A stretch of DNA of 64,000 nt from the NCBI GenBank assembly GCA_964342815.1, contig CAYFHS010000012.1:1-64000 (forward strand). The letters are read 5' to 3'. Positions within the stretch are counted from its first letter, which is position 1, and each line of letters opens with the position of its first letter. The translations under genes and the position numbers were made by a program. Origin of the DNA: an uncultured archaeon (GTDB taxonomy: Archaea > Thermoplasmatota > Penumbrarchaeia > JASLWR01). The notes below the pieces were generated by a model, which was given only the letters and a program-made list of their open reading frames with translations, had not been told where the DNA came from and did not search any database. Below are positions 1 through 64,000 of this stretch, one piece after another.

Positions 1-1
1 C

Positions 2-946
2 GATGAAATGTACGATAAACGATTCCGATCGAATAATCAAGCCAGAGTGGCGCTTGAAAGATTGAAGGAATTCAGTACTTCCCTACGAGCATACGACGTT
101 TTCATATTCTTATTCTGCAGAACGTTTTTCAACGTATTTGAATTAGGCGATCATAAGATGCCTTTTCTTCACCATCTGGATCTGGCCCTGTTAAGATTAC
201 TGGGGAAAAAAATCATAATGGTGCCACTAGGAAGTGATATTCGTTCCTATCCCAAATATATCGAGGAATGTCGATCGCAAAGATTGGAAAATTTAGCCAA
301 TTATATGGAAAAGGATTGGCTGCCGAATGTACCGGACCTTGCAGATAAAAACCGGAAATTAGCAAAAATATCCGAAAGATATGCTAATATAATCTATGCA
401 CAATCAAACTATGCCCAGTTTCTGACGAGAAGATATGAATATTGTTGGCTCCCCATGGACCTCGAAGAGTTCAGGTATAACATTCCCGTGAACGAAAGAC
501 CAGTAATCGTCCATGCTCCGAGCAAGCGATATATAAAAGGTACCGATTATATCATTTCGGCGGTTCGAAGGTTGAAGAATGAGGGTTACGATTTTAAGTT
601 CGTACTCTGTGAAAAAATGAAAAACGAAAAAGTCCGAGAACTATTGTCCAGTTCCGACATAGTGATCGACCAATTACTGGGCTACAGCCACGGACTTTTC
701 GCTCTGGAAGCAATGGCATGCGGCAACATTGTCTTGGGGGGTGCAATCTCAGGTTACAAAGGGCTCCCTCCTGAGATCCCGATAATTACGAGCAATCCCG
801 AAACCATCTATGAAAATCTGAAAAATGTGTTGCATGATAGAGAAAAATGGAACAAGCTATATCCTTCGGGTAGGGAATATATTGAAAAATACCATGATTA
901 CCGGAAGGTGACCGGGGATATCTTGGCGGATATCGGTAATATCTAA
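2..946 (+). CDS. Glycosyltransferase, GT-B fold (family 4-like); probably 5'-truncated by the window edge
   Basis: C-terminal GT-B signature (VHAPSKRYIKGTDYI ... DIVIDQLLGYSHGLFALEAMACG). Frame is open back to base 2. Confidence 0.8.
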   Translation, partial: DEMYDKRFRSNNQARVALERLKEFSTSLRAYDVFIFLFCRTFFNVFELGDHKMPFLHHLDLALLRLLGKKIIMVPLGSDIRSYPKYIEECRSQRLENLANYMEKDWLPNVPDLADKNRKLAKISERYANIIYAQSNYAQFLTRRYEYCWLPMDLEEFRYNIPVNERPVIVHAPSKRYIKGTDYIISAVRRLKNEGYDFKFVLCEKMKNEKVRELLSSSDIVIDQLLGYSHGLFALEAMACGNIVLGGAISGYKGLPPEIPIITSNPETIYENLKNVLHDREKWNKLYPSGREYIEKYHDYRKVTGDILADIGNI

Positions 947-1101
947 CTACTTTACCGATCATATCATCACACGAACCGAAGTTTGTCCGATACATCGGCA
1001 GATGAGTCATATAAACTCTACATCCTTTAAAGTCTGTTGATCAACTGGAATTTCAGTATACTGCCTGCAATCCGAGCTGGGGCTCTTCTGCTAATCTCAT
1101 T

Positions 1102-1623
1102 CTACCTAAAGGTTTTAATAGTGTATTTGAATATCAATTCACCACTTTCATCAACTGGATAGTAAGTACTTAACATGTCTGACCGACCATGTGATTCCAA
1201 GTATTCAATAATGACATCCGCTTGAATCAATCTGTAGAAACCAACGCTCTTATAAAAACCCTCTGCATGAAGGTTTCTACCTGTTTCAACGGTCAATGAA
1301 TTAAAACCAGAACACTTCACTTCTTTAACAATACACTTAACCAATCTCCTCCCGAACCCTTTCCCTTGATAATCGGGGTGTATTCCCAGACGATGTATGT
1401 GTATTACATCATTGTTTCTTGAACATATTATATAACCCACTAGTGAATTACCGTAAAGTAATATTTTACTGAATTTCTCTTTGTCGGGTAGAATTCTGAA
1501 AAAATTTTCATTTTTCCAATACATTTCATTGAAAAGAATTTTATCCAATTCCACTAAGTTATTAATATATAGTTCGATCTCCTCATATGAAAAAGCTATG
1601 ATATTGATTTCTGTTTGATACAT
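1102..1623 (-). CDS. GNAT family N-acetyltransferase
   Basis: Acetyl-CoA-binding motif A (IHRLGIHPDYQGKGFGRRLV) and motif B (AEGFYKSVGF). Confidence 0.85.
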   Translation of the reverse strand: MYQTEINIIAFSYEEIELYINNLVELDKILFNEMYWKNENFFRILPDKEKFSKILLYGNSLVGYIICSRNNDVIHIHRLGIHPDYQGKGFGRRLVKCIVKEVKCSGFNSLTVETGRNLHAEGFYKSVGFYRLIQADVIIEYLESHGRSDMLSTYYPVDESGELIFKYTIKTFR

Positions 1624-1662
1624 GAAAATATCTCCGGTATATTTGAAAAATCTTGAACTTAA

Positions 1663-2355
1663 TTATGATGGATCGGAAGTACTCAGGAGAATTTCTTTAC
1701 TTCTAGGTCCATGATTGAACACTAGGTCGATTATTGACATGTTTGCTTCAAAACCAGGAAAATTCTGTTTGTAAACAGGATGAATAAAATCCTGATATAT
1801 CAACTCTATTCCATTATCTTTGAGTATTTTTGGATCATTATAATCGACGGCCCCTGTGCCTGAAAGGTAAACCGATGCACCAATTTTCTTACAGATATTA
1901 ATTAATAATTCGTTTTTGTTTCCTTCAACTTTCAAATCTGTGCCATATACAATTTCTCTTTTAATATCTAAAACATCCAAGAAATGTTCGATGATGTGCA
2001 TATTCAACTCTTTAATTACATCCCATTCTTTGCTGAATAAGTCTTCAAAGAAAGGCCAATGATCATCAAAATAATCAGCGCGTTTATAGTTATGAAAAAT
2101 AGTCTTTTTGGTTTTTTCCTTCCATGGCAACTCATTATTCGGCTTTACCTCAAAAATTTTTTGATATAATCTTCCACGTTTTATTAACGGTACCGATATC
2201 CAGCACCATCCATTGGGTGTTCTGATTTTATTCTTGTTCAAAGTCTTTCGGTCTACCTGTGCATTATCAATTACTACGAAAATATCTGAATAATATATCT
2301 TATGGAACAATCCCAACCACGGCATGTAGTTCGGTTGATGAATGGAATATATCAT
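1663..2355 (-). CDS. WbqC-like protein (putative aminoacyl/glycyl transferase of glycan synthesis)
   Basis: N-terminal IHQPNYMPWLGLFHKI and C-terminal YLSG...SIIDLVFNHG match the WbqC family. Start placed at MIYSIHQP. Confidence 0.85.
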   Translation of the reverse strand: MIYSIHQPNYMPWLGLFHKIYYSDIFVVIDNAQVDRKTLNKNKIRTPNGWCWISVPLIKRGRLYQKIFEVKPNNELPWKEKTKKTIFHNYKRADYFDDHWPFFEDLFSKEWDVIKELNMHIIEHFLDVLDIKREIVYGTDLKVEGNKNELLINICKKIGASVYLSGTGAVDYNDPKILKDNGIELIYQDFIHPVYKQNFPGFEANMSIIDLVFNHGPRSKEILLSTSDPS

Positions 2356-2560
2356 GAAGAACCCCAATTTGCTATTCAAATTTAAATTTTATTTTTAAAA
2401 AAAATCAAATATAAAATAAACGTTTCTAACTGGGGTATTTCTTAAAATCCTTTTTTTTCGTTTATTATTTATTCCCAATACCTTGCTACCTTTCAATTTA
2501 AATTCCTGAAGAATCTTTTATATGTCGGATATTGGGTTGCCGAGACCTGTTATTTTACAT

Positions 2561-3685
2561 TTATTTCTTCAAGATGCCCCTCACTTCGTCCATTACTATC
2601 TTTACTTCTTCTTCTATGAGTTCATGGTACATCGGAAGAGCGATTGTCTGCTCGAATATCAACTTGGAATTCGGAGTCTCTCCACTGAAAAGCGGAAGCT
2701 GAGACAGGGAATACGTCCCGATTGTGGAGCCGATAGCCCTCTTCTTCAGTTCTCTTATTAGCTTATTACGAACCTTTTTGGATTCAGTCCGGACGGCAAA
2801 GGTCTGGTAGTCGTGTTTGGCTTTCTCAAGTACCCTTTGGGGAATCAACGGGAGTGAATAGTCCACAATGAGATCAATGTATGTCTTTGCGAGCATATTT
2901 CTCTTTTCCACGTATTCGCTCAACCTCCTCAATTGGATCCTTCCAATACCGGCCATGATATCGCTCATCCGATAATTATACCCCAACAAGGAGAATTCCG
3001 GTAGGACAAGTTCATCGGCACTTGCCCTTTCGAAGGCCCCCAGGGTCATCCCATGGGATCTGATCGCCACTAGATCATTGAAAAATAATTCCGAGTCGGT
3101 GATAGCCATCCCCCCCTCCCCAGTCGATAATACCTTCCTAGCATGAAAACTGAAAACTCCGATCTCACCAAATGTTCCTGCCATTTTACCTTGGTACTCG
3201 GATCCGTGTGCGCAGGCGGAATCCTCTATAATCACCAGATCGTATTCTCTCGCTATCCTAACAATCTCATCCATTTCCGGAGGATTTCCCAGTGCATATA
3301 CAGGCATAATGGCACTGGTGTTAGGGGTGATCTTTTCACTAATCTCCTCCGGAGTGATATTGAAGGTCTCGGGATCGATGTCGAGAGGTATGGGGTTTGC
3401 TCCCGCGTATATTATTGAGTTGCCGCTTGCAGGGAAAGTGAAATCTGAGACAAGAACGTCATCACCTTTTTTAATACCAAGAGCAAGAAGACCGATATGA
3501 AGACCGGAAGTTGCCGAGTTCAATGCTACCGCGTACCGAGAACCCAGAGCTGCTGCGTATTCCTTTTCGAACAATGCTGTTGTGGGGCCCTGGGCTACCC
3601 AGCGGGAATCAAGAACTTCTTTCACAGCAGAGATGTCCTCTGAATCGAAGTATGGTCGGGCTAATGGTATGTTATATTTTGGCAT
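2561..3685 (-). CDS. DegT/DnrJ/EryC1/StrS family sugar aminotransferase
   Basis: Motifs NSATSGLH, IEDSACAHG, FSFHARK (PLP lysine) and GYNYRMSD. Confidence 0.93.
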   Translation of the reverse strand: MPKYNIPLARPYFDSEDISAVKEVLDSRWVAQGPTTALFEKEYAAALGSRYAVALNSATSGLHIGLLALGIKKGDDVLVSDFTFPASGNSIIYAGANPIPLDIDPETFNITPEEISEKITPNTSAIMPVYALGNPPEMDEIVRIAREYDLVIIEDSACAHGSEYQGKMAGTFGEIGVFSFHARKVLSTGEGGMAITDSELFFNDLVAIRSHGMTLGAFERASADELVLPEFSLLGYNYRMSDIMAGIGRIQLRRLSEYVEKRNMLAKTYIDLIVDYSLPLIPQRVLEKAKHDYQTFAVRTESKKVRNKLIRELKKRAIGSTIGTYSLSQLPLFSGETPNSKLIFEQTIALPMYHELIEEEVKIVMDEVRGILKK

Positions 3686-3727
3686 GAGGGTAAATTTTAT
3701 TTACCGTATTTAACATTAACCCTCCCC

Positions 3728-4711
3728 ATGGTATATGAATTGCTAGACTTGATTGGCAAATCCGTCATGGTTACCGGAGGTGCCGGGTTTATTGGGAGTC
3801 ATCTGGTGGATGCGCTAATACGGGAAAAGGTTGGAAATTTAGTGGTTGTGGATAATCTTTTTCTTGGTAAGGAAATTAATCTAAATGGGGCGAGATCAAC
3901 CTATCCGGGTTTGAAGTTCTACAAGGAAAATGTTCGCAACACATCCAAGATGAGGGAGATCATTAAATCCGAAGAAATCGACGTGGTTTTCAATCTTGCG
4001 GTAATCCCTCTTTTGACCTCCTTGGAAGAACCCATATGGACATGGGATGAAAATATCAAGATGACAGAAACCATCTGCGAGCTTGCCAGAGAGAAACTTT
4101 TTGACACGTTAATACATTTCTCATCATCGGAAGCATATGGAAGCGCGATTGATTATCCCATGAGAGAAGATCATCCAATGAATCCCACGACACCATACGC
4201 GGCCAGCAAGGCTGCAGCCGATCTTCTGGTCAATTCATACATATGCACTTTTGGGATCGACGCTTCCATCGTACGACCCTTTAACAATTACGGCCCGCGT
4301 CAGAATGAAGGATCCTATGCAGGTATTATCCCGATTGTTATTCAAAAGATTTTATCAGGGGCCGCACCTGTAATCTTTGGTGATGGGGGCCAAACCAGAG
4401 ATTTTATATTTGTTGGTGATGTGGCAAGGGCAGCAATAATGGTTTACAAGAATCGCCGCACGAGAAAAAAAGCCATTAATATTGCAACTGGTAAAGAGAT
4501 TTCAATAAATGACCTCGTAAGAATTATTGCTAAAGTAATGAAATATAATGGAGAAATATTGTATGAGGCCACCCGGGCAGGGGATGTTCGACAGCACTGG
4601 GCCGATATCAGCCTGGCATGGAATATATTGGGTTTCGAACCAAAAGTAGGGTTTGAAGAAGGCATATCCCATACCGTAAAATGGTATATAAAAAAATTGA
4701 ATGCAGATTGA
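3728..4711 (+). CDS. NAD-dependent nucleotide-sugar epimerase/dehydratase (extended SDR)
   Basis: TGGAGFIGSH Rossmann motif, YAASK catalytic motif, RPFNNYGPRQ and RDFIFV. Confidence 0.92.
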   Translation: MVYELLDLIGKSVMVTGGAGFIGSHLVDALIREKVGNLVVVDNLFLGKEINLNGARSTYPGLKFYKENVRNTSKMREIIKSEEIDVVFNLAVIPLLTSLEEPIWTWDENIKMTETICELAREKLFDTLIHFSSSEAYGSAIDYPMREDHPMNPTTPYAASKAAADLLVNSYICTFGIDASIVRPFNNYGPRQNEGSYAGIIPIVIQKILSGAAPVIFGDGGQTRDFIFVGDVARAAIMVYKNRRTRKKAINIATGKEISINDLVRIIAKVMKYNGEILYEATRAGDVRQHWADISLAWNILGFEPKVGFEEGISHTVKWYIKKLNAD

Positions 4712-4740
4712 TTCTTAATAGACCATATGGCGTATCGACC

Positions 4741-5274
4741 CTATATATAACCCTCTTCTCTGAGTTTGGCAATTACTTTTCGTGCGCTTTCTTCCACTGT
4801 TTCTTCATGTGTATGCAGCACAATATCCGGATTCGGAGGTTCCTCGTACGGGTCGTCGATCCCGGTAAAATCCTTGATAACGCCTTCGCGGGCAAGTTTG
4901 TACATTCCCTTCACATCCCGTTTTTCGCAAACCTCCAGTGGACAGTGAACGAAGGTCTCCAACATGCTCCCGATCTCCTTTTTGGATTGTTCCCGACGGG
5001 CAATATAGGGAGAGACAAACGATAGCAATACAATAACTCCGTTGCGGGTGAGAAGCTTGGCCACGAAAGTGACCCTCATAATGTTTTGATTCCGGTCCTC
5101 CTTGCTGAATCCCAGGTCCGCAGTAAGTGATTTGCGAACGATATCCCCGTCAAGACGCTCGACGTTCACATCGTATTCATCATTTAGTATATCCCGTACC
5201 CTATCCGCTGCAACGGTTTTACCGGAGCAGGGCAGTCCAGTGAACCATACGGTTACTCCATTTTTATTTCTCAT
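4741..5274 (-). CDS. cysC: Adenylyl-sulfate kinase
   Basis: WFTGLPCSGKT P-loop, LDGDIVR, LGFSKEDR, RDVKGMY and FTGIDDPYEEP. Confidence 0.96.
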   Translation of the reverse strand: MRNKNGVTVWFTGLPCSGKTVAADRVRDILNDEYDVNVERLDGDIVRKSLTADLGFSKEDRNQNIMRVTFVAKLLTRNGVIVLLSFVSPYIARREQSKKEIGSMLETFVHCPLEVCEKRDVKGMYKLAREGVIKDFTGIDDPYEEPPNPDIVLHTHEETVEESARKVIAKLREEGYI

Positions 5275-5293
5275 TTATCTTCCTCCTTGACAG

Positions 5294-6343
5294 TCATTGA
5301 TTCCGATCGTTCAAGTATGGTAAATTATCTGAAATCAGCTTTTTAACCTGGCCCAGGCTTGAGTTTTCGATAACAGCTCCCACCACATCCACCTTTCCCC
5401 CGGCAGATTGGCCCTGATCGTGAATAATCCCTATAAGCGGCTGCAGGTCCTTTCGTTTCGACCTGAGATAGAGCTGTGTTTTTCCAGAAAACATTCCTGT
5501 GTTTAACACCATAACTTCTCGAGAGGGATTGTCGTTGGAGAATCTCCTTGTAAGGGCGGAAATAATATGGTATTCCGTATGAATCTCAGAAAGGGAGTAT
5601 GGGTCCATTTTTTTTAGTCCCTGTAGATAATAATAATGAATTTTATTTTCGAATTCCTGTGAAAACGACTTCAATACTTCATTTCTCATTACCGTTTCAG
5701 CCAGTTCATTATCGCTTTTCCCTATGAGCATATTCGGCCATTTCATCAACTCATCCTTACGACCGATCTTGTAGCAGGAATCGAGGAGTTCCACAATATC
5801 CGAAACCTGTTCAAACGGTATACTTTCCATTTCCAGGTGATCGGAGAATTTCGGCCAGATATCATTGTACTTTAGAATATTAAGGCCCTTGTCACCCACC
5901 AGACCCAGAGCACTCAGCAGGTCCGGTTCACGTCCGAAAAAATCATTGAGGACATAAGTGTTCGAGGGCCAATCCTCATCTCGCAGTGAACAATAATTAA
6001 TAAAAATAATTCCGTTCTCTTTAACAATTGGTCTGGTATGATGATCGAACATCACTATCTCGACTCCTAATCCATCTCTTATGGCAAGGAGATTATCCAG
6101 TGGAAAACTGATATCGGCGGTAATTAGAATGTCAGGGGGCGCCCGACCAATTTTTTGTATCCAATCGTCTCTCATTTCGAACTCCCCGAGAACCGGAACC
6201 TCATTTTGGATTTCTCTCACACCCAGTTTCGTCAATTCTTCAATCAAGATTGCAGCCGATGCGATACCATCGGCATCCCAATGATGTACAAGAAGAGCTC
6301 TTTTACCGGTAACAATAGATGCAATTCGGTTTTTGTCGATCAT
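5294..6343 (-). CDS. DHH family phosphoesterase
   Basis: HHWDADG, TADIS and FDHHT motifs, plus LGLVGD and a C-terminal GG motif. Start placed at MIDKN to avoid overlapping sat. Confidence 0.8.
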   Translation of the reverse strand: MIDKNRIASIVTGKRALLVHHWDADGIASAAILIEELTKLGVREIQNEVPVLGEFEMRDDWIQKIGRAPPDILITADISFPLDNLLAIRDGLGVEIVMFDHHTRPIVKENGIIFINYCSLRDEDWPSNTYVLNDFFGREPDLLSALGLVGDKGLNILKYNDIWPKFSDHLEMESIPFEQVSDIVELLDSCYKIGRKDELMKWPNMLIGKSDNELAETVMRNEVLKSFSQEFENKIHYYYLQGLKKMDPYSLSEIHTEYHIISALTRRFSNDNPSREVMVLNTGMFSGKTQLYLRSKRKDLQPLIGIIHDQGQSAGGKVDVVGAVIENSSLGQVKKLISDNLPYLNDRNQ

Positions 6344-6359
6344 GAATGTCCCCGAAAGA

Positions 6360-7508
6360 TTATTCAACAAAAGGTTTTTTCGCTCTCAGGATCACGTCCA
6401 CAACCTCAGAGCGCATCATCAATTTATCCGGACGCTTTCCATCGATCAGTAATTTTCTCATTTTCGTTCCCGCAAAATTGATAATATGATCCCCCTGGTG
6501 AGGACAGATGCAGTCGTTCGCAACGCCACCACATTTTGTACAGTGGAAAAAAGATCGGAAAAAGAACGGTTTTATTCCCAGGTTCGGAAATTTTTCAAAT
6601 ATCTTGTGAGCATCGAAAGGGCCGTAATAGTTACCAACTCCCGCGTGGTCTCTACCGATAATGATATGAGTGCATCCGTAATTCTTTCTGATTAAAGCAT
6701 GAAATATAGCTTCGCGGGGGCCCGCATACCTCATTTCAAAGGGTAAAATACTCATGACAACCCTATCTTTGGGATAATAGTTATCGATCAATTCACGGTA
6801 TGTATCGATAATCACCTCGTCTGTGAAATCGCCAGTTTTTTTCTTACCTATAACAGGATTGATGAATAAACCGTCAGTGAACGTTAAAGCCGCTTTCTGG
6901 ACATATTCGTGGCCGTTGTGTGGCGCATTTCTCGTTTGGAAAGCAACTATGGTCTCCCATCCTTTCTCCCGAAACAGTGCCCGTGTATGCCTCGGACGAA
7001 GATTTAACTCCTTGAATACGCGATTGAGTGGTTGGATCAGCTCTAGCTCACCGCCAAGAAAGACGTTGCCCATATTCATAACCTTTGCCACACCGGGATG
7101 TTGAGGATCAGTGGTTAAAAATATTTTTTGACAGATTTCATCCTTGTCGATGGAATATTTTTCCCTGACCTCCATCAATGCGCAAGGAGTCCCGTTTCTA
7201 TCGGTGAGCATCAGCGTGTCCCCATGGTGAATATCCCCAGCGGTTTCATCGGGAACATCCAAGAGGATTGGGATTGTCCAAGGCTCGCCGTTTGACAAAA
7301 CCATTTTGTCCATAACGCATTTCAGATCATTGGAATCCATAAAACCTTTCAGTGGCGAGAATGTACCAAAGGAAATGTTTTCAATGTCCTTTATTGTCTC
7401 GTCACTAACCTGAACGGTATAAAAGTCATTTATTGAATTCAAAACGGTTTCTCTTTTTCTTTCATCCATAACCCGCTCAATCAACTCACTAATTTTCTGC
7501 TTAGCCAT
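6360..7508 (-). CDS. sat: Sulfate adenylyltransferase (ATP sulfurylase)
   Basis: FSPLKGFM, FQTRNAPHNGHE, YAGPREA, IGRDHAG and a Zn-binding CxxC...C-H motif. Confidence 0.96.
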   Translation of the reverse strand: MAKQKISELIERVMDERKRETVLNSINDFYTVQVSDETIKDIENISFGTFSPLKGFMDSNDLKCVMDKMVLSNGEPWTIPILLDVPDETAGDIHHGDTLMLTDRNGTPCALMEVREKYSIDKDEICQKIFLTTDPQHPGVAKVMNMGNVFLGGELELIQPLNRVFKELNLRPRHTRALFREKGWETIVAFQTRNAPHNGHEYVQKAALTFTDGLFINPVIGKKKTGDFTDEVIIDTYRELIDNYYPKDRVVMSILPFEMRYAGPREAIFHALIRKNYGCTHIIIGRDHAGVGNYYGPFDAHKIFEKFPNLGIKPFFFRSFFHCTKCGGVANDCICPHQGDHIINFAGTKMRKLLIDGKRPDKLMMRSEVVDVILRAKKPFVE

Positions 7509-7858
7509 CTTTCATCACCGTTTTCTAAACTACTATATTATTGAACAACCGATACGGGAAATACGTTAGGGTAGTTTCATTGGGATAATATTATCCTTCG
7601 GTTTCAGTTACTTTTAACAATAGTCACCGGTATTATCGGTTGTGCTTAAGAAAACTATGCTATTTTAAGATAACCAGCTCGTTATCATTAATCTGTTTCA
7701 GCCCCTTCGGAGTATTTTATTTTCGAGATGTGACCCCAATAAATTAATATCATATTTTAATAATTAGCTTTGCAGACCTGAACGTCCAAAAGACCATTGA
7801 GTTTTTTAAAGTACAGATTAATTTATTTTTTCAACAACGGTGAAAGGGGACCAATCAA

Positions 7859-8482
7859 ATGGGAATCTTCAGCGCTCTACGCAGATGGCTTTTCAGATTG
7901 TTCAAGAAGAAGAGTCTGAAGATTGGTTTATACGGTGCCCCTAATGCCGGAAAAACTACCCTAGCCAATCGAATATCAATGGATTGGACAAAGGAAGCAA
8001 TGGGCCTGACATCACCCATCCCGCACGAGACACACGCAGTCATACAGAAAAGGGTTGTGATATCTTCGGGGAAAAAAAAGATAACTTTCGATGTCTTTGA
8101 CACTCCTGGAGTGGCAACGAAAGTAGATTTCCATAATTTCGTGGAAGAACATGGAATGGACGAGGATGAAGGCAAACGCAGAGCGAAAGAGGGAACCGAA
8201 GGAGTAATTGAAGCCATCGAATGGTTGGATAGAATGGATGGCATATTACTGATCATGGATTCGACATTGGATCCCTTCAACCAGGTAAATGTAACTCTGC
8301 TCGGAAACTGCAAAGCAAGATCGCTCCCCGTAATCATCGTTGCAAATAAAATTGACCTGGAAGGAGCCGCGCCGGATAAAATCAAGAAAGGATTCGATGA
8401 GGACTTAATGGTGGCGATATCGGCTCTTACCGGGAAAAATATGAAAGGTCTATACAAGGCTATGATAAAAAAATTCCAATAA
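7859..8482 (+). CDS. oapA: Era-like small GTPase, OapA type
   Basis: G1 GAPNAGKT, G3 DTPG, G4 NKID and G5 SAL. Followed by DUF2073 and Zn-ribbon genes, as in the haloarchaeal oap operon. Confidence 0.8.
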   Translation: MGIFSALRRWLFRLFKKKSLKIGLYGAPNAGKTTLANRISMDWTKEAMGLTSPIPHETHAVIQKRVVISSGKKKITFDVFDTPGVATKVDFHNFVEEHGMDEDEGKRRAKEGTEGVIEAIEWLDRMDGILLIMDSTLDPFNQVNVTLLGNCKARSLPVIIVANKIDLEGAAPDKIKKGFDEDLMVAISALTGKNMKGLYKAMIKKFQ

Positions 8483-8509
8483 TCCTACAAAAAATCGACG
8501 TGTGAAACC

Positions 8510-9115
8510 ATGCCGGACGAAACTGAGGGCATAATGATAAATCTAATTTCGCTTGAAAAATTGAGCGACATGAGCCCCGAGGAGAGAATACGATTCATAG
8601 TGGACGAAGTAAAGCTTGGCAAGGTATTGGTTCTCGAGAGAGGATTGACCGCGGTTGAAGAGATGGAGCTGATAAAGATAACCATGGCCGAGATAGACAA
8701 CCAGTCATTTGTCGGTGTGGAAACTCCAGGATTTTCCATATCGGCAAAAAAACGTTCTTTTTTTAAAAGGATGCTGCGGAGAAAGGAAACTCCCAGGATG
8801 ATGGTTGTGGGTCCTGCACATTTACTCAAGACAATCCGAAAAGATGGAAAAGTGGTCCAGGCCATGCTTTTAACAAAAGATAATCTAAGACCTATGCGTG
8901 AGGAGGAGGTTGAGGGTACAACAGAGATCAAGATAGAAGAAAACACCGACAAGATCCCCTTATCTGAGCCGCCTCTGGAAGGAGGGGAAACCCTGGGAAT
9001 CCCACCCAATGGCGTGGAACCGCCTCCTCCACCAGAAGATTTTACAAAAATTCTATCGAATGATTCCACATTAGAAATAAAGAAGGAAGTATCGTCCGAA
9101 GAGGTCGAGAACTGA
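8510..9115 (+). CDS. oapB: DUF2073 domain protein, OapB type, with acidic/Pro-rich C-terminal extension
   Basis: ERIRFIVDEVKLGKVLVLERGLT..EE.ELI..TM pattern and MMVVGPA; operon context. Confidence 0.75.
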   Translation: MPDETEGIMINLISLEKLSDMSPEERIRFIVDEVKLGKVLVLERGLTAVEEMELIKITMAEIDNQSFVGVETPGFSISAKKRSFFKRMLRRKETPRMMVVGPAHLLKTIRKDGKVVQAMLLTKDNLRPMREEEVEGTTEIKIEENTDKIPLSEPPLEGGETLGIPPNGVEPPPPPEDFTKILSNDSTLEIKKEVSSEEVEN

Positions 9116-9129
9116 AGAGGGTGTGATCT

Positions 9130-9768
9130 TTGTACCATCAATGTCTTATTTGCGGTGCTGTTTACACCCGGGGATCTCCCGAGATATTCCAGGGTTGCAG
9201 CAGATGTGGTAAAGCGAAATTCTCTTTCACGAGAAACCCGCTTCCTGAAGACGAACTGCTGGAATTAAAAAAGGAAGCGAACGATGACCTCGGAATCCTG
9301 ATGAAAGAGATATTCAACCGCAATCTAAATGTTTCGAAATTATCCCGAGACGAAGCGAAGATGATAGGAGATGAATCCAAAGGATGGGTGAAGGTAAAGA
9401 TGGAGGACGTACCGGGAATCGAGGAAAAACCGGTTCGTGATGAAAAAATGGCACCATCTGTCAGACATGAAATCAATATGAAAGACGCTCCAGAGGGCGA
9501 GGGGATCTCGGAAAAGGATGTAATGAAAGATATTATCGAACCAAACAGGGCCAAATCTTCAAAAAAAACAGAAAAACCATCGCGTGTAAAAAGAAAAAAA
9601 CCAATTTGGGATAAGAAGATTCGCATGGCCCCTGAATCTGTAGAAGTGATTCGTGAAACCGAGGAAGGCGTTTATGAAATCGACCTGAGCAGAATGCTTG
9701 ACAAAATGCTTGCAAAAACCCCCGTAGTGATGATGGAGAGCGGGGTGTACTTAATTAAGCTTAACTAA
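9130..9768 (+). CDS. oapC: Zn-ribbon protein (DUF2072), OapC type; TTG start
   Basis: HQCLICG...GCSRCG..KF at the N-terminus and conserved C-terminal EGVYEIDL...SGVYLIKL. Confidence 0.75.
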   Translation: MYHQCLICGAVYTRGSPEIFQGCSRCGKAKFSFTRNPLPEDELLELKKEANDDLGILMKEIFNRNLNVSKLSRDEAKMIGDESKGWVKVKMEDVPGIEEKPVRDEKMAPSVRHEINMKDAPEGEGISEKDVMKDIIEPNRAKSSKKTEKPSRVKRKKPIWDKKIRMAPESVEVIRETEEGVYEIDLSRMLDKMLAKTPVVMMESGVYLIKLN

Positions 9769-9772
9769 ACTA

Positions 9773-10831
9773 TCACTCTAATTTGGCAAGTTCATTTTTC
9801 AACTTATCGATGGCGCTTACGGGAGATGGATCCATTCCTCTTTGGCCGGCAAGATACAGGGATATTATGTCCCCGATATAGAGGCCTGCCATCAATGATT
9901 GAACGGTATTATCACCAGGTAGTTCTAATATCATGGAAGGAATGTTTCTCGATTGAATCAGTTTGCTGGATAAATCGATACGTTTTGCTATTCTTGGCTC
10001 AATATTGTCGTGGGAGAGAAATACCAGAAAATAATTGTTGAAAAGCGGGTCGTCACACCATCCAACCAGCTCGTTGTGGTTCATTTCCGGAATGGTTCCC
10101 CAGTGTGCAAGCTTTTTGCTGTTCTCATTTACTTGGCACATCCATCTTCTTGCAGCGGGAGCCAATTCTGGTGGCGAGTATACCATAAGTAATTTATCTT
10201 CCAGTTCACCGACGATTTTATTTAGTACCGTTTCAGAGCCCGATAGATATGAATTTCGGATGCTTTCCAGTAACGTAATTATATCGTAAGCCATTGCATC
10301 TGCAGGTGTGCGTGAAAGACCCAATATCTCCAATACCCTTAGAACAGGTATTACAAGATAGCCTACCGCAGTTCTTGGCGGCCACCCTTTTGGAATGATT
10401 TGGTGATCGAGTTGATTCTCTTGGCAGATGTCCATCACCTTACCCCCGGACGAAATACCGAAAATACCTGCTTTTCTGTTGATACCTTCCATCATACAGG
10501 ATATCGTTTCCTCGGTGTTACCGGAATAACTTACCAGGATTAGCAGTGTATTCTCACCTATATAATCGGGTAAATGATAGTTTCTCACAACGGAAAACGG
10601 AACCTGGAGTTCGCTGGATAGAAGAGAGGAAACAATATCTCCAGTAATGGCTGAACCCCCCATACCGCACAATACAATGTTTTCGAATTTTCTTCCAGTT
10701 AGATTTTTCGACAAGCTCATTTCAGCACAGATATCCAAGGCTTCCCCGATCTGGTCCGGTAAAGCCATTACGCGATCCAGCATATCATCAGGATCGTTTT
10801 TTTTCAAGTCTCCCAGCATAATAGTCCCCAA
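9773..10831 (-). CDS. Bifunctional phosphoglucose/phosphomannose isomerase (SIS domains)
   Basis: [31 protein letters not shown] and [11 protein letters not shown]. Confidence 0.92.
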
Positions 10832-10989
10832 AATCTTGGTTAATACGTTATTTCCGGGGTTCCTTTATAACGTTTCGGGGAAAATCTCAAAATTTGCCCA
10901 TATGCCTTGTATGCAAAAACCATAATTCACCAATATTTTTTTTTACCAAAAGTCCCTTTAGTGGAATTCTCCCCAGAAATGGTGATACG

Positions 10990-12144
10990 ATGAACTTTGA
11001 GCTGACACCATACCAAAAGATGATTCGAAAAGTGGCCCGTGAGTTTGCAGAGACAGAGGTCAAACCTATTGCGTCAGAATACGACGAACTGCAGAAATTT
11101 CCCTGGGATACAGTAAAAAAAATGGGAAAACTCGGCTTGCTCGGCATAATATTTCCGCAGAAATACGGCGGCGCAGGAGCGGATTATATCAGCTATGCAA
11201 TAGGTGTGGAAGAACTTTCTAGGGTATGCGGATCACACGGCATTACAATGGCGGCCCACGTTTCACTCTGCTCTAACCACATCTATATGTGTGGTACAGA
11301 AGAACAGAAAATGAAGTATCTTGTACCGCTGGCGAAGGGTGAGAAGATCGGAGCATGGGGCCTTACCGAGCCTGGGGCCGGAAGCGATGCGAGCGGTACG
11401 AAGACAACGGCGGTATTGGACGGTGACGAGTGGGTACTGAACGGCTCAAAGATATTCATTACGCACGGCAGTGTAGGCGATATAGCTATAGCATTGGCCA
11501 TCACCGATAAGTCAAAAGGTCACCGCGGAATAAGCTCATTCATCGTAGAGAAGGGAACCAAAGGATTTAGCGCGGGAACGAAAGAAAACAAGCTGGGTCT
11601 TCGTGCCAGCGATACTGCTGAGATGGTCTATCAGAACTGCCGGATTCCGAAGGAGAACCTGCTGGGGAATCTGGGTGATGGATTCGTGGATGCTCTCCGT
11701 GTTCTCGATGGCGGCCGGATCAGTATCGGTGCGCTTGGTTTGGGGATCGCGCAGGGCGCCTACGAGGAAAGCGTGAAATACGCAAAGGAGCGCGAGCAGT
11801 TCGGAAAACCAATCGCGAGTTTCCAATCCGTACAGAACATGCTTGCTGACATGGCCATGGAGATCGATGCCGCGAGATTATTATTGTACCGGGCGGCCTA
11901 CTGGAAAAGCAAGGGGAAAAAGGTGACCCGGGAGGGGGCAATGGCAAAATTGTACTGCTCGGAAGTGGCTATGAAGACTACCACAAAGGCCATACAGATC
12001 CACGGAGGATACGGATATACAAAAGATTATCCGGTGGAGAGGTTTTTCAGGGATGCAAAGTTGTGCGAGATCGGCGAAGGGACCTCAGAGATACAGCGTT
12101 TGGTGATAGCAAGAGAAGTGATACGAGGTGTTGTGGCACCGTAA
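10990..12144 (+). CDS. Acyl-CoA dehydrogenase
   Basis: [30 protein letters not shown] and [16 protein letters not shown] Shine-Dalgarno precedes ATG 10990. Confidence 0.95.
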
Positions 12145-12168
12145 ATTATTTTTTCTACAAGAAGATAA

Positions 12169-12568
12169 GCTTGGAAGAAAAAGATACAAAATGCAGGGAT
12201 CACGATTAAATAAAACAATTTAATCTTAATCACGAATTTCCTTGAAATTCGCTCAAAGCCAAGCTTGGCCAATAGCGTTGTAACCTTCGCTAACGCTCGG
12301 GTCCCAACTCACTTCCGAACAAGGGTGTTCGGAATCGGGACCCGTCGGCCACGCTTGGAAGAAAAAGAAACAAAATGCAGGGATCACGATTAAATAAAAC
12401 AATTTAATCTTAATCACTAATTTCCTTGAAATTCGCTCATAGCTAAGCTTGGCCAATAACGTTGTAACCTTCGCTAATGCTCAGGTCACAACTGACTGCC
12501 GAACAAGTTTGTTCGAAAGCGGGATCCGTCGGCCACGCTTGGAAGAAAAAGAAACAAAATGCAGGGAT
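12169..12568 (+). repeat. Tandem 184-bp repeat (2 full copies plus a partial third running into tRNA-Leu), rich in inverted repeats
   Basis: GCTTGGAAGAAAAAGA begins at 12169, 12353 and 12537, an exact 184-bp period. Copies are highly similar with scattered substitutions. Confidence 0.95.
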
Positions 12569-12678
12569 AGCCAAGCTTGGCCAACGGCGCAGGACTTAAG
12601 ATCGTAGTCAAAAAAGGGTGTACTGCGCTGGGACATCCTGTCCTTAGTGGTTCGTGGGTTCAAATCCCACTCCCTGCA
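12561..12678 (+). tRNA. tRNA-Leu(TAA) with a 34-nt intron at 37/38 (intron 12601-12634)
   Basis: Acceptor GCAGGGA/TCCCTGC+A. Anticodon arm CAGGA-CTTAAG^A-TCCTG after intron removal. Variable arm present, T-arm GTGGGTTCAAATCCCAC. BHB-like fold CTTA/TGGG. Confidence 0.93.
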
Positions 12679-12800
12679 TCATTTTTTTACCGTAGGGGAA
12701 AAAATGGGCAGGTGCAGGAGAGCCCGAACAGGACTCTGGATCATGATGAGCACTTGTACTTTTTTCAAAAAAAGCACAACTATATCAATAATAATAACTT

Positions 12801-12831
12801 AAAAAACAAAAATACAAAAAAGAAGAAAAAA
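12801..12831 (-). terminator. Oligo-T tract, probable terminator of the rps12-rps10 operon
   Basis: Long A-run on + (T-run on -) about 45 nt after the rps10 stop. Confidence 0.5.
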
Positions 12832-12873
12832 GGACGGATCTAATACTAACCCGCCCGTTATAAAAATAATTGA

Positions 12874-13185
12874 TCAGCCTTTCAAAACGATCTCGATGTT
12901 GACCCCATCGGGAACCTGAATTCTCATCAGTTGCCTTAGAGCCCTTTCATCGGCCTCCAGGTCAATGAGTCTTTTGTGAATTCGCATGGTCCAGTGTTCA
13001 TACGTTTCGGTTCCTTCCCCGTCGGGGCTTTTTCTGCAGGGCACCACAAGTTTTTTGGTGGGAAGCGGGATAGGCCCGCTTATGGGAACGCCTGTTTTGA
13101 TAGAAATCTCTTTTATCTGATTGCAAACGTCATCCACGTGTTGTGGATCCGTTCCCGATAAAGATATTCTTGCCTTAGCTACCAT
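12874..13185 (-). CDS. rps10: 30S ribosomal protein S10 (uS10)
   Basis: [26 protein letters not shown] and MRIHKRLID. Confidence 0.98.
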
Positions 13186-13218
13186 GCGTACCCTCTACCG
13201 AAATAAAATCAAAAAAGA

Positions 13219-14511
13219 TCAGGTCTCAAGTTTCTCTAATATCTTGATGCAAACACCTGCTGCAACGGTCTGACCCATGTCCCTTATGGCAAAGCTTGAA
13301 AGTTGTTTTACTTTCTGCTGTTCCTCGATCACCATGGGTCTTGTGGGAGTGATCTCCACGATGGCCGCTTGACCGGTCTTTAGGAAATCCGGGTTCTCCT
13401 CTGCCACTGCGCCGGTTCTCGGGTCCAGCCTTGCCAGCAGTTTCGAGAACCTGCAGGCGATCTGGCAGGTGTGAGCGTGAAACACAGGTGTATAACCTTC
13501 CGTAATCACGTTGGGATGATTGATAACCATCACCTGTGCCTTGAATTTCTTGGCCACACTCGGTGGGTTGTCAATAGGACCGGCAACGTCTCCGCGGCGA
13601 ATGTCTTTCTTACCAATTCCCCTCAGATTGAAGCCAACGTTATCCCCCACATGTGCTTCGTCTACCATTTCGTGATGCATCTCGATGCTTCGAACCTCTC
13701 CCACGACTCCACCGTATCGTCTCGAGGGAACGATGGATACCTTGTCGCCGGGTTTCAGCATTCCGGTTTCGATCCTGCCTACTGGGACAGCACCTACACC
13801 GGTGATATTGTAAACATCCTGTACTGGCAGCCTGAGAGGCATGTTGTCCAACGGTTGCGGCGGCTTCAGGTTGTCCAATGCTTTCAGGAATGTTCCTCCA
13901 CTGAACCAGCTAGTATTGTCCGATGGCCCGGCGACGTTGTCTCCCTTAAGCGCAGATACAGGGACTATGGCTACCGAATCCGGTCTGTAGCCCACCATTG
14001 GAAGCATTTTCTTCAGTTCGCCAGACACCTTCTGAAATATCTTCTCGTCATATGGTGTGGAGGTTGCGTCCATTTTATTGATGGCAATGATCAGTTGACC
14101 GACACCCAGCACCTTGGCGAGCCATAAGTGCTCCTTGGTCTGGGCCATGATCCCTTCCGGGCCGGCCACAACGAGAACACCGGCATCCGCCTGGGATGTA
14201 CCAGTTATCATGTTCTTCACGAAATCCCGGTGACCCGGGGCGTCGATGATGGTGAAGTAGAATTTGTCCGTATCGAATCTCTTGTGTGCCACGTCAATGG
14301 TCACACCGCGCTCTCTTTCTTCTTTCAATCCATCCATTACGTAGGCGAATTCGAATCCTGGTTTTCCCCGTTCTATCGCTTCTTTTCTGTATTTTTCTAT
14401 AACATGGGGCGATATGCTTCCGGAATCCAGAAGGAGTCTCCCAACTAGTGTGGATTTGCCGTGGTCAACGTGGCCTATGAAGACCAGATTGATATGTGGT
14501 TTTTCTCCCAT
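13219..14511 (-). CDS. tuf: Translation elongation factor EF-1 alpha
   Basis: [37 protein letters not shown] and [13 protein letters not shown]. Confidence 0.98.
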
Positions 14512-14621
14512 AATAATTACCTCACTAATTTTTTGCCGGTAAATAGCATTACCGTTTATATAACTTTTTATATCGATTGAATTATTGTTCGTGCCAGTTT
14601 ACAGCAACAGTAATTTTCGGA

Positions 14622-16814
14622 TCAGCTCCCATAGTAAGATGGTGAGGGCGGCTGCGGCTTCAATCCCTTCCGTGTCCTGATTGCCGTAACGATCTCCTCT
14701 TGGAGATGGAAAGGCAGGCTTTCAAATCCCTTGAATTCGGTGGTCCACAACGCTCTGCCCTGGGTCGCGCTCCTAACCGAAGATGAGAAACCGAACATTT
14801 CGGCCACGGGAGCTCTTGCAATTATTGTGGTCATGTCTCCTTCGGCATTCATCTCCAGGATATTTGCCCTTCTCTGTCCCAGTTCCTTCGACATTGCACC
14901 CATGTAATCCTGAGGTGCGGTTATGAATGCGTCGACTATAGGTTCAGTCAGCATTGTTCCCACGGTCATCATTGAACCGTAGATAGCTGACCGTACTGCA
15001 GGAATAATCTGTGCGGGTCCGCGGTGAATTGCATCCTCGTGCAGGTTTGCATCCATCAGCTTTACCTTTACCTTGTTAACTCTCTCTCTCGATAATGGAC
15101 CTAATGCCATAGCCTCCTTGAAAGCGTCAATGACCAGTTCCTTCGTTTCGTGCAAGTACTGAACTCCCCTGGATGCATTGACGAGAAGGTTATTTCCAAA
15201 TGCCGCATAGGCACCCTTCGCTTCGATTTTCGGTATACCCATCTTTACAAGCTCCTTGGAAACTGTCTTGGTCTTCAGCTTGCCTTGGGGAATATCGCCG
15301 TTCTTTATAGCCTTATAGACTTCATCCTCAAGCGGGAGAACCTCAATATAGAACTTGTTATGTTTATTAGGTGACTTTCCCTCGAACTGGGGACTTTGTT
15401 GGGTGACCGTTTCCCTGTAAACCACAATGGGCTCCGAGGTGATTATGGGAATTCCCTGTTCCTTCTCGATGCGGTATTCGGTGATCTCCAGATGCAGTTC
15501 ACCCATGCCTGAAAGCAAGTGCTCCCCCGTCTCCTGATTGATCTCCACCTGCAGTGAAGGATCTGCCTTGGCTACACTCCTGAGCACTTCAATGAGCTTC
15601 GGAAGGTCCTTCATCTGTTTCGCTTCGATTGCAACAGTTACAACCGGTTCGGACACGTGGATTATACGTTCGAATGGAATTATATCCTCGACAGAAGCCA
15701 CAGTGGAACCGGCAACTGCCTGTTTCAGACCGCTTACGGCTATGATGTTCCCTGCGGAAGCTTCCTCCACTGTAATCCGGTCCGAGCCTACGAATACGCT
15801 TACCAACTGTACCCGGGATGTACCAGGCATTCCGATGGTATAAAGGGTATCTCCTCTCTTGACCTTCCCGGAGAATAGGCGGCCGGTTGCGATCTCACCA
15901 GCATGTTTGTCCATGACGATCTTTGTGATCATAAGAACGGTCTCTCCGCTCTCCTTGCAAAGATACATGGTCTGACCCAGATCGGAATCCAATTCCCCTT
16001 TCCATATCTTCGGAATTCTCTCTTTCTGTGCAACCAGGGGTGAGGGAAGATGTTTAATGATCATATTCAGCAGCACTTCATGAACCGGAGCCTTCTTTGC
16101 CAAGCTCCGCTGGTCGTTCTTCGCGCAATAATTATAGATATCTTTGAAACTGATCCCGCTCTGTTTCATATAAGGGACCGATATGGCCCAGTTATAATAG
16201 GCTGAGCCGAAGGCAACCGCACCATCTTCCACCTTTACAATCCAGTCGGCCTTGTGTTCCTTGGGTACGTTTTTCGAGATTAGTGAATTCACCTGGCCTA
16301 TAATCTTGATAAAGCGGGACTGCATCTCTTGCTCCGTAACTTTCAGCTCATTTATCAACCGGTCCACCTTGTTAATGAACAGCACCGGTTTAACCCTTTC
16401 CCGGAGTGCTTGGCGGACCACCGTTTCGGTCTGAGGCATTGCGCCCTCCACGGCACATGCTACTATGACGCAGCCGTCAACTGCCCTCATGGCCCTGGTC
16501 ACGTCTCCTCCAAAATCCACGTGGCCCGGCGTATCGATCAGGTTGATAAGATACTCGTTATTATAGAACTCATGAACCATGGAAACGTTTGCAGCGTTTA
16601 TAGTAATTCCCCTTGCTTGTTCCTGTTCGTCAAAATCCAGGAGCAGTTGTTTCCCGGCAAGCTCTTCGGACATCATGCCCGCGCCAGCGATGAGATTATC
16701 GCTCAGGGTGGTCTTACCGTGATCAATGTGCGCGGCGATACCAATGTTCCTGATGAATCTCGGGGTTTTCATGAGTTTTTGCGCCTTTTTTACGTTTTCT
16801 TCCTTTCGTCCCAT
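14622..16814 (-). CDS. fusA: Translation elongation factor EF-2
   Basis: AHIDHGKTT, RGITI, DTPGHVDF, NKVD and intact diphthamide loop HEDAIHRGPAQ. GGTGA SD precedes ATG 16814. Confidence 0.98.
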   Translation of the reverse strand: MGRKEENVKKAQKLMKTPRFIRNIGIAAHIDHGKTTLSDNLIAGAGMMSEELAGKQLLLDFDEQEQARGITINAANVSMVHEFYNNEYLINLIDTPGHVDFGGDVTRAMRAVDGCVIVACAVEGAMPQTETVVRQALRERVKPVLFINKVDRLINELKVTEQEMQSRFIKIIGQVNSLISKNVPKEHKADWIVKVEDGAVAFGSAYYNWAISVPYMKQSGISFKDIYNYCAKNDQRSLAKKAPVHEVLLNMIIKHLPSPLVAQKERIPKIWKGELDSDLGQTMYLCKESGETVLMITKIVMDKHAGEIATGRLFSGKVKRGDTLYTIGMPGTSRVQLVSVFVGSDRITVEEASAGNIIAVSGLKQAVAGSTVASVEDIIPFERIIHVSEPVVTVAIEAKQMKDLPKLIEVLRSVAKADPSLQVEINQETGEHLLSGMGELHLEITEYRIEKEQGIPIITSEPIVVYRETVTQQSPQFEGKSPNKHNKFYIEVLPLEDEVYKAIKNGDIPQGKLKTKTVSKELVKMGIPKIEAKGAYAAFGNNLLVNASRGVQYLHETKELVIDAFKEAMALGPLSRERVNKVKVKLMDANLHEDAIHRGPAQIIPAVRSAIYGSMMTVGTMLTEPIVDAFITAPQDYMGAMSKELGQRRANILEMNAEGDMTTIIARAPVAEMFGFSSSVRSATQGRALWTTEFKGFESLPFHLQEEIVTAIRTRKGLKPQPPSPSYYGS

Positions 16815-16909
16815 TTCATCACCTGTGGGTCTGTCAACTAACAATAATATTCAAGTTAATAATTTGATTGAAAAATGAAAAATAACTTTACCGGTCCCTC
16901 TTAACTTCA

Positions 16910-17527
16910 CTACCTTGCCGATGCTGCTATCCTCTCGTATTCATTTTTCTTCGATACGGCAAAGGATGTTGTATCGCCCTTGGAAGCCTTGAGTAATTCC
17001 GTGGCCAGACATTCCGCAGCGGATTTCTTATTTTTCACCGTGGCAGAGACGGCACCCTTTGAAAGGTTTCTCAGGCCTATATCCAGTCTTCTCGACGGTG
17101 ATGTGTCAACCGCCTTAGGAATGGAAATACCGCCAAATCTCAATCTTGTCGCCTCTTCTCTGGGAGCGGAGTTCTCAATAGCAACAACCAATGTCTGGAT
17201 AGGATTGGATTTCGTCTTTGAGTTAATTATGGAAAATGCATCCCTTACAACCCTGTAAGCCTTCGATTTCTTTCCGGTATAATGTTCGCTCCTCATCACG
17301 TTGTTGATGAGCCTTTCAACTATGGAAACCTTTTCCTTGCCAAATCGCTTGTTGGCGTATCTTGCGCTTCCGTGAAGCACTGCAGTGGGTTTAAGATTAA
17401 TATACCTCTTCAGACTTGGGTCCTCAACGACCACTTCCGTGAGATCCCATTTCTCGAAAACCAGGAAGTTGGCAACTTTTTCATCGCTCTTTTTGTCAGT
17501 TCCTTCTTTTTTTGAAGCCATATCCAT
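16910..17527 (-). CDS. rps7: 30S ribosomal protein S7 (uS7)
   Basis: SIVERLIN, NPIQ, APREE and AVDTSPSRRLD. Confidence 0.97.
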   Translation of the reverse strand: MDMASKKEGTDKKSDEKVANFLVFEKWDLTEVVVEDPSLKRYINLKPTAVLHGSARYANKRFGKEKVSIVERLINNVMRSEHYTGKKSKAYRVVRDAFSIINSKTKSNPIQTLVVAIENSAPREEATRLRFGGISIPKAVDTSPSRRLDIGLRNLSKGAVSATVKNKKSAAECLATELLKASKGDTTSFAVSKKNEYERIAASAR

Positions 17528-17556
17528 ACCTGCCGCTTCGAATACATCAATGAATA

Positions 17557-17985
17557 TTATCTTATCGGTTTCTCTTTCCTACCCCTTACCAGCTCTTCCA
17601 GGGAAACGCCGTTTACCTGAATAACCTTGAACCGTACCCCAGGGATGTCTCCCTTGGCACGACCCTTACTTCCCCCGATCCCCTCCACGAGAATCTCGTC
17701 GTGCTCATCAATAAAGTTGATTGCGCCTTCACCCACGGCAAACGCAGTTATCTGGCGGCCGTTCTTTATGAGTTGAACCTTTACGCATTTCCTGATGGCC
17801 GAATTGGGCTGTTTGGCCTCCACACCTACCTTCTCTAACACGATCCCCCTTGCCTGGGCCGATCCTTCGAGCGGGTCCGCTTTCTCCTTCAGTTTCAACA
17901 TCCTTCTCTTGTAGTACCGATCGCTCCACCGGTTCTTCTTCCGGCTCTTTTTGATCTGTCTTCCGGCATAAAGCCCCTTAGCCAT
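17557..17985 (-). CDS. rps12: 30S ribosomal protein S12 (uS12)
   Basis: [28 protein letters not shown] and [10 protein letters not shown]. True start is ATG 17985. Confidence 0.98.
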
Positions 17986-18189
17986 AAAATCACCCCAACC
18001 GAGTATACAACACAGCAATAGCAGCATCATATTTGTAGTCAATCAACCTATAATGTTTTCATTTTGAAAATCCATTCCAGGGTTTCGGGTTTAATATTTT
18101 TATCTTATTTATACTCTTTCCACTCATTCGTTCAGGGTTGAATATTAACTAATTGGACAAACTTTGACCGAAAGTCGAAGTTTGACCAA

Positions 18190-18236
18190 TTGATAATGTT
18201 CGCGGAATCAGGGCGAGGGGGCCGATTCCGCTGAAT
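18190..18236. repeat. Short copy of a dispersed palindromic (REP-like) element
   Basis: TTGATAATGTTCGCGGAATC (20 nt) and GGGCCGATTCCGCTGAAT (18 nt) are exact reverse complements of 42309-42328 and 42214-42231. Confidence 0.85.
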
Positions 18237-18253
18237 TTTAGTCAATGTATCCC

Positions 18254-19933
18254 TTAAATTCTATTTTTGACTATTTCGAGTATCTCATCCACTGAACTAT
18301 CACATATCTCCAAGAGCAAAGTGGTTTCCCGGGCCGCTCTGATGGTAAATTTATCATCAGTTATGGAACCCAGGTTGATCTGAACATTATATGCAGCCCC
18401 CTTTATTCCTGCTTGCGCCATGAGAAGCGAGACGGCCACGTCGGACATCGTGCCTACTAATCCATGCTGTGCCATAAATCTTATCAGCGGCAATATTTCA
18501 ACGCATTTTTTCATGACGTTCAATGGAACCGTGGCAGCCATAATATATGCTTCGTTGATAGCAGTGGATCTAAGTCTTATGTCCTCTTCGTCCGCCTTAG
18601 GCATTCTTACAGCATCTATTACGGACTTGAATGCCATTGAATCCTCGTCAATCATATCTTTTAATTCCTTGATCGTTTTCTGAATCTCCAAGGTACTTTT
18701 ACGGAAATATTCTTGCTCTTTTACTGACATTTTCTTTATTTTATTTGAGTTAATCGTGAGATTGCCCACCATGGATACAAGTGCTGCCGCCAGAGAACAT
18801 GAGAGAGCTGCCACACTTCCACCTCCCGGGGATGGGGAATCGATACTTACCTCGTCAATGAAACGCTTTACTGGCATGTTACCAAGGGGTTTGGGTTTCT
18901 TTAATAGGAACTCGATGATCTTTTTTTCAGGAACGAATGCACCCACCTCATCCAGCCCCATGCAGTTTCTAGCCACCTCTATCAACACCCCTTCAGGGAC
19001 CCCCGGAAATTTGTTTTGCTTTCTCAAATAATGCCGACCGGCCTCCAGGATTGCTCTTTTGGGGACAAGGCCGATCATCTCACTTCCCGATACCTTAGTC
19101 CCTAGTTCGGAGGCTACCAACTCACAGGCATCGAATACTTCGTGGAGAGGTGTGATGTTGAAATTCGTCAGATTGATGGATATCTGTGCTTTATCGTACT
19201 CTTCAATGTACCAACCAACTGCACGTACGTTCTTTAGCATACCGTGGGCTCTGATAACCTTCCCGTTCTCGTCCCGTAGGATATTTCCACCAGAGTCACG
19301 CTTGGCAACTCCTGATTCTCTTATCTTTTCGGCTATTTTCTGGGCTAGTTCTTTGTCCTTGGAATCGATATTGACGTTGTATGCTATGAGGAACTCTCTA
19401 GCCCCCATTGTTGTGCAGCCGGACCTAGGATTGAACTTTTGAGGGCCGAAGTCCGGCGCCCACTCTTCTTTAAGTATTTTCTCTCTGAACCCTTCATATT
19501 CCCCGGATCTAATATATGCAAGACTTCTTCTCTCAGGTACAGTTGCGGAATTCTCATAAAGGTATACTGGTATCCCAAGCTCACTACCGATACGTTCCCC
19601 GACTTCACGCGATATCTGGACGCATTCTTCCATGGTAATACCTGAAACGGGGATAAAGGGAAATACATCTGCAGCACCCATGCGTGGATGCTCACCATGA
19701 TGCACAGCCATATCTATCACCTGTTGGGCCATATTTACTGCTCTAAAAGCGGCTTCCTTTACTCCCTCCGGGGAACCGACGAATGTAACGACGGTCCTGT
19801 TTGTCGCTGCTCCGGGATCCACATTTATCACTTTCACCGCAGGAACTTCGTTTATTGCCTCTGTAATCATCTTGATCTTCTCAAGATCTCTCCCTTCACT
19901 GAAATTGGGAACGCATTCCACGATCTTCTTCAT
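18254..19933 (-). CDS. ftcd: Bifunctional glutamate formimidoyltransferase / formiminotetrahydrofolate cyclodeaminase
   Basis: ECVPNFSEGR, GEHPRMGAAD and GAREFLIAYN, then cyclodeaminase domain SPSPGGGSVAAL. Confidence 0.95.
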   Translation of the reverse strand: MKKIVECVPNFSEGRDLEKIKMITEAINEVPAVKVINVDPGAATNRTVVTFVGSPEGVKEAAFRAVNMAQQVIDMAVHHGEHPRMGAADVFPFIPVSGITMEECVQISREVGERIGSELGIPVYLYENSATVPERRSLAYIRSGEYEGFREKILKEEWAPDFGPQKFNPRSGCTTMGAREFLIAYNVNIDSKDKELAQKIAEKIRESGVAKRDSGGNILRDENGKVIRAHGMLKNVRAVGWYIEEYDKAQISINLTNFNITPLHEVFDACELVASELGTKVSGSEMIGLVPKRAILEAGRHYLRKQNKFPGVPEGVLIEVARNCMGLDEVGAFVPEKKIIEFLLKKPKPLGNMPVKRFIDEVSIDSPSPGGGSVAALSCSLAAALVSMVGNLTINSNKIKKMSVKEQEYFRKSTLEIQKTIKELKDMIDEDSMAFKSVIDAVRMPKADEEDIRLRSTAINEAYIMAATVPLNVMKKCVEILPLIRFMAQHGLVGTMSDVAVSLLMAQAGIKGAAYNVQINLGSITDDKFTIRAARETTLLLEICDSSVDEILEIVKNRI

Positions 19934-20142
19934 AAGATAAACTCCATGAGATTTTTTGTTTCAAATCATGATATTTGTATCATTGGAAAATGAAAGAGTT
20001 TTGCCTAGAATGGGTATTGTTTGGTCTGATATATTATTTATGCTGAAATCTTTTCCCATGGCCAATATTGGTGGGAGCTTCATTACCTCTGGCTACTATA
20101 TATCCCGTACATTTAAATATCAGTGCAGGGTTCTTACGGATT

Positions 20143-21282
20143 ATGGCTTTGAACTACCCTGGCCGTTTGTTTTCGGTTATTTCAATGTTCTTATTGATAA
20201 ATGCCGGTTTATTCCTCGTACTCAACGTTGAAAGAGCCGAAGGGGGAAGGAACGTTCTTCTACCTGAACCCCTAGCACAATCATCAGCAGCGGTGCTGGA
20301 TGGAAAAATATACGTGATCGGGGGGCGCAACACAACTGATGTACATGATAAGATAATGCTGATGGATCCTCTAAGCGATACTTTAACACCGCTGAACACG
20401 ACACTTCCTTATCCATTATCCAACCCAATTAGCTTTTCTGACGGTGAACGTATCTTCATAGTTGGAGGCTCTCAGGGGATTCCCGGTCAAGGGATTACCT
20501 GTTACGATGATAAGAATGCCAACTTGACAATTTTCACTCCTCCCGACACTGTTGAGGTATTAGCAAATTTTTTCCCCTACGGCATGGAAGGAAATGCTGT
20601 GGCCTCCGATGGCAGGTACTTTTATCTTTTCGGAAATTGTATGTGCGCATTTCAGGATGTGAGACGCAATATTATGCGTTTCGATCCACAAAACCTCAAA
20701 CTCGATGTTTACGAGAAAATCCTACCAGTTAATCTTTCAGGAAGCTCTGCCGTCTGGTATAATGGGGCGGCATATATCTTTGGCGGAAAAACCGATAAGG
20801 GCAAATCACTCGACACGGTAATAAAATACATACCGGGGGAATCCGCGGAAGTTCTGGACATTCACCTTCCGGAAGCGGTTTATAAAATGGGTTCGGCACA
20901 AGACGGTGATCGCGTCTATATTCTTGGAGGGATAAATGAAACCGGTCTCAGTGATCAGTTCCTCGTGGTGGATCTGAGTGAACTAACTGTTAAGAAAACC
21001 GGATTTTTTCTCTCCCAACTTAGGGCGACGCGGGTATCGGTAGTTCATGGAAATAATATCTACCTTATCGGAGGTGACACTGCCGACGGTGTATCTCTTT
21101 CAATAGAGGTGATCGGGATATCCGATATCATTAAGGAAAATATAGTCGAGGAAGAAAAAACGGGAAATATTATTTTCGTATCCGCCATAGTCGGCTCGGC
21201 CCTATTGATTTTCATTATTAGTGCGATCTATATAAGAGATTACCGTAAATACAATGAGGATAAAGAGAAAAAAGAAAAATAG
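20143..21282 (+). CDS. Membrane-anchored Kelch-repeat beta-propeller protein
   Basis: Repeated IYVIGG/IFIVGG/AYIFGG/VYILGG/IYLIGG Kelch motifs; N-terminal hydrophobic signal; C-terminal TM and basic tail. Confidence 0.85.
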   Translation: MALNYPGRLFSVISMFLLINAGLFLVLNVERAEGGRNVLLPEPLAQSSAAVLDGKIYVIGGRNTTDVHDKIMLMDPLSDTLTPLNTTLPYPLSNPISFSDGERIFIVGGSQGIPGQGITCYDDKNANLTIFTPPDTVEVLANFFPYGMEGNAVASDGRYFYLFGNCMCAFQDVRRNIMRFDPQNLKLDVYEKILPVNLSGSSAVWYNGAAYIFGGKTDKGKSLDTVIKYIPGESAEVLDIHLPEAVYKMGSAQDGDRVYILGGINETGLSDQFLVVDLSELTVKKTGFFLSQLRATRVSVVHGNNIYLIGGDTADGVSLSIEVIGISDIIKENIVEEEKTGNIIFVSAIVGSALLIFIISAIYIRDYRKYNEDKEKKEK

Positions 21283-21345
21283 AATATTTACTCGTCTCTG
21301 CTTTTCGGGATTCGGAACCTAAGAAAGTTCACCGTCGGTGAAACG

Positions 21346-21876
21346 ATGCTTGATTGGTTAACTTCAAAGATCGGGATGATATTCGCAGCGGTTGTAATTA
21401 CTGGCAGTATTTTGGGTTTTTTCGCCTGGCAAAGGGAAAACTTCCAAGATATACAGCGGCAACAGACCGCAGATTTCATAGCAGATCAGATAGACCACAT
21501 CAGTTCTATAAGCGGAGATGGCAAAGATCGGTTTACATTCGATTACAGCATGGAAATCGAGGGAATATATCTGGAACCCGAGATAGGAGGGGAATCCTAC
21601 GAGATCGTGATTTCCCCAAACCATGTCATACTGGATCAAGGAGGTGAAGGACAGTTCATTTCTTCTCTGACGAGAAAGGTTCATCTATGGAATCCTTCTT
21701 CTTTTAAATCCATGGATGTTTTCAACGAAACAATATTGGAACAGTTGGATGAGGATAATCGTACTCTTAGCTTCGGACCGGGTCGTGATTTCTACGTCGA
21801 AAGCCGGTCTCTTAACATCACTTTTGCCTCTTCTCCTATGGAGAGGATATACATGACATTCGTGTACCCAGCCTAG
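21346..21876 (+). CDS. Hypothetical protein with N-terminal membrane anchor
   Basis: GGTGA SD; hydrophobic IGMIFAAVVITGSILGFFAW; fits between same-strand neighbours. Confidence 0.65.
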   Translation: MLDWLTSKIGMIFAAVVITGSILGFFAWQRENFQDIQRQQTADFIADQIDHISSISGDGKDRFTFDYSMEIEGIYLEPEIGGESYEIVISPNHVILDQGGEGQFISSLTRKVHLWNPSSFKSMDVFNETILEQLDEDNRTLSFGPGRDFYVESRSLNITFASSPMERIYMTFVYPA

Positions 21877-21895
21877 ATCGCCGGGGGTATCTACA

Positions 21896-23152
21896 ATGAA
21901 AATAAATTCAAAGATATCAGGATTTTACCGCAAAGAACCCCGGGAGAGACTGGACCTCGTTTCCGAAATGTGCTCTTTAACCGGTGAAGAAAGGGGGAGC
22001 CTCGGGGATACTGGAGGTCTCCCTATGGAAAGTGCGGATTCTATGATCGAGAACGTTATCGGCAGTTTTGTTCTTCCTTTGGGAATTGCTACCTACTTCA
22101 AGATAGACAACATGGATTATCTGATTCCCATGGCGGTGGAGGAACCATCTGTGGTGGCTGCTGCATCCAACGCGGCAAGGATTGCACGACACGGAGGTGG
22201 TTTTTTTACCGAACACGATTCTCTGCTGATGATTGGACAATTACAGGTGGTGGGATTGGCAGATCCGGAAAAAGCAATATTAAAGTTAAAAGCTAAAAAG
22301 GATGAAATCATCAAAACAGCAAATAACAGAGATCCGGTCCTGGTAAGATTGGGTGGCGGGGTGAAAGATATAGAAATGAGAAGATTGGACACACTATCAG
22401 GTCCCATGGTTATAATGCATTTACTGGTTAATTGTCTGGATGCAATGGGAGCGAACGCCGTTAATACAATGACCGAGGAGGTGGCTCCTTTGGTGGAGGA
22501 GATCAGTGGTGGAGTCGTCTTACTCAGGATAATATCCAATCTGGCAGATCGGCGACTTTTTCGTGCAAAGGCGGTCTTTAAAAAGGAGATATTGGGGGAA
22601 GAGGTCGTCGATAATATTATACTGGCTTACCACTTTGCAGAAGCTGATCCATACCGGGCGGCAACCCACAACAAGGGAGTGATGAATGGGATTAGTGCCG
22701 TTGTTAGAGCGACTGGGAACGACACACGAGCCATCGAAGCAGGCGCACATTCATATGCGGCAACCTCGGGAAGATACAAACCCATAACCATGTATCATAA
22801 GAATGCGGATGGTGACTTGATCGGTGAGATCGAGCTTCCTTTAGCTGTGGGTCTCGTGGGTGGAGCTACCCGATCTCATCCCCAGGCCAGGGCTTGTATA
22901 AAGATTCTCGGTATTGAAAGCGCATCGGGATTGGCAAGGATCATCGCTGCTGTAGGATTGGCTCAGAACTTTGCGGCCATGCGCGCTTTGGCAGACGAGG
23001 GGATACAGCGGGGTCACATGACACTGCATGCGAGAAATATCGCTGCTGCGGCAGGAGCTTCGGGTGGTTCCATCGATGCCGTGGCGAGAATCATGATCGA
23101 ATCCGGTGAGATAAACGAAGAAAAGGCGGGACAGATATTGCTGGAATTATAA
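21896..23152 (+). CDS. mvaA: Hydroxymethylglutaryl-CoA reductase, class II (bacterial/degradative type)
   Basis: MIENVIG, PMAVEEPSVVAA, DAMGANAVN, ATHNKGVMNG and EGIQRGHMTLH. Confidence 0.93.
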   Translation: MKINSKISGFYRKEPRERLDLVSEMCSLTGEERGSLGDTGGLPMESADSMIENVIGSFVLPLGIATYFKIDNMDYLIPMAVEEPSVVAAASNAARIARHGGGFFTEHDSLLMIGQLQVVGLADPEKAILKLKAKKDEIIKTANNRDPVLVRLGGGVKDIEMRRLDTLSGPMVIMHLLVNCLDAMGANAVNTMTEEVAPLVEEISGGVVLLRIISNLADRRLFRAKAVFKKEILGEEVVDNIILAYHFAEADPYRAATHNKGVMNGISAVVRATGNDTRAIEAGAHSYAATSGRYKPITMYHKNADGDLIGEIELPLAVGLVGGATRSHPQARACIKILGIESASGLARIIAAVGLAQNFAAMRALADEGIQRGHMTLHARNIAAAAGASGGSIDAVARIMIESGEINEEKAGQILLEL

Positions 23153-23207
23153 TCCTGATATGCCTTGATCTCTTGACTTACCATAATCATAAGGAAATAA
23201 TGGTTGC

Positions 23208-23960
23208 TCATTCGGATTTTTTCGCCTTACCTTGGGCGGCCACCGACGCCATGGCTTTTTGAAGTTCATCAGGGTCACCCAGATAATAATGTTTCAGAGG
23301 ATTAAGATCATCATCCAACTCATATACCAATGGGATGCCTGTTGGAATGTTCAATTTCAATATTTCATGGTCAGGTATATTATCAAGATATTTCACAAGT
23401 GCTCGAAGGCTGTTACCGTGAGCGGCGATCAAAACCCTTTTTCCGTTCTTGACCATTGGTGCAATGTCATTGTGCCAGTAAGGAAGAAAGCGGTCTACCG
23501 TGTCTTTCAGACATTCAGCGAATGGAATTTCTTTTTCATCGATTTCTTTATATCGGGCATCGTTCCCGGGATAACGCCTATCAGTCTTTTCAAGGGGCGG
23601 AGGCCGGATATCGTAACTTCTCCGCCATATGAGAACCTGTTCATCACCGAATTTCTGCGCTGTTTCAGATTTGTTCAACCCCTGTAAAGCACCGTAGTGG
23701 CGCTCGTTCAACCGCCAGGACCTGTGGACAGGGAGCCACATGAGGTCCATTTTTTCCAAAACGATCCAAAGCGTCCTTATTGCTCTTTTAAGGTAGGATG
23801 TGAAAGCCAGATCGAAAGTAAAACCTTCTTTCATCATTAGCGGACCTGCCTTCAATGCTTCCTCGATTCCTTTCTCCGACAGGTCCACATCGGTCCAGCC
23901 GGTGAACTTGTTTTCCCGGTTCCACGTACTCTCGCCGTGTCTCAATAATACCATTTTCAT
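23208..23960 (-). CDS. gpmA: 2,3-bisphosphoglycerate-dependent phosphoglycerate mutase
   Basis: [32 protein letters not shown] and LNIPTGIP. Start MKMVLL at 23960. Confidence 0.96.
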
Positions 23961-24354
23961 ATTTCCACGATCCTTCCACGATCTTAGTTGGAATAGACGA
24001 GCCATTAAAACTCGGTTTTTCGTGTAAAGCCGTCCCATTATGACTCATCTTACTTGAGAAGCCAAGACCTATGGGCTTGGCTGAACAAGTAATAGGGCCC
24101 GGTACGGGACACCTTTACCAAGAAGACAGTCACTTTGTTCCCGTCTTTACAAGTGAAGACTCACACTATTCATCAAAATGCAGCCCGACGTCACATCTCT
24201 ATGGGAGAACCCTAATAAACCTATAAATCTCCTTCCATTGTTTTATTTTGGTGTGAAATAATGCAATTCTAGAAACATTCTTTCAAATGGCAAGATAATT
24301 ATATGTAATATCTGTTTGTATGGCCGAAATAGGATAGGGAAGAGAGAGATCGAC

Positions 24355-25578
24355 ATGTCCCCTGAAAACAAAGCAAAATTCAGGATCAAAGCACCGGAGT
24401 CAATACCCATTTCTCCAAAAGATGAAGACATCCATGAGGAGAAACCGCCTGCCAAACCCGTATTCAAGGCTAAAGAGACAGGCTACAGGGATAAATTGGC
24501 AACTATGCGACCGGAAAACGATGAAGAGGGGAGAGCAGCCGAAACAAAAAAGTTCCTTTTTAATGTAAAGGATCCTGCGATATCAGTTGATAAAGAGAAA
24601 AAACCTGATGAAAAGAAAGGATTTCTCTCAAAATTTTCTAAACTGAAAAAGAAAAGTGAATCCAGAAAGAAAAAGTTTAGTATTACCTCGGAAAAAGAAA
24701 GCACTGTCACCTCAGCCGACAGCGCGTCTGCCAAAAAGTTCAAGATGCTGGATCGTAGTAAAAGTACTCTAAGTGATGCTCCTCCATCGATAATTAAGGA
24801 AAAAGTCAGTTTCAAAAACAAAACGGAACAAATTCGGGCCTCCAAAACAGAAATTATAAAAGAAAAGGTCTCATTTAAAAAGAAAAAACCAGTACAGGCT
24901 GAAAAAGAACAAATCTCTAAAGAAACACCCACTTTTAAAAAGAAAGAACATGTGCAAATCGACGAGGCGCCCGAACTAAAGGAAAAGATCACTTTTAAAC
25001 CGAAAGAACCTCCACTGGCCGAAAAGACGCAGATCTCGAAAAAAAAACAAACGTTTAAAAAGAAAGAAGAGGAACGACTCGAAGATATCCCTGAAAGAAA
25101 GGAAAAGATCGCATTTAAACAGAAGGACCTGAAAAGCGTTGAAAAGGACCTCCCAAGTAAAGAAAAAACCAATGTTTATCCAAAGGAAGAACCACTTGAG
25201 GAAGATATTGATTTTAACTCACGGATTGATAAAACGGATGGATCGGATTCAGCGAAAAAAAAGCACTCTTTTAAAGAAAATAAAACTGAAAAAGCTCTCC
25301 TCAGGAAAAAATTCTTGTCTGCAAGCAGTAGAGTTAGGCCAAAATCCGGGGGATTGTTCTCGTCAAATATTTTGAACGGTGTTGTGTTGTGTTTTTTTTC
25401 CATCGTTGCTACGTATGTACTTACTACCTTCAAAAATTCACCGGACAATTCGATCATGTGGAAAATATGTTTTGTCCCACAAATATTTCTTGTCTACGTT
25501 GTAATACTGGTAATTTTGTACATCACCAGTATCGCCCTGGTTCTTACGGGGATAAATACCAAATTCAAGGGCTTATGA
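24355..25578 (+). CDS. Lys/Glu-rich low-complexity protein with internal repeats and two C-terminal TM helices
   Basis: Long ORF with repeated KEK-x-x-FK motifs and two hydrophobic segments at the C-terminus. Confidence 0.7.
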   Translation: MSPENKAKFRIKAPESIPISPKDEDIHEEKPPAKPVFKAKETGYRDKLATMRPENDEEGRAAETKKFLFNVKDPAISVDKEKKPDEKKGFLSKFSKLKKKSESRKKKFSITSEKESTVTSADSASAKKFKMLDRSKSTLSDAPPSIIKEKVSFKNKTEQIRASKTEIIKEKVSFKKKKPVQAEKEQISKETPTFKKKEHVQIDEAPELKEKITFKPKEPPLAEKTQISKKKQTFKKKEEERLEDIPERKEKIAFKQKDLKSVEKDLPSKEKTNVYPKEEPLEEDIDFNSRIDKTDGSDSAKKKHSFKENKTEKALLRKKFLSASSRVRPKSGGLFSSNILNGVVLCFFSIVATYVLTTFKNSPDNSIMWKICFVPQIFLVYVVILVILYITSIALVLTGINTKFKGL

Positions 25579-25837
25579 CCCGGATTCGGATTTTTCTCTG
25601 CATCCCTTTTTTAGATTACCAATATTATTATATACTAGAGATTCCCGTCCGCAGCAAAGTTGGGAATCCCACATTGAGAATCCCTAATTGTATTTGCCAT
25701 TTTTTTAAAAAATATTCTATTCACCAAAATGTTAATATATGGTGATGAAGTTCACGAGCCACCACTGTGCCAAGGGTGTCACACAGGATAACTGCATGTA
25801 ATAATGAATAAACGATAAAACTTTGATCAATGAGAAA

Positions 25838-26061
25838 GGGTCCGTAGCTCAGCTAGGTAAGACGTTCATTGCAACTCGGCATTAATGTAACATTACAATA
25901 ACTATCAATATCTGCGTAGTTTAGATGTGCTTCCGGCCCTTTCCTGTAAATGGGCCGTAACAATTGTAGTTTTGCCGAAATCAGGGACTGGGAACGTTTC
26001 TAGAAAGAGCATCTGGCTTTTAACCAGATGGCCGGGGGTTCGAATCCCCTCGGACCCGCCA
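25838..26061 (+). tRNA. tRNA-Lys(TTT) with a 147-nt non-canonical intron at 20/21 (intron 25859-26005); CCA encoded
   Basis: Joining 25838-25858 to 26006-26061 gives GGGTCCGTAGCTCAGCTAGGTAGAGCATCTGGCTTTTAACCAGATGGCCGGGGGTTCGAATCCCCTCGGACCCGCCA, a complete cloverleaf. The junctions form a bulge-helix motif. Confidence 0.93.
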
Positions 26062-26399
26062 TTTCTCAAATGAAGTAACTTTAAAGGAGGGGTCGAAACG
26101 AATAAACTTGATGAACAACCTACGTTTGAAAATGTGGGTATCATCCTCGAAAACCTGCGGTTTTCTGCGGATAAAACCACCAGTCTCTTTTCTGGACCGA
26201 TGGGTGAAGTCGAGATATTTATTTTGAATCCCATCAGAAAACCCCATTCCGTTTACGCCAATGTTTTAAAGTTTTTATCAAAGAATCAGAATAACAGAAA
26301 TCTAGATCATAACCCGTTGGCACGGCGAGACCGAAATTCGGTTCACCCTTCTAATCGAAAAGGGTTTGTTTAAAAATATTTTCAAGGAGAATGCGGCTT

Positions 26400-26639
26400 A
26401 TGGTCAAGATCGACGTAACAAAACATATGCTTGTCCCGGAACACATCGCTTTGGACGAGGAAGAAGCTCAAAAAGTTCTGGATAGATATTCTATTTCCAG
26501 GGAATCACTTCCCAAGATCCATATTACCGACCCTGTAATCAAGCTGATCGAGGCAAAAGAGGGTGATGTGGTAAAGATTACCAGGAACAGCCGCACAACC
26601 GGAAGATCAATTTACTATCGTTTCGTGGTCGCTAAATAA
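26400..26639 (+). CDS. rpoH: DNA-directed RNA polymerase subunit H (Rpo5)
   Basis: HMLVPEH, LPKI...DPV, GDVVKITRNSRTTG..IYYR.V. Confidence 0.97.
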   Translation: MVKIDVTKHMLVPEHIALDEEEAQKVLDRYSISRESLPKIHITDPVIKLIEAKEGDVVKITRNSRTTGRSIYYRFVVAK

Positions 26640-26673
26640 TTCAATATAGTTTTGTATGAATGGCGTGATATCA

Positions 26674-29600
26674 ATGAGAGAATTAGTCAAAGCTTTTTTT
26701 AGGAACCGTAGTGTCGTAAACCATCACCTTGCATCATTCAACGATTTTCTTCCAACCCATGATAATCCAAATTCGAGGATGCAGAGGCTTGTGAACTCCA
26801 TCGCAATCGGGGATGTGGGGAAAGAGAAGGGATTAATACGGCTGGATATAGGTTCTATCGAGGAAGAGAATATAGATATCAGGTTAGGTCAGATCCGCAT
26901 CGGAGTTCCGTTCATTACCGAGGCAAACGGAGCCCAACACAAACTCACCCCCATGGAATCCAGACAGAGGAACGCCACTTACAAAGCACCGATCTACCTG
27001 GACTACACGGTTGTACAGACCGATTCGAATGGTATCCAAACATTTATGGAGCCGGAGAAGAACGTACGGATAGGTGACCTCCCGCTGATGATCAAATGCA
27101 AGTTATGCAATATCCATCGGGATCAAATTGGGAATGAAAGAGAGCTTACACAGGAAGAATACGATAACGAGTTGATCAATCACAGAGAGGATCCCCTGGA
27201 CCCTGGCGGTTATTACGTGATAAATGGGGTGGAAAGGGTACTCATTTCATTGGAGGATCTAGCCCCAAACCGGATCCTGGTGGAATATAGTGAGAGATAC
27301 GGGACTAAACTCGAAGTGGGTAAAGTCTATTCCCAGCATCAGGGATACCGGGCTCTGACCTACATAGGCAGAACGAAGGATTGGATGCTCTTCGTAAAAG
27401 TCCCTGCAGCATCAGGCAACATTCCATTCCCGGTGCTTCTCAAGGCCCTTGATATGGAGAGCGATCAGGAGATTGCTGACGCAACCATATCCGATGAGCG
27501 AATGTCCAACATCATTTATGCCAATCTCGAAGATTGCGCCCAACAGCACGAAGTTTTTGCAACAACCGATGCCATAGCTTACCTCGAGAAAAAGTTCGCA
27601 ACAGGTCAGGCGAAAGAATATCGCCAGAGAAAGGTTGAATCGATCCTCGATCATTCACTCCTTCCTCATTTGGGTATTACCCGGGAAAGCCGGTCGAAGA
27701 AAGCATTATATCTTTGCAGGATCGCAAGAAACGTGCTGGAACTACATCTGGAGATTAGAAAACCCGATGACAAGGACCATTATGCCAACAAGAGGCTAAA
27801 GCTGGCAGGGGATCTCATAGAAGAGTTATTCCGGGTAGCATTTACAAACCTCTGCAAGGACCTCAAGTATCAACTGGAACGAAGTTACGTAAGAAAAAAG
27901 AAACTGAAGATCAGCTCGGCAATCCGCCCAGATGTATTGACAAGTCGGCTGCTGCATGCCCTGGCAACCGGGAACTGGGTTGGAGGTCGGGCAGGGGTCT
28001 CTCAATTACTGGACCGTACCTCTAACATGTCAACTTTGAGCCATCTGAGGAGGGTAACCTCACCATTGACCAGAAGTCAACCTCATTTCGAAGCCCGCGA
28101 TCTGCATCCCACGCAGTGGGGAAGGTTGTGCCCCAACGAAACCCCCGAAGGTCAGAACTGCGGTCTGGTGAAGAACCTCGCTCTAATGGTTGATATCTCG
28201 GAAGGTTATGATGCGGAAAAATTAGTGGAATCAATGTATTATCTTGATGTGGATCCCATTGGCAAAAAGGTGGTCCATGATACGAAGATCTTCGTGAACG
28301 GAGATCTGATCGGTATACACAAGGACCCGGAAAAACTGGTAGAGGAGATTAAACGAACCCGAAGGAACGCCACCCTTGCCATCCCACCTGAGAAGTCACA
28401 GGAGGTCAACGCCAGGTTCGATAGGCATACCAACGAAATATTCGTCAATTGCGATGAGGGGAGGATCAGAAGACCGCTGCTGGTTGTGGAGGACGGAAAA
28501 CTTTTGCTAACCGAGGAGAACATCAAGGATCTCAACGAGGGAAGAATCGATTTCAGATCACTCCTGCAGCGCGGGATCATCGACCTTATAGATGCGGAGG
28601 AGGAAGAGGATCTTTACGTTGCTCTGAACGAGGACGAACTCACGGGGGACCATACTCATATGGAAATAGACCCAATAGCAATTGTAGGAGTGGCTGGTGG
28701 GGTGGTACCCTTCAGTATGCACAATTCCTCTCCCCGAAACACCATGGGAGCTGCAATGGCAAAGCAGGCTCTGGGACTGGGTACGACCAATTACCGATTG
28801 CGCCCGGATACCAGGGGTCATCTGTTCCATTATCCCCAGAAACCAATGGTGCAAACAGAGACTATGAAATATATTAATTTCAATGAACGACCGGCAGGTC
28901 AGAATTTCGTTGTAGGGGTCATATCGTTCCATGGCTACAATATGGAAGATGCATTAATCATCAACAAGAACGCTGTGGAGCGGGGTCTGGGTCGTTCAAC
29001 CTTCATTCGGGCTTATCGGGCCGAGGAAAGACGATATCCGGGTGGTCAGGAGGACAAGTTCGAGGTCCCCGAGCCCAATGTGAGAGGAGCAAGAGAAGAT
29101 AAATCATACAATCATCTTGACGAGGACGGCCTTGTTACTCCCGAGGAATACGTCAGCGGTGGTGTCGTCCTGGTTGGAAAGACGTCTCCTCCGAGATTTC
29201 TTGAAGAACAGCATGATTTTCTGACACCCCAGGTAAGAAGAGACACTTCCATCACCTGCCGTCACGGGGAATCCGGGTATGTGGATACCGTCACCATAAC
29301 CGAGAACGAGAACGGCTCGAGACTGGTGAAGGTGAAGGTAAGGGACCTTAGGATACCTGAACTGGGAGACAAGTTCGCCTCGAGACACGGTCAGAAAGGT
29401 GTTATCGGTCTCGTTGTCCCTCAGGAGAATATGCCTTTCAACGAATTCGGCATCCAGCCTGATCTTATTATCAATCCTCACGCCATCCCATCCCGAATGA
29501 CGGTTGGTCACGTTCTGGAAATGATATCGGGGAAAATGGGATGTGAGATGGGGCGGTTGATCGATGGTACCATATTCAGCGGGGAACCCGAGAAGAGACT

Positions 29601-30105
29601 TAGAACGCTTCTGACACAATCAGGTTACAAGCATTCCGGTAAGGAAGTACTTTATGACGGTTTGACGGGGAGGAAGTTCGAGGCCGACATTTTCATGGGT
29701 GTGATCTATTACCAGAAACTTCATCACATGGTCTCTGGAAAGATGCACGTCCGCTCAAGGGGACCAGTGCAAATACTCACCCGCCAGCCCACCGAGGGGA
29801 GGGCCAGACAAGGCGGTCTGAGATTCGGAGAGATGGAAAGGGATACCCTAATCGGCCATGGAGCGTCAATGGTGATCAAGGACAGATTACTGGACGAATC
29901 AGACGGGACCTCCCAGTATGTTTGTGGCAACTCGAAATGCGGTCATATCGCCATGTTGGATCGGTCCGGATTTCTGCGCTGTCCAATATGCGGTGATACC
30001 ACAAATATACACAAGGTTGAGACCTCGTATGCATTCAAGTTGCTGCTGGATGAATTGAAATCAATGGGGATTATCCTACGATTACAGCTGGAGGACCTGA
30101 GATGA
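26674..30105 (+). CDS. rpoB: DNA-directed RNA polymerase subunit B (Rpo2), unsplit
   Basis: [31 protein letters not shown] and [11 protein letters not shown], all in one ORF; no intein. Confidence 0.98.
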
Positions 30106-32750
30106 AGCCCAAAAGGATAAAACAGATCGAGTTCGGTTTGCTTTCACCGGAAGAGATAAGGAAGATGTCGGCTTTGAAAGTAATTACCGCTGATACATAC
30201 GACGAAGACGGTTTCCCTATTGATATGGGTCTTATGGATACGCATTTGGGGGTTATTGAACCAGGACTCAGGTGTAAAACCTGCGGTCGAAAGGTGGACG
30301 AATGTCCCGGTCATTTTGGTCATATCAACCTTGCCATGCCAGTGATCCATGTAGGTTACGTCAAACTCATCAAGAACCTGCTGCGAGCTAGTTGTAGATC
30401 CTGCGGTAGGTGTCTACTCAATCCTCGAGAGATAGAAGACGGGAAATTACACATTCAAAAATGCATAGACACCGGTATGGTAAATGAGACCGATACGATA
30501 TACAAGGAAGTGGTCAGAGAAGCATCCAAAGCAAAATTCTGTCCACATTGCGGTGCGGAACAGAAGAAGATAGTTCTGGACAAACCAACTACTCTACGAG
30601 AAGAAAGGCACAAACTCACCCCTCGTGAAGTAAGGGAAAGACTGGAAAAGATACCTGAAAGCGATCTTCCGGTGCTCAGCGTCAATCCTGCAATAGCAAG
30701 ACCCGAATACATGATCCTGACCGTTTTACCGGTCCCGCCGGTCACTGCGAGACCCTCAATCACACTGGAATCCGGTGATCGCTCAGAGGATGATCTCACT
30801 CACAAGATGGTCGACATTCTGAGAATCAATCAACGTCTTCTCGAGAACAGGGACGCAGGCGCACCCCAGCTCATTGTTGAAGATCTTTGGGAACTTCTCC
30901 AGTACCACGTAACGACCTATTTTAACAATCAGACTTCAGGAATACCTCCCGCCAGGCACAGGAGCGGCAGACCCCTGAAGACCCTGACACAGCGTTTGAA
31001 AGGAAAAGAAGGACGTTTCAGATCCAATCTTTCCGGTAAGAGAGTGAACTTTTCCGCACGAACGGTGATTTCTCCAGATCCCAACATATCCATCAATGAA
31101 GTTGGGATTCCCTATCAGATCGCCCAGGAACTGACCATCCCCGCTCGGGTGAACCGGTACAACATAGAAGTGATGCGGGAGCTCGTGCGGAACGGACCTG
31201 ACACCTACCCTGGAGTAAATTATATCATGCGGAATGACGGACGACGCATTAAGCTGACAGAGAAGAATGCCGAACACCTTGCAGACGAGGTTCTGGAAGA
31301 AGGATGCGTTGTTGAAAGACAGATGATCGATGGGGATGTGGTACTCTTCAACCGGCAGCCCTCTCTTCACAGGATGTCAATGATGGCACACACTGTAAAA
31401 GTGATGAAATACAAGACCTTCCGTTTGAACCTATGTGTCTGTCCACCATACAATGCGGATTTCGACGGAGATGAGATGAACCTTCACTTGATACAGAGTG
31501 ACGAGGCCAGGGCCGAGGCTATGATATTAATGTCCCCCCAGGAACATATACTTTCACCGAGGTTCGGAGGCCCCGTTATCGGAGCTATCCACGACCACAT
31601 TTCCGGCGCGTTCCTAGCCACATATCACAGGGAATTCGATTACGAGCAGGTTCTCAATATTCTAGAGAAGATCAATTGGTTAAAGGGCATACCCGAACCT
31701 GATAGGGTGGATGAGAACGGAAAAAGATACTGGAAAGGAATATCCATATTTTCCCTGATCCTGCCGGATGATCTAAATCTTGATTACAAAGCATCCATCT
31801 ATGATCCTGATTTGCCGGAAACCGACACTATTGTAAGAATACGCAACGGGAAGATTTTACAAGGTACGGTGGACGGCCGCTCCATAAGCGCATTCAAAGG
31901 AAGGATCCTGGACACCGTAGTAAGGGAATACGGTCCGGATGAAGGTCGGAAGTTCCTCGATAACGTTACCAAGGTTTCACTGGGCGCCATTTCACAATTG
32001 GGATTCTCAACGGGTATCGACGATCAGGACATACCGGAGGACGCTTCCAACCAGATCAAGGAGGGACTGCAGTCGGCCAGTGATGCCGTGGCCAAACTTG
32101 TACGGTCCTATCACGAGGGAATACTGACCCAGCTTCCGGGCCGGTCTCTTGAAGAAACATTGGAAGTAGAGGCAATGAAGGTACTTGCAAAGGCCAGGGA
32201 TATTGCCGGAGAGATCGCTGGAAAACATCTCGGTCTTGGAAACTCCGCAGTGATAATGGCGAAATCGGGAGCCAGAGGTTCGATGCTGAACCTGTCGCAG
32301 ATGTCCGGATCCATCGGACAGCAGGCCGTAAGAGGTGAAAGAATCTCCCGTGGTTATGAAAACCGTACTCTGCCCCATTTTAAAAGAGGCGACAAGGGTA
32401 GCGAAGCAAAGGGATTCGTTAAATCGTGTTTCAAGGACGGCCTCACACCAACGGAATATTTTTTCCATGCAATGGGTGGAAGAGAGGGATTAGTGGATAC
32501 CGCGGTAAGGACATCACGTTCGGGTTACATGCAAAGAAGGTTGATCAATGCCTTGGAGAATCTCCGACTCGTTGAGGACGGAACCGTGAGGGACACCGAT
32601 AGCGTGGTGGTACAGTTCAAGTTTGGAGATGACGGTATCGATCCGGCCAAGAGCATTGCCGGAAATCCCATTGATATTGAGGAGCTGTTCAGGAGAAGGA
32701 TGATATACAACAAAAAGCGCGATCCCATGAGAAAGGAGGTGAAAGCATAA
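30102..32750 (+). CDS. rpoA1: DNA-directed RNA polymerase subunit A' (Rpo1N)
   Basis: [17 protein letters not shown], catalytic [11 protein letters not shown] and [23 protein letters not shown] overlap with rpoB. Confidence 0.98.
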
Positions 32751-35365
32751 CCACCAGCATCACAAGGAAGACCATAAATGCCTTCATTACACGGGGTATC
32801 GACGAGGACACAGCCAATGAAATCGTTGAAAAGGGTTACAACCTGGCTCGTATCGAGAAGGCGGAATTCCCCCAACTGGTGGAAGATCTTGGTCCGGACA
32901 TGGCTTTCGAGGTCGGAAAGAAAGTATTCACCAGGACGCGTTTCGACGAATTCAGCAAAGTATTCAATGAGCTGAAGGATAAGTTCAAGGCAGAGCGTGG
33001 AGAACCGGAACCTGAGAAAGGGGTTGTGAACATTGAAGAAATTCCCAAGAAACACCGCAGCATCCCAAAAAAGGAATGTGACCGGGGTATCGTATTCACA
33101 ATCGGAAAGGAATCCCAGGTTGAGCAGCTGAGGAAAATATCGCAGGAGACCGGAAAAGCCATCTGGGGAAATAATTTCAAGATAAACACATCGAAATTTT
33201 CATTCCCCCTTACCGCGTATATTTATATTATAGGAAAAGGTGTGGAATTCAGGTCTGTAATCAGCGAAATATATTCGAAACCGGTTGATCGAAAAGACAT
33301 TTTGATAGAATCCCAACGTGATGAGGTATTTCCATCATATTTCCTGCTTAAGGACATCTCACCTCTGGGTGAGGTGATCGATCTTATGGAAATGGTATCT
33401 CCCAGCGGAACTTCTATCAAGAGCGCACGGAATTACACAAACATACTGGTTCACAAGGGCGAATATCTTCCTTACGAGATGTATGACTTCGGGAAAAAAG
33501 AAGGGGAGAAAATAGAATCATTGGAGCCCTCGAGACCGAAAACCATCAAGGAGCAGTTGAATATAATCTGGAAGATCGAAGATTTGGAAATGGTGAAAGA
33601 CTATAGTTCATTCCTGGAAAAGGGGAAGAAAATAGCTTATTGGGGAGTGGATTTCCCCATTAGCAAGAAGAAATTCTCGTTCCCGATAACCGGATACCTC
33701 ATGACGGAAAACGACATCTCACACAAGGCGACAATTACAGATCTCATCAAATATTCTGCAAAACAGCCACCTGAGGAGGGTAGTTGTCCAAGCAAATACG
33801 AAGGGGATTACGATACCTTTATCGTAATATCCGAAATAACCGAGATCGAGGAACCAAAACAGCTGGTCCATTTCAGAAATCCGCGTGGGAAGCGGCCAAC
33901 CAGCCTCCGGACCTACATCCGGGTCCTGGGAGGTCCCGAGGAGGGAACCATCATTGACCAGAAGGACATTACTATACGCGCTCCCGAGGTGGAGATCAAG
34001 AAAAAGATGAAAGAAACGATAAAGACGGTCACCCTTCCCACCATCAAGGACCGAATCTCCGAGATTGTCGAGAGGAAGAAACTTAATCTTGACGAGGATG
34101 ACATTACCCGACTGGGACTCAAATACGGCAGGATAAAAAAAGAGGACACAGAGCTGGAGGAAATATTCGATAGTTACAATAAAATTCTCCTTGCCCGCAA
34201 AGATATCAAAACTCATATTCCCGTGAGTACAATTGATGAACTTGCTGAAAATATAAGAAAATTCGAACCTGATCAGGAAGAACTTGGGGATATCATCGAT
34301 GTCATTATCGGGGACCGTAGCCGCCGACTCATGGACCCACACGAGTCCTGCGGGATCGTATCAGCTCAATCCATTGGAGAACCAGGGACACAGATGACCA
34401 TGAGGACGTTTCACTATGCCGGTGTGGCCGAGATCAACGTAACATTGGGGCTGCCCCGTCTCATCGAGATAGTGGACGCCAGACGGCAGCCATCCACACC
34501 AATTATGGAGGTCCACCTGACTGATGACGTAAAGGATGACAGGGCAAAAGTCCAGAAGATCATTACCGAAATAGAAGCGACTAAACTTATGGACGTTGCT
34601 TCTCTGAAAACCGACCTTACTAACATGAATGTTCGGATCGAACCGGACAAGGAAAAGATGGTCACCAGGGGAGTTCGCCTCGATGATATAAAAGACAGGT
34701 TAATGACTGCCAGGCTCAGGGGTATTTCAAGAACGAAGACGAAACTCACAATCGAAGAGGAACGGGGAACCGGAAATCTGATAATGTCTTCCGACCAGGT
34801 CTCTTACAAACACCTTCAGGCCCTTGTGGAAGGAGTGAAAGGAGTACGGGTCAAAGGTATAAAGGACATCGAGAGATGTATTGCCAGAATGGAGAAGGGC
34901 GAGGGGTACGTTATCCACTCGGAGGGATCCAACCTTCAGGAAGTACTGGCAGTGAACGGGGTCGACATAACCAGGACGACAACGAACAATATCAGGGAGA
35001 TTTATCAGGTTCTCGGTGTGGAAGCCGCCAGGAACTCCATTATCAAGGAAGCCTACGACACGCTTAGAGAACAGGGGTTACAGGTGGATATAAGGCACAT
35101 TATGCTGGTTGCAGATATCATGTGCGTTTACGGGGATATACGGCCTATTGGAAGGCACGGTATAACTGGGAAGAAGTCCAGTGTTCTGGCGAGGGCAGCA
35201 TTCGAGATCGCAGCCGCAACCCTGCTGACAGCGGGGATAAAGGGAGAGGTGGATTCCCTGGAAGGCATAGCCGAGAATATCATTGTGGGCCAACCGGTGA
35301 TCACAGGGACCGGCGAGGTGGCATTGGCGTACGACCCAACGAGAAAATGTAAAGAGGTGATCTGA
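32747..35365 (+). CDS. rpoA2: DNA-directed RNA polymerase subunit A'' (Rpo1C), ~872 aa, with a large N-terminal extension containing a tandem domain duplication; probable ATA start
   Basis: C-terminal ~390 aa carry [34 protein letters not shown] and SVLARAAFE. Frame is open from ATA 32747, which follows a GGAGGTGA SD. Confidence 0.92.
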
Positions 35366-35366
35366 A

Positions 35367-35654
35367 ATGGATATCCGTCGCGCATTAAGGCAGGCTGTTT
35401 CAACAGGAACAGTTTACCTGGGAACGAAACTGACCCTTAAGGCTCTGAAGAAAAAGAAGGTCAAACTGATAATATACTGCAAGAACACATCAACCCCCCA
35501 AGAAGGAATATTCCTGAAATACGGGAACATTCCGAATTACCAGTTTCCGGGAACGAACTTCGAGCTGGGTGCTGCCTGCGGGAAACCATTTGCAGTATCG
35601 GTGCTGTCCATCATTAAAGCGGGCGAGTCTGATATATTAGCCTTGATTAAATAG
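35367..35654 (+). CDS. rpl30e: 50S ribosomal protein L30e (eL30)
   Basis: TGTVYLG, GTNFELGAACGKPF.VSVLSI..AGESDI. Confidence 0.96.
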   Translation: MDIRRALRQAVSTGTVYLGTKLTLKALKKKKVKLIIYCKNTSTPQEGIFLKYGNIPNYQFPGTNFELGAACGKPFAVSVLSIIKAGESDILALIK

Positions 35655-36411
35655 AATCATATGATCCAAAACATAAATAATTGCTTTTATCGATCGATGT
35701 CAGCCCGCCTTCTACCTTTTTTTACTTTTCCCACGGGTACCAGTCCTGCCAGTATCATGCAGTGTAATTATACAAGGTCTCTGGTTCAGCTAAAAGCTAT
35801 CCTTGGTGTGTTTCTCTTTGAGTATAATTCATTTTTTTTTAAAGCGTCCAGGCTGATTTATAATCCAGTTCTTTCTTCCGATATAGCTAATTCCAATTTA
35901 TAGAGCCCCACGAACGGATTTTTGAGGTGTTTTTGTTAGTGAACATTCCAGTGTGAAAAAGTTCACTTTCCGAACAAATTGGAGTCGCACAATTCGCCGA
36001 GTGAACTCCCAACAGCTCTGAAAAAACTCATACAAGATTAATTATTCTATTTTTTAAAATTAAAATCTAAAAGCACCGGGACTTATTATATATGTATTAT
36101 TATAGTAACTCACAGCAATAAAATCGTCGAATCTTACAGCTGTTTTTCGCAGATCTACCGAAAAAATGGCTGTTTGTTCTCAAATTTGGCGAAAATAGAA
36201 AGTTAAAAACATAATTCATAATTTTTAGTCTTCCACATGAAGCCAGTAATCCGGATATAGCAGTATCCGTTGATCAGGAATTGGTCGAAAATATAGGAAA
36301 AACCTTGAAAAAGTCGTTAAAATCTACTCAAAATAGGACTGGGTAATAAACTATATATATAAATTATTATAATCCATAAAGAGTTTAAGCAAACTAATAG
36401 AGGTGAAAAAC

Positions 36412-39400
36412 ATGTATGGAAAAATGAAAAGAATAATTGTAGCCACCCTGGTAGCGATTATGATATTGAGTGCTTTTCCTATGATGGCAAATGCCGCGGA
36501 AGAAAATGCACCCGCACCGGGTCGCGCAAATGAGATAACGGTAAACGATATAGAAGTAACAACGGAAATACCGTTCGAAGAGGACGGTGTGAACGGAAAC
36601 GGAGAATATGTAGTGGCAGTGAACTTTACATTGCCCGAGCAAATGGTTAGCGTGAATGTCACAGTTAATGTCACTCACAACGGCAGCTTTGAAACCAACG
36701 CCACCGAAAAGCTAAACCTGTCTGCTGGAGATCATGACGTCCTTCTTCAGAAAGCGTTCGATTTCACCGATCCGGGGCTTTATACCATAAACGCCTCCAT
36801 AGATGGATGGAATGGAACCGGAATGATCGACGGGGCATTGAACATTTCTGACGTGAATTTCACGACGATAATCGATTTCTATGTAAACATCAGTATCGAA
36901 GCCCCGGACGTGGGTGGAGTATACGGAAAGGGACCCATAGAGATACACGCTGTCGTTAAAAACACAGGAAATTCCATCATAGAGAATACGAACGTAACCA
37001 TCGAGGCCGTAAACGTCTCCAGCCAGATCGCAGAGGTGTTCACGGAGGCCTTCGAGGGTATCGAAATCCTGGCCCCCAATATGGAGTCAGAGCCCGTTCA
37101 GTTCTTCTGGATTCCATCCAAGGAAGGCGACAACAGTGATTATGATATCACAATCACGGCAACGAACGTTACAGGTGGAGTAAGCAACAATACCACCTTG
37201 CGTGTTTCGATAAAGAACATTACCGTACTGCATATCGTTGACATGACTGGATTCGGCGACACCCAAGGTGGGGCGAGTACATTCTTCGATGTGAACGTGC
37301 TGCTGAACAATACCGGTAACGCTGCCGGGAAAGGAACAGTTCACCTGGTGATATATCCGGAAGGAGATCCGGGAAATCCCGTGATCGACCTTACAAATAC
37401 CTCCGATGATGTTGCCCCCGAAGAGGGAACCGCTACAAGAGAAGAAGGCACTGTTGTATTCCCGAACCTTTCCATCGATACTCCGGGAGAATACATGGTG
37501 AAGGCAAGCATCGCGGGTACGGAGGAAGAAATGATCAAAAACCTGACCATCGAACCGGATCCGAATCTGGCACCGGACCTCATGAACGTTTCTCTATCAC
37601 CGGATCCAACAGCCGTTAACGTGCTGGTGGGTGAGGAAATAACCTTTTCAGTCGTTTACAAGGATGTTGATGGTGACGCGGGAACCGTGAAGCTCTACAT
37701 TGACAACATCATGCACGACATGGTCAACGGAAGCGCCACATGGCTTGATGGGGTCACCTTCACGTATACGTGGGCGGCAACAAACGCATCAAACCATTCG
37801 TACAACTTTGTGGCTAATGATGGAACGGAAAACAAATTTATGGAGCACGTTGATTACAACTTCACCGTCTACGAGCACACTGACGGATGGCTGTACGGAA
37901 AGGTCACCGACGGGAACGGAAACGTATCAAATGCCTCGGTGGTCATCTACATTACGGCCATGAACGCGACTAACGTAACATACATCGACAAATACTACAA
38001 CACAACAACGGACGCTAACGGTGATTTTTCGAAATTCCTGCCTTTCACCGATACAAAATACGTGATCATGCTGGACGAGACCTGGCTGGCGGACAATAAA
38101 CTCGAAGTTACCGGAGTGAACAAGCAGAACTTCGAGATCAAGGCGGCGACGCCCAAAGCATGGGTAAATTACACCCTTACAGATGCGGCACCGCCTCCGG
38201 TACCTACATATCTCGTCGGCAAGGTTGTGGATGAAAAAACTGGCGAAAATCTTTCCGGTGTGACAATCACCGTGGAGATATTCAAAGATGTTGAAGGCAA
38301 CATGACCGCTCTGGTTGACGGTGTGAACGTAACCATCAATACAACAACCCGAACCTGGATGAACCTCACGGCTACGACTGACATGAACGGTTCGTACGCT
38401 GTCATGGGAGTACCCCACGGTCAAGTCGATATCGACGATGCAAAGGTCACCGGTACAATGGTCTACCGCCATGATGTGGCGGAACCGGAAGGAGCGATCC
38501 TGGGCTGGTGGTTAGCAACGGCCGAATTGACTGATTATGTTACCCAAAAGAAATCCCTGGAGTTCAAGGAAGCTATGAACACAACCTGGAACGTCACTCT
38601 GCCAAAGGATATAACGGTTCTTTACTCCATATCCGGTGCAGTAAATCCAGCAAGTGCAACGGTGAAGTACGGAACTACAGCGGTTGTGGTGGATAGCACA
38701 ACGGGAAATTTCACCGTTACAAACCTTACGGTAGGAACCTACGTGTTCACCTTCACTGCAGATGGCTATATCACAAGAACTGAGAATGCAACCATCATCG
38801 ATGCGGACGTACTTCTGGGGACTATAAAACTTGTGCCGGACCCCGATTCCAATATAACTTACACAATGAAACTTGGACCTTGGATGGAGAACGATGAAGA
38901 TGGAAAACCCGGTGTAGAGGTTTCCTTTTCATTCCTTGGTAAAGATTACGAAGGTGTGACAGGATCGGATGGATATGCAGTGTTCAAGGAATTCCCGGTA
39001 CTGAACTTACCCGACGATATCAAGGTAACCCATAAATTCGGGGATGAAGCTGCAGTAACCGAGGATGTGGATGATCTTGATCTTGATAAATGGAGAGGAG
39101 TTGAAAAACCAGTTGAAACCGACGGGAACGACATACTCCTCATAGTGGCCATCGTCGTGATCGTTTTCATCATCATCATTCTCGTTGTGCTTGCCATGAA
39201 ATCCAAGGGCGGCGAGGAAGAGCTATACGATGAAGAGGTCAGGGAATACGAGTGCCCGAGCTGCGGAGCAATTGTGACTTCCGACATGGACACCTGTCCG
39301 GAATGCGGCGAGAGCTTCGAGGAAGAAGAGTTCAGATGCCCGGAGTGCAGCGAGATGGTTGAGAAGGATGCCACCATCTGCGACTCATGCGGCTCCGAGT

Positions 39401-39591
39401 TCGAGATGCCCGAGAAGGTCGAAGAGGAGATCGAGGAAGGGGAAGAAGGAGATGAGCTGGAACCCCCCGAGGACGATGTCCCCGAAGCCATCGATGAGTT
39501 CGATGTGGAGGACGAGGATGCGGAACTCGAGGGCGTCGAAGATCTTGAAGAAGAACTCGAAGAGGAAAGCCTTGATATGGACGACGAATAA
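36412..39591 (+). CDS. Large surface glycoprotein (S-layer-like; Ig/carboxypeptidase-regulatory-like beta domains) with TM anchor, cytoplasmic double zinc ribbon and acidic tail
   Basis: Signal peptide; very many N-x-S/T sequons; beta-rich repeats; TM ILLIVAIVVIVFIIIILVVLAM; four CxxC pairs; D/E tail. GAGGTGA SD precedes ATG 36412. Confidence 0.8.
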   Translation: MYGKMKRIIVATLVAIMILSAFPMMANAAEENAPAPGRANEITVNDIEVTTEIPFEEDGVNGNGEYVVAVNFTLPEQMVSVNVTVNVTHNGSFETNATEKLNLSAGDHDVLLQKAFDFTDPGLYTINASIDGWNGTGMIDGALNISDVNFTTIIDFYVNISIEAPDVGGVYGKGPIEIHAVVKNTGNSIIENTNVTIEAVNVSSQIAEVFTEAFEGIEILAPNMESEPVQFFWIPSKEGDNSDYDITITATNVTGGVSNNTTLRVSIKNITVLHIVDMTGFGDTQGGASTFFDVNVLLNNTGNAAGKGTVHLVIYPEGDPGNPVIDLTNTSDDVAPEEGTATREEGTVVFPNLSIDTPGEYMVKASIAGTEEEMIKNLTIEPDPNLAPDLMNVSLSPDPTAVNVLVGEEITFSVVYKDVDGDAGTVKLYIDNIMHDMVNGSATWLDGVTFTYTWAATNASNHSYNFVANDGTENKFMEHVDYNFTVYEHTDGWLYGKVTDGNGNVSNASVVIYITAMNATNVTYIDKYYNTTTDANGDFSKFLPFTDTKYVIMLDETWLADNKLEVTGVNKQNFEIKAATPKAWVNYTLTDAAPPPVPTYLVGKVVDEKTGENLSGVTITVEIFKDVEGNMTALVDGVNVTINTTTRTWMNLTATTDMNGSYAVMGVPHGQVDIDDAKVTGTMVYRHDVAEPEGAILGWWLATAELTDYVTQKKSLEFKEAMNTTWNVTLPKDITVLYSISGAVNPASATVKYGTTAVVVDSTTGNFTVTNLTVGTYVFTFTADGYITRTENATIIDADVLLGTIKLVPDPDSNITYTMKLGPWMENDEDGKPGVEVSFSFLGKDYEGVTGSDGYAVFKEFPVLNLPDDIKVTHKFGDEAAVTEDVDDLDLDKWRGVEKPVETDGNDILLIVAIVVIVFIIIILVVLAMKSKGGEEELYDEEVREYECPSCGAIVTSDMDTCPECGESFEEEEFRCPECSEMVEKDATICDSCGSEFEMPEKVEEEIEEGEEGDELEPPEDDVPEAIDEFDVEDEDAELEGVEDLEEELEEESLDMDDE

Positions 39592-39618
39592 CTCGACGAT
39601 CTAGACGACGAGGATCTT

Positions 39619-39675
39619 GAGGACCTTTAAGGTCCTCATTTTTCTTTTTTTTTTATTTTTTTTTCATTTTTTAAT
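39619..39675 (+). terminator. Hairpin plus oligo-T terminator
   Basis: GAGGACC-TTTAA-GGTCCTC followed by a ~35-nt T-rich run. Confidence 0.65.
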
Positions 39676-39711
39676 TTTGGCGAGCATTTATGCTACTTTG
39701 ATTTTACTATC

Positions 39712-39856
39712 GAGGGCCTGCGCCCGTTTCACTCCGGTGTATCGGTAGATACTCAACGAATCCAAGATTCGTTTGCATCCTCGGGATGTTACCCTACGGA
39801 TACACCTGCGCCCTCGACATGTAAGTCTACGGGCGACGTAAGAAACGCAGGCCCTC
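39712..39856. repeat. Multi-hairpin palindromic intergenic element (REP/MITE-like)
   Basis: Perfect 11-bp terminal inverted repeat GAGGGCCTGCG/CGCAGGCCCTC enclosing several nested stems. Confidence 0.75.
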
Positions 39857-39887
39857 ATAAGAGCCTAAAAATATTATTAATATCAAG

Positions 39888-39989
39888 GGTCAGCAGAACG
39901 CTGACCATGGAGGCCAGTGGTCTCATTTCCGATAATGGGTATTCTTTATTTTAATTCGGACCAGCGTTTGCTGGAGCTCGCTGGCCCTC
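39888..39989. repeat. Second palindromic intergenic element
   Basis: GGTCAGC/GCTGACC hairpin; GAGGCCAG...CTGGCCCTC outer stem; CCAGC-GTTT-GCTGG inner hairpin. Confidence 0.55.
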
Positions 39990-40030
39990 TTTAGATATTA
40001 TCGATATACCTTGGGATATAAGCTATGAAC

Positions 40031-41296
40031 CTAGTGGTGAAGCTCCCTGGCGGCTATAAACGACAATCCGTTCTCCGTGAGAGCCTTCGCAGTGTTGTTC
40101 ACCGCGTCATGCTTGTCCAGGAAATTCCTCTCCATGCTGGCCGCGACACCCTGCTCCTCGATATCCTCCTTGGTCAGGAAATAATCGAGTATGCTGGATG
40201 GGCGCTCCCTCGACTCTTCCACCAGGACCTCTCCCCCTTCGTGCTTGGCACTAATATTCTTTACCCGAGGCGTGATCTCGATCAATTCATCCCGGCGGTC
40301 GTATGGTTGCCGTACAATGGCCCTGTAAGTCTCCAGAATGTGGTGTTCGAACCGGACCACATCCTCGAATCCGAATGCATTCCTGATCCCGTCAGACAGT
40401 TCGATGGTCCCGTTATCCACGGAATTGGAAAAATTGAAACCTATAAGAGAGGTGGTTCCGTCAGGTCTCGAGAACAATTTGGCCGTCATCAAGGTCCATA
40501 GTACCGAATAGGGATTGTCGTTCCCCATGAAAACCGATATCTTGAACTCGATATCCACGCCTATCTTGTGCAGCAGATAACCCAGAAGCACCGTCCCCGG
40601 ATTGATATTCAATACCTGTCTCACCCCGTACTCCGTGTAGTAATGCAAAAATTCATCTAGCCAAGCCAAGGCATGGTCGTTTGGCTGCCCGACACCACCG
40701 AAATAGCCGGTTATGGTCTCTGGGCCTCCGAGATGCACGTTGGATCCGTCGGTACCCTTGGTGTCAAGCGTTTCGCAGCAGCTCGAGCCTATTATTTTCG
40801 TTGCTGCGGTAAACGCCAGGATGTCATTATCCCGGACCTGCTCGGCCATGTTCCGCACCCGGATATACCTGCCGGGCATCAGTTCCCCCCTTTCCACAGC
40901 CTGTCTCGCCGCCACCATTAACCAGGGAAAATACTGGGCTGCGGATAATTCCAGGGTTACGGCATAATTATCCTTGAATTTTATATGTCCATAACGGTCG
41001 CCCAAAATCCTCTTCCGATATTCCTCGACGCTGATGAAGGCTCGCTTATCCTTCTGATTCTGTAGCCACTGAAGGTCCCGGACATATGGCGAGTTCAATT
41101 CGGAAAGCCGCCGGATGAGGGTTTCCGGTTTCCCGCTCTCACAGGCCTTCCTGTTGATTTCCTGAACGCCTCCGTACTTCTCGATGACCGAAAGAAATGA
41201 AGCGATCATCGGATTTTCGGGATCGAGAAGAAAACGGTTCAGCTCATTGACGATACCTGGGGATACCCTTAAGCTCTGCAGGATAGAAGAATCCAT
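40031..41296 (-). CDS. Conserved-looking hypothetical protein (enzyme-like, no family name recognised)
   Basis: 421-aa globular ORF with conserved-style motifs ETLDTKGTDGSNVHLGGPETITGYFGGVGQPN, EFKISVFMGNDNP and ISAKHEGG. Confidence 0.8.
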   Translation of the reverse strand: MDSSILQSLRVSPGIVNELNRFLLDPENPMIASFLSVIEKYGGVQEINRKACESGKPETLIRRLSELNSPYVRDLQWLQNQKDKRAFISVEEYRKRILGDRYGHIKFKDNYAVTLELSAAQYFPWLMVAARQAVERGELMPGRYIRVRNMAEQVRDNDILAFTAATKIIGSSCCETLDTKGTDGSNVHLGGPETITGYFGGVGQPNDHALAWLDEFLHYYTEYGVRQVLNINPGTVLLGYLLHKIGVDIEFKISVFMGNDNPYSVLWTLMTAKLFSRPDGTTSLIGFNFSNSVDNGTIELSDGIRNAFGFEDVVRFEHHILETYRAIVRQPYDRRDELIEITPRVKNISAKHEGGEVLVEESRERPSSILDYFLTKEDIEEQGVAASMERNFLDKHDAVNNTAKALTENGLSFIAARELHH

Positions 41297-41391
41297 AAGT
41301 TAACACTCCTGTATATCGAGTCTCTAGTGAGGCGGATGAGCCGCCCCTGCAATAATACAATAGTGAATCTTTGGTTGATCTGAAAAAATCA

Positions 41392-41742
41392 TCACATCAG
41401 GGAAATGATGGCTTCTGCGGGATTACCTTCATTCTCCTGAAGGGCTTTCTTTGCCGCCTCGTAGCTTGCACCCGTCTGGCCCATAACTATCTGAATATCC
41501 TCTTCCGGGATTTTAACGGTACCTTCCTTCTCGATTATCTTTGGTTCGCCAACGATATTGAAGGTTGTTTGGCCCTGGGTAACCATCATGGAGACCGATG
41601 CTTCATCGAACACATACTCCCGGTCGGCAGTTCGGATCAATATCTTCTCTACGTTCTCAAGCTCCTCCACCTCTATCCCCATTCGTTTCATCATCATTTT
41701 CATTTTTCTGGGATTCATCCCTCTACCTAGACCGGGTATCAA
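41392..41742 (-). CDS. nac: Nascent polypeptide-associated complex protein
   Basis: MNPRKMKMMMKRMGI, NAC beta region and C-terminal UBA (EEDIQIVMGQTGAS...GNPAEAI). Confidence 0.95.
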   Translation of the reverse strand: MIPGLGRGMNPRKMKMMMKRMGIEVEELENVEKILIRTADREYVFDEASVSMMVTQGQTTFNIVGEPKIIEKEGTVKIPEEDIQIVMGQTGASYEAAKKALQENEGNPAEAIISLM

Positions 41743-41753
41743 AATATCGCTTC

Positions 41754-42176
41754 CTATATATTCCTCTTGAAAAGATATCGACTGTAACCCGTGGCTGAGC
41801 CACCTGATGCCACTTTGAACTTCCCTTTTTTGAAGACCGCTCTCTTCTTGTTTATGGTATTATCACTGGCATACAGCTCCGCACCCACCGTCTTTATACC
41901 CTTCTTTTTCAGAATGGATACCACGTGCTTAAGCAGTCCCAGCGCATAGCCTTCAACGGACCAATCGTCGATGTTGAAGGAATTGATGGTTCCCTCCCTA
42001 CCCTGATAGGCGAATTCACACATCCCAATCCTCTTCGAAGCATCCTCGGTGTACAGCACGGTGGAATTTACCTCCCCCCCGCTCATCATCCTAACCACCT
42101 TTGTCTCGTAAATAACTTTGATCCTGGGCGAAAATAGACCACCCGTTTTTATCTTTTCGAAGGCGTGTTCAGCCAT
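41754..42176 (-). CDS. GNAT-fold-like hypothetical protein
   Basis: IGMCEFAY..GTINSFNID...GYALGLLKHVVSILKKKGIKTV secondary-structure pattern; lacks a canonical RxxGxG motif. Confidence 0.55.
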   Translation of the reverse strand: MAEHAFEKIKTGGLFSPRIKVIYETKVVRMMSGGEVNSTVLYTEDASKRIGMCEFAYQGREGTINSFNIDDWSVEGYALGLLKHVVSILKKKGIKTVGAELYASDNTINKKRAVFKKGKFKVASGGSATGYSRYLFKRNI

Positions 42177-42213
42177 TTAATTCCCCCTAAATTAATTTTC
42201 CGCGATCCATCAT

Positions 42214-42361
42214 ATTCAGCGGAATCGGCCCTGCAGGACTCCCGCTTTGCTCCGTTGCATCAAAGATTCAACTGAGCCCTTGGAAACATGCTGTTTCCTA
42301 CGGGCCACGATTCCGCGAACATTATCAAGCTGCGAATTTCGAATTATTTTCGAACTTCGCA
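42214..42361. repeat. Long copy of a dispersed palindromic (REP-like) element
   Basis: GCGGAATCG/CGATTCCGC outer stem with internal hairpins; ends identical to 18190-18236 in inverted orientation; adjacent TGCGAA...TTCGCA hairpin. Confidence 0.85.
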
Positions 42362-42473
42362 CCATTGACAATATTCAGGTCATGTTGGATTACAAAAGTA
42401 TCATATAAATGTTTTTACCGTTTTTAGAAAGTTTCCGATATTTTTCATCCCAGCAGCTGGAGAACCTATTAGG

Positions 42474-43763
42474 TCAAATCGGGTTACGTCCTTCCTTGAG
42501 ATAGCTGATGAGATCGGCTTCTGCCACGTTCCGCTGTTCCCCTGAATTCATGTCCTTCACCGCTACCAGAGATTTATTGCGTTCGTCCTCTCCGATTATC
42601 CCCACGTAAGCAGCACCCAGGGCATTACCGTATTTCATTGCCTTCTTCATATTTCTGCCTCTCAACTCCAGATCCACCTTCAAGCCCGAGCTTCTCAAAC
42701 GGTTGGCAACCTTCACAGTATGGGAAACGTCATTCTTTGAGACAGGGACCAGAAACAGATCCAATTTCTTAGATTTGAAAGCGTAACCCTGGGTATCAAG
42801 TGCCAGTAGTAATCTGTCGAATCCCAAAGCAAAGCCGCTTGTGGCCACCTCCCTTCCTCCGAACAAAGGTACAAGCGAATACTCTCCACCGCCGCAGATC
42901 TGTTTCTCGGCTCCCAATGCTGGCGCCTCTATCTCGAAGACGATCCCCGTGTAATAATCCAGACCTCGGACCACACCGAGGTCAACGTTGTAGTTACCCA
43001 CATCCATGATGTCCAACCATTGACAGATCTTCCGGAAAAGGTCCAGATGTTTATCGATACCCGGATACTCAGTTTCCATCTCCTTGATCTCCGAGAGAAT
43101 CCCCCTGCCTCCGCTGCCATCCGTAAGTCTTACGATGTCCGATACCAGCTTCGACGGCGTACCGTGCTCAAAAAGAAGGTCCTCCAGTCCTTCGATGTTC
43201 TTCTTGTCGATGAGTACAATGGCAGACGCCAGTGCATTTGAGGGTAGTTCGGCCTTCGCCATCACTGTCCTCAATATATCCAGGTAACCGATGTTGATCC
43301 GGAAATCATTCAGGCCGGATTTCTCCATTATCCTTACTGATAATGCGATCAATTCGGCCAGCGCAAGAGGTGTGGAACTGCCAATGAATTCGACACCGAA
43401 CTGCCAGAACTCGCGGAACCTTCCCTTTTGGGGCCTCTCGTATCTGAAGCAGTTTCCGAAATAGTACAGTTTTTGAGGTTTTGGTCGGTTCTGAAGACTA
43501 TTGACATAGAACCTCATTGCTGATGCCGTTAGTTCCGGTCGAAGAGCCAGGCTCCTCCCGTTCTTATCGGTAAAGTTGTACATCTGGTCGATTATTCCCG
43601 GGCCCGAACGCAGGGTGAAGAGATCCAAGTGTTCAAATGTAGGAAGATTGATCTCTCCGTACCCGAAACTCTCGACGGTTCCTCTCAGTGTAACAAGAAG
43701 TTGTTCCCGCCGGTCCATTTCCTCCGGTGTGAAATCCCTAGTTCCTCTGGGCCTACCGATCAT
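42474..43763 (-). CDS. hisS: Histidine--tRNA ligase
   Basis: RPRGTRDF, LRPELTAS, FRYERPQKGRFREFWQFGVE, VRGLDYYTG and CGGGEY. Confidence 0.98.
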   Translation of the reverse strand: MIGRPRGTRDFTPEEMDRREQLLVTLRGTVESFGYGEINLPTFEHLDLFTLRSGPGIIDQMYNFTDKNGRSLALRPELTASAMRFYVNSLQNRPKPQKLYYFGNCFRYERPQKGRFREFWQFGVEFIGSSTPLALAELIALSVRIMEKSGLNDFRINIGYLDILRTVMAKAELPSNALASAIVLIDKKNIEGLEDLLFEHGTPSKLVSDIVRLTDGSGGRGILSEIKEMETEYPGIDKHLDLFRKICQWLDIMDVGNYNVDLGVVRGLDYYTGIVFEIEAPALGAEKQICGGGEYSLVPLFGGREVATSGFALGFDRLLLALDTQGYAFKSKKLDLFLVPVSKNDVSHTVKVANRLRSSGLKVDLELRGRNMKKAMKYGNALGAAYVGIIGEDERNKSLVAVKDMNSGEQRNVAEADLISYLKEGRNPI

Positions 43764-43850
43764 ATCTCCATCCCCTGATTAGCTCGCCAGTTAATATTCA
43801 ACCTCAATAATTTCTCGGATAAGCTTGTGGAGCGAACCGGTAAAAATAGC

Positions 43851-46800
43851 TTATTCCTGGATGTGCTTAATACTCTCCTGAGCCAATCTCAGTGCTTCCT
43901 TGTAACGTTCCAGCCCGTAGGCGGTTCGCGCTTTCCTGAAATAATCCTGGGCCCGTTCATTATCAGTACCCTTTACAATCTCACCTGTGGCATAGAGTAC
44001 CGTCTTTGCTCTCTGTTCGAGAAGAGTGTTCCTCTGGTCCTTGAGTTCTTTCAAACACGCCTGGGAAAGTTCGTTCGCGCTTTCAAGGAGACCTCCTGAG
44101 AGATAATCCGTGGCCTTTTTGATATTTTTCTGGATCTTGGTGGTATCTCCTCTCATCCCTTCGACCTCTTCCATTATCGCACTGCAGTTATCGAGAATCC
44201 TCCTCAGTTCATCCCGGAAAATATCCTTTTCAAGGCCGCCCATGGCATTAATGATGAGGTTTTTAACCTCACCCGCTTTCTCCAATTCTCCCTCTTTAAG
44301 GAGAACCAGCAGCTTTTCCAGATCCCTTCTTGCGTTCAGAACCTCAGCTCCCTTCTCCTCGTATATATCCAGTTCTTTTCTAAGGGCTGTAGCCTCATCC
44401 TGCATTATCCGTACCCGGTTCATGTGAAGAAGCTCGTTAATCACTGATATTGCTTCGCGTATGTTATCATAGGCCAATGCCATGGCTTCCTTGAGGAACA
44501 ACTTCCGGCTTTCTTCCATAAGAAGGGTGCCCTGGGAAATGTCGAGATCAATGGCCTCGGCTTTCTCCAATCCTCTCTCAGCCTCCTGGCGGCTGATCAA
44601 ATATTTCTCGCTCATTATCTGCCAGTAACTATCCCGAGCGTCCTTCTCAGCTCTTTTGGCCACATTCATTGCGAATTTATACATCCCGGATTCAAACAGA
44701 CGACCGGCCATATCCAATCTTTTCAAGTGAACGGCTCCGTCCATATCTCTGGCCTTTGATTGAATAACATTCGTTATCCTTCTAATCTCCTCATTGAACT
44801 TCACCCTCCGTCTGCTGTCGATTTCCTTTTCAGCCAGATCGATTGCCTCTTCGCAGAGTCCCTGTATCTTCGAGTAATTCCTTTGTCTCTCCGCTTCCTG
44901 GGCCTTTATCAGGACTACCTGTACATCTTTCGCCTCTGAGAATTTTAGGCCCATCAGCCTCATTTTTTCTATAGCAGATGTAATAAAACGGCTCGCCAAG
45001 TCCTGTTCATGCCTCTTTAGGGCCATGTTCGCTCCGTCTTCGGCTCGAATAAAACATTTTTCCGCTTCCTTGAATCCCCCATTTTCAAGTGCTGCTTTTC
45101 CCTGAGCAAGCCAATGAAGCGCGCTGGTGGGGGTAAATTGTTTAGACTTAAGGGCGTTTACCTTGTAAGAAAGATCAAGATAATGGTCAATGTGGTTCTG
45201 TTTCGTTACTCTCTGTTCGATCTTCTCGATCTGATCACCCAGAAGATTTACGTATCGAAGTCTTTCCACCCACTCCGTCCCGGGTGTATCACTAAATATG
45301 TTCAGGTATAATTTATAAACATCAACCCCTACGATACCCCTTTTGAGCAGCTTTTCCACTCCGCCCAACCTGTTGATACGGGCTTTTTGATCTTCAAGTC
45401 CTCGTCCGATCTCCGCTTCGATAGTTTCGGTTATGAGATCCCGTATCTTTTCAAAATCCACGAAAGCACTGTCTTCTTCGGATCTGGGAACGGCTGGACC
45501 TATGCTCGGCAATCCATCCAGTTTCATTGTGTATTCCCGGATTCTCTCTTCCGGTAGATATTCGGAAACTCGGTCCAATAACCTTCTTACACTTTTTACA
45601 TTCTTTTGAAACATTGCTTTTGTTTCTTCATCCTCCAACATTTTAAAGAACTTGCTTAGAGACAATATCGTTTGTGTCAGTTCCTCGGTTATTGGAATGG
45701 CAGAATCGTCCCGCAACAATCTGAGTTTTTTCATCAGCTCCGTTTCATACCCCTGCCTTTCTCCTGTTGCTATCAATGAGTCTTCGAGTGAGAGAACAGC
45801 TTCGGATATATCTGCTGTTTTCTGCTTGCGGATATTCTGTGCCAGTTGAACTGCTTCCTCCATCAGTTTATAGGCTTTATCCAGCTCGCCGTTCTTAATT
45901 AATATTCGTCCTTGATCCATCATATTTTTCGGTTCATCCTGGTCAATACCGTCGGCAGCAAGTTCGTCTATCTGCAGTTTTATCCGCTGGTATTTCTCAT
46001 TCGCCATATTATTTTCATATTCGCTCCGTTTCAAATTGAAAAGCTTAATAATTTCCTCGTATGATTCATTCGCCGCGTCGAACTTTCGCTCGATTAACAG
46101 TCCCTCAATCTTTTTCATTTCTTCCTCGAAATGATCCTTTTTTATTGGAAGATTGCTGACTGATTCCCTCAGAGCTTCGATCTTCGTCTGAAGTTCACCC
46201 ATTACTGTCATCTCGTCGCAGGCACTTATAAATGATTTCAACTGGTGTGCGCACTTTCTGTGCTTTTCCTCAGCATAATTATCCTTGGCTTTATTCATCA
46301 TGGATTCGAGGTGACTTATGTCGAAGGGGAGCTTTCGGATATCTTTCATCAACAATTCCGCCGTATACAAAAGTCCGTTGGCACTATCTTTGAAGAACTG
46401 GGCCCTCTTTTCTTTAGCCAAGGCAATACACTCGGTTCCCTTGGCCAAGCCTTTCTCCGTATCCCCACCATCATACATCTCCCTCGCCTCGGCCAATAGA
46501 GCCATGGGTTCTGTTACGTCGACACCTTCCATACCGTATTTCTTGAGAAGAGCTTCATTTCGTTCAAGATTGGTATCGAGGAGATGAAGCTTGAACGTTG
46601 TTTCCTGCTCCCGAGCGCTATGAAGTGCGTGTCGTATATCATCCAGTAAGGAACGCTGCTCATCATCGGGTAATTCCGTACGGTCATCCAGGGTCTCCCT
46701 CAGCTCATTCAGCAATTGTAGAGATGAGGATATCTCAACTCCCTGTTCTTCGATGCCGCTGCATATATCAGATGTTTTTTCCAGTTCCTCCGATACAATT

Positions 46801-49800
46801 CTCAGATTGTGCCTGTTCTTAAGCTTAACAAGGGTCGTCGCCGCTTTTTTGACATAGATCTCTGCCTCGTCCAGAACACCTTTATCCACTAGGAGCTGGC
46901 TCATATCCATGAAGGATTTTTCCTCTTTCATCTCTATCTTGGATACGCCCATCTCCTTGAGATTATCATAAATGATCTTGTTTTTTATGATCATACCGTT
47001 TATCTTCGTTTTCAAGTAATTGAACCTTGCAGCGGTGATGGTCTTCTTAGCGTTTTCCAGCAGATTGATCGATTTATCATAATCCTCTCTTTTGAATTCT
47101 CGTTTACCTTTATCGAACAATGAGGAGCCTTCGGATACATCCACTCCGATGTTACGGGCTTCTTCCTGCAATGTTCTGATACTGTCTATGGACAGTAGAA
47201 TTTCTTGGCGCCTCTTTTCGAAAGCTGCTTTCTCGATCCCCTTTTGAAACCATTCTATACTAGGTCCGTAGTGTTCTTTGTCAAGCAATTTATCCCCTTT
47301 CTGAATATAAACCATGAGAGGAGAGGTTGCGCCACCCAGTTCTTCGATCTCGGCTATAATATCTTCGAGCAGCCTTTTTGTGGAGATTGCTTTGCGTTTC
47401 ATGTATTCCCGGCTTCGATCCCTTACATCGTCCTCGAACTGGACGATACGTGCCAATATCTCGGTTGAAACTTCTTCCTTTACGCCATTGTATAGTTCAT
47501 TCAATCGGTTAAAATAATCCGTAAGATCAAAACCTCCTCCGGAGTCCTTTTCTATGAACTCCACCACCCCCTTGCTTCTTGAGAGACGATCCAAGGCGAT
47601 TTCCAGGTCGTACTCCCTTTCCCTTTTCATCCCTTCTTTAATTGCCAGCTTACAGTATGCCTCCACCTCGATGAAATTGTTCTTCTTAAATAATTCAACT
47701 GCATCACGATAGAGGTCGCTCATCAGCTCCGTGTCAACGCCTTTGGCTAAAAGACGGTCCAATTCCTCCTTGACGCTGTCCAAAGAAGTTTGGGAATTTC
47801 CCAGCTTATGATCGAGCTCAAGGGAATCCCTTATCTTCTTCACTTTATCTATTATCCGGTATGTCTCATCAAAGATTCCTTTGGAAAGGTTGGAATTCGC
47901 ACTCACCAGAAGAGTTTCCATCTCCATGGTGTCAACCCCCTCTTCGCTTAGGCTACGCTTTTTCTGTTCCAGTTCATCCAAGAATACACGGACCTTACCA
48001 CGGTGGAACTCGATCTCTATCTCCCTGATATCTTTCTGCCTCTTCAATATTGCGGACCTTGCTTCGGAGAAGGAACCTTTGGATATCATCCGCTTTATTT
48101 TCAGTAATTTACCATCCATTCCCGTTACATCGGCACCTCGGTTAGCAAGTTCGAAAAGAGCGTCCTCCAATTCGTATAACTGGGTCAATAAGCGATTGGT
48201 CACGAAAAAATCCCTGGCGGATTCAGCCTCGGTCCATCCTTTTTTCAAAAGTTCCGACGTGACATTGTATTCCTTCTGCTCAAGGTAATCTGTACTTTTA
48301 TCAACTATCGAATACAGAGAAGAAACATCAACATCCTTTTTGGAAAATTTGTCCAGGAGAGCCTTGAATTCACCGATCTCTTTACGATAGAAATCATCCC
48401 TGTATGCATGGAATTTTTCATTCATCTCATTATCGAGCTTTTCGAGGGTTTCTTTGGCATTATCGAAATCGGCCGCATCCAGCATAACTGCCACCTGGGA
48501 CAGAACATCTTTTTCTTCTTTAAGCTCCATACCTTCATTTTCCAGTTCAGCGTGCCGGTCCATAAGAATTTGGCTTTTTTTCTGCAGTGTACCAAGTCTC
48601 CTTCTTACCTTTATCTTGCTAGACAATTCTTCGCCGAGCTCATATGCCTCTTTATACTTCTGTTCAGTGAAATATTCCTTCACGCGGTCCAGTTGTACCC
48701 GGAAGGAGGAGATGTCCTGGCCGACCTCAAGCAATTCGCGAAAGGCGATCTTCGTTTCCGATATGATATCCAAAGACCTTTCCTGGTAATAATATTCTCG
48801 CAACCTTGAAGATATCTCCAAGGCCTGATCCAGATCCTTTGAGGCTGTCGCCATCTCTTTCAATTCAATCTTCTTCTTTGCATCTTCAAGTATCATTTCC
48901 AGTTCAGCAGTATCTATGGATGCTTCTTTCCACTTACCAATGTCCCTGAAAATCCCGTCATAGGTCTCTTTGAAAACCGAACTCTTAGTAAGTATATAAC
49001 TGTTCTCCGCCTTCTTTCGTGCTTCCGTTAGAATGGCCTTGGCCTCTTCATAATTGCCTTTCTTGTGAGCATCGGCCGCGTCTTCCAGTGCACCCTTTAC
49101 TTCATCAAGCTGGATTCCCTCGGTTTCAAGCTCATTATACCGATCTTGCATTTCCTTTAATTTTTCAGCGGATTGCCCCCCCAGATATTCCTGTTTCTTC
49201 TCCGTAATGGATTCCATTATCTTGTTCATAATGGGAGCCAGGTCTCCAAAATCGTCATTTTCGACTTTTGTCTTTGCATCGTTCAGCCGTTCCTCCAATG
49301 AACTAATATCCACTCCGCCCCGCTGAAGCGCTTTGATCAGGGTATGATAGTCGAGTAACGTATCAAGGTACATCTTGCGAAAGAAATCCGTTTTCGTGTT
49401 CTTAGCTGAATCGAAAGCATCCTTGACTATTTGAAAACCCGCCTCCATATCCTTACCCCGTATCTTGAGATCGGCCAATTGCAAAAGTTTCTCCGCCTTT
49501 ATTACCTTCAATCCTTTTTCCTTCAATTCTGATATGATGGAATCAGTATCTCCCTTGATCTTGTCTATCTTCATGAGCAGGTGGGCTCCCCAGGTTTCGT
49601 TCAATAATTCTTCCGCGGTCCTTAATGCTTCATTAGCACTGTTGTAATCTCCACTTTGTAATATACTTCGTCCCTTGTTGAAGGAGAGCCATGCCTTGGA
49701 AACATCGACATCCTTCTTCGCTATTTCCTCAAGGCGTTTTTCGGTCTCGTCAAACTTCTTTTTCGACTCAGTAAGCTTGTGATGACTGATCATTTTTTCG

Positions 49801-51197
49801 GATAAATTTTTTACCTTTTCCGTAAGTTCGTCTATACGCCGGTAATCGTATTCCTTGAAGGCTTTCTGCGCTTCAGCGAGCATGTCCGTTACTTCTTTTA
49901 AGGGTAGGCCGAGTATTTTCAATTTCCTTATATCGACCTGAATTGATGAGATATCGCTGCTTCCCTTCTTGATTCTCATGTTATTTTTTTCCTTGAGAAG
50001 TTCGAGAGAGATATTCTCCAGCATATTCTCGCATTCCAAATATTTTTTCATGGCCGCATTCTGTGCCACACCTGCAAGCTTCGATTTCAACTCATCAAGT
50101 TCTAAACCGGACTTCTCCAGTTGTTCTATCTTCAGGGTATATTCTTCTATCTTTGAAAAAATCTTACCCTTATAGAACTTGTGCTTCACGTCCATAGCCG
50201 TATTGATAGCATCGTCCGATCTCTCTATTGATTCGTCATATTTTTTTTCTTTGAAGAGGTTCTTTGCCATCCCGAGTTTTTCCAATGGTTCTGTGGACCC
50301 CTGAGCCGATTCTCCCATTTGATCAACAACATATTTGGCCCGGGCTAGTCGCTCCTGGGCTGCCTTGATCTTCACTCTGTCCTTAAGTCGAGAAATAATG
50401 ATATAGCAGCTCGAAATAATGTCCCGGGTGCCCACAATATCTCCGTTATCCAGGGCTTGTTTACCGTTCTGCAACCTTATATTGACCGCTTTTACTCCGG
50501 CACCTAATCTTTCAAGTTGTTCAACCTCGCTCTCAATGGATCCCAGTTCTTCAAGAAGAGACTGCATCTCACCGTATTTACTTTCCTCTGAGCATCTGTT
50601 CAATACTTCATATGCCATTTCTGTAGCCTTATCAAGTTCATCGTTCTCGGCTAATTCCCTACTTTTTTCAAGCATACCTTGCAGCCTGCCATCAGAATCA
50701 TTAATGAATTTTTTATGGCTAGCAGTCTCCGCCCTGGTAATCAATCCCATAATCTTTTTCTTATCAATCCGTCTACGAACTTTTACAATACTACTAACAC
50801 CAATTTCTAGAAATTTATTAGCTTCATCATAATGTCCCAGGATCAACTCATCCTCGCCTCTCGCAAGATATTCACGTACTTCAGCGACATCAATATTCTG
50901 GGAAAATGATCGGATGAAATCTTTTATTTCAGCCACCTTGTTCCCAACTATTTGGATGATACCCTCGCTTTTCCTGTGTTCCCCTATTGTACAGGCATCG
51001 GTTGCCTTTGCGGTGGCTAAAGCGACGTTGCCCTTTGAAATCGCGACCCTAGCCTCTCCTAAAAGGTCATTTACTTCAGTGGCTTCGATGGAGAGGCTCT
51101 TCAATTCCCGGTACAGCTCTTCACCTAGCGAAAGCAGCTCCTCAGCTACTGTGACACCTTGACCGGTCCCATTGGTCCGATTGGTTCCAACTCCCAT
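43851..51197 (-). CDS. Giant (2448 aa) alpha-helical repeat protein with a ~66-aa repeat
   Basis: Uninterrupted ORF rich in E/K/L/I, with a recurring L-x3-G-[VI]-D-[VI]...A...F..GDY..A motif. No Walker A motif or signal peptide seen. Confidence 0.85.
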   Translation of the reverse strand: MGVGTNRTNGTGQGVTVAEELLSLGEELYRELKSLSIEATEVNDLLGEARVAISKGNVALATAKATDACTIGEHRKSEGIIQIVGNKVAEIKDFIRSFSQNIDVAEVREYLARGEDELILGHYDEANKFLEIGVSSIVKVRRRIDKKKIMGLITRAETASHKKFINDSDGRLQGMLEKSRELAENDELDKATEMAYEVLNRCSEESKYGEMQSLLEELGSIESEVEQLERLGAGVKAVNIRLQNGKQALDNGDIVGTRDIISSCYIIISRLKDRVKIKAAQERLARAKYVVDQMGESAQGSTEPLEKLGMAKNLFKEKKYDESIERSDDAINTAMDVKHKFYKGKIFSKIEEYTLKIEQLEKSGLELDELKSKLAGVAQNAAMKKYLECENMLENISLELLKEKNNMRIKKGSSDISSIQVDIRKLKILGLPLKEVTDMLAEAQKAFKEYDYRRIDELTEKVKNLSEKMISHHKLTESKKKFDETEKRLEEIAKKDVDVSKAWLSFNKGRSILQSGDYNSANEALRTAEELLNETWGAHLLMKIDKIKGDTDSIISELKEKGLKVIKAEKLLQLADLKIRGKDMEAGFQIVKDAFDSAKNTKTDFFRKMYLDTLLDYHTLIKALQRGGVDISSLEERLNDAKTKVENDDFGDLAPIMNKIMESITEKKQEYLGGQSAEKLKEMQDRYNELETEGIQLDEVKGALEDAADAHKKGNYEEAKAILTEARKKAENSYILTKSSVFKETYDGIFRDIGKWKEASIDTAELEMILEDAKKKIELKEMATASKDLDQALEISSRLREYYYQERSLDIISETKIAFRELLEVGQDISSFRVQLDRVKEYFTEQKYKEAYELGEELSSKIKVRRRLGTLQKKSQILMDRHAELENEGMELKEEKDVLSQVAVMLDAADFDNAKETLEKLDNEMNEKFHAYRDDFYRKEIGEFKALLDKFSKKDVDVSSLYSIVDKSTDYLEQKEYNVTSELLKKGWTEAESARDFFVTNRLLTQLYELEDALFELANRGADVTGMDGKLLKIKRMISKGSFSEARSAILKRQKDIREIEIEFHRGKVRVFLDELEQKKRSLSEEGVDTMEMETLLVSANSNLSKGIFDETYRIIDKVKKIRDSLELDHKLGNSQTSLDSVKEELDRLLAKGVDTELMSDLYRDAVELFKKNNFIEVEAYCKLAIKEGMKREREYDLEIALDRLSRSKGVVEFIEKDSGGGFDLTDYFNRLNELYNGVKEEVSTEILARIVQFEDDVRDRSREYMKRKAISTKRLLEDIIAEIEELGGATSPLMVYIQKGDKLLDKEHYGPSIEWFQKGIEKAAFEKRRQEILLSIDSIRTLQEEARNIGVDVSEGSSLFDKGKREFKREDYDKSINLLENAKKTITAARFNYLKTKINGMIIKNKIIYDNLKEMGVSKIEMKEEKSFMDMSQLLVDKGVLDEAEIYVKKAATTLVKLKNRHNLRIVSEELEKTSDICSGIEEQGVEISSSLQLLNELRETLDDRTELPDDEQRSLLDDIRHALHSAREQETTFKLHLLDTNLERNEALLKKYGMEGVDVTEPMALLAEAREMYDGGDTEKGLAKGTECIALAKEKRAQFFKDSANGLLYTAELLMKDIRKLPFDISHLESMMNKAKDNYAEEKHRKCAHQLKSFISACDEMTVMGELQTKIEALRESVSNLPIKKDHFEEEMKKIEGLLIERKFDAANESYEEIIKLFNLKRSEYENNMANEKYQRIKLQIDELAADGIDQDEPKNMMDQGRILIKNGELDKAYKLMEEAVQLAQNIRKQKTADISEAVLSLEDSLIATGERQGYETELMKKLRLLRDDSAIPITEELTQTILSLSKFFKMLEDEETKAMFQKNVKSVRRLLDRVSEYLPEERIREYTMKLDGLPSIGPAVPRSEEDSAFVDFEKIRDLITETIEAEIGRGLEDQKARINRLGGVEKLLKRGIVGVDVYKLYLNIFSDTPGTEWVERLRYVNLLGDQIEKIEQRVTKQNHIDHYLDLSYKVNALKSKQFTPTSALHWLAQGKAALENGGFKEAEKCFIRAEDGANMALKRHEQDLASRFITSAIEKMRLMGLKFSEAKDVQVVLIKAQEAERQRNYSKIQGLCEEAIDLAEKEIDSRRRVKFNEEIRRITNVIQSKARDMDGAVHLKRLDMAGRLFESGMYKFAMNVAKRAEKDARDSYWQIMSEKYLISRQEAERGLEKAEAIDLDISQGTLLMEESRKLFLKEAMALAYDNIREAISVINELLHMNRVRIMQDEATALRKELDIYEEKGAEVLNARRDLEKLLVLLKEGELEKAGEVKNLIINAMGGLEKDIFRDELRRILDNCSAIMEEVEGMRGDTTKIQKNIKKATDYLSGGLLESANELSQACLKELKDQRNTLLEQRAKTVLYATGEIVKGTDNERAQDYFRKARTAYGLERYKEALRLAQESIKHIQE

Positions 51198-51409
51198 ATA
51201 GATTATCCCTCCTTGAATCCGATAGGATCCCTTTTTGGTCCGGATGAGATTTATTTATATTAATTTCCTCCGCAAGGTCTGGGAGGTCCGCATCCCTTCT
51301 CGTGTACACCCATTAACTATTTTTTATTTATTTCTTTGTATATGGGCATTTCTATAAAGATATTATTAGGAGTAATCGAGCATAATATCTTCCCACAAGG
51401 AGGAAGTGA

Positions 51410-54235
51410 CTATACCGAAACAAACACTACGGATATTATCGTACAGAGCAATAGCCAAAAAGCGAAAGTGGGAAGCAGTCTCTTAATAAGAATAGATTCC
51501 TGGTTTTTCAGGCCGATTGCCGTTGCAATCACAACTGCGTTCATAGGAGATATCATCTCTCCGGCACTGGAACCAAGCACCTGCGCGGCAGCCACCTTTA
51601 TCGTGGGAAGCCCCAATCTGGTCGCTGCTTCAATATGCAGTCCACCAAATAGGACATTGGAGGTGGTGGTGGAACCCGTCAGAGCGGATCCACTCATACC
51701 GATAATCGGAATAAAGAACACGTATGCATCCCCAACCAGTTTTACAATATTGATAGCTATTGAAGATGTCATGTTAAAATATCTCATAATGTTGGCCATA
51801 GCAATGAATGCAACGATTGCCAGAAGGATCGGGGCGACATCCTTCGCAGTATTCAATAATGCCCGTTTTATCATTCTGTTAGGACGTATAGCATGGGCAA
51901 GAACGTCAATTCTCACCGTTTGCACATCCTCCCCACTCTTATCCACGGAATCGTCGGTAGAATCTTGAAAGTAATCCTCATCCAATTCGTCATCATCTTC
52001 GAAATCGAATTCCATATCATCATCATCGTCCGATTCATCCCAATCCAGGTCATCATCATCATCATCGTCGAAAACAACCTCATAATCCCCGCCGTCGTTC
52101 ATTAGTTTCCGTTTTTTCTTCTTCCGGGCCTCAAATGAACGCCTCCTCTTTTCTCGATTAGACTTCCTGTCTGTCATCGTCCCGGATTCATTTTCGGAGT
52201 CCTCGTCATTTGAATCATCACCGTTTCCTTCCTCATCCCTATCTGTTGCAGTTTCCGATGTATCAATTTTCGGTTGTTTCTTTTTCTTCTTCTTTTTCTT
52301 CTTTTTCAATTCTTTTCCCCGTTCTCCGGACCTGGTTTTCTTGTCCGAGACGTCCTTCTCCCCGTCCTTGACCTTGGTACTTTTAATCTTCTCCGCTGTT
52401 TTCTTCATTTCCTCAGTCAAACTGGTGGATATCTTTTTTGGTATAGGTTTCTCTTTTTCGCTACTTTTTTTCCTTGGGATTTCACCTATCTCCTGACCTT
52501 TCATCCCTCTCAGGATATTCATTTCTTTCTCGGCATCTCCAAGATGTGATATCTCAGCGTTTGTCAGGTCCTCAATAAATGTACTTTCCATCTCGCTATC
52601 GGGAAAATATCTCGCAGCGACTTTTACGAATAAAGGGACCGTTAAAGTTGTAATAAACAGAATGGTCCCGGGAGAATAGAAGGGAGAGAATTTCATCACC
52701 TTGTCGGCGGATATGGAACTGAAAGGCACCTCCAGGGTAATAATATCCATTGTAAGAAAATCATTTATCCACGGTACCAAGCGGGTTGCCAATAGTAAAA
52801 ACACCATTAATACCATAGCGTAGAAATATGGTCTGGAAAATAGACCGAGACGAGGTTTAGATGACTTGTCTGCTTTAACTCGTTTTGATAAATCATGTTT
52901 TCCTGCCTTTTTCAGTATCTTCCGTTCCACAACATATCTTTCGTAAAGAATTACGAAGACTAACGTAGCACCACCAGCGATTATTGTGGGTAGTTCTGGG
53001 CCGGCAAAATACGCCACAAGTGCTTGCAAAGTCCCGTAAACTGCACCCATCCCCATTAGCAGTATGATATCTTCCTTGAGATCGGGATCACGGAAATCGG
53101 CAAGAGGACCCTGCTCTGTATACACAATATTCATGATCAGCGGTGCAAAGATACAAAGAACAATCATGTAGATGCCGATCCATCCTGATATTGGTAATAG
53201 AGCGAGTCCAGTCACCTCCTTCAGTGCAATAATGCTAACACCCAATAAACCGAAGACCGAGGAGATGGAGTTTCCGAAAAGGCAGAGCACTCCCACACCT
53301 ATGCGGTTGAAACCCAGAGATACAAGCATGATTGCAGCTATCACGAAATTCGATCCACCCGGGGCCACGGCAGCCAGGATCAATGCAAAGCAGAATCCTA
53401 TTAGCAGTACCTGATGTTGTTTATCTGTTGAAATCGATTTGAAATCGTTCTTCAATTGATCGATGGCACCCACTTTCTCCAGCATCTTTAAGAAGAAGAA
53501 AGCACCGAAGATGGCATAAACGTAATCCAATCCACCCCAGAGAGCGCTGTAAGCGACAGTCCCGCCCATCTTATTCAGAGCTTCCCCGAACCCGAGTTCG
53601 TCCTTGAAGAATATAAGGGCTAGGATTATCGTTATAAACAACGCCGCTGGTGCCACGTACCTGGACGACAGTTTGAATACCAATATACCCGTGAAGACCA
53701 CCACCAGAGGAATGAGTGCAATCAGTGCGAGATACCAAGGGAAATCCGTCTCATCCTCTTCAACAGTTATTTTCGAGATATCCAGTATCATCACGTTATT
53801 CGTGAGGTCGGGATCACGAACCGTCTCATTAGTAGTGGTATATTGTGAAATTCGAATTCTAACGCGTTTGATGCTGGTATCATTTAAAGTTATATCCGCA
53901 TAGACCAAAGTATTGCTTGCTGTTAAGGACGTGTCTTCGCGATAGAACTCTTCCCAGAGTGCTTCATCGACCTGGTTGCCCAGGTCTATGAAAAGGGTTA
54001 TCCGCGAAAAATTTTTAACTAGGGGATTCTGGATATTCACCGATATGTTAACATCGAATCGCGGATCGATGCTATCCATAATCTTTCCCTTCCTGACCGC
54101 CAATTTGTTTCCGTCCTGAGAAATACCGATTCCAGAGATTGACATATCGTTTTCCGATATTGCCATAGTGGTTGGGGCAATCGTCATGATCAAGGTGAAA
54201 AGGACGAATATAAATAACCAGAACTTTCCTTTCAT
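51410..54235 (-). CDS. L-lactate permease (LctP) family transporter with an N-terminal ectodomain and a large charged internal insertion
   Basis: FGAFFFLKMLEKVGAI, QVLLIGFCF..LAAVAPGG, GNSISSVFGLLG and GSALTGSTTTSNVLFGGL match LctP TM motifs. Confidence 0.8.
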   Translation of the reverse strand: MKGKFWLFIFVLFTLIMTIAPTTMAISENDMSISGIGISQDGNKLAVRKGKIMDSIDPRFDVNISVNIQNPLVKNFSRITLFIDLGNQVDEALWEEFYREDTSLTASNTLVYADITLNDTSIKRVRIRISQYTTTNETVRDPDLTNNVMILDISKITVEEDETDFPWYLALIALIPLVVVFTGILVFKLSSRYVAPAALFITIILALIFFKDELGFGEALNKMGGTVAYSALWGGLDYVYAIFGAFFFLKMLEKVGAIDQLKNDFKSISTDKQHQVLLIGFCFALILAAVAPGGSNFVIAAIMLVSLGFNRIGVGVLCLFGNSISSVFGLLGVSIIALKEVTGLALLPISGWIGIYMIVLCIFAPLIMNIVYTEQGPLADFRDPDLKEDIILLMGMGAVYGTLQALVAYFAGPELPTIIAGGATLVFVILYERYVVERKILKKAGKHDLSKRVKADKSSKPRLGLFSRPYFYAMVLMVFLLLATRLVPWINDFLTMDIITLEVPFSSISADKVMKFSPFYSPGTILFITTLTVPLFVKVAARYFPDSEMESTFIEDLTNAEISHLGDAEKEMNILRGMKGQEIGEIPRKKSSEKEKPIPKKISTSLTEEMKKTAEKIKSTKVKDGEKDVSDKKTRSGERGKELKKKKKKKKKKQPKIDTSETATDRDEEGNGDDSNDEDSENESGTMTDRKSNREKRRRSFEARKKKKRKLMNDGGDYEVVFDDDDDDDLDWDESDDDDDMEFDFEDDDELDEDYFQDSTDDSVDKSGEDVQTVRIDVLAHAIRPNRMIKRALLNTAKDVAPILLAIVAFIAMANIMRYFNMTSSIAINIVKLVGDAYVFFIPIIGMSGSALTGSTTTSNVLFGGLHIEAATRLGLPTIKVAAAQVLGSSAGEMISPMNAVVIATAIGLKNQESILIKRLLPTFAFWLLLCTIISVVFVSV

Positions 54236-54513
54236 TTGTCACACCAACTATCATCACATAAAGGAAAATGAAATCGAATCCACAACGGAATAGGCAGGTT
54301 CTTTATTAAAGTTTCTCTGGTTTATACCTTCATCTTAAGGAATATGGTTTCAGGGCTGGCAATGCCATTTTATATCAGAGAGTCCAAGATAAATTTTCAA
54401 TAAATAATTTAAGCCGCGGACCGCATCGAGGAAAATATCCAACATAATATTGAGGCAGATTTTGAAAGATGGAATTTCAATGCGACGGTATCTGGTTACA
54501 GTGAGGTTATAAA

Positions 54514-55512
54514 ATGCGCGCCATGGTGTTGAGCAAGCAAGGACCGTTAGGAGAAAATAGCTTGGTGTTAAGTTCGATTCCCCTGCCCGAACCAGGTACA
54601 GAAGAAATCCGGATCAAGGTGGCCGCCTGCGGTGTATGCAGAACCGACCTCCACATTGTGGAAGGTGATCTGGAACTTCCCAGGTCCCCACTTATACCGG
54701 GTCATCAGGTTGTTGGGACGGTGGATCAAGTAGGAAAGAATGTGACTCTTTTCAATAAAGGAGACTTAGTTGGTGTTCCCTGGCATCGCAGTTCCTGTAC
54801 TGAATGTGAATTCTGTATACAAGGATTCGAAAACCTCTGTGACAGCGCACGGTTTAACGGATATCATGCCAACGGCGGATTTGCAGAATATATGACAGCT
54901 CCAGCAGATTTTATATTCCCAATACCAATCGGATTTCCTATGATTCAAGCAGCCCCGCTTCTTTGCGCCGGCATTATTGGATTTCGTGCATTGAGACTTT
55001 CCAATATCAAAGAAGGAGGCATTCTAGGGCTGTACGGTTTCGGCGCATCAGCCCATGTAACGATCCAGATTGCAAGGCATTGGGGTATCAAGGTATATGT
55101 ATTCACCCGAAGCAGGGAGCATAGAAAATATGCTGAAAAATTAGGTGCCGCATGGACGGGAGCTTCCACTGATTCTCCTCCAAGTAAAACAGACAGCAGC
55201 ATAATCTTTGCCCCGGCCGGACCGCTGATACCGGTAGCTTTGAGGGTTCTTAGAAAGGGTGGGACACTGGCCCTGGCGGGAATTTATATGAGTCCGGTTC
55301 CTGAGATGTCATATGAGCTTCTATACGGTGAAAGAAATATCAAAAGCGTCGCAAACAGCACTAGAGAAGATGCTAGAGGACTTTTAAAGCTTGCTGCTGA
55401 AATACCCATAGTCACCGATGTGAAGATTTTTCCCCTCATAAAGGCAAACGAGGCATTATTGCGATTAAAGCGAAGCGGGATAAATGGTTCTGCGGTTCTG
55501 AAAATCGGATGA
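54514..55512 (+). CDS. Zinc-dependent alcohol dehydrogenase (MDR family)
   Basis: CGVCRTDLH, PGHQVVG, structural Zn CxxCxxC..C, APLLCAG and GLYGFGASA. Confidence 0.93.
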   Translation: MRAMVLSKQGPLGENSLVLSSIPLPEPGTEEIRIKVAACGVCRTDLHIVEGDLELPRSPLIPGHQVVGTVDQVGKNVTLFNKGDLVGVPWHRSSCTECEFCIQGFENLCDSARFNGYHANGGFAEYMTAPADFIFPIPIGFPMIQAAPLLCAGIIGFRALRLSNIKEGGILGLYGFGASAHVTIQIARHWGIKVYVFTRSREHRKYAEKLGAAWTGASTDSPPSKTDSSIIFAPAGPLIPVALRVLRKGGTLALAGIYMSPVPEMSYELLYGERNIKSVANSTREDARGLLKLAAEIPIVTDVKIFPLIKANEALLRLKRSGINGSAVLKIG

Positions 55513-55535
55513 GAAATTGGATCGATTCAGAAGGA

Positions 55536-56408
55536 TCAAAGCTCACCTTCGATTCCACACTCCGGACATTTCACAGGTAGTGGATCTTTACCCGTGTCCT
55601 CTACATTGAAACTAACCGAGCATCCGGGACACTCCACTTCGAAAAGTTTCTGGCTAACCTTCTTCTTAAAAGATATTTTACGCATTTCTTTCTCAACTTC
55701 CACGTATATATCTTCCGCGGCTTCCTCGCTGATGTTAAAATGTACCCTTAAAGCCTGCAGTATCTTTTCCTCACTGTCGCTTATGATACCGTCCGATAAG
55801 GCACCCCGAAGGGCATCCTTGTATGCTTCACGATTCTTGGGATCGTTGAATTTCGCCGAAGGAACCTCGAGAGCCCCCACATCGAGGCTTGAGCGCTGGA
55901 TAACGCTGTCCTTGACATCGATACTCCCTCCGGCATAATATTTTTCAACCTGGAACACAACAGTTTGTTTTTCGTCCGGTATCTTTTTTTCCTTTACTGG
56001 CTTGGATTTCAGCTCCTCCAGTCTCCTCCTCACTTCCTCTTCTTTCCGGTAATTATTTTTATAGCTTTTCAATCCCGTAAAGAACATAAGAATCCCAACA
56101 CCAACGAATAAAAGCGGGACTATCCTGAAAAGAAGTGGTATCTTTGCCTTGAACAAGACCGTGGTAATCCCCAGGCTGAGGATTGAAAAAATCACACCCA
56201 CGATCATGACGCCAATTGCTTTGGAACGTTCGGCACTAGGAGCACATACTCTGCAGTACGTTTTTAGTGCCGGGGCGGCTTGGTGACCTTGTGACGTGCT
56301 TGCTCCACCTACCTGAACCTCCCTTTTGCAGACCATACAAATCGGCTTATCGCATTTTTCACAAGAAGTGATAGAAGGCTCGTCGGGGTGGAAAGCGCAT
56401 GGTATCAT
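55536..56408 (-). CDS. Membrane protein with a B-box-type Zn finger, two TMs, a TerB-like helical domain and a C-terminal Zn ribbon
   Basis: CAFHP...CEKCDKPIC..C; two hydrophobic helices; ALSDGIISDSEEKILQALR; CPGC...CPECG. Confidence 0.7.
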   Translation of the reverse strand: MIPCAFHPDEPSITSCEKCDKPICMVCKREVQVGGASTSQGHQAAPALKTYCRVCAPSAERSKAIGVMIVGVIFSILSLGITTVLFKAKIPLLFRIVPLLFVGVGILMFFTGLKSYKNNYRKEEEVRRRLEELKSKPVKEKKIPDEKQTVVFQVEKYYAGGSIDVKDSVIQRSSLDVGALEVPSAKFNDPKNREAYKDALRGALSDGIISDSEEKILQALRVHFNISEEAAEDIYVEVEKEMRKISFKKKVSQKLFEVECPGCSVSFNVEDTGKDPLPVKCPECGIEGEL

Positions 56409-56471
56409 AACTATCGACCGTGGGAATTAATAATCAGCTAATATTTTAAAATTTAGGTTCGGGATGAAAAA

Positions 56472-56909
56472 ATGAACGTCACTAGATTTATAATAAAAAA
56501 TGGCAATACGCCATCCATGACCTCCGGTACCTCGAGGAAATTGAAGGTACATTGCCATGAGGAGATGGCCTCGGAAGCGATACGGATGCTCTGGGCCGGG
56601 CTGCCCTATAGAGAAAAAAAAATCAAGATCGACAGATTACCCAAGGATTTTTGGGGTTCGTTCAAAATCAAAGGGGACGGCGCTCTTATCAAAAAATTCA
56701 ATAAGGTACATTTTTTCGCAGATGTAAAAAGAAAAAATGATGACTACCTGATCATCAGAGTGGAAGTGGTGATTCCCGCACCGATCTTCGGCCATGGATC
56801 CTTAAAGATATTAACGAGGTGCATCCTTCTTCTGGCAGGATATTTTCAACGTCGAAACATCGAGGTTGAAAGCGTACGTCAGTTGTTCGGACCGACACTG
56901 AAGTTGTGA
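56472..56909 (+). CDS. Hypothetical protein
   Basis: 145-aa ORF filling the gap between divergent and same-strand genes; no recognised motif. Confidence 0.5.
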   Translation: MNVTRFIIKNGNTPSMTSGTSRKLKVHCHEEMASEAIRMLWAGLPYREKKIKIDRLPKDFWGSFKIKGDGALIKKFNKVHFFADVKRKNDDYLIIRVEVVIPAPIFGHGSLKILTRCILLLAGYFQRRNIEVESVRQLFGPTLKL

Positions 56910-57017
56910 AGTGTTTACAAAGAGTTAAATATTTTGGCAAAGAACGTACAAATAGTCTTAATTATGCTCTATACTTTTCTGTGATACTCATTGGAGTGTA
57001 TATGGGGGGTGTAATCT

Positions 57018-57656
57018 ATGAAAAAAAGACTGTGTATTGGAATATTCCTCACCCTTTTTTTTATATTCCACCCACGCATGGTAATAAGCGAGAATTCAAT
57101 AAACTATATTCAGATCAACATAAGCAATTATAATAGATGCGAATCCCGAGCGACTGCGGTTTACATTACCCCTGCCGAGAACACGAGTTATGAATACCAA
57201 GCGGATACAGAGAACAAGACCATAGCGAGGATATGGATGAAGATAGTTTGTGAAAAATACAATCCATTGGAGACTGTAACTATAGAACCGGAGGCGGAAA
57301 CTGGCGGTTGGGAGCATTCATTGGTTCCGGATACCATAGAGGTCACAGAGAACGGCCAAAGCGAACATCCGTTCGTTCTCATATTGATTGTACCTCCAAT
57401 GGAGAAGAACACAACCAAGGAGATTATGTTCAGTGGGTCCTACATAGCTCTTGGAGGAGGAACGTATAAACTACCCGAAACTGGGGCAGAATATACGTTT
57501 TTTGTCAATGAGACACTTGATATAAGGGAAGAATCCAAAAACGAGGTGAAAACGAATGGTGGATTTTCCACAGTAGCGGTAATCACGATCATCGGGATCG
57601 CCTTGATACTGGTACTTATATCCATCGAAATCTTCTGGCGCAGGAAGAGGAAATAG
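57018..57656 (+). CDS. Secreted/membrane-anchored hypothetical protein (single Ig-like domain)
   Basis: Signal-like N-terminus, N-x-S/T sequons, C-terminal TM followed by RRKRK. Confidence 0.7.
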   Translation: MKKRLCIGIFLTLFFIFHPRMVISENSINYIQINISNYNRCESRATAVYITPAENTSYEYQADTENKTIARIWMKIVCEKYNPLETVTIEPEAETGGWEHSLVPDTIEVTENGQSEHPFVLILIVPPMEKNTTKEIMFSGSYIALGGGTYKLPETGAEYTFFVNETLDIREESKNEVKTNGGFSTVAVITIIGIALILVLISIEIFWRRKRK

Positions 57657-57666
57657 TAAACTCAGT

Positions 57667-58467
57667 TCAATCCAATATTTTGTTTACCTGCTCCATCACA
57701 CTTTGCCTAACGCTCTCAGGAGTAAATACCTCCAGATGACCAGGGACAGACAATATCTTCAAATTATGATTTTTTAGATATTCTATGGCAGGTTCCGTTT
57801 TCTCGGTGAACTCGTTCAATCTCGAACGAATCTTTTCTTCGGTATCATCCGATCGGATTATCACCTCGGTTCCACACATCCTGCAGAATCTGCCATTGGT
57901 GGGTGGTTCGAACTCCAAATGAAAAACCTTTTTGCATTTGGGGCAAATCCTACGGCCCATTAGCCTCTTTATGATGGATTCATCCCTGTTGTACACATGG
58001 ATAGCAAAGTCGACGGTGAAGTTCTTTCGGGTTGCAAGCTCCAGAAGGAATTTGGCCTGTCCCGGCGTCCGGGGAAATCCGTCCATCACCTTGCCACGGT
58101 AATTCGACCGTGACAAATAAGCTTTGAATAAAGAGTTCGTAATTCGATCCGGAACGTATTTTCCGCTGTCTACAAAATATTTGGCCTTCAAACCCATGAG
58201 CACTTCTTTCATACGGCCTTTGCAATTCCCCCCGAGCATTTCCACCAGCACTACGACATCCTTGAACCAATCAAGGTCATTATCCCAGAACTGAGCGAGA
58301 TCACCCTTGAAACCGCATTCATTGAATATCCCCATGTAGTACCTGAAGATTTCACCTGTGGATAGCTGCTCCAAACCGAATTCTTCCAGTAGTACGTCGA
58401 TCCGGGATTGTTTTCCTGCACCACTCTTTCCCATGACAAGAACATTCTGAACATCCTCGCGTTTCAT
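57667..58467 (-). CDS. adk: Adenylate kinase (bacterial-type, Zn-LID) with an insertion
   Basis: GKSGAGK P-loop, LSTGEIFR, DGFPRT..QA, GRRICPKC...CRMCG and RSDDTEEKI..RL. Confidence 0.85.
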   Translation of the reverse strand: MKREDVQNVLVMGKSGAGKQSRIDVLLEEFGLEQLSTGEIFRYYMGIFNECGFKGDLAQFWDNDLDWFKDVVVLVEMLGGNCKGRMKEVLMGLKAKYFVDSGKYVPDRITNSLFKAYLSRSNYRGKVMDGFPRTPGQAKFLLELATRKNFTVDFAIHVYNRDESIIKRLMGRRICPKCKKVFHLEFEPPTNGRFCRMCGTEVIIRSDDTEEKIRSRLNEFTEKTEPAIEYLKNHNLKILSVPGHLEVFTPESVRQSVMEQVNKILD

Positions 58468-58616
58468 TGTACCACCTGTGGATTTTATACCTTATCCCTA
58501 TCTGATTAAATTAATTTATCCCAAATCCTCAAAAATCTAAAAATAAATCCACAATGTATATCAATAATTAACAGTTACGTAAGTAGAAAGCAATTATGAT
58601 CACGGGGTCTCGAAAT

Positions 58617-59072
58617 ATGATCAGCGGTGTAGAACTAAAATCCTTGAAGATCAATCTAGATGACAGAGGATATTTGATGGAGATCCTCCGCAATGACGAA
58701 CCCTTTTTCAGCGGTTTCGGCCAATGTTATATTACCAGCTGCTTTCCAGGTATTGTCAAAGCCTGGCATATGCATGAACGCCAGGAAGATAATATCTGTG
58801 CTATCAAGGGAAACATAAAATTGGTCCTCTCTGACCTGAGAAAGAAATCTCCAACATTGGCTGATATTAACGAATTCTTCATTGGCGAACAAAATCCACT
58901 GCTCATCAAGGTACCACCGGGAGTATACCACGGGTTCACCTCTCTAGGTGGTGAAACGGCGTTTCTTCTGAACATACCCTCGGAACCTTTCAACAGGAAG
59001 AAACCGGATGAGCATCGACTTCCTTATGACACCCGAAAGATCGATTATTCATGGTCAGATATCAATCGTTAA
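58617..59072 (+). CDS. dTDP-4-dehydrorhamnose 3,5-epimerase family (RmlC-like cupin)
   Basis: DDRGYLMEILR, GIVKAWHMH.RQ.D and VPPGVYHGF. Confidence 0.88.
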   Translation: MISGVELKSLKINLDDRGYLMEILRNDEPFFSGFGQCYITSCFPGIVKAWHMHERQEDNICAIKGNIKLVLSDLRKKSPTLADINEFFIGEQNPLLIKVPPGVYHGFTSLGGETAFLLNIPSEPFNRKKPDEHRLPYDTRKIDYSWSDINR

Positions 59073-59106
59073 CCAGCAGATTTATCATTTACAAAGGAGA
59101 CAATAG

Positions 59107-60270
59107 ATGGGAAGGTCCTCCCGTGGAAAAGAGGCAAGAACACATTACCAGATACTAGGTGTTCAGTTCAATGCCACCAAGGCGGAGATCAAAAAAGCTT
59201 ACCGAAGATTGGCGGAGAAATATCATCCAGACCGGACTCGGGACCTACCGGAACACATACGTAAAAAATACGAAAAAGAAATGAAATTGATAAACATGGC
59301 TAAAGACGTTGTTCTAAATCCCACCAGCCGTTCATTTTACAACTACAAACTAGGTTTTTGCGACAGCGTGGAGGTTTTTGAAGAAGAGATCGAGGAAGTA
59401 GAACCCTTGTCAGGTGAAGGTGACCCTGCTGGCTCGCCACACTTTCAAGCCGAGCCAGAAGGCGACATAGAAACGAATGTTTCTATTAGCCCTAATAGAA
59501 TCTATGATTCTATGTCGGGACTCGACTTGTCAGGTAAAGGCGATTCGGATGGTTCCCATTTCATTCCGACGCATCAAGATGCGCCTAAACCCTCGGTTGG
59601 AAAGCCAGCTGGATCACAACACAGGACGGGTAGAGACTTGTCAAATGATAAGGGTAACATAGACGGGATCGATAGGTCATATGTTTCTTTCGGAACCAAC
59701 CCCGAAAGGGAGAACTCTGAAGAAGAATTATCTTCTGAAGATATAGACGAGGATTACGAAATCGCCGCAGAAGTGGTGGAGTTCTTCAGGGAAGAAAACG
59801 AAGGTTTGGAAGAACCCGAATTGGTTGCCGAAGTGGTAGATATTATCGATGATTCATCCGATTATACCTCACAAGATATGTACCATGAGGATATTGATCC
59901 GATTTCCAACGGTAGTCTGAATGATGAAAAAAATGATTCCAATGAACGGGAGATTACAGAGATCAATAATAATTACGAGGAAGCAAACTTAGAAGACAGA
60001 ATTCCTTTCTGGGATGAAGAACCGGTCCGGAAAAGACCAGTTAATGAATTCAAAAAGATCCATCCCCCCCTACCAAAACAAAATAATCCCGATACCGGTA
60101 GCCAGAATTTATTTATCAGAGGAACGGGTTATCACTTGGAGGTACGCCCGGTCAGTCTGTATCAGGACGACAATGTCACAATCGAGGTTACGGCGTCCGG
60201 CCTCAAGTACCGGGACCTGAAGAAGAGAACTCGAAACAGAAAAAAGGGGGATAAAAACCATCACGGATAA
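59107..60270 (+). CDS. J-domain protein with a long acidic disordered region
   Basis: THYQILGV...[16 protein letters not shown]...[11 protein letters not shown]; no Zn-finger or CTD of a class A DnaJ. Confidence 0.85.
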
Positions 60271-60391
60271 ACGAGTATTTCCCGGTGCAAGCGAACAGAT
60301 GTTCCAAGATTATCGGCAGAGGCGTATATATAAGAAAAATATAGATACTTTATTAAATTTCAGTTCCTAAGGTTTATCGAAGGTGTCCTCG

Positions 60392-63300
60392 ATGTTAGAG
60401 TTTACCAACAGCTCTCTAAAAAAGGCCCTACTCGGGTTTGTCGTAGCCCTGCTATTTCTGATACCAATTATAATAGACGCTGAATCTCCGACATCCGGTG
60501 GAAAATTGCATGTACATATAGAAAACGTACAAGAAAATGACCCAATTTCGAATGTAAATGGCGAACCGACCAGCGGCATTACAGGAACCAGGAGTATATT
60601 GATCGAGGAGAGTTTCGAGAGCTACGATAATCTGGACAATACCAGCACCACTGCATTATTGTCCGATGGCAAGGCAATGCTATCGAGAACCCCGGCACCC
60701 GATAAAAAGACAACAATAAGCATTGACCTTGACTGGCTTTCGAATCCTGTCCATACTTATCCCTTTCATCCCAACGCCATGACCTATGATCCAATGATTC
60801 CATGTCTGGTTCTATCACTCCAGGGTCCAAAGGTACTGTACCGTGTAAATCTGGACAATGGAGACAAGCTCGATGAGATTCCAACCATAAGCAACAATAA
60901 TAGCGGGATTGCGTACAACGGGGATTATTACTATTACTCTGTGGGTGCTGACTCCGATTCCAGTAAACCTGACGTATATAAATATCAAAAGGGCCAGGAT
61001 AAGACCGCTGAATTTATTTCCAGTAAATCCAGCAAGGATGGATATCCCCTTACAGTGGTGGGCAATTATATTTACAGGGGAAAGGGCTATGAAGACGGAA
61101 GCAAGGATTGGGGGAAAATAAACCAGTTAGAAAAGGTGTCTTTGGCGGAACCAGACAAGGTATTGAGCACCTTCCAGCTGGGATTTACGGGGATGACCGA
61201 TCTCGCTTTCGATGGCAAATACATCTGGGTGCTTGTTAACAGCTCTGATAAAGTCTCTTTATATCAATTTGATACGGATGGGAACAGCATTGGGACCTTC
61301 AAGGACTTTTATACTCCGAGAGCCGGGCTCAAACCATGCGGCCTTGCTTACGTTGATGGTACGGGGGATGAAGAAGATTCCCTGTATGTACTACTATACA
61401 AGGAGAGGGGCGAACCCGATAACAGCCAATTGTTAAGGGTGAAGATGACAAGTCGTTATCAGTTAGAAGACACGATAATTTCGAAAACCTATGATGATTT
61501 CGAGGAACCATTATATGCAGTAAAATTCGAAGCTGTAACAACGACAACATCCTCAACCACTCTAGAATATTTCTATTCCAAAGAGAATGGAATAAATTGG
61601 GAGGAGGCAAATCTGAACGAATGGATCGATTTCGAAGAACCGGTGAACAAACTTTCCTATAAGATAATATTGGGTACACGAAATCACGAAAAAACTCCTA
61701 CATTATCCAACCTGAAAGTGCTGAAGAACGAGGTAGAAACTCCCGTTGCCAACTCCCCCACACATAATTTTTGGGCCAACACAGCGAACGTGAATTTCAA
61801 ATGGACCTTCAATGATCCAAACGAAGGTGACGCACAGGCGGCATTCGAGATTGAATTAGCTGAAAGTGACACGTTCAGCACGATTTACCGGGAACAGACC
61901 GTAACAAGCTTGGAAAGAAGCCATACTTTCACCGAAAATTTAAAAGACGGATTATTTTACTGGAGAGTTCGAACAAAGGACGATCACAATCAATGGAGCG
62001 CCTTTTCCGACCCATTCCTCGTCAATGTAAATTGGATATCTCCAGTGGGAAGTGTGATCATTAACAATGACAACCTTACCACCGATGACCGGAAAGTAGA
62101 ATTGACCCTCGCTGCAGATGGTACCTACCCAGGCGTCATAGAGATGTATATCAGCAATAACCCCGCGGCTCCCAAAGACGGATCAGCATGGGAAATTTAC
62201 GTGACAAGTTTCAACTGGACCTTGGATAAGGAACTTGGTGAGAAAACAGTCCATGTCTGGTACCGTGACGAAAACGATCTGAAAAGTACTGTTGCAAAGG
62301 CCACCATCACTCTAGAAGAAAAAGCCGTCGATGTCGATACGGGAATTCTGGGTTGGGGAAAGATCGGAGCGGATTCAAAGGGGTATGGGGGCGTTGATAT
62401 TTTTTACATCGTTCTCATCTTGGTTTTAATCGTTATCGTAGTAGTAGTGATCTTTGTAATAAAGAACAGAGGTGGAGGAGATTATTACGACGATGACTAT
62501 GACGATGATGATGAAGAGGAGGAAGATGATCTGGATGTTCTGGAACAGATCCGTCGGAAGCGGAAGAAGGAAATGGGTGCGGAAATAAAGGAAGAGAAAG
62601 AGGACGTGATAGAGGAGGAAGAAGAGGAGGAAGAGAAATTCGAGAAAAAAGCCCACGGCCGCTATACCGACCTTTCAACGGAAGACGATTTTTCCATGGG
62701 CACCAGTCGTTACGGTGTTCCAGAAGAAGAAGAAAAAAAAGAAGAAAAGGAACTCAGCGGTCCGTATTCCATGAAATCATTGGAGGACGATTTCTCATTG
62801 GAACCCCAGAGATACGGGGGCCCTCCTTCCTTGGATGATTTCATGAAGAATATCGAGGACATGAGTGAAGAACCTCAAGCAGAAGAGAAAAAGTCCGCAT
62901 CCATGCCCAAGGAAAAAGAAAAGACGCTCTCAAAAGAGGAAGCAAAGAAAGCCAGGGAACAGATAGAAATGCTGAAAAAACGCCGCCTGGACATTCTGGA
63001 TTCATTGAGGTCAACTACAGACAGCCGCAGACAGAAAGCACTTGAGCAGCAAATGGACGATATTCAGCAGCTGATTATTGGATTGAGAAAACATCTTCCC
63101 GCTGACGAAGAAGTGGACGAAGTCACTGAAGAGGAAGCCCCACCCACGGTAGAGGCGGAAAAGATTGAGGTAATGGATGTACCCAGCGATATAAAGGACC
63201 AGTTGAAAGAGGGAGCGAGACGAGATAAAAAACGCGGGGTTGGCTTTGGATTTCTGGACCAAGAAGTAGCAGACACGGAAGAAAAAACCTCGCAACAACA

Positions 63301-64000
63301 ACCGATATCTCCGGAAGTCCAAGCGAGGTTGGCACAGATACTCCAACAGTTACAGGTACTTCAACAGCAGCAGCTTGCGGTGCAGAACCAGATGCGGCAA
63401 ACATCCGAACCCGGACAGCAGAGATTATTGAATCAACAGGTACAGGTGATGGCACAACAACAGCAGGCATTGCAGCAGGAAGCTCAAAGACTTCAACAAC
63501 AGTCACAGCAAAAGTCACCCACGGAGGAAAAGACCGCAATATCACCCGAAGTGGAAGCTAAACTGGCACAGATTCTTCAACAGCTGCAGGTCCTGGCTCA
63601 ACAGAAAATGGCAGTACAGAACCAGATGCGGCAGACTGCGGATCCTCAGATGCAGCAGACACTTAACCAGCAGTACCAGACCATAACGCAGCAACAACAG
63701 ACATTGCAGCAGCAGGCGCAGTTACTTCAACAACAGGCTGCAGCGCTTCAACCTGAAGCAGCAGCACCACAGCCCGAACCGGCGGTAGCACCTTCGGACG
63801 TGGAGGCAAAGGCAAGACAGATACTTCAGCAACTTCAGGCACTTGCTCAACAGCAGATAGCGATACAGAATCAGATGCGGCAGACCACAGACCCGGCGCA
63901 AAAACTGACATTGGCTCAGCAGGATCAAGCTTGCAAACAGCAGATGGAAGCTCTGAAAGCACAGGCTGCAGCGCTTCATCAGCAGTCTCAGTACCAACCA
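60392..64000 (+). CDS. Large single-pass membrane protein (beta-propeller-like and FN3/Ig-like ectodomain, TM, acidic region, Gln-rich repeats); 3'-truncated and absent from the ORF track
   Basis: Read by hand: ATG 60392 after AGGTG stays open for 1203 codons to the window end (MLEFTNSSLKKALLGFVVALLFLIPIII...). TM IFYIVLILVLIVIVVVVIFVI near 62400-62460. Confidence 0.85.
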   Translation, partial: MLEFTNSSLKKALLGFVVALLFLIPIIIDAESPTSGGKLHVHIENVQENDPISNVNGEPTSGITGTRSILIEESFESYDNLDNTSTTALLSDGKAMLSRTPAPDKKTTISIDLDWLSNPVHTYPFHPNAMTYDPMIPCLVLSLQGPKVLYRVNLDNGDKLDEIPTISNNNSGIAYNGDYYYYSVGADSDSSKPDVYKYQKGQDKTAEFISSKSSKDGYPLTVVGNYIYRGKGYEDGSKDWGKINQLEKVSLAEPDKVLSTFQLGFTGMTDLAFDGKYIWVLVNSSDKVSLYQFDTDGNSIGTFKDFYTPRAGLKPCGLAYVDGTGDEEDSLYVLLYKERGEPDNSQLLRVKMTSRYQLEDTIISKTYDDFEEPLYAVKFEAVTTTTSSTTLEYFYSKENGINWEEANLNEWIDFEEPVNKLSYKIILGTRNHEKTPTLSNLKVLKNEVETPVANSPTHNFWANTANVNFKWTFNDPNEGDAQAAFEIELAESDTFSTIYREQTVTSLERSHTFTENLKDGLFYWRVRTKDDHNQWSAFSDPFLVNVNWISPVGSVIINNDNLTTDDRKVELTLAADGTYPGVIEMYISNNPAAPKDGSAWEIYVTSFNWTLDKELGEKTVHVWYRDENDLKSTVAKATITLEEKAVDVDTGILGWGKIGADSKGYGGVDIFYIVLILVLIVIVVVVIFVIKNRGGGDYYDDDYDDDDEEEEDDLDVLEQIRRKRKKEMGAEIKEEKEDVIEEEEEEEEKFEKKAHGRYTDLSTEDDFSMGTSRYGVPEEEEKKEEKELSGPYSMKSLEDDFSLEPQRYGGPPSLDDFMKNIEDMSEEPQAEEKKSASMPKEKEKTLSKEEAKKAREQIEMLKKRRLDILDSLRSTTDSRRQKALEQQMDDIQQLIIGLRKHLPADEEVDEVTEEEAPPTVEAEKIEVMDVPSDIKDQLKEGARRDKKRGVGFGFLDQEVADTEEKTSQQQPISPEVQARLAQILQQLQVLQQQQLAVQNQMRQTSEPGQQRLLNQQVQVMAQQQQALQQEAQRLQQQSQQKSPTEEKTAISPEVEAKLAQILQQLQVLAQQKMAVQNQMRQTADPQMQQTLNQQYQTITQQQQTLQQQAQLLQQQAAALQPEAAAPQPEPAVAPSDVEAKARQILQQLQALAQQQIAIQNQMRQTTDPAQKLTLAQQDQACKQQMEALKAQAAALHQQSQYQP

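Follow-up and report, generated by a model that had tools for sequence, protein, structure and literature searches.

Tandem cassettes with dead copies of the gene start precede the tRNA-Leu(UAA) gene of an uncultured archaeon of the Thermoplasmatota

Introduction

Non-canonical BHB introns occur in the D-arm of archaeal tRNAs, and Fujishima and colleagues reportedly described translocatable introns of Thermoproteales in 2010. The BHB motif consists of a 4-bp central helix between two 3-nt bulges with the cut sites. Integron attC sites have paired RYYYAAC and GTTRRRY ends, a neighbouring intI and gene cassettes. Integrases of the pTN3 type use the 5′ half of tRNA-Leu, and archaeal attachment sites can reach the D-loop (PMC8371274). 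In Caldiarchaeum subterraneum, a 5′ fragment of tRNA-Thr is separated from the gene downstream by 1.8 kb that include a recombinase gene (Sugahara et al., PMC3293823).

How archaeal tRNA genes become interrupted is unsettled. The array described here bears on that question; it lies before the tRNA-Leu(UAA) gene in a window of 64,000 nucleotides (the whole stretch of DNA analysed) of an uncultured member of the Thermoplasmatota. Like the borders of integrated archaeal elements, the locus combines a dead 5′ copy upstream with an intact gene rebuilt downstream behind a replaced leader; a tRNA-Leu gene is targeted, and tandem accretion is possible. Like D-arm BHB introns (Asgard census preprint 10.64898/2026.10.13.758758), the cassette sits at the D-loop and its 3′ end pairs with the upstream part of the tRNA, and, as with these introns and those of Thermoproteales, related copies are found in different tRNA species. 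Similar to the split tRNA 5′ halves of Nanoarchaeum equitans and Caldivirga maquilingensis (PMC3218864, PMC4390854), it presents a lone 5′ piece with a structured trailer. By analogy, it may also be compared with integron attC sites, since the fold is conserved over the sequence, the length is 85-100 nt, the branched top is variable and one strand is seemingly favoured.

Results

Tandem Repeats Finder reported a repeat of period 184 in the window (2.2 copies, 93% matches, score 695) spanning 12169-12568. This agrees with the 184-bp tandem repeats before tRNA-Leu of the initial annotation, all parts of which recur in the alignment. The array consists of two tandem 184-bp units followed by the intact tRNA-Leu(UAA) gene at 12561-12678, all on the plus strand. 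Its only native upstream region is an AT-rich spacer (12146-12168) after the stop codon of an acyl-CoA dehydrogenase gene, which probably holds the T-run terminator of that gene and/or, as we infer, the tRNA promoter. Each unit starts with the native leader and tRNA nt 1-8, continues with a two-hairpin insert of 56 nt and tRNA nt 9-24, and ends in a cassette of ~85 nt.

In unit 1, leader copy 1 (native, the repeat start in both the TRF result and a three-way alignment) covers 12169-12192. Next come tRNA nt 1-8 as a dead copy of the acceptor 5′ strand (12193-12200, identical to 12561-12568), the two-hairpin insert (12201-12256, defined by its fold) and, again as a dead copy, tRNA nt 9-24 with the D-stem 5′ strand and the D-loop (12257-12272, identical to 12569-12584). 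The insert is specific to the locus, and blastn-short found no second copy in the 4.35-Mb genome. The cassette core (12273-12346) folds into hairpin P2 (12277-12308), a linker, hairpin P4 (12313-12334) and a C-rich joiner (12335-12346), and scores 85.9 bits with covariance model R1 and, over 12262-12358, 48.1 bits with model R2. The core is closed by the anti-D strand GGCCACGCTTGG (12347-12358), which forms the 3′ strand of helix P1 and makes 11 of 12 pairs with the 5′ strand at 12259-12270. A further helix, formed by 12298-12305 with 12337-12344 in the fold, is specific to unit 1.

Unit 2 (12353-12536; R1 82.9 bits, R2 39.8 bits) repeats this arrangement with leader (12353-12376), nt 1-8 (12377-12384), insert (12385-12440), nt 9-24 (12441-12456) and cassette (12457-12536); its anti-D strand is again GGCCACGCTTGG (12531-12542). 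All these parts had been listed in the initial annotation and were recovered in the sequence and the alignment. Leader copy 3 (12537-12560) adjoins the real gene, and leader copy 1 differs by one base from copies 2 and 3. The multi-stem character of the cassette is likewise borne out by folding: the D-copy plus cassette reaches -50.0 kcal/mol (z -5.7) in unit 1 and -38.1 kcal/mol (z -3.7) in unit 2.

The closing strand had been described as a near reverse complement of the D-arm. This is correct and incomplete: half of the strand is leader sequence, its last six bases (GCTTGG) being the first 6 nt of the next native leader copy, and the D-arm segment is a 12-nt palindrome, so that the closing strand is also a near direct copy of the D-arm. 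Leader and D-loop have the 8-nt AAGCTTGG in common at the repeat junction. No ORF runs across the units, and stops abound in each of the six frames of 12146-12700, with no integrase or element gene between the repeats. An Rfam 15 search of 12169-12560 gave nothing better than E 0.35, and only the tRNA model passes in the region. The match at E 0.35, to a snoRNA, is at chance level, and box motifs were not seen; a C/D-box or H/ACA guide RNA was rejected. Nor does the cassette derive by degeneration from the remainder of the tRNA or from the intron: they have only AAGGGTGT in one loop in common, and this loop sequence is not conserved across the cassette family.

The third unit was correctly recognized at the outset as the real tRNA: Rfam RF00005 matches it with 43.5 bits (E 1e-07). 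ARAGORN run with introns places exon 1 at ~12561-12600, the intron at ~12601-12634 and exon 2 at ~12635-12678. This anticodon-loop intron of ~34 nt had been overlooked and is the reason why default ARAGORN missed the gene; orthologues with the intron occur in the sister genome G001 and in G002 and G003. The gene is the sole tRNA-Leu(UAA) gene found in the MAG. In this genome, the TATA-like boxes of clean tRNA genes lie at positions of about -45 to -28. As leader copy 3 provides no good TATA-like box at this distance before the real gene and the sense strand of the array has no T-run, the array is probably co-transcribed with the tRNA. The units had no cover in RNA run X9, which does not bear on expression either way. 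On the 3′ side of the gene, 12690-12775 holds a weakly defined, degenerate unit resembling a tRNA end, together with a second T-run; it is single-copy in the genome, and clearer orthologous units follow the G001 and G003 genes.

Two further results of the tRNA search concern introns. The window also holds a tRNA-Lys(UUU) gene with a real D-loop intron, and an intron-mode ARAGORN match on contig C18, with an intron of 417 nt, is a false positive.

Between the units, a count by eye in the alignment gives ~4 differences for the leader/stub/insert part (roughly 100 nt) and 11 for the cassette (~84 nt); by BLAST the two cassettes are 87% identical over 77 nt. The nt 9-24 copy of unit 2 carries one C>T. 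The stems named in the initial annotation are present in unit 1 and are in part specific to it, as CGGGTCCC/GGGACCCG is broken in unit 2. Two adjacent P4 pairs and the unit-1 helix are disrupted in unit 2. A single P2 change restores a consensus pair. The test for compensatory change that had been suggested for copy 2 failed: aligned and folded, the stems of the window's two units show none, the stem changes being disruptive, and covariation appears only across the family. Unit 2 is decaying.

Run X1 contains two distinct contigs of 168 nt, one matching the unit-1 variant and the other the unit-2 variant without a mismatch, both at depths like those of the flanks. Because the variants of each unit are carried by contigs of their own, the array is not an assembly artefact. 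The contigs of runs X3 and X5 (depth ~3) cover unit 1 and the tRNA, not the unit-2-specific part, and were not counted as a one-unit allele.

Model R2 was searched against 37 genomes of the marine Thermoplasmatota class. The cassette was found in 17 of them, belonging to two families (f1, 4/4; f7, 13/24), and was not found in the other seven of the nine families of the class. It is a member of a conserved, undescribed family; literature searches found no description of the stub-plus-cassette architecture. Wherever the flanking sequence sufficed, the inspected copies were without exception on the strand of a Leu or Ser tRNA gene or of the next unit, at a distance of 15-60 nt upstream of it and behind a stub, i.e. 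a dead 5′ copy ending in the D-loop. The hosts are tRNA-Leu(UAA, CAG, GAG) and tRNA-Ser(UGA, GCU), at least five tRNA species, and related modules stand at tRNA-Val. Polarity is strict: 5′ pieces occur upstream only and 3′ pieces downstream only, with 0/43 in reverse controls. An invertible switch between anti-D and the real D-loop was rejected, as ~32 copies all have one orientation.

Loci carry 1 to 3 units with inserts of 80-250 nt at all loci seen, and the duplicated upstream part varies by locus from 4 to more than 70 nt. At other loci the stubs have no acceptor part or have inserts at the same place as the window insert; the D-loop copy of the stub is kept while the acceptor part may decay. 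In the genome of the window, 2 of about 10 Leu/Ser genes carry the cassette. It precedes tRNA-Leu(CAG) in three units, of which units 2 and 3 are decaying, and a related module precedes tRNA-Val(GAC); the own-genome matches above E 1e-4 are tRNA loci plus one match at a contig end. The window cassette is closest to that at Val(GAC) of its own genome (78% over 58 nt), and in G009, G018 and G020 the cassette interiors at different tRNA genes within the genome are nearest neighbours. This suggests that cassette interiors at different loci share descent.

The family consensus (86 positions, 26 pairs) comprises hairpin P2, hairpin P4, the joiner CGGNNCCCG and the anti-D strand, whose pairing with the dead copy's D-loop in the fold closes a three-way junction. 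Among 30 distinct copies, 91.8% of cells are paired and 22 of the 26 pairs change on both sides; slid controls reach at most 49% paired. Covariation spans all three helices and ten genera. P1 follows the D-loop of the host, GGTCAA occurring with TTGACC and GGCCAA with TTGGCC, and CCTGG with CCAGG in G001 versus CCAGG with CCTGG in G003. Compensatory changes in P2 and P4 are seen even between orthologous loci of different genera, namely Leu(CAG) of G000/G001 versus G003 and Leu(GAG) of G016 versus G026. P2 and P4 have remained paired across a large number of compensatory changes, a pattern suggestive of selection for the fold.

The complementarity of the closing strand with the real D-arm extends over about 13 nt. 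At 26/26 loci computed, joiner and anti-D together pair more strongly with the real tRNA than with the decoy, by 2.6-12 kcal/mol. The strands also differ in stability: the sense strand has 22 A.C mismatch cells versus 9 G.U, counts that are not phylogenetically independent, and the antisense strand folds more stably in 23/29 copies (unit 1, -58.1 antisense versus -50.0 sense). In Leu copies the stub-cassette junction follows GGTCAA or GGCCAA and the anti-D starts G/TTGACC. The GTT triplet is not fixed, since Ser copies have CA/C and G/TG.

In the sister species (G001), the order dehydrogenase, tRNA, S10 is kept and no units are present: a T-rich orthologous spacer lies directly before the tRNA, with a similar native leader before the unit-free gene. 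Units are also absent at the same gene in G002 and G003. The search for related copies at other tRNA loci and for empty alleles, proposed together with the initial annotation, has thus yielded both. Flanking genes are 85-88% identical between G001 and the window and the units are 93% alike; the duplication therefore probably postdates the divergence of the two species. The empty allele of G001 may reflect a gain in the window or a scarless loss in the sister alike.

Discussion

The explanation that we tentatively prefer, possible rather than probable, is that of a small, non-autonomous cassette that relies on homology to the tRNA 5′ part for its anchoring. Recombination would account for its gain, amplification and loss, and it would be transcribed together with the tRNA as a long leader. 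The cassette would enter or spread by recombination within the shared leader and nt 1-24, either by Campbell-type 'ends-in' homologous recombination or through a trans-acting recombinase. The leader and nt 1-24 would be duplicated in such an event, with the intact gene ending up distally. Arrays, such as the two units here, would then arise from unequal crossing-over among these repeats, and recombination between repeats may also delete an array without a scar, as the sister allele may show. A small element with the tRNA 5′ end as its target and with tandem amplification was one of the two possibilities raised initially, and it survives in part, as one of the two leading explanations; it is supported by the recurrence at other tRNA genes, the 1 to 3 copies, the empty site of the sister and the likeness between loci within a genome. 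The array would probably be transcribed with the tRNA, giving a leader of up to about 390 nt to be removed by RNase P. Pairing of the anti-D with the decoy D-loop, i.e. P1, may insulate the tRNA by keeping the anti-D off the real D-arm, and unit 2 and the 56-nt insert would be later neutral changes in a part no longer needed by the tRNA.

Several findings sit uneasily with this explanation. A passive hitch-hiker of recombination needs no conserved hairpins, yet P2 and P4 are conserved; an insulating role does not require the stronger match of the anti-D to the real tRNA; and the antisense-favouring mismatches are not predicted by a sense-strand leader RNA. No recombinase is tied to the units, and a free or autonomous form was not found. 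The genome encodes four tyrosine recombinases, one of them just downstream of tRNA-Thr. Searches of the genome for reverse transcriptase (PF00078) and of the 89%-complete MAG for Y1 HUH transposase (PF01797) gave no match, whereas the controls were detected; a retro-element or retro-copied RNA and an IS200/IS605 or REP-RAYT hairpin element were rejected on these grounds. A MITE or IS-derived element was rejected as well, the copies being located only before tRNA genes, apart from the contig-end match, with duplications of 24-100 nt.

A serious rival to the cassette explanation, though a somewhat doubtful one, is a functional cis-acting leader RNA of class II pre-tRNAs, in which the anti-D would switch between the decoy D-loop and, more strongly, the real D-arm. 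Such a switch would gate folding, RNase P processing or modification of tRNA-Leu/Ser, and the stub would exist because the switch needs a decoy. A co-transcribed leader pairing with the D-arm had been the second possibility raised initially, and is partly supported: the better match to the real tRNA holds without exception in the 26 loci. The strong covariation in three helices, including orthologous loci of different genera, the constant position on the tRNA strand at short distance and the retention of the D-loop copy in stubs with a decaying acceptor part also argue for it. Its distribution is patchy for a functional leader, given the few Leu/Ser genes that carry it here, its absence at the same gene in the sister, G002 and G003, and the seven families in which it was not found. 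The varying copy number, the decay of unit 2 in the window and of units 2 and 3 at Leu(CAG), the mismatch asymmetry pointing to the other strand and the variable spacer speak against it as well.

A further, doubtful proposal is that of a new kind of tRNA-guided structured element, in which the conserved joiner and anti-D would act as a guide to the D-arms of class II tRNAs or of the genes for them, either directing structure-specific recombination of a folded single strand into the D-loop or switching the maturation of tRNA-Leu/Ser. In its recombination form, the element would be a self-targeting mobile cassette without an enzyme of its own.

Scars or miniatures of integrative elements, formed by a tyrosine recombinase using the 5′ part of the tRNA, are unlikely. 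The stub would represent attL and the rebuilt gene attR, and the cassette would be an element remnant or a mini-element mobilisable in cis and served in trans. The direct tRNA repeats are present, since leader and nt 1-24 occur three times and the third copy runs into the full gene rebuilt distally; the single base that sets leader copy 1 apart, the tyrosine recombinase genes including that near tRNA-Thr, the known attachment sites in the 5′ half of tRNA-Leu and reaching the D-loop (PMC8371274), and the precedent of an upstream 5′ tRNA fragment with a recombinase gene between (PMC3293823) are consistent with this origin. In contrast to the borders of integrated elements, the insert comprises only about 80-250 nt without an ORF or integrase remnant in any unit, which also excludes the coding remnant of a split integrase, and its boundary lies in the D-loop, not in the anticodon loop. 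No larger element with such ends was seen among about 36 matches. Instead of a single target with a fixed core, Leu, Ser and Val loci and a variable duplicated length were found: one cassette with a three-way junction serves at least five tRNA species with an anti-D adapted to each, and its fold is conserved, not its sequence.

A function of the other strand, as a divergent antisense RNA from the tRNA promoter or as a folded bottom-strand ssDNA recombination site in the manner of integron attC, is quite unlikely. The excess of A.C over G.U on the sense strand and the more stable antisense folds, unit 1 included, would fit such a function, although the counts lack phylogenetic independence. The terminal strands pair, and the junction and the start of the anti-D resemble, by analogy, the core sites RYYYAA/C and G/TTRRRY with their AAC and GTT in Leu copies, not in Ser copies. 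Unlike in integrons, GTT is not fixed, there are no gene cassettes or cassette ORFs, no integrase was seen beside the cassette, and each unit carries a copy of the start of the target gene. Antisense T5 runs stand at each window leader and are absent at other loci.

An origin by template switching during the replication of a tRNA gene that is palindromic and heavily transcribed, with the architecture as a by-product without function or mobility, is very improbable. It would draw on the palindromic or nearly palindromic D-loops of such Leu/Ser tRNAs (12 nt in the window), the threefold presence of the D-loop in direct, inverted and direct order, and the AAGCTTGG shared by leader and D-loop at the repeat junction. 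The homology of P2, P4 and the joiner extends over five tRNA species and ten genera, and none of the three is a copy of local sequence; independent copying errors would not have produced one and the same cassette.

Least probable of all, and hardly tenable, are truncated intron-bearing tRNA genes (D-loop intron plus 5′ exon) or split-tRNA 5′ halves, which could be argued from the D-loop intron in tRNA-Lys(UUU), the cassette at the same tRNA position with the 5′ exon end paired to its own 3′ end, and AAACGG directly after the anti-D at Leu(CAG), which resembles a 3′ splice bulge plus the first bases of a 3′ exon, but P1 has 9-12 bp with at most one mismatch and then a junction instead of a 4-bp helix flanked by 3-nt bulges, the stacking of P2 is not that of an intron helix, a spacer, leader and second 5′ copy follow instead of a 3′ exon (0 of about 32 copies), the trailer folds back on its own stub, and the tRNA is made from the intact gene that always adjoins downstream, with no 3′ half with a complementary leader needed or seen. 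A working BHB intron or split tRNA was rejected on structure and context, the working intron being largely refuted.

For annotation, stubs like these and D-loop introns such as that of the tRNA-Lys in the window mislead standard tRNA finders. The family model, with its strong covariation, is usable for searches in other archaea and for bench tests. At the locus itself, a young and polymorphic insertion occupies the D-loop position of a tRNA. It has homologues at other tRNA species, pairs with the tRNA part upstream of it and is tolerated because the start of the gene is duplicated. If the second leader-plus-stub were lost, an insert in the D-arm would remain, and non-canonical introns and tRNA fragments could therefore plausibly arise from such units. 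The tRNA-guided element, if real, would provide a concrete route by which archaeal tRNA genes gain interruptions of the D-arm.

Structure of the array and its host gene

The array lies on contig C12 of a MAG of 4.35 Mb (completeness 89%, G+C 45%). Tandem Repeats Finder reported a 184-bp unit in 2.2 copies, 93% alike, at 12169-12568. The unit anatomy described in the initial annotation was borne out by the sequence and a three-way alignment: each unit opens with a leader of 24 nt, followed by a copy of tRNA nt 1-8, a two-hairpin insert of 56 nt, a copy of tRNA nt 9-24 and a cassette of ~85 nt. The intact tRNA gene continues directly from the third repeat. Positions 12561-12678 matched the Rfam tRNA model with 43.5 bits and encode a tRNA-Leu(UAA) with a ~34-nt intron within the anticodon loop, owing to which the gene is missing from the default ARAGORN list. 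The 3'-most six bases of the strand closing the cassette (anti-D) are also the opening six of the following leader. Taken from the D-loop copy to the end of the cassette, unit 1 has a predicted folding energy of -50.0 kcal/mol (z -5.7), against -38.1 kcal/mol for unit 2. In unit 1 the closing strand pairs with the D-loop copy in helix P1, which surrounds two hairpin arms.

In the sequencing run in which this genome is best represented, two distinct 168-nt read contigs corresponded to the unit-1 and unit-2 variants with 0 mismatches and at flank-like depth; these separate contigs rule out an assembly artefact, and the array is hence real. By visual count on the alignment, the two units have 11 differences in ~84 positions of the cassette part and ~4 in ~100 positions of the rest; BLAST gave a cassette identity of 87% over 77 nt. 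The initial annotation had regarded the differing stems as an opportunity to detect compensatory change, and neither alignment nor folds revealed any between these two units. Two neighbouring pairs of hairpin P4 and a unit-1-specific helix are disrupted in unit 2, and one difference brings back a consensus pair of hairpin P2.

Downstream of tRNA-Leu(UAA), at 12690-12775, a degenerate unit with a tRNA-like start and end precedes a second T-run. It looks like a 3'-side counterpart to the upstream units and has clearer orthologues in the sister species G001 (L026) and the related genome G003 (L027). An arrangement that mirrors the 5' units was also observed behind tRNA-Ser(UGA) on C25 (L004) and tRNA-Val(UAC) on C29 (L005), where the tRNA is followed by a common ~110-nt cassette, a second T-loop-to-3'-end copy and a T-run terminator. 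Elsewhere in the window, the only tRNA-Lys(UUU) of the MAG (25838-26061) contains a ~146-nt D-loop intron with a relaxed bulge-helix-bulge motif (helix CTAGG/TCTAG, bulges TAA and AAA, 7-bp inner helix); at this locus default ARAGORN reports a wrong 78-nt gene (25984-26061) with a false 5' part.

Distribution of the cassette family

With the repeat as query, a second locus was found in the MAG upstream of tRNA-Val(GAC) on C20, where the first 23 nt of that tRNA are duplicated in front of a 225-nt hairpin cassette. On C5, a 12-mer scan revealed three units preceding tRNA-Leu(CAG). One covariance model (R1) was built on the shared core and a second (R2) included P1. R2 matched in 17 of the 37 genomes of the class, namely in 4/4 genomes of the window's family and in 13/24 of a second family. 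In all inspected copies with enough flank, the cassette is on the tRNA strand, is preceded by a tRNA 5' copy (stub) ending in the D-loop, and is separated by 15-60 nt from a Leu(UAA, CAG, GAG) or Ser(UGA, GCU) gene or from the next unit. Within the window's genome only 2 of ~10 Leu/Ser genes have the cassette. When 185,579 species genomes were scanned for an exact pattern, matches came only from three Thermoplasmatota or uncultured-archaeon MAGs; relatives with the same element are MAGs deposited as marine Thermoplasmatota.

A second cassette family, likewise locking a tRNA-end copy into a helix, consists of hairpins upstream of nine tRNA genes starting GGGCC (C2, C3, C13, C14, C24, C28, C29, C39 and C42). 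Their stem reproduces the acceptor stem (GGGCCYGT ... ACGGGCCCA), and a common spacer starting TTGYTCACTC follows. Unrelated to the tRNA cassettes is a dispersed ~65-nt repeat with a TTCTATT/AATAGAA hairpin on at least five contigs (C13:86390, C14:76789, C18:31406, C20:32317 and C71:3424).

Conservation of the fold

Across 30 distinct copies from ten genera, pairing in P1, P2 and P4 amounted to 91.8%, and both-side changes occurred at 22 of 26 pairs (158 cells), figures that are generous since related copies were aligned by fitting them to the model. When the pairing partner was shifted by 1-3 columns as a control, at most 49% was paired. The covariation pattern nevertheless still holds in pairs that can be read directly. 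In P4 at the orthologous Leu(CAG) locus, three pairs of G003 differ from those shared by the window's genome and G001, all changed on both sides; in P1, CCTGG/CCAGG of G001 corresponds to CCAGG/CCTGG in G003. Likewise, the anti-D strand tracks the host D-loop, GGTCAA being matched by TTGACC and GGCCAA by TTGGCC.

Origin of the units

Most likely, the units represent a small cassette that is non-autonomous and is anchored through homology to the 5' part of tRNA genes. It would enter and spread by recombination inside the common leader-plus-stub segment, which would explain the duplication, the distal position of the intact gene and the strict polarity: in the window's genome, 5' tRNA pieces are confined to the upstream side and 3' pieces to the downstream side (reverse controls 0/43). 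Arrays may arise by unequal crossing-over, and recombination between repeats could account for scarless loss. The array is probably transcribed with the tRNA as a long leader and cut off by RNase P, since the sense strand across the array has no T5 run and a TATA-like box is missing from its usual place, -45 to -28, before the real tRNA-Leu(UAA). P1 would hold anti-D off the real D-arm.

Two alternatives stay live, a functional leader RNA and a site for structure-specific recombination on the opposite strand, because of the conserved hairpins and of two findings left unexplained here, the stronger predicted pairing with the real tRNA and a mismatch bias. The conserved joiner before anti-D and anti-D itself are complementary to the real tRNA over ~13 nt, including a CGG absent from the stub, and their predicted binding to the real tRNA exceeds that to their own decoy at each of the 26 loci computed, with a margin of 2.6-12 kcal/mol. 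On the tRNA-sense strand, mismatches comprise 22 A.C versus 9 G.U cells, and the antisense strand is the better fold in 23 of 29 copies; as the copies are related, this strand bias is suggestive only.

A working bulge-helix-bulge intron, whose motif is a 4-bp helix flanked by two 3-nt bulges, is rejected since P1 has 9-12 bp and a 3' exon follows no copy; a split tRNA half is rejected as an intact gene adjoins in every case. The units contain no ORF and matched no Rfam family, and neither an HUH transposase nor a reverse transcriptase was found in the MAG (89% complete). None of its four tyrosine recombinases is close to a cassette locus. One tyrosine recombinase gene (C26:51794-52829) is located ~470 nt downstream of tRNA-Thr(UGU); a recombinase gene just after a tRNA 3' end is the usual mark of an integrated element.

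The nearest described systems are partial duplications of tRNA genes that integrative elements leave behind. Integrases of the pTN3 type use the 5' half of tRNA-Leu as site (PMC8371274), and in Caldiarchaeum a tRNA-Thr fragment accompanies a 1.8-kb insert bearing a recombinase (PMC3293823). In contrast, the units described here are of different size, carry no gene, have their boundary in the D-loop, serve several tRNA species with one cassette and possess a conserved three-way junction whose anti-D strand is matched to the host. Our literature search found no published description of this stub-plus-cassette architecture.

Gain, loss and exchange

G001 shares with the window the order dehydrogenase - tRNA-Leu(UAA) - S10 and the intron and has 0 units; the related genomes G002 and G003 likewise lack units at this gene. 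Since the flanking genes of the window's genome and G001 (85-88% identity) are less alike than units 1 and 2, the tandem duplication probably postdates the split of the two species. The empty G001 allele fits either gain of the first unit in the window's lineage or scarless loss in G001. A similar leader is present in G001, and the leader is therefore native sequence.

In other families, G009 has a member of the cassette family at Leu(UAA), and G008 has a different cassette there (L029, C104), with a two-hairpin insert following GCAGGGGTAGC of its stub, close to the position that the insert takes in the window. A 17-nt insert occupies the same place, between acceptor strand and D-arm, in a stub of G026 (L048, C103). 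This boundary takes insertions repeatedly, in two genera besides that of the window.

The window cassette is an outlier (≤0.52 to the R2 set) whose closest match is the cassette before tRNA-Val(GAC) in the same MAG. At orthologous loci across genera, cassette interiors have identities of 0.82-0.95; in G009, G018 and G020, the nearest interior comes from a different tRNA gene within that genome. The cassettes are both inherited vertically and exchanged between loci.

Follow-up and report, generated by a model that had tools for sequence, protein, structure and literature searches.

The tRNA-Lys(UUU) gene and its splice motif

The window analyzed in this work, a 64,000-nt stretch of an archaeal contig, carries on its plus strand a tRNA-Lys(UUU) gene (25838-26061) that is interrupted between D-loop nucleotides 20 and 21 by an intron of 147 nt (25859-26005, plus strand). 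The limits of the intron are set by the geometry of the splice motif, by the call obtained for the spliced product, and by an RNA contig described below. The 5' exon (25838-25858, plus strand) reads GGGTCCG TA GCTC AGCTAGGT and comprises the 5' strand of the acceptor stem, U8 and A9, the 5' strand of the D-stem, and D-loop nucleotides 14-20. The 3' exon (26006-26058, plus strand, followed by an encoded CCA at 26059-26061), assigned from the sequence and from an Rfam tRNA match at 25990-26058, supplies A21, the 3' strand of the D-stem, the anticodon arm (CUUUUAA), the variable loop, the T-arm, the 3' strand of the acceptor stem, and G73; together with CCA, its letters are A GAGC A TCTGG CTTTTAA CCAGA TGGCC GGGGG TTCGAAT CCCCT CGGACCC G CCA. 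Removal of the intron leaves a 77-nt canonical cloverleaf with a perfect acceptor stem, the anticodon UUU, and a D-loop (AGCUAGGUA) with A14, G18, G19, and A21. ARAGORN calls this spliced product tRNA-Lys(ttt).

All parts of the splice motif lie on the plus strand. Its central helix is formed by CUAG of the 5' exon (D-loop nucleotides 16-18; 25853-25856) and a second CUAG within the intron (26000-26003), a pairing found in the sequence and by the motif scan and predicted with a probability of 0.83. The 5' splice site lies in the bulge GU^A (25857-25859, placed by motif geometry), and the 3' splice site lies in the bulge AA^A (26004-26006, placed by the motif scan), the latter opposite the unpaired A14 and G15. 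An 8-bp helix, composed of AGACGTTC (25860-25867) and GAACGTTT (25992-25999), closes the intron at a pair probability of 0.85 to 0.89. The minimum-energy structure of the whole precursor is the cloverleaf together with the splice motif, with pair probabilities of 0.83 to 0.89. Having two 3-nt bulges 4 bp apart, with cuts after the second bulge nucleotide, the motif is of the BHB type. Since the AAA bulge lies opposite A14 and G15 in a 2x3 internal loop, there is no outer helix, and the motif scanner accordingly returned 4 bp for the central, 8 bp for the inner, and 0 bp for the outer helix. A strict hBHBh' motif, the kind cut by alpha4 and alpha'2 EndA, requires 2 bp or more of outer helix right beside the exon-side bulge; at 0 bp, the present motif falls into the relaxed HBh' class. 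An earlier note, made from the sequence alone, had described a tRNA-Lys(TTT) with a 147-nt intron at D-loop position 20/21 and a relaxed motif. Its coordinates, the CTAG/CTAG helix, the bulges, and the closing helix were all confirmed from the sequence, as was the relaxed character of the motif.

The gene sits just upstream of rpoH (26391-26639) and rpoB (26656-30105). In the source genome (assembly G000; 4.35 Mb in 116 contigs, 88.9% complete), no second tRNA-Lys(UUU) was found across the assembly, and the other Lys tRNA gene, on contig C39, has the anticodon CUU. The warning that tRNA finders may miss the gene proved apt for both tools used. At default settings, ARAGORN places a spurious gene without an intron at 25984-26061; once introns are allowed, the span is right (25838-26061) but the identity, tRNA-Arg(tct), is wrong. 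The Rfam tRNA model covers only 25990-26058, at 39 bits. As a result of these miscalls, genomes of this group can seem to lack a reader of AAA codons.

All remaining resolved tRNA introns of the source genome are at position 37/38, with outer helices of at least 4 bp where these were scored, so that tRNA-Lys(UUU) is the one noncanonical exception detected in this genome. These introns occur in the genes for tRNA-Gly-UCC, tRNA-Met (two genes), tRNA-Ala-GGC, tRNA-Ser-GGA, tRNA-Glu-CUC, tRNA-Pro-GGG, tRNA-Leu-UAA, tRNA-Thr-GGU, tRNA-Tyr, and tRNA-Trp. In the tRNA-Trp(CCA) gene (G000:C2:1142-1332), the intron (~116 nt) contains C/D boxes as well as a guide that matches the anticodon arm of the same tRNA, as is classical for Euryarchaeota. 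Genes for tRNA-Ile(GAU) and tRNA-Arg(UCG) were not detected in this genome. Within the window, tRNA-Leu(UAA) (12561-12678) carries a canonical 37/38 intron of ~37 nt; ARAGORN misses this gene at default settings, and Rfam scores it at 43.5 bits.

Position and length of the intron among relatives

Forty related genomes were searched for both tRNA-Lys(UUU) exons. In every same-class genome in which both could be recovered (34/34), the two exons lie on one contig and the intron occupies the same D-loop position, which answers the call for a comparison with tRNA-Lys of sister genomes. The motif CTAG...CTAG-A(A/T)A-GAGC is present in nearly all 34 of these genes; in one genome of family f5 (G007), the sequence at this D-loop position departs from it. 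The exon-side CUAG of the central helix is invariant among the relatives. In two genomes of the same phylum outside the class, tRNA-Lys(UUU) is intronless. Intron length differs by family: about 30 nt in f2 and f5, 38 to 43 nt in f7, f3, f4, and f6, and about 46 to 50 nt in f8 and f9. The four genomes of family f1, which span three genera, have far longer introns of 147 nt (source genome), 147 nt (G001, a sister species of the same genus), 150 nt (G003), and 155 nt (G002). Given that all 34 same-class genes are interrupted and that long introns are found in f1 only, the sequence comparison traces the D-loop position back to the class ancestor and marks the length of ~150 nt as a trait of family f1. 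The long intron is thus a length variant of the D-loop intron found throughout the class. The shorter introns of other Thermoplasmata (~40 nt) share with it the CUAG/CUAG helix, an AAA or AUA bulge, and a site upstream of rpoH-rpoB. The f1 introns exceed the range of 11 to 129 nt quoted for archaeal tRNA introns in a 2014 review (PMC4090602). The earlier note had framed intron positions of this kind as mainly a matter of Thermoproteota and DPANN, which is a misfit here: the congener G001 is titled "Thermoplasmatota archaeon isolate ETNP2_MAG_1" in GenBank.

In families f4, f8, and f9, tRNA-Lys(UUU) has a second intron at or near position 37/38 besides the one in the D-loop. In the families represented by loci L037 (G006), L038 (G012), L039 (G014), and L040 (G010), the second intron is 60 to 70 nt long and ends in ...GAAGATA or a similar sequence.

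Between the source genome and its sister species G001, the exons are identical (77/77), while the whole intron is 85% identical and the intron interior 79.6% identical, with no net change in length. For comparison, 53% of rpoB four-fold sites and 63% of positions in the spacer at 26134-26390 are identical between the two genomes. The immediate flanks of the gene are about as conserved as the interior (86% for 25696-25837 and 85% for 26062-26133), and so the value of 80% may be a property of the entire island from 25696 to 26190 rather than of the intron. Conservation of the island may stem from a need to keep precursor folding and expression intact, or from a younger shared ancestry of the segment.

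Several minor features accompany the island. The upstream part (25696-25837) has a sharp edge at 25696, beyond which G001 does not align. A C-box-like GTGATGA at 25745, upstream of the gene, is not conserved. On the 3' side, the spacer at 26062-26190 is 85 to 92% identical to that of G001, and one-sided changes between the two genomes leave the pairing of a hairpin at 26119-26138 intact. Rfam searches of window positions 25560-26660, at the gathering score and at E of ≤10 or ≤5, gave no family for the intron or its flanks. In family f7 (loci L013 to L015, L027, and L029 to L031), a conserved sequence of ~45 nt, ...CTTATG..CG....GTCTTGACCG.ATCGGGTAG.GGGAATGG..., immediately precedes the tRNA-Lys gene in several genera.

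The interior of the long introns

Across the three genera of f1, intron length is confined to 147 to 155 nt although the sequence is saturated. In intergenus alignments, the closing helix alone can be matched, being shared with G003 and, in altered form, with G002. Pattern scans of genome and metagenome contigs returned known f1 members only, in addition to one contig identical to G001. The interior had been described as highly structured, a description that the folding analysis does not bear out. Relative to shuffled sequences, the intron of the source genome has a folding z of -1.1, and the four f1 introns have values of -1.1, -1.4, -0.6, and -2.8, the last being that of G002, whose intron contains a long near-perfect hairpin. 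One of the proposed branches, TTACAAT/ATTGTAG, gains two mismatches in G001, and among the 32 pairs of the consensus fold of the source genome and G001, no compensatory change was found between the two sequences compared.

In line with the earlier note, neither TGATGA nor CTGA occurs in 25859-26005, and the intron therefore carries no recognizable box C/D guide. A search of Rfam with the intron at E of ≤10 likewise retrieved no family, be it of snoRNAs or of sRNAs. In G002, TGATGA and CTGA do occur, yet they are paired with TCATCA and TCAG inside one long hairpin and were rejected as C/D boxes. As the f1 introns are without a guide RNA, great length is by itself no sign of a box C/D passenger.

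These data bear on whether the excised 147-nt circle is a stable functional noncoding RNA, acting for instance in protein binding or as an antisense RNA, with the tRNA gene serving as its expression and circularization cassette. Such a role would account for the excess of interior identity over rpoB four-fold sites, for the unchanged length in G001, and for the narrow length range across three genera, and stable circular tRNA-Trp introns have been described in archaea (PMC3326292). Against it, the introns of different genera share no alignable sequence, motif, or fold; excess stability and compensatory changes are lacking; no Rfam family or C/D boxes were found; and the flanks of the gene are conserved as much as the intron. 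We therefore regard a functional circle as unlikely, while giving it some weight. Two related candidates were tried and rejected. Although 147 is 3 x 49, a circle translated in any of the three frames would meet a stop within 14 codons. In addition, the segment at 25922-25943 could pair with the leader and 5' exon at a complementarity of 77%, a value at chance level for the region, and this pairing is absent in G002 and G003.

Alternatively, the long interior could be a foreign or mobile insertion into an ancestral short intron, such as a hairpin repeat, a MITE-like element, or a nested intron. The hairpin of the G002 intron (z = -2.8) speaks for such an element. However, searches of the source genome with blastn-short and nhmmer found no further copy of the intron, and G002 and G003 likewise have a single copy each of their own long intron, with none of these introns matching another. 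Related copies, as seen for Thermoproteales-type transposed introns or MITE/REP insertions, were thus not found in any of the four f1 genomes. Nested introns were also considered and rejected: strict BHB motifs number 3, 1, 0, and 2 in the four f1 introns compared to 1.3 per shuffled 147-mer, and no inner BHB-like motif is common to the source genome and G001. As the position itself is ancestral to the class, the suggestion that an element had invaded the tRNA loses ground; the suggestion of nested introns is likewise not supported. At the level of sequence, an insertion of this kind appears largely refuted, and we consider it highly improbable.

Processing enzymes, RNA contigs, and interpretation

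The EndA of the source genome is encoded by one ORF of 364 aa (G000:C3:55504-56595), which is named tRNA splicing endonuclease by NCBIfam and is the sole match of PF01974 and PF02778, each of which matches it twice. Two N-terminal and two catalytic-type domains give it the layout of a two-unit single-chain (alpha'2) enzyme. Its best solved relatives are the enzymes of M. kandleri (5x89), M. jannaschii (1a79), A. fulgidus (1r0v and 2gjw), and T. acidophilum (2ohc). When this protein is aligned with the alpha subunit of A. pernix EndA (3p1z_B), the latter proves longer by 10 residues following the GQ strand; these constitute the crenarchaeal specific loop with K44 (PMC5829648). A CSL/L1 insert, i.e., a Lys-bearing insert after an FFGQ-type strand, is absent from this EndA and from those of 27 to 28 relatives. 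An 8-residue insert (PEDCRRELEG) in the N-terminal subdomain of the catalytic unit was rejected as an explanation of the class-wide intron, as it occurs in genus g1 only and lies away from the CSL place. Among the EndA loci compared (L050 to L079), those of family f7 lack ~30 residues in the N-terminal subdomain of the catalytic unit, although the relaxed D-loop intron is present in f7 genomes as well. A gene for RtcB is present in the source genome at C7:22045-23379.

Relaxed motifs have been described as handled only by (alpha-beta)2 and epsilon2 EndA enzymes with specific loops (PMC5829648, PMC4090602). This rule (PMC5829648) is at odds with an indispensable HBh' intron that is found class-wide together with a loop-less two-unit EndA. 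Since an essential gene depends on the cutting of a relaxed motif, the rule seems incomplete for this class. The closest precedent is the D-loop intron of M. kandleri pre-tRNA-Glu(UUC), an HBh' motif just before A21 (PMC5829648). The two introns share the D-loop place and the motif class, and both reside in a euryarchaeal-type host whose EndA has no specific loop. They differ in that the M. kandleri intron is short, interrupts another tRNA, and is paired with a heterotetrameric EndA, whereas the source genome has the two-unit single chain and the tRNA-Lys(UUU) intron is class-wide, reaching about 150 nt in f1. In vitro, the A. fulgidus EndA cut the M. kandleri D-loop HBh' intron poorly (PMC5829648). 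In view of this poor cutting by a loop-less two-unit enzyme, we infer, rather than take as given, that the EndA of the source genome cuts the tRNA-Lys(UUU) precursor.

Evidence on processing in cells comes from four RNA runs (X6, X7, X14, and X18), which were compared as Logan contigs with window positions 25700-26400. In X18, a 2025 seawater metatranscriptome, one contig (record 3; 59 nt, depth 2, minus strand) aligns by its letters 31 to 59 with 25977-26005 and by its letters 4 to 30 with 25859-25885. Read on the plus strand, 26005 is followed directly by 25859, as expected for the junction of a 147-nt circle formed at the predicted cut sites; a run of A residues leaves an ambiguity of 1 nt, with the same products either way. 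The mismatches (1 + 2) are exactly those by which G001 differs here, and the allele is that of the sister species. With 27 and 29 nt per side, the contig lies under the 31-nt rule of the tool, and 59 nt is presumably the length that a contig built only from junction-spanning 31-mers would have. Two further X18 contigs (records 2 and 4, depth 3 to 4) span unspliced exon-intron borders, and their source is thus precursor RNA or DNA. No exon-exon joint was found in the contigs of the four runs, but libraries of this type seldom capture mature tRNAs, and the absence is thus uninformative. Coverage by X6 and X7 is confined to 26145-26387, and the X14 contigs match another organism's tRNA 3' half only. 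As a single contig from a sister species, the junction is a specific but thin indication; it suggests that both cuts and circularization happen in cells. Of the proposal that the excised intron is a stable functional circular RNA, the excised circle thus gains support from this contig, while the functional part is weakened by the data on the interior. The junction contig (depth 2) stands beside border contigs of depth 3 to 4 in the same run, which could be taken to favor a stable functional circle, but contig depths are no measure of abundance.

The same contig weighs against a pseudogene, that is, an insertion-inactivated copy that is never spliced. This reading would fit the relaxed motif, given that the EndA is without the loop reported as necessary for such motifs (PMC5829648), and an assembly that is only 89% complete could lack an intact copy. 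On the other hand, the circle junction falls exactly at the predicted sites, the exons are perfectly conserved (100% identical to those of G001) while the intron diverges, the same interrupted layout recurs in every same-class relative recovered, and the assembly yielded no other tRNA-Lys(UUU). We hold a pseudogene, which the earlier note had named as the outcome that would overturn its reading, to be the most improbable of the alternatives.

The gene is real, and its intron is very probably spliced. We favor, at a probability of about 0.7, a working tRNA-Lys(UUU) gene of an uncultured marine archaeon, in which the intron is a loop that has expanded, drifts fast, and performs no independent role conserved across the family. 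In the proposed pathway, the precursor would fold such that the CUAG of D-loop nucleotides 16-18 pairs with the last CUAG of the intron while the 8-bp helix closes the intron. This fold would present two bulges of 3 nt each, separated by 4 bp, and the one on the exon side would face A14 and G15 as in HBh'. The single two-unit EndA would cut at GU^A and AA^A, and RtcB would then ligate the exons and circularize the intron. The place of the intron was probably inherited from the class ancestor, where an intron of 30 to 50 nt is envisaged; in f1, the loop beyond the closing helix would have grown to about 150 nt and would now drift fast. The only demands shared by the interiors would be to preserve the closing helix and to leave precursor folding undisturbed. 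Two observations speak against pure drift: the interior identity of 79.6%, set against 53% at rpoB four-fold sites, suggests some constraint or a recent ancestry of the island, and length stays within 147 to 155 nt throughout f1. A bolder extension would make the f1 D-loop intron a cassette for a lineage-specific circular RNA of ~150 nt with a cellular role, produced by a two-unit EndA acting on a relaxed motif of the kind that such enzymes are reported to process poorly; we rate this as doubtful, somewhat more so than a functional circle in general.

Compared to other archaeal systems, what is new here is the intron length in f1 and the RNA contig with the circle junction. The tRNA-Trp intron of Haloferax and many Euryarchaeota (PMC3326292) is also long (65 to 105 nt) and is released as a stable circle, but it carries a box C/D guide. 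The Lys intron, in contrast, has neither a C nor a D box, lies in the D-loop rather than at 37/38, and had no detected conserved complementarity. Introns of Thermoproteales, Thaumarchaeota, and Asgard archaea (PMC8450103, PMC11291895) are likewise of the BHB type, located outside 37/38, and often missed by standard finders. Their hosts, however, have an EndA with loop L1 and many such introns, whereas one such gene was detected in the source genome.

Finally, contigs of the marine metatranscriptomes X6 and X7 are 100% identical to the spacer at 26145-26387, just upstream of rpoH. This spacer is poorly conserved relative to G001 (63%) and may be the 5' leader of the rpoH-rpoB operon or a small RNA.

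Follow-up and report, generated by a model that had tools for sequence, protein, structure and literature searches.

Duplicated PUA-like domains in an extended N-terminal arm of RNA polymerase subunit A'' from Thermoplasmatota

Results

An extended rpoA'' gene in a conserved operon

The window analysed here is a 64,000-nucleotide stretch of DNA from an uncultured marine archaeon of the Thermoplasmatota (contig CAYFHS010000012.1, positions 1 to 64,000). It carries an rpoH-B-A'-A''-L30e operon whose A'' gene encodes a long N-terminal arm ahead of the polymerase core. The features of the locus are as follows.

32734..32742, + strand: Shine-Dalgarno-like sequence AGGAGGTGA for rpoA''; a comparable purine-rich run lies upstream of the relatives' ATG
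32747..35365, + strand: rpoA'' (rpo1C), 872 aa, member of the rpoH-B-A'-A''-L30e operon
32747..32749, + strand: non-canonical ATA start codon, overlapping the TAA stop of rpoA'
32747..32944, + strand: N-terminal (HhH)2 domain, aa 1-66, by profile matches and a fold match to NusA (1U9L)
32996..33052, + strand: disordered linker, aa 84-102 (pLDDT <50)
33077..33454, + strand: PUA-like domain copy 1, aa 111-236 (pLDDT 94.7), with W140 and K-S-A-R228-N-Y230 kept and the loop aromatic absent (Q190)
33494..33535, + strand: disordered linker, aa 250-263 (pLDDT <50)
33551..33934, + strand: PUA-like domain copy 2, aa 269-396, by homology and by sharing copy 1's secondary structure, with W299, loop Y351, R388 and Y390 kept
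33947..34027, + strand: disordered tether to the polymerase body, aa 401-427 (pLDDT <50)
34031..34330, + strand: two tandem helical modules, aa 429-528 (hhalign probability 86%, E 5e-6)
34331..35365, + strand: conserved Rpo1C core (PF04998 and TIGR02389)
35367..35654, + strand: L30e-like gene, with no nusA after it, unlike other families

The rpoA'' reading frame runs unbroken for 872 codons from ATA at 32747 to TGA at 35365. The protein was identified as Rpo1C from its slot in the operon and from TIGR02389, which scores 451 bits (cut-off 420.65) in a match that begins at residue 491; RNA_pol_Rpb1_5 was the sole Pfam family matched. The estimate in the initial annotation of a subunit more than twice the length of its core is therefore upheld. 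So is its exclusion of an intein, given the PUA-like fold described below and the lack of any intein or LAGLIDADG match in Pfam.

Several lines of sequence evidence support ATA as the start codon: the ribosome-binding sequence, the ATG of relatives, contigs from two independent runs that cover the codon with zero differences, and selection on the 66 HhH codons downstream (dN/dS 0.034). Because the ATA recurs in independent contigs, AUA initiation of this essential gene is probably genuine. Within 32734-32750 the stop/start overlap reads ATAA in rpoA'' and ATGA in relatives.

Two other features of the locus were observed. The jaw region of RpoA'' contains a basic R/K-rich stretch (aa 654-676, window about 34705-34775) which is conserved across the family of the window organism and seems extended relative to other families. 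After the operon, positions 36403-39591 encode a protein of 1062 aa, secreted or located at the surface, which has a membrane helix at its C-terminus, a double zinc ribbon and an acidic tail.

Architecture and authenticity of the N-terminal arm

The arm consists of an (HhH)2 domain, a domain of ~126 aa that occurs twice in succession, and a helical module that is likewise duplicated, with disordered linkers between them. Residues 1 to 66 belong to the HhH group by both profile and fold: matches were obtained to topoisomerase V repeats (E 8e-13), NusA (E 0.004) and the RadA N-domain (E 0.03), HHH_5 was matched in 4 of 22, and the domain superposes on the NusA acidic repeats (1U9L; Z 6.1, rmsd 2.8, 59 aligned). 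The two copies that follow are 27% identical (E 7e-11; profile-profile probability 100%) and approximately neutral in net charge (+1 for copy 1, 0 for copy 2), and their ends fall within 6 nt of those first drawn (33083-33448 and 33557-33928). The proposed order of N-terminal module, two copies and core was also correct, except that the duplicated helical module, the second unit of which is the usual Rpo1C N-terminal domain, had been missed between copy 2 and the core. The segment spanning aa 397-428 is 94% identical to that of a same-genus genome. A model of aa 1-538 presents separately folded units joined, like beads on a string, by linkers of pLDDT <50, with a pTM of 0.33; because of this low value and the disordered linkers, no fixed packing is predicted inside the arm.

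An assembly chimera, a concern raised at the outset, is excluded by the occurrence of the same layout in independent genomes and by contigs that bridge the junctions; the insertion is genuine. Seven further database proteins of 872-881 aa share the two-copy layout, which is also found in genomes of the window organism's family and of three to four other families, while most other members of the class have one copy. Overlapping contigs from independent samples span copy 1, linker, copy 2, helical module and core. Comparison with the same-genus genome gave dN/dS values of 0.019 (copy 1), 0.038 (copy 2) and 0.027 (core). Both copies are thus under strong purifying selection and functional, and these estimates exclude a neutral relic. 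Two metatranscriptomes contained a few short matching contigs, one of them within copy 1, which do not prove expression.

The domain is PUA-like but falls outside the named families

We assigned a domain to the PUA-like superfamily where it combined a beta pseudo-barrel, a helix after strand 1 and a structural match to members. The confidently predicted fold of copy 1 has all three and is not a non-PUA fold, the outcome that would have counted against the initial annotation. Its best structural match was Archaeoglobus fulgidus AF2351 (2KKU; Z 10.0, rmsd 2.7, 108 aligned), followed by ZmASCH (Z 9.7, rmsd 2.9, 113 aligned), YTH domains (Z 8.3), THYN1 (Z 7.6) and the EVE protein PH1033 (Z 7.4); the N-domain of Thermococcus gammatolerans McrB gave Z 6.8 and VcaM4I Z 6.1. 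The top 15 VIA matches were PUA-like folds or unannotated entries (Z 7.4-10.0), every Foldseek match was YTH/ASCH/EVE-like, at E >0.001, and the SRA fold is not named among the 50 structural matches listed. Copy 2 has the same secondary structure as copy 1 in the arm model.

Atlas neighbours of copy 1 include PF24405 'Pua-like' clusters (TM 0.78-0.80) and a 71-member Rpo1C cluster. The Atlas entry closest in shape (TM 0.89), a 264-aa cluster, bears the automatic name 'EF-hand domain fragment' and, from two records, a Nucleocytoviricota label; it may consist of mislabelled polymerase fragments or represent a viral homologue.

Profile searches with PF01878 (EVE) and PF04146 (YTH) matched neither copy and none of 28 homologues, and PF04266 (ASCH) matched none of 28 copies. 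Additionally, hhalign against 29 EVE proteins, a template set of low diversity, returned probabilities <2% and no usable alignment. The GxKxxE/TxR-type motif that is the signature of ASCH domains is absent from the domain alignments, in which a Pro is the sole invariant residue and no polar residue is invariant. PF24405 (27-bit cut-off) produced below-cut-off matches in 3 of 28 copies (best E 0.0022) and 25.3 bits with a stand-alone relative. A PDB sequence search with the domain profiles yielded zero matches, and neither Pfam, NCBIfam nor PADLOC names the domain. Taken together, the structural matches and profile results indicate a PUA-like domain that is not EVE, YTH or ASCH by sequence; of the EVE/PUA-like identity first suggested, the superfamily is retained and the EVE family is not. 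The domain found in the polymerase is probably a sister family of PF24405 that has no name as yet.

Distribution in Thermoplasmatota

A refined domain profile matched 83 of 401 sampled Thermoplasmatota genomes, mostly on RpoA'', and at the loci checked at least one copy resides on RpoA'' in 13 families. Among the carriers are Picrophilus, Cuniculiplasma and the cultured Thermoplasma (Thermoplasma acidophilum and T. volcanium), Ferroplasma and Aciduliprofundum, where the domain forms the extreme N-terminus of the subunit. In T. acidophilum (Q03586, 508 aa) it was recognised by profile similarity (E 5e-9, probability 96.7%), with no Atlas match; on this evidence it would account for the long N-terminus of that subunit. 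CDD PRK14897 we take to be the entry called 'unknown domain/RpoA'' fusion', and the N-terminus of Q03586 is presumably marked unknown in UniProt. No publication containing that phrase was found.

Three copies occur in a Cuniculiplasma-related genome (L085:677-5793). RpoA', in a frame of 1032 aa, carries one of them at its C-terminus and RpoA'' begins with the other two, so that either side of the A'/A'' split accepts the domain. Families without the PUA-like domain often have one to four HhH domains at its site. In f16, f23, f32, f34, f38, f40 and f43 (L128-L134, L136, L147), tandem HhH replace it in RpoA'' frames of 600-970 aa. A further family, f27 (L071:2560-3021, L072, L095, L096), has HhH only on RpoA'' and encodes a stand-alone homologue of ~155 aa, possibly a split-off form.

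Kin outside the polymerase

Of 1.8 billion proteins searched with the domain profile, 160 matched. Non-polymerase kin are stand-alone proteins of ~140 aa and fusions to McrB-type AAA_5, NucS-like, HNH, PLD and NOV_C domains, the nearest in sequence being fused to McrB-type ATPases and to HNH, PD-(D/E)XK or PLD nucleases. In line with the initial annotation, these are architectures of modification-dependent restriction (PMC6765204); a polymerase fusion is not mentioned in a description of such architectures (PMC7641849). In RpoA'' no restriction partner was found: the domain is fused to the RNA polymerase core without a nuclease or McrB motor, and there was no PADLOC match.

Resolution of the domain tree is poor. 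On it, a common origin for the polymerase copies was not rejected (AU p 0.60, leaving out five rows, namely three long branches and two likely polymerase fragments) and, as far as the sequences go, is compatible with the data. On the unrooted core tree 8 changes are needed, with gain and loss not separable.

Residues of the putative base pocket

VcaM4I stacks a flipped base between W82 and Y130 while Q128 acts as a wedge that fills the gap; Y130A is the only single pocket change that was impaired across all assays, the others being tolerated (PMC7897488). In YTHDC1, R475 makes a general RNA contact outside the cage and is worth 100-fold in affinity (PMC8016981). The domain was mapped onto VcaM4I and YTH through aligned ranges and motif spacing rather than coordinates. 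By this mapping W82 would correspond to the loop position Q190/Y351, Y130 to Y230/Y390 and the wedge Q128 to R228/R388. Of the VcaM4I pocket (P24/W82/Y130 with wedge Q128), the Y130 equivalent is thus likely present in both copies and the loop aromatic in copy 2 only, with Arg as the wedge; of the YTH cage (W377/W428/L439), the first Trp would be present in both (W140, W299) and the second position aromatic in copy 2 only.

The loop aromatic is found in 104 of 111 non-polymerase kin versus 15 of 82 polymerase copies, counts that are uncorrected for kinship among the sequences. The corresponding figures for a helix His are 61/111 and 7/82, and the wedge motif is mostly Q-x-Y in the non-polymerase kin and R-x-Y in the polymerase copies. 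In the 24 Aciduliprofundum/Thermoplasmatales-like copies the loop aromatic (0 of 24), the first Trp and the wedge are gone, and lysines have been gained, including a Lys-rich loop. Outside this group the loop aromatic occurs in 15/58 polymerase copies, Y/F230 in 56/57, R228 in 44/57, S226 in 45/57 and K/R225 in 50/57. Conservation of Y230 could reflect folding.

Among 16 aligned two-copy proteins, seven of which are close relatives, the second copy has an aromatic residue at 299, Y390 and R/K388 in all 16 and an aromatic residue at 351 in 11. Judged by its residues, copy 2 (W299, Y351, R388, Y390) is the best candidate for an intact base pocket. The overall pattern fits a nucleic-acid face that has been retained while methyl selection was relaxed, with copy 2 as a possible exception.

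Co-occurrence with nusA

The usual slot of archaeal nusA is after L30e. The gene is absent from this slot in the window (35654-36403) and was not found in the window genome or its family (0/4), nor in f5 (0/1), f2 (0/2), f7 (0/24) or f28 (0/5); it was found in nearly all other families sampled. An intact K-S-A-R-x-Y motif is present in 5/5 families with the domain and without nusA, compared with 2/8 families that have both (family-level Fisher p 0.02, or 0.001 over all 35 families; the comparison is post hoc and the families are related). In f14 and f31 neither nusA nor the domain was found. An independent-pairs test of the link had no power.

Discussion

We favour, with about even prospects of its being right, a reading of the arm as a domesticated and largely modification-blind nucleic-acid tether, an accessory factor built into the polymerase. 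Flexible tethers would present one or two base-gripping PUA-like domains, together with the HhH domain, to nascent RNA or nearby DNA, so that surfaces able to bind nucleic acid would be locally concentrated next to the enzyme. In each PUA-like domain a base that is unpaired or flipped out would rest on the C-terminal Tyr (Y230/Y390), and the Arg two positions before that Tyr (R228/R388) would contact the neighbouring base or the backbone, with little or no methyl selectivity in either domain; the HhH domain would bind backbone, and the arm as a whole would stabilise elongation or initiation complexes. In support, the fold lies nearest to the nucleic-acid-binding ASCH, YTH and EVE domains, dN/dS equals that of the core, and Y/F230 and R228 are retained. 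Furthermore, the tandem HhH domains often found at this site in lineages that lack the PUA-like domain point to generic nucleic-acid binding. Against it stand the near-neutral net charge of the window copies, the indirect residue mapping and the post hoc character of the nusA link.

The ligand of such a tether may be nascent RNA, which is slightly favoured and would imply a NusA-like role, or bubble or downstream DNA, by analogy with Rpo13, a lineage-specific, non-specific dsDNA binder on archaeal RNA polymerase (PMC3479171). Because nusA was not found in families with the intact motif, nascent RNA is the ligand to consider first, as a post hoc lead. If the domain does bind it, this might explain how several lineages manage without NusA.

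The initial annotation had proposed that the polymerase senses modified bases. Copy 2 would then still flip and select m6A or 5(h)mC in DNA or RNA, and transcription would respond to methylation or to modified foreign DNA. Because copy 2 keeps the full inferred set of W299, Y351, R388 and Y390, largely shared by the second copies of the other two-copy proteins, this idea stays live, although we think it unlikely. The restriction-type fusions of the kin speak in its favour and, by analogy with VcaM4I, in which every single pocket change but Y130A is tolerated, a domain without the loop aromatic may still be able to read. Conversely, the pocket appears eroded in most polymerase copies: the loop aromatic is present in 0/40 sequences of the single-copy lineages f7, f2, f28, f36, f41 and f42, in which one domain has to work unaided and some of which also lack the first Trp, and the helix His is mostly lost. 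Seven of the 16 two-copy sequences are, moreover, closely related. In the 89% complete genome neither a C5 methyltransferase nor a full Dam-type enzyme was detected, only type I/IIG-like N6 enzymes. It is doubtful that the polymerase-proximal copy keeps a working methylated-base pocket through which the polymerase would sense modified DNA or RNA directly, by way of a domesticated restriction reader and with no separate factor. Were copy 2 to read methylated bases, no earlier case of a cellular RNA polymerase with its own modification sensor would be known to us.

The domains might instead serve as a docking site for a factor of transcription, RNA processing or translation, or lend the polymerase stability, nucleic-acid binding having been lost. 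The neutral charge of both copies and the loss of the wedge motif in Thermoplasmatales copies would suit such an adaptor, as would the resemblance of the HhH domain to the NusA acidic repeats, which bind proteins. However, the best-conserved surface motif lies on the putative nucleic-acid face, the arm model (pTM 0.33, disordered linkers) predicts no fixed packing within the arm, and no partner was identified; we consider this explanation rather improbable. A catalytic ASCH-like domain, acting as a nuclease or ac4C amidohydrolase on nascent RNA, is very improbable: ZmASCH is the second-best structural match, but the 28 copies have no PF04266 match, the GxKxxE/TxR-type motif is lacking and only a Pro is invariant. 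Finally, an assembly chimera or neutral relic is scarcely credible, since, even though the A'/A'' site accepts many gains and losses, the layout recurs in many independent genomes, contigs bridge the junctions and both copies are under purifying selection.

Because the domain is spread much more widely outside the polymerase, we infer that it moved from defence to polymerase. An ancestral Thermoplasmatota RpoA'' would have acquired, at the A'/A'' split, a PUA-like domain belonging to a family of restriction-type readers, with duplication following later; the split would be a permissive site that also accepts HhH repeats. Archaeal RNA polymerase is regarded as varying very little, and yet a sizeable part of one phylum has an apparently defence-derived domain fused to a core subunit, conserved in the family of the window organism as strictly as the polymerase core. 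The one-copy version in laboratory-grown Thermoplasma makes the idea testable in a cultured organism.

A literature search, with subscription journals and the AlphaFold DB and InterPro annotations outside its reach, found no description of a PUA-like-RpoA'' fusion, in agreement with the initial impression that no such subunit had been described; a 2024 survey of RNA polymerase insertions mentions neither PUA domains nor Thermoplasma (PMC11515920). Relative to canonical archaeal Rpo1C (TIGR02389, PF04998), the window subunit has the same core, above the curated cut-off, and the same operon place after rpoA', and adds about 490 N-terminal residues: the (HhH)2 domain, two PUA-like domains and an extra helical module. 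AF2351 (2KKU) is the best structural match to copy 1, and clusters of PF24405 are close in shape; sequence matches to PF24405 are weak and all below the curated cut-off.

The restriction readers VcaM4I, an EVE-HNH protein (6YEX), and the McrB N-domain of T. gammatolerans (6P0G) have a common fold with the RpoA'' domain (Z 6.1 and 6.8), and its nearest kin carry Q-x-Y with spacing like that of VcaM4I Q128/Y130. In contrast to these readers, the RpoA'' domain has no nuclease or ATPase partner, is fused to an essential housekeeping enzyme and is kept across whole families; its polymerase copies have Arg for the wedge Gln and have mostly lost the loop aromatic. YTH (YTHDC1/2, Mmi1) and ASCH (ZmASCH, TRIP4) domains likewise share the fold (Z 7.0-9.7), and the RpoA'' domain has a conserved Arg near its C-terminal strand like R475 of YTHDC1. 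They differ in that identity to the RpoA'' domain is 8-17%, that their Pfam families do not match it and that the three-residue cage is incomplete in copy 1. The YTH domain of Mmi1 binds unmodified RNA, so a YTH fold that is blind to methylation would have a precedent.

Lineage-specific nucleic-acid-binding additions to the archaeal polymerase or elongation complex are represented by Rpo13 of Sulfolobales, the Rpb5 jaw and archaeal NusA (PMC2675907, PMC3479171). Their folds are unrelated to that of the RpoA'' domain and the likeness would be one of functional analogy only; in RpoA'' the module is covalently fused to the polymerase and appears to derive from a defence reader.
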